Source: Candidatus Nanohaloarchaea archaeon (GTDB lineage Archaea; Nanohalarchaeota; Nanosalinia; Nanosalinales; Nanosalinaceae). From it: a stretch of DNA of 11,624 bases. The notes below the pieces were generated by a model, which worked only from the letters and a program-made list of their open reading frames with translations, had not been told where the DNA came from and ran no database searches. This document shows, piece by piece, positions 1-11,624 of the stretch. The first letter of the stretch is position 1, and the number at the start of each line of letters is the position of its first letter. Position numbers and translations under genes: made by a program. The stretch is from assembly GCA_046497485.1 (NCBI GenBank), contig JAWOFP010000026.1, forward strand, positions 1 to 11,624, given 5' to 3'.

Positions 1-45
1 AAACAATCGAATATATAACTTAAATCTAATAATTTTCTTATATAT

Positions 46-2106
46 ATGATATATTACGGTTATAACGGTTTCAAAGGCCAGTCTGCTATTGAGTATTTGA
101 TGACGTATGGTTGGATGCTTCTTGTTGTTGCTATCGCTGGTGGTGCGGTTTTCAGTGTTGTCGGCGATCAAAATGTTGAAAGTGTGAATGGTTTTACCGG
201 TGATGATGTTCTGGTAGATAATTTTGGTTTGAACAATGATGGAGGGCTTGACATGGTTTTGAGGAATACTGCTTCTGAAACTGTAGAAGTAAACAGTGTT
301 AATGTGACTGATGGCGGCGATTATACTGAGTTCGTGGGTGAGCGGGAGGTTGATGTCGGTGATACGGATAATATTGAGTTGCCCTTTGTTTCTGAAACCG
401 AGGGCACTAATGATTTGGATGTTGAAGTCGATTATAGTGTTGGCGGGTTAGATAATTTACAGGCTTCTGGAACGATTACCGGCGGATTGCAAATTACGGA
501 AACCAGCACTGTTTCCGGAACAGTCTCCGCCAGTCCAGGATGGGAAAATGTAGAAGTAAGAATAAAAGATGGAGAAACAATCGAAGAAAGAGTTCATACG
601 GATGAAAACGGAGAATACTCAGCCAATATTGAATCAGGGACTTATGATTTTGAAGCAGCTGGAGTAGAAGCAACTAGCATTAATGCTGATGAAAGTATTC
701 AACTGGATTTCGATCTAGGCTCAGAAGAAGTAATTAAGGACGGAACAACTGAAACAACATTCAGCACAGTAACATTGAGTGACTGCGAAGCAGACGATCG
801 AGGACCATCCGATATGACATACGCAGAAACATCTGATGGCGAACTACAAATAGCAAGCTTAGATCAACTCCAATGTATGGAAGAAGGCCTGGGAGACGAC
901 TATGTATTAACACAGGATATCGACGCTTCAGGAACAAGCGAATGGAATGTATTACAATCAGGCAAGGAAATGACAGAAGAAGAAGATGATTACTTTGGAT
1001 TTGATAAAGGCGATCAAATCGAATTACTATATTCTATACAAGAAATTAAAAGTGTTGTAGATACAGAGACAGATGAAGACGTAGATGTCAAAATAGTAAG
1101 TAATGAAGAGGGTATTATTGAAATTGATACGGAATCTGAACCAAATGACATTGAAATTACATATACAATTGAAGAACATGTACGTGGATTTAAACCAATT
1201 GGTGAATATGATACAGAATTCACAGGTAGTTTCGATGGACAAGGATATGAAGTAGATACATTATATATTGATAGAGTTGAAGAGAATATTGGATTATTTG
1301 GTTTCACCGAAGGAAGTATCGTTAAAAATACTGGTTTAGTTAATAATGATATAACCGGTGCTAATAGTCGTGTAGGTGGGCTTGTTGGACGTAATGCTGG
1401 TACAGTGAGTGACTCGTATGCTACTGGAAGTGTAACTGGTTATGGTAGAGTAGGTGGGCTTGTTGGAAGTAACCGTCCAGATAGTGAAGTGAGTGACTCG
1501 TATGCTACTGGAAGTGTAACTGGTGATGGTAAAGAGGTAGGTGGGCTTGTTGGAGATAATCAGGAGAGTACAGTGAGTGACTCGTATGCTACTGGAAGTG
1601 TAACTGGTGATGATTATGTTGGTGGACTTGTTGGACGCAATTATGAGAGTAATGTGAGTGAATCGTATGCTACGGGTGATGTAAGTGGAAATGGTGAAGT
1701 TGGCGGTCTTATTGGATTTTCGCGGGGTGGACTAGTAACTGATGTTTACGCTACTGGTGATGTGAATGCTGAAGATCATGTCGGTGGACTCGTAGGCAAG
1801 ATTTCTTATGAGGCTGACTTAGATAATGGATTTTCTACAGGTGACGTAACTGGTACCACCGATGTTGGTGGGTTACTTGGTAGTAATGAATATCCGGATG
1901 GTATGGTGAGTGATTCGTATTGGGATGATGAGGCATCGACCGTTACGGAAGACGGTGAGGAAAAAGATAACTATTCTGTGGGTGGAACCGCCCTAACCAC
2001 CAGTGAGATGCAGGGAAGTAGTGCTGAATCAAATATGGATTTTGACTTCGAGAGTGTTTGGGAGGTAGTTGATAGTGATTATCCTAAACTTGTGAACCTC
2101 CCGTAG
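46..2106 (+). CDS. Class III (type IV pilin-like) signal peptide surface protein with a carboxypeptidase-regulatory-like beta-sandwich and C-terminal GLUG-repeat beta-helix; putative adhesin
   Basis: N-terminal KG|QSAIEYLMTYGWMLLVVAIAGGAVF (prepilin cleavage site plus hydrophobic helix); TVSGTV...TDENGEYS...GTYDF segment; YVLTQDIDAS, FTGSFDGQG and repeated VGGLVG-N...VSDSYATGSVTG units; very acidic. Confidence 0.85.
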   Translation: MIYYGYNGFKGQSAIEYLMTYGWMLLVVAIAGGAVFSVVGDQNVESVNGFTGDDVLVDNFGLNNDGGLDMVLRNTASETVEVNSVNVTDGGDYTEFVGEREVDVGDTDNIELPFVSETEGTNDLDVEVDYSVGGLDNLQASGTITGGLQITETSTVSGTVSASPGWENVEVRIKDGETIEERVHTDENGEYSANIESGTYDFEAAGVEATSINADESIQLDFDLGSEEVIKDGTTETTFSTVTLSDCEADDRGPSDMTYAETSDGELQIASLDQLQCMEEGLGDDYVLTQDIDASGTSEWNVLQSGKEMTEEEDDYFGFDKGDQIELLYSIQEIKSVVDTETDEDVDVKIVSNEEGIIEIDTESEPNDIEITYTIEEHVRGFKPIGEYDTEFTGSFDGQGYEVDTLYIDRVEENIGLFGFTEGSIVKNTGLVNNDITGANSRVGGLVGRNAGTVSDSYATGSVTGYGRVGGLVGSNRPDSEVSDSYATGSVTGDGKEVGGLVGDNQESTVSDSYATGSVTGDDYVGGLVGRNYESNVSESYATGDVSGNGEVGGLIGFSRGGLVTDVYATGDVNAEDHVGGLVGKISYEADLDNGFSTGDVTGTTDVGGLLGSNEYPDGMVSDSYWDDEASTVTEDGEEKDNYSVGGTALTTSEMQGSSAESNMDFDFESVWEVVDSDYPKLVNLP
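1372..1690 (+). repeat. Intragenic tandem GLUG-coding repeats, period about 78-87 bp
   Basis: Identical 36-mer GTGAGTGACTCGTATGCTACTGGAAGTGTAACTGGT at 1405, 1489, 1573; identical 18-mer GTAGGTGGGCTTGTTGGA at 1372, 1450, 1537; a fourth diverged copy follows. Confidence 0.95.
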
Positions 2107-2354
2107 TCCGAATTCTTGATTAGATATTATCGGGGTGGGAAACCTCTTCTGTTATATATTTTATACTGGTTGGGAGGAGAGAATTGAGTATTGTTTCTGG
2201 ATAATCACTTTTTTTGGGGGACGGTCTCATAGAGTTTTTCCCCGCCTCGCTTTGGTTCCTCGTTCTGAAATAGGTGTTTCTAATTCATATGACTAAACTG
2301 CCATCTAGAACAAAGGCTGTACCAATTCTATGGCTTAATCCGAATACCATTGAC

Positions 2355-2480
2355 GAAGCATGCTTCAAGGACGCGTCCTCGGTGTCAAAACAGGCACCCC
2401 GACGACGTACAGCGATTACAGCAATTTGAATGGCTCTTTACATAAGCCATTTAAAACTTCGCTGCGAAGTGATCTAGATC
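2355..2480. repeat. Cluster of six closely packed palindromes / inverted repeats
   Basis: GAAGCATGCTTC 2355-2366; AGGACGCGTCCT 2368-2379; GGTGTC..GGCACC 2381-2398; TTTGAATGGCT..AGCCATTTAAA 2425-2455; ACTTCGC-T-GCGAAGT 2456-2470; GATCTAGATC 2471-2480. Confidence 0.75.
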
Positions 2481-2496
2481 TGTATAGGAGGATTCG

Positions 2497-2595
2497 ATGA
2501 GTATGACGGTTGACGACGAAAACAAAGTGCAGGGCATCGTCCTTTTGACGGATGAGGCCTCCAAATTTCTAAACCCGAGAGAAGAGATCGCGTAA
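2497..2595 (+). CDS. Putative 32-aa small ORF or gene remnant (MSMTVDDENKVQGIVLLTDEASKFLNPREEIA)
   Basis: AGGAGG at 2486-2491, 5 nt before ATG; acidic; VDDENKVQGIV resembles the CBS-domain VVDxxGxLxGIV motif. Confidence 0.3.
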   Translation: MSMTVDDENKVQGIVLLTDEASKFLNPREEIA

Positions 2596-2724
2596 CATTT
2601 CGATTAGTTCGGGACTTTCACAGGCCTGAGAATCTCCCAGTGTAGGTAGTTCGGCGGTTTCGGAGTATCGGAATATATGTACTATGAGTTGTTATAACAG
2701 TTGACTAGTATACAGGGTATGTAG

Positions 2725-3054
2725 ATGCCTGATCCTGGACATGGTTTTGAACGAGCTTTTGGAATGGTAATCGAGGCAATAGTAGTTGCAGTTCTTTTCA
2801 GTGCTTTCGTTGAAGCGGGTTTGATTCCGAAGATCTACTTTACTCTCTTCAATCTCATTTCGATTGTAGGGCTGGTTCTCTTGATAGAGAAAGCGAAGTA
2901 CTGGGGCTTTGGCTATTTAGCTGGCTGGATACTGGGTCTCGTGTTTTCTCTTGGTACGCTTATTCAAACTGAGTTTATAGGACTGTTTGATCTTTTCCTG
3001 TATGGAGCTGTAGCAGCAGGAACCATCTATGTCAAGATCAAAGTCCGTATCTAA
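2725..3054 (+). CDS. Hypothetical integral membrane protein (about 4 TM helices)
   Basis: 109-aa ORF, four hydrophobic stretches, basic C-terminus. Confidence 0.75.
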   Translation: MPDPGHGFERAFGMVIEAIVVAVLFSAFVEAGLIPKIYFTLFNLISIVGLVLLIEKAKYWGFGYLAGWILGLVFSLGTLIQTEFIGLFDLFLYGAVAAGTIYVKIKVRI

Positions 3055-3173
3055 AATCCGGTTCAGAGAACTTATTTAAAAATCATAGACCAATCTTCAC
3101 TTGAAAAACCAAACGAAGGAAGGAGAGGCGAAAATCACGGTAAAGAAGAGTGTTGAACCGCTGATTTGTCGGT

Positions 3174-3194
3174 GGGTCCTGCCAAATAATTTTG
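3174..3194 (+). repeat. tRNA-3'-end-like direct repeat, copy A
   Basis: GGGTCCTGCCAAATAATTTTG; 15 nt identical to copy D, with a similar T-rich flank. Confidence 0.8.
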
Positions 3195-3337
3195 GGTTCA
3201 GTGTTACCTATTCTCTATTTTTAGCCCCTCTACATCAAAATCGGTTTTTTGTCCGGTCTTTATTAATTGCTTATCTCAATATGGGGGTGTGGAAACTGTC
3301 GGACAAAATTGTAAAGTTTACCTGAGAAAATTCTCTT

Positions 3338-3901
3338 ATGGAACTTAGAATAGCTAAAAAACAAGAACTGAAAGAATTAGTAGAATTTGACAGAAACTAT
3401 GCAGGCAGTCATGCAACTACAGAAGAATTTCAGGAGAGATTTGGCAAATGGCCTGAAACATTCATCATTACTACAGAGGACGGAGAAATCATCGGAGATG
3501 CAAAAGGTAAAATAGAAAGTGAGAGCTGTATGGGTCTTCAGTCAATAGCAGTAAAAGAAGGTTACAAAGGTCAGGGAATCGGAACTAAAATACTCAAATA
3601 TTTTGAAGATAAAGCCAAGAAATATGCAGTTAAGGTCACGATAGCATCAGCAGATAATGTAGAAGAATTCTACCAAAAGAACGGTTATGAACCCGTCCAG
3701 ATAATGCTACAAGTAAATAAGGATGAATTACCTGAGAATTACCAGCAGGAAGAAGAAATAGTTGATGAGAAAGATGTGGACCAAGATACAAAATTTCTAT
3801 ATGCTGACTTCGATGAATACAGTAAAGAACTGCGAGACAGGTTGAAGGACAAGTTCAACGCTTTTGAAGTAAATACAATCTATGAGAAGAATATTAGTTA
3901 A
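3338..3901 (+). CDS. GNAT family N-acetyltransferase
   Basis: Motif A (IAVKEGYKGQGIGTKIL) and motif B (NVEEFYQKNGYE), plus a C-terminal acidic extension. Confidence 0.9.
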   Translation: MELRIAKKQELKELVEFDRNYAGSHATTEEFQERFGKWPETFIITTEDGEIIGDAKGKIESESCMGLQSIAVKEGYKGQGIGTKILKYFEDKAKKYAVKVTIASADNVEEFYQKNGYEPVQIMLQVNKDELPENYQQEEEIVDEKDVDQDTKFLYADFDEYSKELRDRLKDKFNAFEVNTIYEKNIS

Positions 3902-3903
3902 TT

Positions 3904-3918
3904 ATTCGGGTCCTGCCA
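3904..3918 (+). repeat. tRNA-3'-end-like direct repeat, copy B
   Basis: ATTCGGGTCCTGCCA, 14/15 identical to copy D; fills most of the 20-bp gap between the convergent GNAT and vapC stops. Confidence 0.8.
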
Positions 3919-3921
3919 TTC

Positions 3922-4293
3922 TCAAATTGTTTGAACTTTTAAATTCTGTTTTTTTTTAAAATCATGGTCTTTTGTGATTATTTCTACATTGTTAACTAGG
4001 GAGATGCCGGCTATCATCAGATCGAAGTCGCTTATTTCTGCGTACTTTCCTTTTAGTTCTGCTACTTTTTTGGCTGCCTCGTTACCTGCTTCTAAATGTT
4101 CAAGTTCATCTAGCAGCGATTCTACTTCTTTTTCTCCTTCTTTAGTTCTTCTGGCTAGTTTTGTTCCTCGATAAAGTTCGCATTGGACAGGAAAGCAGGT
4201 GCAAAAAGTCGCGTTATCTTCTGCCACTATTTCCTCAATCTTTTCATCTGCACGGAGAAGAGCTATTACAGCAGAGGTATCTAAAAGTTTCAA
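3922..4293 (-). CDS. vapC: VapC PIN-domain toxin
   Basis: LLDTSAVI, ELYRG, DFDLMIAGISL and ITKDHDF PIN motifs; TTG start 6 nt after the antitoxin stop. Confidence 0.92.
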   Translation of the reverse strand: MKLLDTSAVIALLRADEKIEEIVAEDNATFCTCFPVQCELYRGTKLARRTKEGEKEVESLLDELEHLEAGNEAAKKVAELKGKYAEISDFDLMIAGISLVNNVEIITKDHDFKKKQNLKVQTI

Positions 4294-4299
4294 ATTATT

Positions 4300-4509
4300 T
4301 CATTCCCTCATTTCAAAATCGTCTCTCTCATTTTTCAACTCTTCTTCTACTTCGCCGATTTCAGGGAAGGAGCCGCTAAACTTCTGCAATTCTTGCTTTC
4401 GATCCTCTGAGATTCTCTCCACTACGTCGGAGAAACTTTCTTTCTCCCTCTTTAATTTTTTTAATTTCTCATAAGCAGTTTCTCTAAGTGAAACTGTTTT
4501 AGTTGCCAT
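4300..4509 (-). CDS. vapB: VapB antitoxin (archaeal DUF217/VAPB_antitox type)
   Basis: MATKTVSLRETAYEKLKKLKREKESFSDVVERI matches the KTI-L-..AYE-L...K...ESFSDVI pattern; directly upstream of the PIN gene. Confidence 0.92.
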   Translation of the reverse strand: MATKTVSLRETAYEKLKKLKREKESFSDVVERISEDRKQELQKFSGSFPEIGEVEEELKNERDDFEMRE

Positions 4510-4540
4510 CCACAGATCTGTGTATTGAATATTTTTATTT
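4508..4540 (-). promoter_or_regulatory. vapBC promoter with palindromic operator
   Basis: Perfect 12-bp palindrome CACAGATCTGTG (4511-4522) next to the vapB ATG; AT-rich TATA-like stretch about 25 nt upstream on the minus strand. Confidence 0.6.
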
Positions 4541-4580
4541 CTTTCTCTTAGTTCAGAATTAATATAATTTTCTACTATTT

Positions 4581-4603
4581 CGGTTCAAATCTGGGTCATG
4601 TCA
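4581..4603 (+). repeat. tRNA-3'-end-like direct repeat, copy C (degenerate, retains T-loop)
   Basis: CGGTTCAAATCTGGGTCATGTCA; GGTTCAAATC is a canonical T-loop; three substitutions versus CCGGGTCCTGCCA. Confidence 0.65.
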
Positions 4604-4688
4604 ATTGCATTTAAGTTGATTTTATAGAATTGCCGGAGCTGCCGCGTGATCCCTCAGTGATTTAATTCTCTTTGGTTATAACCTTGTC

Positions 4689-5279
4689 ATGAAGCTTTTC
4701 CTTTGTAGGCATGGAGAGACTGAGCATAATGACAACGGCATAGTGCAGGGCCAGATGGACACTAAAATTAATGGAAAAGGGAAGCAACAGGCCAAAAAGC
4801 TCAGAGATAGACTTGCTGAAGAAAATATAGATAAAGTATACTCCAGTTCTATGACTCGTGCTATAGAGACTGCAGAAATAGTCGCTGAACCACATGATAT
4901 TGAAATAGAGGAAACTGAGGAGCTAAAAGAAGTTGCAAGAGCTAAATTTGAGGGAGAACGATCTGAAGACCTGATAGAAGAAATAACCAGATCAGAAACA
5001 GAAGACTACTTGTGGAAACCAGAAGGGGGCGAAAGTTTAGAGGAACTGAAAGAAAGAGGAGCCGACTTCTTCAACACTATAAAAGAAGAACACGAAGGAG
5101 AACAAGTAGTTGCCATTTCTCATGGAGGAACAATAAGCAGCACCTTATTGGGAATATTAGAACATTCCTCCAAAAACAGTTACAGAATAAACCAGGAAAA
5201 CTGCAGTATCAATAAATTAACATGGAATCCTGACAGAGGATGGTCAATTCATTCAGTAAATGATAGCTCACATCTATAA
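4689..5279 (+). CDS. Histidine phosphatase (phosphoglycerate mutase-like) family protein
   Basis: LFLCRHGETEHN, YSSSMTRAIETA, PEGGES and ISHGG motifs. Confidence 0.93.
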   Translation: MKLFLCRHGETEHNDNGIVQGQMDTKINGKGKQQAKKLRDRLAEENIDKVYSSSMTRAIETAEIVAEPHDIEIEETEELKEVARAKFEGERSEDLIEEITRSETEDYLWKPEGGESLEELKERGADFFNTIKEEHEGEQVVAISHGGTISSTLLGILEHSSKNSYRINQENCSINKLTWNPDRGWSIHSVNDSSHL

Positions 5280-5308
5280 TTGAATCCGGGTCCTGCCAAA
5301 TATTTTTG
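5280..5308 (+). repeat. tRNA-3'-end-like direct repeat, copy D (right boundary of the accessory region)
   Basis: TTGAATCCGGGTCCTGCCAAATATTTTTG begins immediately after the phosphatase TAA. Confidence 0.8.
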
Positions 5309-5382
5309 TTCGACCAATTTTTCTGTTGTAGTTATCCGGCAAAGGAAAAAAATAAAAATTATTGGGAAAAGGGTTTAAACCG

Positions 5383-5607
5383 TCATTCCAGGCCTTCTGT
5401 CGGACTGTCTCCTGTTTCTGAGTCGGATGTGTCTCCTGATTCTCCTTCAGGGTCTGATTCTTCTCCTGTATCAGGACTGTCTTGCATTCCTTCTTCAGTA
5501 TCTGGATTGTCCAGTTCTTCTGAAGGTTGTGCTCCGTCTCCTCCAAGACATCCTGAAGTCACTAAAACAACGGCTATAAGGCCTAGGAGTACTACTTTTG
5601 AATCCAT
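5383..5607 (-). CDS. Small putative lipoprotein with acidic disordered tail
   Basis: Signal peptide with lipobox-like VTSGC; AGGTGA SD upstream of ATG; D/E/S/G/P/T-rich tail. Confidence 0.8.
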   Translation of the reverse strand: MDSKVVLLGLIAVVLVTSGCLGGDGAQPSEELDNPDTEEGMQDSPDTGEESDPEGESGDTSDSETGDSPTEGLE

Positions 5608-5712
5608 TTAATCACCTTTCTACTTGATCAGATAGTTTCCTAATATAAAAACCGTGATCCGAAATTAGGCCTTAAACAGACCCAAATCTACTGTACTTGA
5701 GAAATATCAGGG

Positions 5713-7053
5713 CTATAACTGGTTGAAAGCTCTTCCAACTACTTCGCTTAAGGCAGGATGAATGTGAATCGCGTCCTTAATTTCACTGATTCCTCCGCTT
5801 GAACGCATTACTGGAAGGACTTCATGAATTAGTGTTGAGGCCTCAGGCCCGATAATATGGACTCCTAGAATCTCATCTTCTTTAGCCAGGACTTTGACAA
5901 ATCCGTCTTCTTCTTTCATGGCTTGGCCCATACCTGTTTTTTCGTAATCGTAAACTGACTTTCTGTATTCTGTGTTTTCTTCCTCTAGTTCCTGCTCGGT
6001 CTTCCCGACTCCTGCGATCTGAGGACTGGTAAACACTGCATGAGGCATAGCTGTAAAGTCTGCATCTACATCCATTCCGTTCATATTTTTGTAGACGATT
6101 GAGGCCTCGTAATTGGCAGAGTGTTTGAACATGAAGTTGTCGGCGATATCTCCAAGAGTGTAAACTCCTTCAACTGAGGTTCTCATTCCTTTGTCTGTTT
6201 CAATAAATCCTCTCTCAGTCAAGTCAATAGAAGTATTCTCCTCTAAATTGAGGTTATCTGTGTTTGGAACTCGTCCAGTAGCCATCAAGATTTCATCGGC
6301 TCTAACAGTCTCTCCATTATTCAAGTGAGCGATTTTCTCTCCATTTTCCTCCTCGATTTTTTCTGCTGAGGCCTCTAGAACTACATTGTATCTTTCTTTA
6401 GCTAATTCTGTGAAAGTCTCAGACACATCTCTGTCTTCTCTTTTAAGCAGTTTTTCGCCCCTCTCAACTATAGTTACATCGACCCCCATCTCGCCGTAGA
6501 AAAATGCCATCTCTGCAGCGATATAGCCTCCGCCAACAATCACAAGCGAATCAGGCTTCTCATCTAGTTCCAGTGCATCCTTGCTTGTCAGATAATCTAC
6601 ATCTTCAACTCCATCAACTGGAGGGATGAAAGGCCTTGAACCTGCTGAAATCAGGATTTTATCGGCAGTCAGTTCCTCGCCATCAACTTCAATTACTTTG
6701 TCATCTTTGAATGAGGCCTCTGATCTGTAAAGATCATAGTTTTCCGCATTTTCTACACCAGATTTGATTGCTTTAGCATCTTCAGCCACATTCTCATTTA
6801 CTTCTTCAATCATTTCTTCAAAATCAATTTCATCAATGGACGCTTTGATCCCGAATTTTTCTGATTCTCTGATCTCTGAGGCGACTTCTGCTCTGTGAAT
6901 CAACATTTTTGACGGTATACATCCTCTGTTCAGGCAGGTCCCGCCTAAAGGCCCTGGTTCGATTAAAGCTACTTTATTTCCTTTAGAATGCATGGCTGAT
7001 GCGACATCGAGGCCTGATCCTGCTCCAATTACAATTAAATCGTATTCTTTCAT
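5713..7053 (-). CDS. Class I pyridine nucleotide-disulfide oxidoreductase (dihydrolipoamide dehydrogenase / mycothione reductase-like)
   Basis: IGAGSG FAD motif, GGTCLNRGCIPSK redox pair, VGGGYIAAE dinucleotide motif, ATGRVPN, C-terminal HPALSE dyad. ATG at 7053 (MKEYDL) preferred over GTG at 7065. Confidence 0.92.
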   Translation of the reverse strand: MKEYDLIVIGAGSGLDVASAMHSKGNKVALIEPGPLGGTCLNRGCIPSKMLIHRAEVASEIRESEKFGIKASIDEIDFEEMIEEVNENVAEDAKAIKSGVENAENYDLYRSEASFKDDKVIEVDGEELTADKILISAGSRPFIPPVDGVEDVDYLTSKDALELDEKPDSLVIVGGGYIAAEMAFFYGEMGVDVTIVERGEKLLKREDRDVSETFTELAKERYNVVLEASAEKIEEENGEKIAHLNNGETVRADEILMATGRVPNTDNLNLEENTSIDLTERGFIETDKGMRTSVEGVYTLGDIADNFMFKHSANYEASIVYKNMNGMDVDADFTAMPHAVFTSPQIAGVGKTEQELEEENTEYRKSVYDYEKTGMGQAMKEEDGFVKVLAKEDEILGVHIIGPEASTLIHEVLPVMRSSGGISEIKDAIHIHPALSEVVGRAFNQL

Positions 7054-7112
7054 TCTTTTGCTCACTTATAGTATAGAATTAGTTGCGGCTGTTTATGATA
7101 TTGGGCTTTCCT

Positions 7113-7655
7113 CTAGGTAAACTCTTCAGCTATCTTCCTGAAGTTTTGGTTCCAAATCTCGATTCTGGATTCTGAAGATGATTCAGCAAATGTTTTATCG
7201 GAATCCTCAAGCATCAGGACTCGATCCCAGTTTCTCTCATCTCCTCTGATTTCGTCGGATATTTTGATCGGTACTTTGAACTGATATTCCTTAATCTCGC
7301 CGTTTGGAAGGCCTAGAACTGTTCCTACTTCAAAATATCCTGTTCTCTTCTTTCCATTAATGAGCTCCAGAAGTTTTTCTGCAGGAATTTCCTGGTCAAA
7401 ATAGCTTATGTAAGGTCCTGGAAATCCGGGAACTGCGTCCAGATACAGGCTGTGGTCTTCCCTAATTACAGGTTCGTCGATATCTTCAATTATCTGTTCT
7501 ACAGTGTGCCTAGCTATTTCCATACTGTTTGAGGCCTGAATTTCATTATAGTTTTTGTCCAGCTGCTTAATTTCTATATTTGTTTTCTTGAATGCTTTTT
7601 TCGCTGAACTCAATTTGTCGGAATTACTGGTTATCAAGTAGATTGTATCTGTCAT
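7113..7655 (-). CDS. Ham1/RdgB family non-canonical purine NTP pyrophosphatase
   Basis: ITSNSDK, EIQA, EDHSLYLDAVPGFPGPY motifs; the usual C-terminal SHR motif is diverged. Confidence 0.85.
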   Translation of the reverse strand: MTDTIYLITSNSDKLSSAKKAFKKTNIEIKQLDKNYNEIQASNSMEIARHTVEQIIEDIDEPVIREDHSLYLDAVPGFPGPYISYFDQEIPAEKLLELINGKKRTGYFEVGTVLGLPNGEIKEYQFKVPIKISDEIRGDERNWDRVLMLEDSDKTFAESSSESRIEIWNQNFRKIAEEFT

Positions 7656-7682
7656 AGAGAAAAAGAAATTAGGAAATGCGGT

Positions 7683-7766
7683 TTATTCGTCGTCTTCGTG
7701 GTCGTGGTCTTCATCTCCTGTCAGATCTACTCCGCAAGTCTTGCAGACTTTTTCTTCATCGCTCAT
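7683..7766 (-). CDS. Unannotated 27-aa CxxCG/HxH putative metal-binding microprotein (MSDEEKVCKTCGVDLTGDEDHDHEDDE)
   Basis: ATG 1 nt after the thioredoxin stop; GAGGTGA SD 9 nt upstream; fills the gap in a co-oriented gene run; acidic composition. Confidence 0.75.
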   Translation of the reverse strand: MSDEEKVCKTCGVDLTGDEDHDHEDDE

Positions 7767-7767
7767 T

Positions 7768-8043
7768 TTAGTTTGTCACCTCTTCATCGTTGGCCCAGGC
7801 CTTCAAGGTTTCATAATCTGTTCCTCCACAGATCCATTCCTCTGTCTCTGTGTTGTAGAAGAACGGTACTCCACCACATTTGTCGTCTCCATCTACATCA
7901 TAATAGACTTCTTGGTTGTCTTCATCGTTCCAGACTTCTAGTTTCTGGACATTGAATCCTTCTTCCTCTTCGAGTTTCTCTACTTTAGGCCTCATTGATT
8001 CGCAGTGAGTGCATCCATCTCCGTAAAATTCGTATAAAGTCAT
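7768..8043 (-). CDS. Thioredoxin/glutaredoxin-like protein
   Basis: EFYGDGCTHC active site and cis-Pro motif GVPFF; ATG at 8043 (MTLYEFY) more plausible than the 8097 start. Confidence 0.88.
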   Translation of the reverse strand: MTLYEFYGDGCTHCESMRPKVEKLEEEEGFNVQKLEVWNDEDNQEVYYDVDGDDKCGGVPFFYNTETEEWICGGTDYETLKAWANDEEVTN

Positions 8044-8106
8044 TCTTGAACCACAAAGATTAATTGTGAGGCCTTCTTTTTCAATCTTCCATAACAACTA
8101 TGTTAC

Positions 8107-8913
8107 ATGCTGGAGTTCATATGGAAATATTTGATAGGACCGATAGTCGCGGAAGCAATAGGAGAATCAGCAATCTGGAGAGGAGTCGAGTCAGTAGCAG
8201 GTTACAATATCTATAATACCTTTGCTTGGATGATTTTAGGCCTATCAACAGTAATTCTAATCAAAAAATTGTTTGAAAAGTATGAAATTGATTTTACTCC
8301 GGAGACAGCTTTCAATTTAATACCTGTGATAATTTTGGCAGGAGTCTTGAGAGCGGTTCAGGACGCAGTAAACCTTCCCTTACTTGTAGAGATTCTGCTG
8401 ATTACTCCGGTAATCTATATTTGGATAGCATTATTTACAATTAGTTTACTTGCTTTGAACCAGTTTAGAGGCCTTAAATTCAGATATATCAACTCGGTAA
8501 TAATACTGGCGGTATTAGGTCTTCTATTCTGGATTCAGGCCCCTTTAATTCCTGTAGCAGCTGTAACTATTGGAGCAGGTGTGATTGGAGGCCTTTACTA
8601 CTTCTTAACTGAAGAAACTAGTTATGGTTCGAGTCCTCTAACCTTTATGGTTATGAGCCAGTTCTTTGAAGCCTTTTCATCAATGTATGGGCTTTCTCAA
8701 GGATATAATGCTCGACAGCTATTGACGTCCACAGCTGTAGAGATTATGGGTCCTCTTGGCTTCCTTCTTGTGAAATTATTTGTGCTGGGCGCTGCCTTGA
8801 AGATTTATTTTGACTTGGAGGAGATATGGCGGTCTATACTGCTTGTGGCGCTCTACTCGATCGGTTTCGCGACAGGTATCAGAGTGATCTTGAGAGCTGC
8901 CCTAGGCGTCTGA
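8107..8913 (+). CDS. DUF63 family archaeal integral membrane protein
   Basis: GYNIYNT motif, AGVLRAVQDA, LLITPVIY, C-terminal GFATGIRVILRAALGV; multiple TM helices. Confidence 0.8.
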   Translation: MLEFIWKYLIGPIVAEAIGESAIWRGVESVAGYNIYNTFAWMILGLSTVILIKKLFEKYEIDFTPETAFNLIPVIILAGVLRAVQDAVNLPLLVEILLITPVIYIWIALFTISLLALNQFRGLKFRYINSVIILAVLGLLFWIQAPLIPVAAVTIGAGVIGGLYYFLTEETSYGSSPLTFMVMSQFFEAFSSMYGLSQGYNARQLLTSTAVEIMGPLGFLLVKLFVLGAALKIYFDLEEIWRSILLVALYSIGFATGIRVILRAALGV

Positions 8914-8924
8914 AAAATACAAGA

Positions 8925-8934
8925 TTATTTATGC
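8925..8934 (+). promoter_or_regulatory. Possible TATA box for a leaderless transcript
   Basis: TTTATG at 8928-8933, 24-29 nt upstream of ATG 8957; no SD visible. Confidence 0.4.
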
Positions 8935-8956
8935 AAAGCTCTCTTAATTAGTTTGT

Positions 8957-10291
8957 ATGAGGAAGGCCTTGCTGGTTTCGACCGTTTTTCTATTAATGAT
9001 TGGAACTGTTTCAGCTTTTGAAGTATCTGTAAATAGTTTGGAGCAGACTGCTACGACAGATCAGCCGGCCGTATTCGAGATTGAGGTCGAAAATACCGGT
9101 AGTACTGAGTCAGATTACCGTTTGAATATGCAGGACTACCACAGAAGCCAGTGGTACAGTTACGATGAAAGAATCAATATTCAACCAGGCGAGACACGAG
9201 CATTTGCATTAGAAGTCAGTCCTGGAAACCAGGCGGTTCAGGACCGTTACAACGCGGATTTCTCAGTTAGAGAGTCTGCAACTGATCAAGTTTTCCAAGG
9301 ATCGCTTAACTACCGTGTTACTCGTGACAGAGAACTGAATTTAGAATCCTTCTCAACGGATATATCTGAAGTAAAGCCAGGTGAAGAAGTTGAGGCCTCA
9401 GCCACAGTTAGAAATGTAGGCCCTTCAACGCTTCAAGACCCAGAGATAACATTTAATGGGTTAAATCAGTCAAAAGTCTCAGATCTTGGTCCGATAACAG
9501 GCGGAGGCACACGCTCAGTCACAGAAACTTTTGAAATTAAACAGTTCGAGTCTCCAGGAGTCAAAGAAATAATTTTAGAGGTAGAAGACAGGACCTATAC
9601 TGAGGAAGTTGAAGTAGAAGAAATTGAGAATATCTCTGAGAAAGTTGAAACAGATAACAGAGTTTTTGTAGTGAATAAAGAATACAGGTTCGAGAATGAT
9701 GGTAATACTCAAAGAAATTATACTTACGAAGTTAAAGTTCCAGATTATTTAGCTCCTGTAACTTATACTGAAGACGCGGAAAGATTCAGTTCTGAAAACG
9801 GTACAGGCTACAGATGGACAATGAATTTAGAGCCTGGAGAAACCGAAACAATTGAGACTAGGACAGATTACTGGATACCGATTACAGGCCTCGCAGTATT
9901 ATTCGTAAGCTTTATCGTGCTCAGAAAGATTACCTCAAGCGTCTCAGTCGTGAAAAAAGTAGAGGAAAGAGGCGACAAAGTAATAATTACTTTAGAGGTT
10001 GAAAATTCAAGTTCCAAGACTTATGACGATGTGCTGCTTGAAGATTATGTCCCAAACATTGCATCAGTCAGTTCAAACTTTGACATGGCCACACCTGAAA
10101 TTGTGAACGAAGAAGAAGGCACAAAACTCAAATGGTGGATCACGGATCTAGGCCCAGGAGATCAGAGAATCCTCAAATACACATTAAGGCCTAAAGTAGA
10201 GGTAGAGGGCGGGGTCACATTAGATCCTGCAGAACTGAAAGATGGTGACGAGACCTTGAGTCTGACCGATCAAGTGAAGGCTCGGTTCTAG
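8957..10291 (+). CDS. Secreted single-pass membrane protein with tandem Ig-like (CARDB/NEW3-like) domains and a C-terminal DUF11-like domain
   Basis: Sec signal peptide (VSA|FE); V-N-G and I/L-PGE motifs; TM helix YWIPITGLAVLFVSFIVLRK; post-TM VVKK...LEDYVP...WWITDLGPGD domain. Confidence 0.8.
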   Translation: MRKALLVSTVFLLMIGTVSAFEVSVNSLEQTATTDQPAVFEIEVENTGSTESDYRLNMQDYHRSQWYSYDERINIQPGETRAFALEVSPGNQAVQDRYNADFSVRESATDQVFQGSLNYRVTRDRELNLESFSTDISEVKPGEEVEASATVRNVGPSTLQDPEITFNGLNQSKVSDLGPITGGGTRSVTETFEIKQFESPGVKEIILEVEDRTYTEEVEVEEIENISEKVETDNRVFVVNKEYRFENDGNTQRNYTYEVKVPDYLAPVTYTEDAERFSSENGTGYRWTMNLEPGETETIETRTDYWIPITGLAVLFVSFIVLRKITSSVSVVKKVEERGDKVIITLEVENSSSKTYDDVLLEDYVPNIASVSSNFDMATPEIVNEEEGTKLKWWITDLGPGDQRILKYTLRPKVEVEGGVTLDPAELKDGDETLSLTDQVKARF

Positions 10292-10306
10292 AAACCTTTA
10301 GTAGGG

Positions 10307-10314
10307 TATAAAAA
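10307..10314 (+). promoter_or_regulatory. Possible TATA box of tRNA-Tyr
   Basis: TATAAAAA 26-33 nt upstream of the mature tRNA 5' end. Confidence 0.4.
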
Positions 10315-10339
10315 AACTTCAGGCCTATTTCTTTCATAC

Positions 10340-10413
10340 CCCGACTTAGCTCAGTCTGGCAGAGCGTCCGCCTGTAGAGCGGATTGTCCCAGGTTCAAAT
10401 CCTGGAGTCGGGA
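10340..10413 (+). tRNA. tRNA-Tyr (GTA), intronless, CCA not encoded
   Basis: Cloverleaf: acceptor CCCGACT/AGTCGGG, D arm GCTC/GAGC, anticodon arm TCCGC-CTGTAGA-GCGGA, T arm CCAGG-TTCAAAT-CCTGG; C1:G72, A73 and short variable loop match archaeal/eukaryal Tyr identity. Confidence 0.97.
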
Positions 10414-10718
10414 CTCTGAAAATATCTTTAGGTATGGCGAATATTTTTCTGTTATAAAAGAACAAAGGCCTCATTTCTTTTTCAGTATCTTTCCTATATC
10501 TGGGAGGGATGCGAGGGGCGGCAGGATTCCTTTATTGCTTGGCGGCTGGAGGAGTTTTGCGGCCTCGAACTATTTTTACTTATTCACAGAAAATTGTTTA
10601 GGCCTAATTTTTTGGTGTTTCAGCGGTTCTTGGTTGAATTTGGGCCTGAGTTTGAATGGAGTTCGGGAAACGGCCTTTAAAAGGGAGTCCGCATCTTTGG
10701 TTAGAAGGTGATCTGTGA

Positions 10719-10877
10719 ATGGACATGGTTGAGTCTGGAACTGTTGGAAGGCCTTTGAAACTTGGAAAGTGCCTGGTCTGCGGTGACCGGGTCTTCAAAA
10801 ATCAGAGCTATATTGAAGCGGAGGAGGGACACGCTCATAGAGGCTGCGCTTTGGAGGTGGCTGACGGTGAGGCCTGA
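10719..10877 (+). CDS. Unannotated 52-aa putative zinc-finger protein (CLVCG...HAHRGC)
   Basis: MDMVESGTVGRPLKLGKCLVCGDRVFKNQSYIEAEEGHAHRGCALEVADGEA; AGGTGA SD upstream; CxxC-x18-HxxC spacing. Confidence 0.7.
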   Translation: MDMVESGTVGRPLKLGKCLVCGDRVFKNQSYIEAEEGHAHRGCALEVADGEA

Positions 10878-11127
10878 AAGTGTGGAGAGTTATTCTCCGA
10901 CGGTGGAGGATGCCAGAGAAAAAGTGAAGGCGGTAAGGTATAGATATGATTTGAGTAGTGAGGAAGCTGAGAAACTGGAGTCTTCGTTGATTCAGGCCTC
11001 ATCATTGAATGAGTTCGTGGATGTCTTGGAGTCAAAATTGATGGAGTTCACACTGCGGAAAGGTAAACCTTCGAGAAGAGAGTTTGAGGAGGTTAATACC
11101 GAGGCATTCGCCGGTTTTTCTGCTTAA
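10867..11127 (+). CDS. Hypothetical protein (86 aa), start re-called at GTG 10867
   Basis: GGAGGTGG SD just upstream of an in-frame GTG; overlaps the zinc-finger stop by 11 nt; acidic, helical. The 10762 extension is basic and overlaps the zinc-finger ORF. Confidence 0.65.
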   Translation: MRPESVESYSPTVEDAREKVKAVRYRYDLSSEEAEKLESSLIQASSLNEFVDVLESKLMEFTLRKGKPSRREFEEVNTEAFAGFSA

Positions 11128-11220
11128 CATCTTTCTTTGATTTATTTAAGTGATGGATGTGTAAATCTTGTTAAGTGGATGAAAACCGGTTTAGATCTGG
11201 TTCATGAATAAGATGAGAGA

Positions 11221-11514
11221 ATGCAGAACTTTGAGAAAGTGTTATGGTGGCTTATCGGAGGAACCCGTGGAGGAAAGAATAGGTTGAGAATCATTATGAA
11301 GCTAGATAAACAGCCATTAAACATGAATCAAATCTCAGAGGAACTGGATTTAGATTACAAAACAGTTCAACACCACATAGATTTATTGCAAGATCATAAT
11401 GTTGTCACTGAAATGGGCGATGGTTACGGTAAAAACTACTTTTTAACGGATCAGATGGATGCGAATATGGAAAAACTTGAGAATATTGCGGAAAAAGCAG
11501 GTGTAGAGCAGTGA
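11221..11514 (+). CDS. ArsR-like winged HTH transcriptional regulator (archaeal family)
   Basis: LWWLIGGTRGGKNRLRII, NMNQISEELDLDYKTVQHHIDLL and GYGKNYF motifs. Confidence 0.9.
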   Translation: MQNFEKVLWWLIGGTRGGKNRLRIIMKLDKQPLNMNQISEELDLDYKTVQHHIDLLQDHNVVTEMGDGYGKNYFLTDQMDANMEKLENIAEKAGVEQ

Positions 11515-11624
11515 AGGATTTAGATTTAACTAAGAATCAAACTTTTGCAGTGTTAATTGGTTCTGCCGCAATTTTTGGAGTTATCTCAACACATTTCGCA
11601 AGCAGGTTATTCTTTGCACCGAAT
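11511..11624 (+). CDS. Partial membrane protein (MKDLDLTKNQTFAVLIGSAAIFGVISTHFASRLFFAPN...), truncated by window end
   Basis: GTGA overlap with the regulator stop; AGGTG upstream; open hydrophobic frame to the window edge. Confidence 0.65.
   Translation, partial: MKDLDLTKNQTFAVLIGSAAIFGVISTHFASRLFFAPN

Follow-up and report, generated by a model that had tools for sequence, protein, structure and literature searches.

CIMEs and microCIMEs of streptococci, as described, stand in tandem at gene 3′ ends, keep their att sites, lack integrase and transfer genes, carry cargo and share one target with an integrase-bearing element, all of which recurs among the units reported here; classical CIMEs measure 1.2–13 kb, and microCIMEs are gene-less and measure 130–220 bp (PMC7563491, PMC5704250). 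The ssrA arrays of Dehalococcoides are likewise reported as tandem islands split by a short repeat of the tDNA 3′ end, with 15 of 31 islands lacking the integration module (PMC3146451). That tyrosine integrases target tRNA 3′ ends and use a 14-bp core is established (PMC4383910, PMC5861418), and the smallest thaumarchaeal integrated element is given as 2.6 kb (PMC6563490). The Islander survey, which filtered out integrase-less islands, catalogued 3,919 islands and, among these, four tandem arrays with at least three members (PMC4383910). We analysed a window of 11,624 nucleotides, the whole of the stretch taken from contig JAWOFP010000026.1 of a Candidatus Nanohaloarchaea archaeon (GCA_046497485.1; genome G000), and consider it probable that it holds integrase-less, att-flanked cassettes that accreted at a tRNA-Pro gene and were likely moved in trans by the tyrosine integrases of visiting elements.

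The core GGGTCCTGCCA was found on the plus strand at 3174, 3908 and 5288, with a two-mismatch copy at 4593, which reproduced the spacings of 734, 685 and 695 bp given in the preliminary description. Searching the window for the core pattern with up to two mismatches gave six matches against a shuffled mean of 1.27, and none of 200 shuffles reached six. The merged repeat had been read as a tRNA 3′ end rather than a generic intergenic element, and the genome bore this out: the exact 11-mer occurs four times in 967,558 bp (0.07 chance copies expected under a fourth-order Markov model), namely at the three window sites and at the 3′ end of tRNA-Pro(TGG) on contig C39 (c[669,743]), the sole tRNA-Pro(TGG) detected in the genome. 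The repeat also differs, as had been stated, from the tRNA-Tyr of the window. In a control on other tRNAs, tRNA-Tyr also showed three stray 11-mers (0.35 expected), which lay on three contigs without a T-loop and were taken as chance. An Rfam search of positions 2100–5500 returned no match near the gathering score.

Core 1 (3174..3184) corresponds to the last 11 nt of tRNA-Pro(TGG), core 2 (3907..3918) to the last 12 nt, core 3 (4582..4603) to the T-loop, T-stem, acceptor strand and discriminator (19 of 22 nt identical) and core 4 (5283..5298) to the last 16 nt, after which conserved chromosome follows (oxidoreductase, Ham1, thioredoxin, DUF63). The repeat lies wholly within the tRNA and ends at the discriminator, and the letters downstream of its copies differ. 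The added CCA is absent from every core inspected, so mature tRNA is not the likely template of these copies. In the congeners G003 and G004 the tRNA-Pro gene stands 1.6 and 2.2 kb ahead of the window's oxidoreductase, and the gene upstream of the C39 tRNA-Pro is common to G003. This synteny suggests an order running from C39 through tRNA-Pro into the window, in agreement with the predicted position of the parent tRNA to the left, and core 1 is likely the right end (attR) of a larger, broken-integrase element that would start at the C39 tRNA.

Each interval between cores had been said to hold one unit, and all of the genes concerned scored above the Pfam cut-off. The GNAT unit (3185..3918, +; 734 bp) encodes an acetyltransferase of 187 aa (3338..3901, +), whose stop codon lies 5 nt before core 2. 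Homologues in G008 and G016 run on into a NUDIX domain, so that the window gene represents the N-terminal half of a GNAT-NUDIX fusion. The vapBC unit (3919..4603, −; 685 bp) encodes a VapC of the PIN domain (PF01850; 123 aa; 3922..4293, −) and a VapB antitoxin (PF02697; 69 aa; 4300..4509, −), and recurs between cores with matching ends in G001 (693 bp; 70% DNA identity) and G021 (about 703 bp; 76%). The third unit (4604..5298, +; 695 bp) encodes a branch 1 histidine phosphatase (PF00300; 196 aa; 4689..5279, +) with 78% DNA identity to a G010 gene that lies directly behind a degenerate core and is without a right-hand core. Core-free homologues were also found, namely GNAT-NUDIX in G016 and vapBC in G013. 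No inverted pair at unit ends was seen among the 25 longest of 275 inverted repeats listed.

The phosphatase unit opens with a 40-bp arm (4604..4643, +) made of a 20-nt spacer beginning ATTGCAT and a degenerate core copy, a feature of one of the three window units that the preliminary description had missed. The arm scored 41 bits as the sole match in the genome, where the shuffled-genome maximum was 8 bits. A 22-nt arm pattern (up to three mismatches) was present in 23 of 49 other family genomes and in none of 20 outside the family, and the reversed control gave none. Such arms follow 13 of 45 distinct tRNA-Pro flanks with mostly unrelated cargo behind them, and are also found at sites away from any tRNA-Pro; we take the arm to be the probable left end (P′ arm) of a cassette. 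It is an imperfect palindrome, and a role as RNA or single-stranded DNA structure was rejected, as 74% of cells pair against 24–51% in slid controls but covariation equals that of shuffles (228/500). A metagenome scan gave ten matches, two with a real arm. In a viral collection two core patterns had no match, and the 35 matches to a loose arm pattern were attributed to chance, all arm scores being negative.

Across 23 genomes or contigs of related nanohaloarchaea 48 site-bounded units were counted, with a median of 832 bp; 35 measured at most 1,100 bp, 33 held one ORF, and many opened with the common arm. Larger units of 2–4 kb and a 20-kb integrase island occupy the same tRNA-Pro site. Orientation was mixed: 32 units end in a minus-strand gene, and plus-strand unit genes keep their own AT-rich stretch upstream. 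No integrase match fell in any of the 48 units, and a tblastn search with four integrases against the 54 intervals first called gave none. Homologous units share their ends across genera (G046/G067 at 76% with both arms included, G047/G067 and G001/G000), and in G021, a genome of one contig, several units stand one after another behind the tRNA. In G005 and in G067, units and an integrase-bearing element form a tandem at one target on a single contig, with a 563-bp cassette between tRNA and integrase element in G067, and synteny suggests the same arrangement for the units of the window.

Metagenome evidence came from assembled contigs of four of 22 listed runs. One contig of run X1 passes from 3172 straight to 3907 and so leaves out exactly 734 bp, the GNAT unit being lost at the repeats. 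Run X7 joins 4604 to 3205, so that GNAT follows vapBC, and 3888 to 5286, which puts the flank after GNAT; a run X2 contig spans 4581–5302, and in run X2 the 3′ letters of tRNA-Pro immediately precede 3174 and vapBC has different neighbours. Depth in X1 was 6 for the GNAT contig, 39–43 for vapBC, 20 for the phosphatase and 107 for the flank. These joints rest on 88% likeness and on short sides of 21–76 nt, and may therefore stem from related species instead of one population; the X7 joint 4597/5725 and the X2 joint 3249/3907 were left out as adjacencies because further sequence lies in between. No single-unit circle was seen among the assembled contigs of the four runs. The reordering in these contigs argues against movement in cis only, and, as anticipated, relatives and metagenomes together displayed unit gain, loss and reordering with breakpoints at the motif.

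The array had been described as lacking an integrase, and PF00589 indeed had no match on the window's contig, nor beside tRNA-Pro in the one-contig, unit-carrying genomes G021, G010, G024 and G014. Directly behind the C39 tRNA-Pro lies an ORF whose first 95 aa share 63–72% identity with the G067 tRNA-Pro integrase and 67% with its G031 counterpart. This broken integrase is fused to a Cdc6-like piece and, together with a probable IS relic, flanks the array. No intact integrase was found at tRNA-Pro in this genome, the two intact ones sitting at tRNA-Cys and tRNA-Thr. Tyrosine integrases that target tRNA-Pro are present in the lineage, and the best enzyme candidate is the clade of the broken copy, which includes intact integrases in, for example, G001 and G035. 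Their elements carry arms other than the 40-bp arm, so enzyme and arm are not directly linked. The viral collection held no relative of the G067 integrase. Among other candidates, no conserved resident XerA-like recombinase came to light. The G047 integrase that precedes an arm-bearing array was rejected as a dedicated enzyme, as G009 has a copy 98% identical to it that stands behind a tRNA-Gly end and lacks the arm, and a lone reverse transcriptase on contig C56 has no visible link to the array.

These observations support the preliminary interpretation of the locus, and none of the refuting conditions named there was found to hold. On our reading the window contains the distal part of an insertion site at the tRNA-Pro(TGG) 3′ end, in which three integrase-less units of 0.7 kb, each closed by a copy of the last 11–22 bases of the tRNA, are stacked in direct orientation; a tyrosine integrase that visiting mobile elements provide in trans likely inserted them serially and removes them. 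Each unit would excise as a small circle, with an attP composed of a variable left side, a 12–14-nt core at the T-stem/acceptor junction and the arm, and would re-enter either at the tRNA or at any of the cores, pushing older units outward. New units may arise when a core becomes joined, through the enzyme or through deletion, to a look-alike site next to or within a gene, such as the GNAT/NUDIX boundary. A wider reading, which we offer tentatively as possible though doubtful, is a lineage-wide nanohaloarchaeal system of gene capture and shuffling that parallels integrons with other parts: the tRNA-Pro end would serve as entry site, the arm, with its second core-like site, would mark cassettes, capture by recombination at look-alike sites close to domain borders or stop codons would split and fuse genes (GNAT-NUDIX being an example), free-standing cores would seed arrays elsewhere in the chromosome, and the recombinase would be borrowed or of another kind.

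The units may instead be CIME-like relics of larger integrase islands that, once accreted at tRNA-Pro, were reduced by deletions until a useful gene was left, in which case repeat-mediated deletion and homologous exchange between strains would account for the differences, and units would move only with an autonomous neighbour. The same explanation has been given for CIMEs and integrase-less ssrA islands (PMC7563491, PMC3146451), repeat-mediated deletion is documented in Haloquadratum (PMC3119063), and erosion would fit the broken integrase and IS relic beside the array, the larger units and 20-kb island at its site, and a GNAT gene that appears cut from a fusion. The G067 cassette lies tRNA-proximal to its integrase element, whereas decayed elements of S. 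salivarius are described as always farthest from the target gene (PMC7563491). Erosion also agrees poorly with homologous units that keep the same ends in different genera, with one arm opening unrelated cargo and with units that contain no integrase remnant, and deletion does not yield the reversed order of X7. We judge this explanation unlikely.

It is very unlikely, in our estimation, that arm, core copies and hairpins form a small non-autonomous repeat, spread to gene ends by its own transposase with the genes between copies as composite passengers. The likeness would be to REP/BIME or MITE elements, and it draws on mosaic sites of core, spacer, degenerate core and hairpins, on a gene-less 133-bp hairpin unit in G010 that folds at z −4.9, and on sites away from tRNA-Pro in G014, G069 and G067 as well as, in three genomes, after a ribonucleotide reductase gene. 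Copies within an array nevertheless all stand in direct orientation and include the tRNA end, a bare core of 12–14 nt forms many of the right ends, the window junctions do not fold, and the genome studied has a single arm and no Y1 transposase. We give hardly any credence to a Cas1-type integrase (casposase) that inserts gene-sized DNA at tRNA-Pro and duplicates its target, like a CRISPR array with gene-sized spacers. The A. boonei casposase does target the T-loop region of tRNA-Pro with a 15-bp duplication and possible tandem arrays, and bare cores here measure 11–16 nt, yet that duplication is reported to overlap the tRNA by only 5 bp and to run downstream (PMC5137440), in contrast to the repeat confined to the tRNA at this locus. 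Cas1 occurs in 3 of 70 genomes, and in the genome studied it comes after ORFs resembling a helicase and Cas4, an arrangement like that of a CRISPR operon (read by eye). That the three-unit order is an assembly mosaic of strains with one or two units each seems equally far-fetched: none of the metagenome contigs listed spans the stretch and depth in X1 differs about 17-fold between GNAT and flank, but G021 has its tandem units on a single contig, and a mosaic would itself require units exchangeable at the cores.

Island finders that require an integrase are blind to such units (PMC4383910). If our preferred reading of cassettes moved in trans holds, much accessory gene exchange in the salt-loving nanohaloarchaea, whose genomes measure about 1 Mb, including toxin-antitoxin pairs, acetyltransferases, NUDIX, NIF3 and methyltransferases, would proceed via gene-sized cassettes at one tRNA, and a likely borrowed integrase would give these tiny genomes an integron-like swapping of accessory genes. 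The core and 40-bp arm offer a small defined substrate for how archaeal integrase-less elements borrow integrases. To our knowledge the origin of integron gene cassettes is an open question, and the present units bear on cassette formation, as cargo genes are seen here both inside and outside cassettes.

The integron analogue proposed in the preliminary description holds only as an analogy. Integrons, including archaeal ones, similarly have mostly single-ORF units, stop codons near the site, variable order, and cargo such as GNAT, toxin-antitoxin, NUDIX and methyltransferase genes (bioRxiv 10.1101/2022.02.06.479319), and the array likewise consists of single-ORF cassettes of variable order separated by recombination sites. 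It is not an integron, because IntI and an attC fold are absent: none of the five integrases scanned exceeded 41 bits against TIGR02249, whose cut-off is 265, and five folds of the four window junctions gave z −0.28 to +1.27. Furthermore, the site is a tRNA end and both gene orientations are common. Casposon hallmarks (a solo Cas1 with PolB, a mostly downstream duplication and terminal inverted repeats) were not found. In tRNA-targeted tyrosine-integrase islands the tRNA is also restored, a displaced 3′ fragment marks the far end and the site is re-used (PMC4383910, PMC5861418, bioRxiv 10.1101/2020.12.28.424599, PMC6563490), with a 14-bp core in SNJ2-type elements (PMC5861418) and tRNA-Pro(TGG) among tycheposon targets (bioRxiv 10.1101/2020.12.28.424599). 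Displaced tRNA-Pro 3′ fragments are in direct orientation here too, with no integrase on board, whereas Islander, SNJ2-type, tycheposon and thaumarchaeal elements are all described as defined by one. The Dehalococcoides arrays differ in their tmRNA target, a serine recombinase in a six-gene module and multi-gene islands of many kb (PMC3146451). A literature search found no description of such tRNA-Pro cassette arrays. As in CIMEs, the window units keep attL and attR without recombination or transfer genes; unlike CIMEs, 35 of the 48 units measure no more than 1.1 kb and hold intact genes, one arm spans unrelated cargo, a tRNA-proximal position is possible, and the host is archaeal. CIME accretion and the Dehalococcoides ssrA arrays are the closest known systems, from which the present units are set apart by their smaller size, their archaeal host and a family-wide arm.

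The preliminary description had placed exact copies of a direct repeat at 3174, 3908 and 5288 and a further copy at 4593, spaced 734, 685 and 695 bp, and this placement was recovered, the copy at 4593 carrying two mismatches; the number of motif matches in the window was reached by none of 200 shuffled sequences. Between the repeat cores (3174–3184, 3907–3918, 4582–4603 and 5283–5298, + strand) lay one unit per interval, as had been proposed: GNAT (3185–3918), vapBC (3919–4603) and histidine phosphatase (4604–5298). The window is a complete contig (C64) of a 0.97 Mb genome in 66 contigs (G000), and the parent tRNA expected to end in the merged motif was identified by ARAGORN as the only tRNA-Pro gene detected in this genome (TGG), on contig C39. 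The exact 11-mer occurred in the genome only at this tRNA-Pro end and in the three window copies (0.07 expected). Several relatives possessed, besides TGG, a tRNA-Pro(CGG) whose 3' end was identical and which in some cases lay a few kb downstream.

Synteny also favours the predicted location of the parent tRNA to the left of the window. In two congeners, tRNA-Pro stands 1.6 kb (G003) and 2.2 kb (G004) ahead of the oxidoreductase-thioredoxin-DUF63 block that comes after core 4 in the window, and the gene upstream of tRNA-Pro is common to G003 and C39; because of this gene order, C39 likely adjoins the left end of C64 across a gap. An ORF directly behind tRNA-Pro on C39 (1–563, − strand) extends off the contig edge, and its first 95 aa matched the tRNA-Pro integrases of two relatives (63–72% identity, G067; 67%, G031). 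The remainder, Cdc6-like by eye and joined in frame, matches two further places in the genome, and the joint is either a deletion product or an assembly join. This integrase piece behind tRNA-Pro indicates that core 1 is likely the far end of a broken integrase element, with the three units beyond it. The 3' letters of tRNA-Pro stand directly ahead of 3174 in one contig of metagenome run X2. To the left of core 1 lies the gene of a 686-aa surface protein (46–2106, +), in which a pilin-like N-terminus, with DNA matching seven further contigs of this genome, accompanies five GLUG repeats; it is probably cargo of the larger element. The broken reading frames at 2290–2640 are single copy in the assembly and reached a summed depth of up to 644, with many loose ends, in metagenome runs; three pieces from this stretch gave no Pfam match, and it is probably what remains of a multi-copy insertion sequence.

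The tRNA-Pro cassette pattern is real and lineage-wide. Of 70 genomes of the class, 41 contained the exact 12-mer. DNA was taken around most 12-mer matches and around matches to a conserved 40-bp arm, a sample thus selected for carrying sites, in which a fixed rule called 54 intervals; six were removed by eye: two lay upstream of a tRNA, two others had a whole tRNA-Pro(CGG) as their end, one was doubtful and one contained no ORF. The remaining 48 units, the window's three included, came from 23 genomes or contigs and measured 493–4,010 bp, with a median of 832; 35 did not exceed 1,100 bp, and 33 had a single ORF. Cargo among 103 proteins scanned included NIF3, NUDIX, CYTH, methyltransferase, HEPN/nucleotidyltransferase, ParE/RHH, GNATs and many unknowns, and four integrase queries found no match in the 54 called intervals. 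A scan of genome contigs for the core plus arm start returned 17 stretches: Nanohaloarchaea or Nanohalobium appeared in the titles of 11 and uncultured archaeon in those of three, one with a true arm came from a bacterial bin, and two were chance matches. On contig L072, from a bin titled Magasanikbacteria, core and arm occur together with two units; the contig is likely mis-binned.

Many cores are followed by the arm, whose 40 bp consist of a 20-nt spacer and a degenerate core copy 41 bp on. It is an imperfect palindrome, with no covariation beyond that of shuffles, and attC-like folding was not found at the window junctions. Scores from an arm profile built from 27 of 95 junctions, and circular for those 27, were bimodal, with 35–62 bits in 13 of 45 distinct tRNA-Pro flanks and values below 0 in the others; in G000 the window copy (4604–4643) was the sole match, at 41 bits (shuffled maximum 8). 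Of the 49 other genomes of the family, 23 contained a 22-nt arm pattern, against none of 20 outside it; in G000 itself the pattern gave a weak match, on a contig other than the window's. Where the last gene lay on the plus strand, its stop codon stood 9–30 bp before the site end in 10 of 16 such units (17 and 19 bp in the window) and the site was mostly a bare 12–16-nt core, while minus-strand-gene units usually close with a degenerate core followed by a spacer and a full copy of the T-arm. The T-stem/acceptor junction is among the known crossover subsites (PMC4383910), and a 14-bp core at a tRNA 3' end is described for SNJ2 (PMC5861418).

The arm was likewise present at sites away from tRNA-Pro: the one-contig genome G014 has four such sites within 2.8 kb (L138, 6490–9260), the same locus in G069 has them as well, and in G011, G046 and G067 they follow a ribonucleotide reductase gene. 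Far from any tRNA-Pro, such sites were accompanied by single-gene units (L138, L151, L144, L030, L061, L146), and one place away from tRNA-Pro sits inside a ribosomal-protein gene cluster. Gene-less, microCIME-like duplications of 60–135 bp, derived from the 3' ends of Leu, Ser, Pro and Lys tRNAs and in several cases rich in short hairpins, were observed in G000 (C57, about 6347; C48, about 13293) and in stretches L008, L009, L026, L029, L100 and L147.

Part of the window was present in 20 of 22 listed metagenome runs, most containing 20–38% of its words, roughly what a single unit would account for. Joints were read from assembled contigs of four runs from four studies at 88% likeness, and may derive from sister species; X1 may be the source sample. 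With this proviso, the anticipated loss and reordering of units at the motif were observed. In X1, a joint from 3172 to 3907 omits exactly the GNAT unit; it has a depth of 28, compared with 6 for GNAT, and a short side of 30 nt. In X7, the GNAT unit stands 19 nt after the vapBC core (side 50), reflecting either reversed window order or a two-unit circle, and GNAT is also followed by core 4 and its flank (side 21). X2 held vapBC with other neighbours on a 1.9-kb contig and a phosphatase contig spanning 4581 to 5302, and in X6 another arm variant follows the vapBC core. One-unit circles were not seen in contigs of the four runs, which attest presence, not absence.

Intact tyrosine integrases of G000 were located at tRNA-Cys and tRNA-Thr only, and five one-contig genomes each had one or two integrase matches over the cut-off, beside tRNA-Pro in G005 only. 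A tree of 28 integrases contained no shared resident enzyme; because none was found, we infer that the integrase of a visiting element would act in trans on the cassettes. The tRNA-Pro integrase of G067 clustered with those of G001, G035 and G056 (100/99), a group to which the C39 and G031 integrases, short and left out of the tree, were matched by BLAST. The arms of these elements are unlike the 40-bp arm, and hairpin modules beside the G067 and G044 integrases recur, by eye, in cassette junctions. In G047 (L140, 3088–4302), a tRNA-Gly-type integrase gene ends immediately before a core-like site with an arm, behind which stand two units. No support was obtained for Cas1, Y1 transposase or reverse transcriptase, each of which was checked. 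G000 has a lone 334-aa reverse transcriptase on C56 (L127, 361–1365) and the start of a cas3-cas4-cas1-like operon at the end of C45 (L174).

On balance the tRNA-Pro units are probably trans-mobilised cassettes. The motif-bounded gain, loss or reordering proposed for related genomes was upheld in that homologous units keep matching ends across genera: the alignment of a 159-aa unit between G046 and G067 covers both arms, that of a unit in G047 and G067 begins 19 bp ahead of the unit and extends 2 bp past it, homology of the G001 vapBC unit reaches the right core, and G021, a one-contig genome, has vapBC at the end of a series of several units, with about 703 bp between cores. Counter-evidence exists, however, as the G010 phosphatase has a degenerate core before it and none after, no core lies within 1.5 kb of either the G013 vapBC or the G016 GNAT, and G055 vapBC is broken, 0.7 kb behind a degenerate site. 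That the units are instead eroded islands is considered unlikely, and a dedicated capture system in nanohaloarchaea appears doubtful, if somewhat less so.

One case bears on how units form. GNAT in G008 and G016 runs on into a NUDIX domain, homology of these fusions to the window ends some 17 nt short of core 2, where the fused sequence loosely resembles the T-arm; in G064, a NUDIX 87% identical to that of G008 forms its own 633-bp unit. Half a gene may have been captured at a look-alike site, and a deletion between microhomologies fits this single case as well.

No description of such arrays in nanohaloarchaea was found in a literature search that most subscription journals lay outside, and genome-paper supplements might list the repeats. 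The proposed analogy with integrons stands for array behaviour and fails for IntI and attC, both of which the tRNA-Pro array lacks. The units share with CIMEs the att sites without integrase that form part of their definition (PMC7563491, PMC5704250) and resemble integrase-less ssrA islands (PMC3146451); the comparison also drew on further literature (PMC8371274, PMC3119063, PMC5137440, PMC6563490, PMC10266531, bioRxiv 2022.02.06.479319 and 2020.12.28.424599). The cassette pattern is a new form of att-site accretion and, compared with CIMEs and ssrA islands, the tRNA-Pro units are smaller and gene-tight, with one arm across differing cargo.

Follow-up and report, generated by a model that had tools for sequence, protein, structure and literature searches.

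A hyper-abundant AGGCCT palindrome with short-range exclusion between sites in nanohaloarchaeal genomes

Results

The window studied here, a stretch of 11,624 nucleotides in all, lies on contig JAWOFP010000026.1 of genome assembly GCA_046497485.1 (hereafter G000), whose relatives are Nanohaloarchaea. Its genes and AGGCCT sites are given in Table 1, together with the number of synonymously available AGGCCT places that are filled in each gene. In a segment of 5,610 bp with 42% GC (5390-10999), AGGCCT occurs 27 times versus 0.91 copies expected from base composition. A sequence-only reading of this DNA had listed these 27 positions, every one of which is exact, and its estimate of about one copy by chance agrees with the computed value. 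Its statement that copies fall on both strands, in different frames and in non-genic DNA was also borne out, as 22 of the 27 lie in open reading frames (ORFs) on both strands and in three phases (xGL, [EKQ]Ax and RP) and five lie outside called genes. Three more copies, at 885, 2555 and 2622, are found in the left 5,389 bp of the window, for which the genome rate predicts 18. This portion includes the gene for a GLUG-motif surface protein, whose low fill makes it likely to be recently acquired DNA, and an AGGCCT-free stretch with genes for a GNAT acetyltransferase, a PIN-domain protein and its antitoxin-like partner, and a histidine phosphatase; these four called genes contain zero places at which AGGCCT is synonymously possible.

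Table 1. AGGCCT sites and genes of the window
Feature	Coordinates	Strand	Remarks
27 AGGCCT copies	5390..10999		start-to-start gaps 82-493 bp, minimum 82
Positions of the 27 AGGCCT, first part	5390, 5579, 5667, 5838, 6102, 6369, 6631, 6714, 7010, 7309, 7532, 7797, 7987, 8069
Positions of the 27 AGGCCT, second part	8238, 8469, 8589, 8964, 9393, 9886, 10187, 10321, 10466, 10600, 10749, 10870, 10994
GLUG-motif surface protein gene, 686 aa	46-2106	+	one AGGCCT (885..890); 1/17 available places filled
Two AGGCCT (2555, 2622), 67 bp apart	2555..2627		non-coding, after GLUG gene
AGGCCT-free stretch, longest in genome	2628..5389		2,768 bp between sites
Acidic lipoprotein-like ORF, 74 aa	5383..5607	-	2/2 available places filled (LGL, EGL)
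Pyridine nucleotide-disulphide oxidoreductase	5713..7065	-	6/7 filled (SGL, EAS x4, RP)
Ham1-family pyrophosphatase	7113..7655	-	2/3 places filled
Thioredoxin-like protein	7768..8097	-	3/3 places filled
DUF63 membrane protein	8107..8913	+	3/5 places filled
Ig-like/DUF11 membrane-anchored protein, 444 aa	8957..10291	+	4/4 places filled
tRNA gene	10340..10413	+	non-coding AGGCCT either side, 10321 and 10466
Cys/His ORF, 52 aa	10719..10877	+	AGGCCT 10749 (RP), 10870 (last codons + stop)

The sequence-only reading had staked its claim on enrichment beyond the window, and this was found: AGGCCT is the commonest hexamer of G000, with 3,249 copies in 967,558 bp (3.36/kb), and occurs in all 66 contigs at densities of 1.8-5.8/kb. 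The excess is 21.1-fold over a mononucleotide expectation and persists under the Markov and codon-shuffle controls that the same reading had suggested, at 14.8-fold (first-order) and 6.4-fold (second-order), with 2,803 coding copies versus 390 after synonymous-codon shuffling (20 shuffles, maximum 423; 7.2-fold). Across the genome, copies occupy every codon phase as well as spacers, the latter holding 431 versus 14 expected (30-fold), in keeping with the earlier view that amino-acid usage is an unlikely cause. The proposed dicodon control gave a mixed outcome. A strict dicodon-Markov null trained on G000 leaves 1.9- and 1.6-fold in the only two phases that can be tested, a figure to be read with care because AGGCCT itself dominates these dicodon counts. 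When the same proteins are given the codon pairs of a non-rich relative, 146-168 copies are predicted versus 2,822 (18-fold). Codons that make up the motif are used at baseline where they lie outside it. AGGCCT accounts for 70% of all GGCC in G000 and requires no particular flanking base (all 16 N-AGGCCT-N classes number 269-572), a mild A excess at +3/+4 being the sole extended flank signal. CGATCG stands at 0.59 of expectation. Together, these data support AGGCCT as a genome-wide, lineage-specific, HIP1-like palindrome whose excess goes beyond amino-acid and codon usage. A full-text search, with most subscription journals outside its coverage, found no published description of AGGCCT excess in archaea.

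Synonymously available places are 65-78% filled, versus 3-5% in a non-rich relative, and fill reaches 83-96% where one synonymous change is sufficient. Transition and transversion neighbours of AGGCCT are all depleted, and transversion neighbours are depleted as strongly as C-to-T, a pattern that a Vsr-type patch would not leave. Protein sequence is affected as well: observed/expected ratios in a rich genome versus the non-rich G024 are 1.59 versus 0.79 for the dipeptide RP, 1.42 versus 0.99 for GL and 1.73 versus 0.99 for [EKQ]A[SLFYWC], with flat reversed-peptide controls, and AGGCCT has in this manner altered the amino-acid usage of the proteome. Genes found in G000 only are filled to 0.57, as against 0.73 for core genes and 0.72 for highly conserved ones. 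Integrated elements carry few sites, and a related element with a D5-like primase-helicase that is common to G000 and G022 is AGGCCT-poor.

Sites are also conserved in orthologues, as the sequence-only reading had proposed to check. Over six pairs of rich genomes, third positions inside the motif are kept in 141 of 159 cases (89%) versus 354 of 777 (46%) for the same codons outside it, and G000 and G005, between which four-fold divergence is saturated, have 216 of ~565 sites in common. Relative to the pair mean, four-fold divergence is 0.97 at 0-15 bp, 1.01 at 15-40 bp and 1.01 at 40-80 bp from conserved sites (n = 430, 613 and 886; pairs partly saturated, 0.43-0.59). Conservation covers six bases only, and the lack of slower divergence in the flanks argues against a ratchet driven by methyl-directed repair.

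As the earlier reading had supposed, the trait is lineage-specific, and it is graded among lineages: 12 of 70 genomes of the phylum are AGGCCT-rich, in 12 independent assemblies of which four are single contigs, and in genus g2 two of six genomes are rich. In G004, sister of the rich G003, the trait is decaying, and this decay is neutral. Within one clade the trait was gained or lost repeatedly, a pattern more easily expected of a dispensable or selfish process than of a chromatin function that the cell needs. In Ca. Nanosalina sp. VS9-1, which has a complete genome, the 20.8 kb examined are likewise AGGCCT-rich. GGCC is avoided by non-rich relatives (0.44 in G024; 0.14-0.15 in L393 and L416). 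The RpoA1 tree used here is a quick version; a metagenome scan with RpoA1 recovered one near relative among 80 loci, in which AGGCCT is not enriched, and viral contigs scanned for three AGGCCT in close succession gave chance matches that are uninformative on nanohaloarchaeal viruses. As a separate observation, rRNA motifs matched at one rRNA place.

A gene responsible for the trait was sought with a profile based on G000, G022 and G024, with 40% of G005 and ~30% of G004 covered. Of 54 G000 genes that are shared with the rich G022 and missing or weak in the non-rich G024, eight were checked across genomes and none tracks the trait, and PADLOC gave no modification-system match among 13 candidates. 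The methylation or repair cause put forward by the sequence-only reading found no backing here. The search for a matching cytosine methyltransferase returned a single C5 enzyme, on an RM-like island of G000, which is absent from the six other rich genomes searched, three single-contig genomes among them. The N4/N6 family has only a weak match in G000, which we take to be a tRNA methyltransferase, and none in G005 and G010; the D12 family occurs in none of five rich genomes, the N6 family is strong in two of five, and neither Dam-type nor type I families follow AGGCCT richness. By recognisable families in five to seven rich genomes, there is accordingly no cognate methyltransferase of the kind known for HIP1 and its alternates. 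MutS and DprA are both absent from the five rich genomes searched, and the uptake idea in the sequence-only reading is left without the latter protein.

Other candidates fared no better. DnaG (36 of 50 genomes), Ogt (26), thymidine kinase (18) and a small-molecule methyltransferase (17) do not track the trait, and neither the mismatch endonuclease NucS (46 of 50) nor RadC (43 of 50; 12 of 12 rich and 31 of 37 non-rich) has a rich-specific residue, RadC being cleanly lost in the decaying G004 and kept in its rich sister G003. An ADP-ribosyltransferase-like ORF is absent from five of five genomes, two complete rich ones included, and a ParB-like ORF is missing from G005 and present in the non-rich G014. 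Both a Cdc6 paralogue and a small HTH protein occur in five of five genomes, including non-rich ones (for the latter G061, as well as G004). The 'SPPF' ORF on C17 looks like a cupin, and the one rich-associated column of an RNA polymerase subunit is not meaningful.

AGGCCT sites exclude one another at short range. In G000, pair density relative to its plateau is 0.15 at 6-12 bp, followed by 0.25, 0.38, 0.57, 0.69, 0.64 and 0.83 (80-100 bp), and levels off at ~1 past 130 bp; the corresponding curves stay flat for three control word sets and for GGCC outside AGGCCT. The curve follows approximately 1-exp(-d/51 bp), an exponential of amplitude 1.0 and decay length L = 51 bp (log-likelihood 3498 versus 3470 for a step and 3352 for a flat model), and L is 21-26 bp in G022 and in the 40% of G005 that was covered. 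Where one gene offers two available places at a distance of 6-12 bp, both are filled in 4 cases (33 expected), one in 56 (37) and none in 20 (10), roughly as expected if the second site is neutral. The ratio of close to far pairs lies at 0.22-0.66 in every one of the 12 rich genomes (p < 0.002 in each) and at 0.67-1.0, not significant, in three non-rich genomes. No 10.5-bp or 30/60-bp period was seen in pair distances up to 600 bp, and a helical or nucleosome-sized spacing is rejected on this ground. The two strands behave alike, with AGGCC half-site effects of 0.67 and 0.71 in G022; a replichore skew of the half-site tracks gene orientation and is strand-symmetric after control.

Discussion

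We tentatively read the AGGCCT excess as selection, or conversion bias, for one site of a putative dimeric DNA-binding protein per ~50-100 bp. Such a protein would need one AGGCCT per stretch of roughly this length, and selection would favour changes that create the site where the neighbourhood has none, and would be indifferent to another one nearby. The benefit might be shared over the short stretch, for example through a chromatin coat seeded at the site or a mark that protects locally; of the causes offered by the sequence-only reading, chromatin or a self-mark would agree best with the short-range exclusion. Both the palindrome and the half-site effects, which are equal, suggest that the protein acts as a dimer, and the strength of selection would be about 2Ns = 3-4 per site. 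Counting against this reading, no gene tracks the trait, pair distances show no period, gain and loss are repeated within a clade, and a coarse simulation is matched better by a linear tract model (error 0.085) than by the selection model (0.20).

Molecular drive without benefit to the cell is a serious if doubtful contender. Here, a site-recognising factor would make the AGGCCT strand of a heteroduplex the template over a short patch; the heteroduplex would come from recombination between chromosome copies or strains, and a site shared within the patch would remove the asymmetry and leave second sites neutral. Uptake or transfer of very short fragments, if biased, would have the same effect. 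Drive predicts that all substitution types are favoured, that proteins are distorted, that exclusion is exponential with amplitude 1, that flank divergence is unchanged, and that gain and loss are patchy with neutral decay, all of which is observed. Many related strain contigs occur together in single runs, NucS is widespread, and RadC is present in every rich genome and lost in the decaying one, but no gene tracks the trait, RadC is also common in non-rich genomes, and DprA is absent from all five rich genomes. Uptake sequences are described as distorting proteomes and as rare in transferred genes (PMC2817400), and two of them within 100 bp are reported to add no uptake (PMC7811141); they are nevertheless 9-10 bp long and non-palindromic, and transformation is reported to involve recombination tracts of kilobases (PMC7811141), far longer than the 25-50 bp range.

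That the reader comes from outside, as a protein or mark delivered by a haloarchaeal host or a resident mobile element, is unlikely and conjectural throughout. The trait would then go with the host or the element and not with a gene of the symbiont, which agrees with its patchiness within genus g2 and with the failure of tested symbiont genes to track it, although only eight of 54 candidates stand behind that failure. GGCC avoidance in non-rich relatives looks as if a GGCC-reading system acts in the habitat. Cytoplasmic bridges and trans-cellular methylation have been proposed (PMC11001535), but in the opposite direction, from symbiont to host, and the element shared by G000 and G022 is itself AGGCCT-poor.

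Improbable to a further degree is an Elhai-type ratchet, in which AGGCCT carries the mark of a methyltransferase and site-creating replication errors become fixed through methyl-directed mismatch repair until sites cover the genome. This model is described as predicting saturation near existing sites (PMC4390886); exclusion is seen here. An AGGCCT-specific cytosine methyltransferase is reported from a bacterium (PMC12128166) and G000 has its one C5 enzyme, but none of the methyltransferase families tracks the trait, C5 enzymes are missing from three rich genomes that are single contigs, MutS is absent, and the much lower mutation that the ratchet needs beside sites is not apparent in the four-fold divergence of 0.97-1.01 between partly saturated pairs. 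Finally, there is a negligible chance that codon, dicodon or amino-acid usage, or faulty assembly, accounts for the excess. For all that the self-trained dicodon null leaves little excess, this is contradicted by the three phases on both strands, the relative's dicodon usage, 12 independent assemblies and short-range exclusion, and it is refuted by the counts in spacers and the baseline codons outside the motif.

To our knowledge, HIP1 has gone without an explanation for decades. Almost every cyanobacterial lineage has both HIP1 and methyltransferases, so cause and effect are confounded. Here, a HIP1-like phenomenon occurs in 1-Mb archaeal genomes of ~1,000 genes with no tracking methyltransferase, and the rich, decaying and GGCC-avoiding relatives in one clade, even in one genus, provide a natural experiment that could reveal why highly iterated palindromes (HIPs) exist. 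The 25-50 bp over which exclusion decays set a physical length for any mechanism to account for, and the leading published model is disfavoured by flanks that diverge no more slowly than the average. If the reader were found, it could bring to light a novel chromatin, protection or gene-conversion system of DPANN symbionts. The force on AGGCCT is strong enough to skew the evolution of codons and proteins, with consequences for binning and phylogeny of these genomes.

AGGCCT is the StuI-type restriction site. RM sites are usually avoided in genomes; unlike them, AGGCCT is abundant here, and no RM pair of matching specificity follows the distribution of rich genomes. The likeness lies in the hexamer itself and in palindromic recognition by a site-specific enzyme, methylated AGGCCT being reported in Alcanivorax borkumensis SK2 (PMC12128166). 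The nanohaloarchaeal methylome motif given in PMC10266531 is GDGCHC.

With the uptake sequences of Pasteurellaceae and Neisseriaceae (USS/DUS), as these are described (PMC2817400, PMC7811141), AGGCCT shares a proteome bias towards encodable peptides, rarity in acquired DNA (the GLUG gene, the lower fill of G000-only genes and the poor elements) and redundancy of close copies. Unlike their 9-10 bp non-palindromic cores, it is a palindromic hexamer at 1 per 300 bp with no extended flank consensus, and its sites avoid the closeness often reported for genomic USS. Among competence genes, DprA is missing as above and RadC is present but near-universal.

The nearest counterparts are the HIPs. Alternate cyanobacterial HIPs are listed as GGCGCC, GCsGC, rCCGGy and GGGATCCC, with CAGGCCTG, which contains AGGCCT, in Synechococcus sp. 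PCC 6312 (PMC5861425). AGGCCT resembles them in its sporadic lineage distribution, as a hexamer-sized GC-rich palindrome and in deviations concentrated at the outer bases (G022); it differs in that they are described with a matching methyltransferase (PMC4390886), and in G000 it is not the octamer CAGGCCTG, having no flanking-base requirement. HIP1 proper, GCGATCGC of cyanobacteria, is described as a hyper-abundant short palindrome of unexplained function (Elhai 2015, PMC4390886; PMC5861425), and Xu et al. (2018) propose selection on its distribution and a role in chromosome structure, and call genomes HIP1-rich at O/E > 16 (PMC5861425). AGGCCT is a HIP in the broad sense, given its 21.1-fold excess in all contigs (under a null that differs from that of Xu et al.), its independence of codon and amino-acid usage by shuffles, spacers and the relative's dicodon usage, and its conserved sites. 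Like HIP1, it occurs in all frames and spacers, is conserved beyond codon needs and is lost in some sister lineages; unlike HIP1, it is a different sequence of 6 bp, in an archaeon, without cognate orphan methyltransferase or MutS, and its spacing shows exclusion over 25-50 bp (distances up to 600 bp analysed) as against a reported period of ~40 kb. Set beside these systems, AGGCCT may be the first archaeal HIP and one that dispenses with methyltransferase and MutS, conceivably a genome-wide address read at ~50-100 bp per site by a putative DNA-binding or marking factor, possibly host-supplied, and strong enough to rewrite proteins.

AGGCCT is overrepresented across the whole genome

AGGCCT is exact at all 27 positions that the sequence-only reading had listed between 5390 and 10999 of the window, with start-to-start distances among these copies never below 82 bp, and three further copies lie at 885, 2555 and 2622. 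Base composition predicts 0.91 copies for 5390-10999, in line with the roughly one put forward earlier, and the copies occupy, as had been claimed, spacers as well as genes of either strand, where they use all three codon phases. Enrichment extends beyond the window: the source genome (G000; 967,558 bp, 66 contigs, of which the window is C64; acidic proteins) holds 3,249 copies (3.36/kb), an excess of 21.1-fold over mononucleotide and 14.8-fold over first-order Markov expectation, at 1.8-5.8 per kb on all 66 contigs. All other palindromic hexamers of G000 reach at most 2.2 times expectation by base composition, the remaining 15 N-GGCC-N classes at most 1.5 times, and no required flanking base was found around its AGGCCT copies. 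Among the longest AGGCCT deserts are the left part of the window and an integrated element.

Codon or amino-acid usage is indeed an unlikely cause: by our own gene calls, which make 88% of G000 coding, coding DNA carries 2,803 AGGCCT versus 390 after synonymous shuffling, and spacers carry 431 versus 14. An excess beyond dicodon usage held in part. A null trained on G000 itself leaves just 1.9x and 1.6x, because AGGCCT itself accounts for the bulk of the dicodons concerned; with dicodon usage taken from a non-rich relative (one lacking a strong AGGCCT excess), 146-168 copies are predicted versus 2,822 observed.

AGGCCT fills most permitted places and has shifted proteins

Fill, the share of places allowed by the protein that carry AGGCCT, is 78%, 65% and 65% in the three codon phases of G000, compared with 3-5% in the non-rich G024, and 83-96% at G000 places one synonymous change away. 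Where a glycine codon stands between A and CT, it is GGC 84% of the time, versus 20% without the following C, and GGA falls from 53% to 5%. Since transversion neighbours of AGGCCT are depleted in G000 as fully as C-to-T neighbours, we infer that a Vsr-like T-to-C patch is not the sole cause. AGGCCT-encodable peptides are enriched, and proteins have shifted: observed/expected ratios for RP, GL and [EKQ]A[SLFYWC] are 1.59, 1.42 and 1.73 in G000 and 0.79, 0.99 and 0.99 in G024; reversed controls are flat. Fill is 0.72 in highly conserved genes, 0.73 in other core genes, 0.57 in G000-only genes and 1/17 in the GLUG surface-protein gene of the window.

The trait is confined to one family

Twelve of the 70 genomes of the phylum are rich (G000-G003, G005, G010, G022, G049, G050, G057, G058 and G060), with AGGCCT at about 2-4.7/kb (from rounded sizes) and outnumbering the reversed control word 4- to 17-fold. 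G004, with 762 copies, is intermediate; none of the remaining 57 rises above 1.6 times the control word. Rich genomes are confined to one family, in which one genus has two rich members out of six. A quick RpoA1 tree (28 rows) places seven rich rows, G004 and four non-rich rows in one 12-row branch (support 96), with G004 a close sister of the rich G003; over 14.5 kb of aligned genes, 4 of 30 G003 sites are retained in G004. Within a rich/weak pair of loci, third positions were kept no better inside the motif (8/21) than outside (48/120): neutral decay. The loci retrieved with NucS share their species collection with the genomes and are not independent of them. The hexamer is strict in G000, half-sites are favoured too in the rich G005, and in the rich G022 half-sites reach 3.2-3.6x and even the bare GGCC core is favoured; GGCC is avoided in G024 (0.44). 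Half-site effects are equal on both strands, pointing to recognition of the duplex by a putative symmetric reader.

Conservation is limited to the six bases

Conservation of sites in orthologues, suggested earlier as a check, was evident in six rich pairs, where third positions were kept at 141/159 inside the motif versus 354/777 in the same codons outside. Four-fold divergence beside shared sites, relative to the pair mean, was 0.97, 1.01, 1.01, 1.05, 1.06 and 1.02 from 0-15 bp to >300 bp, in pairs that are partly saturated (0.43-0.59) and compatible with a small flank effect; a second analysis gave similar values. The several-fold flank drop needed for site-directed replication repair is excluded. 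With the six bases conserved and flank divergence unchanged, we infer that the force acts on these bases at the population level, as selection or biased transmission.

No gene examined tracks the trait

The sole recognisable DNA methyltransferase of G000 is a C5 enzyme adjoining an ATPase on a small contig. This family was not found in six other rich genomes (three single-contig), at odds with the matching cytosine methyltransferase envisaged earlier, and the N4/N6, D12 and N6 families occur at most sporadically in the rich genomes searched. The proposed methylation/repair origin fared no better: no methyltransferase family tracks the rich genomes, and MutS was not found in five of five searched; nor was DprA. 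GTGCAC, ACGT and GGGCCC rank among the words that G000 avoids most strongly.

NucS, near-universal in the family, was rejected as the trait gene. Whole-genome comparison of G000 genes with G022 and G024 gave 54 candidates; none of the eight checked across further genomes tracks the trait, and the other 46 include an HD/dGTPase-like protein, two AbrB-like proteins, a PHP-like protein and a D5-like primase. RadC is present in 12/12 rich genomes, lost at the locus in G004 and kept in G003, and also present in 31/37 non-rich genomes; its presence is compatible with necessity, no more. The gene went unfound in all three genomes of genus g20 and, at 61% identity against 78-87% for adjacent genes, diverges faster than they do.

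Neighbouring sites exclude one another at short range

In G000, AGGCCT pair density relative to the plateau is 0.15 at 6-12 bp, 0.38 at 20-30 bp and 0.83 at 80-100 bp, reaching ~1 past 130 bp; control words are flat. The best fit, 1-exp(-d/51 bp) with amplitude 1.0, beats a step by 28 log units; the decay length is 21-26 bp in G005 (40% of genome) and G022, where a step is nearly as good. Exclusion persists among protein-allowed places: pairs 6-12 bp apart had both places filled in 4 cases (33 expected), one in 56 (37) and none in 20 (10). By our arithmetic, these counts put a second nearby site close to neutral, not harmful, with a slight surplus of empty pairs. The ratio of pairs at gaps of 0-30 versus 200-230 bases is 0.22-0.66 in all 12 rich genomes and 0.52 in G004 (p 0.045); three non-rich genomes give 0.67-1.0, without significance. 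Pair distances show neither a helical nor a nucleosome period.

Our best reading, held tentatively, is a putative symmetric DNA-binding protein that would serve about 50-100 bp per AGGCCT; with the benefit shared over that distance, selection would fill site-free stretches and ignore redundant sites. Taking the odds over baseline as about 35-45 gives a rough 2Ns of 3-4. A close rival, possible if somewhat doubtful, is biased short-tract conversion or transfer that confers no benefit: it predicts the same patterns as selection and suits the repeated losses of the trait better, and a linear tract model came out slightly ahead in a coarse simulation. The putative reader could be encoded by one allele of a universal gene or by a gene that the G000 assembly lacks, or it could be supplied from outside; we consider this last source unlikely. 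Less likely still is a methyl-directed ratchet, given flank divergence with no several-fold drop near sites, and an artefact is scarcely credible.

Other features of the window and related genomes

Features noted in the window, the source genome and relatives
Feature	Location	Strand	Remarks
Non-coding segment	window 2110-2724		single-copy in G000; not found in relatives compared
PIN-domain gene and small antitoxin-like partner	window 3922-4509		similar pair on G000 C51
Putative RM-like island (L015)	G000 C53:98-2932		C5 DNA methyltransferase; 536-aa AAA ATPase with weak restriction-enzyme matches
nucS and radC	G000 C7:14969-16493; L167:493-1984; G004 C10		head to head, ahead of RNA polymerase operon
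Related integrated elements	G000 C59:5253-13500; L074-L075 (G022 315-327 kb)		integrase-like gene, D5-like primase-helicase, many small ORFs
146-aa orphan	L079:12708-13145	+	66% identical, G000 versus G022
146-aa orphan	G000 C17:11966-12406		
Metal-resistance/redox island (L069-L070)	G022 200-227 kb		17 AGGCCT per 25 kb versus about 60
8,880-aa ORF	G022 256,299-282,941	-	giant surface protein

In three of four runs, contig depth over the non-coding segment lies far above that of the flanking DNA (628 versus 39-105 in X1). The segment may be an element that is conserved, or present in several copies, within the community; no Rfam family matches it at gathering score, and 2335-2420 shows no folding advantage over shuffled sequence. 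In three runs, contigs skip 4197-4408, within the PIN/antitoxin-like pair. The integrated elements, both AGGCCT-poor and with primase-helicases 52% identical, are a candidate nanohaloarchaeal provirus or plasmid family. In the metal-resistance/redox island, scarcity of AGGCCT marks recently acquired genes. The 146-aa orphan, whose N-terminal YHG motif we take to resemble ADP-ribosyltransferase folds, has no Pfam or PADLOC match and was not found in five other genomes. Archaeal DnaG is present in 36/50 family genomes, was not found in 4/4 of genus g21 and 2/2 of g15, and is lost repeatedly in the family. L389, a record titled Colwellia MAG, encodes a nanohaloarchaeal NucS (84% identical) and is likely a mislabelled or mixed bin. 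Giant surface proteins are known from the phylum of G022 (passages of PMC10266531).

Comparison with known systems

The cyanobacterial palindrome HIP1 and alternate highly iterated palindromes (HIPs) are linked to cognate methyltransferases, and a proposed HIP ratchet saturates at ~1 site per 1,000 nt (passages of Elhai 2015, PMC4390886); HIP1 is conserved, with kilobase periodicity, and Synechococcus PCC 6312 has an excess of CAGGCCTG (passages of Xu et al. 2018, PMC5861425). The word "archaea" occurs in neither PMC4390886 nor PMC5861425. Uptake sequences are described with proteome distortion and with redundancy when close (passages of PMC2817400 and PMC7811141). The nanohaloarchaeal methylome motif is GDGCHC, GGCC being unmentioned in passages of PMC11001535 and PMC10266531, as are HIPs in passages of an archaeal RM survey (PMC10609329). 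A full-text literature search outside subscription journals and supplements found no published description of AGGCCT excess in archaea; the signal is real, strong and genome-wide, and apparently unpublished. AGGCCT works like a HIP and falls within the broad HIP definition; it is not HIP1, and no recognisable methyltransferase tracks it in the rich genomes searched. It is a variant of a known yet unexplained kind.
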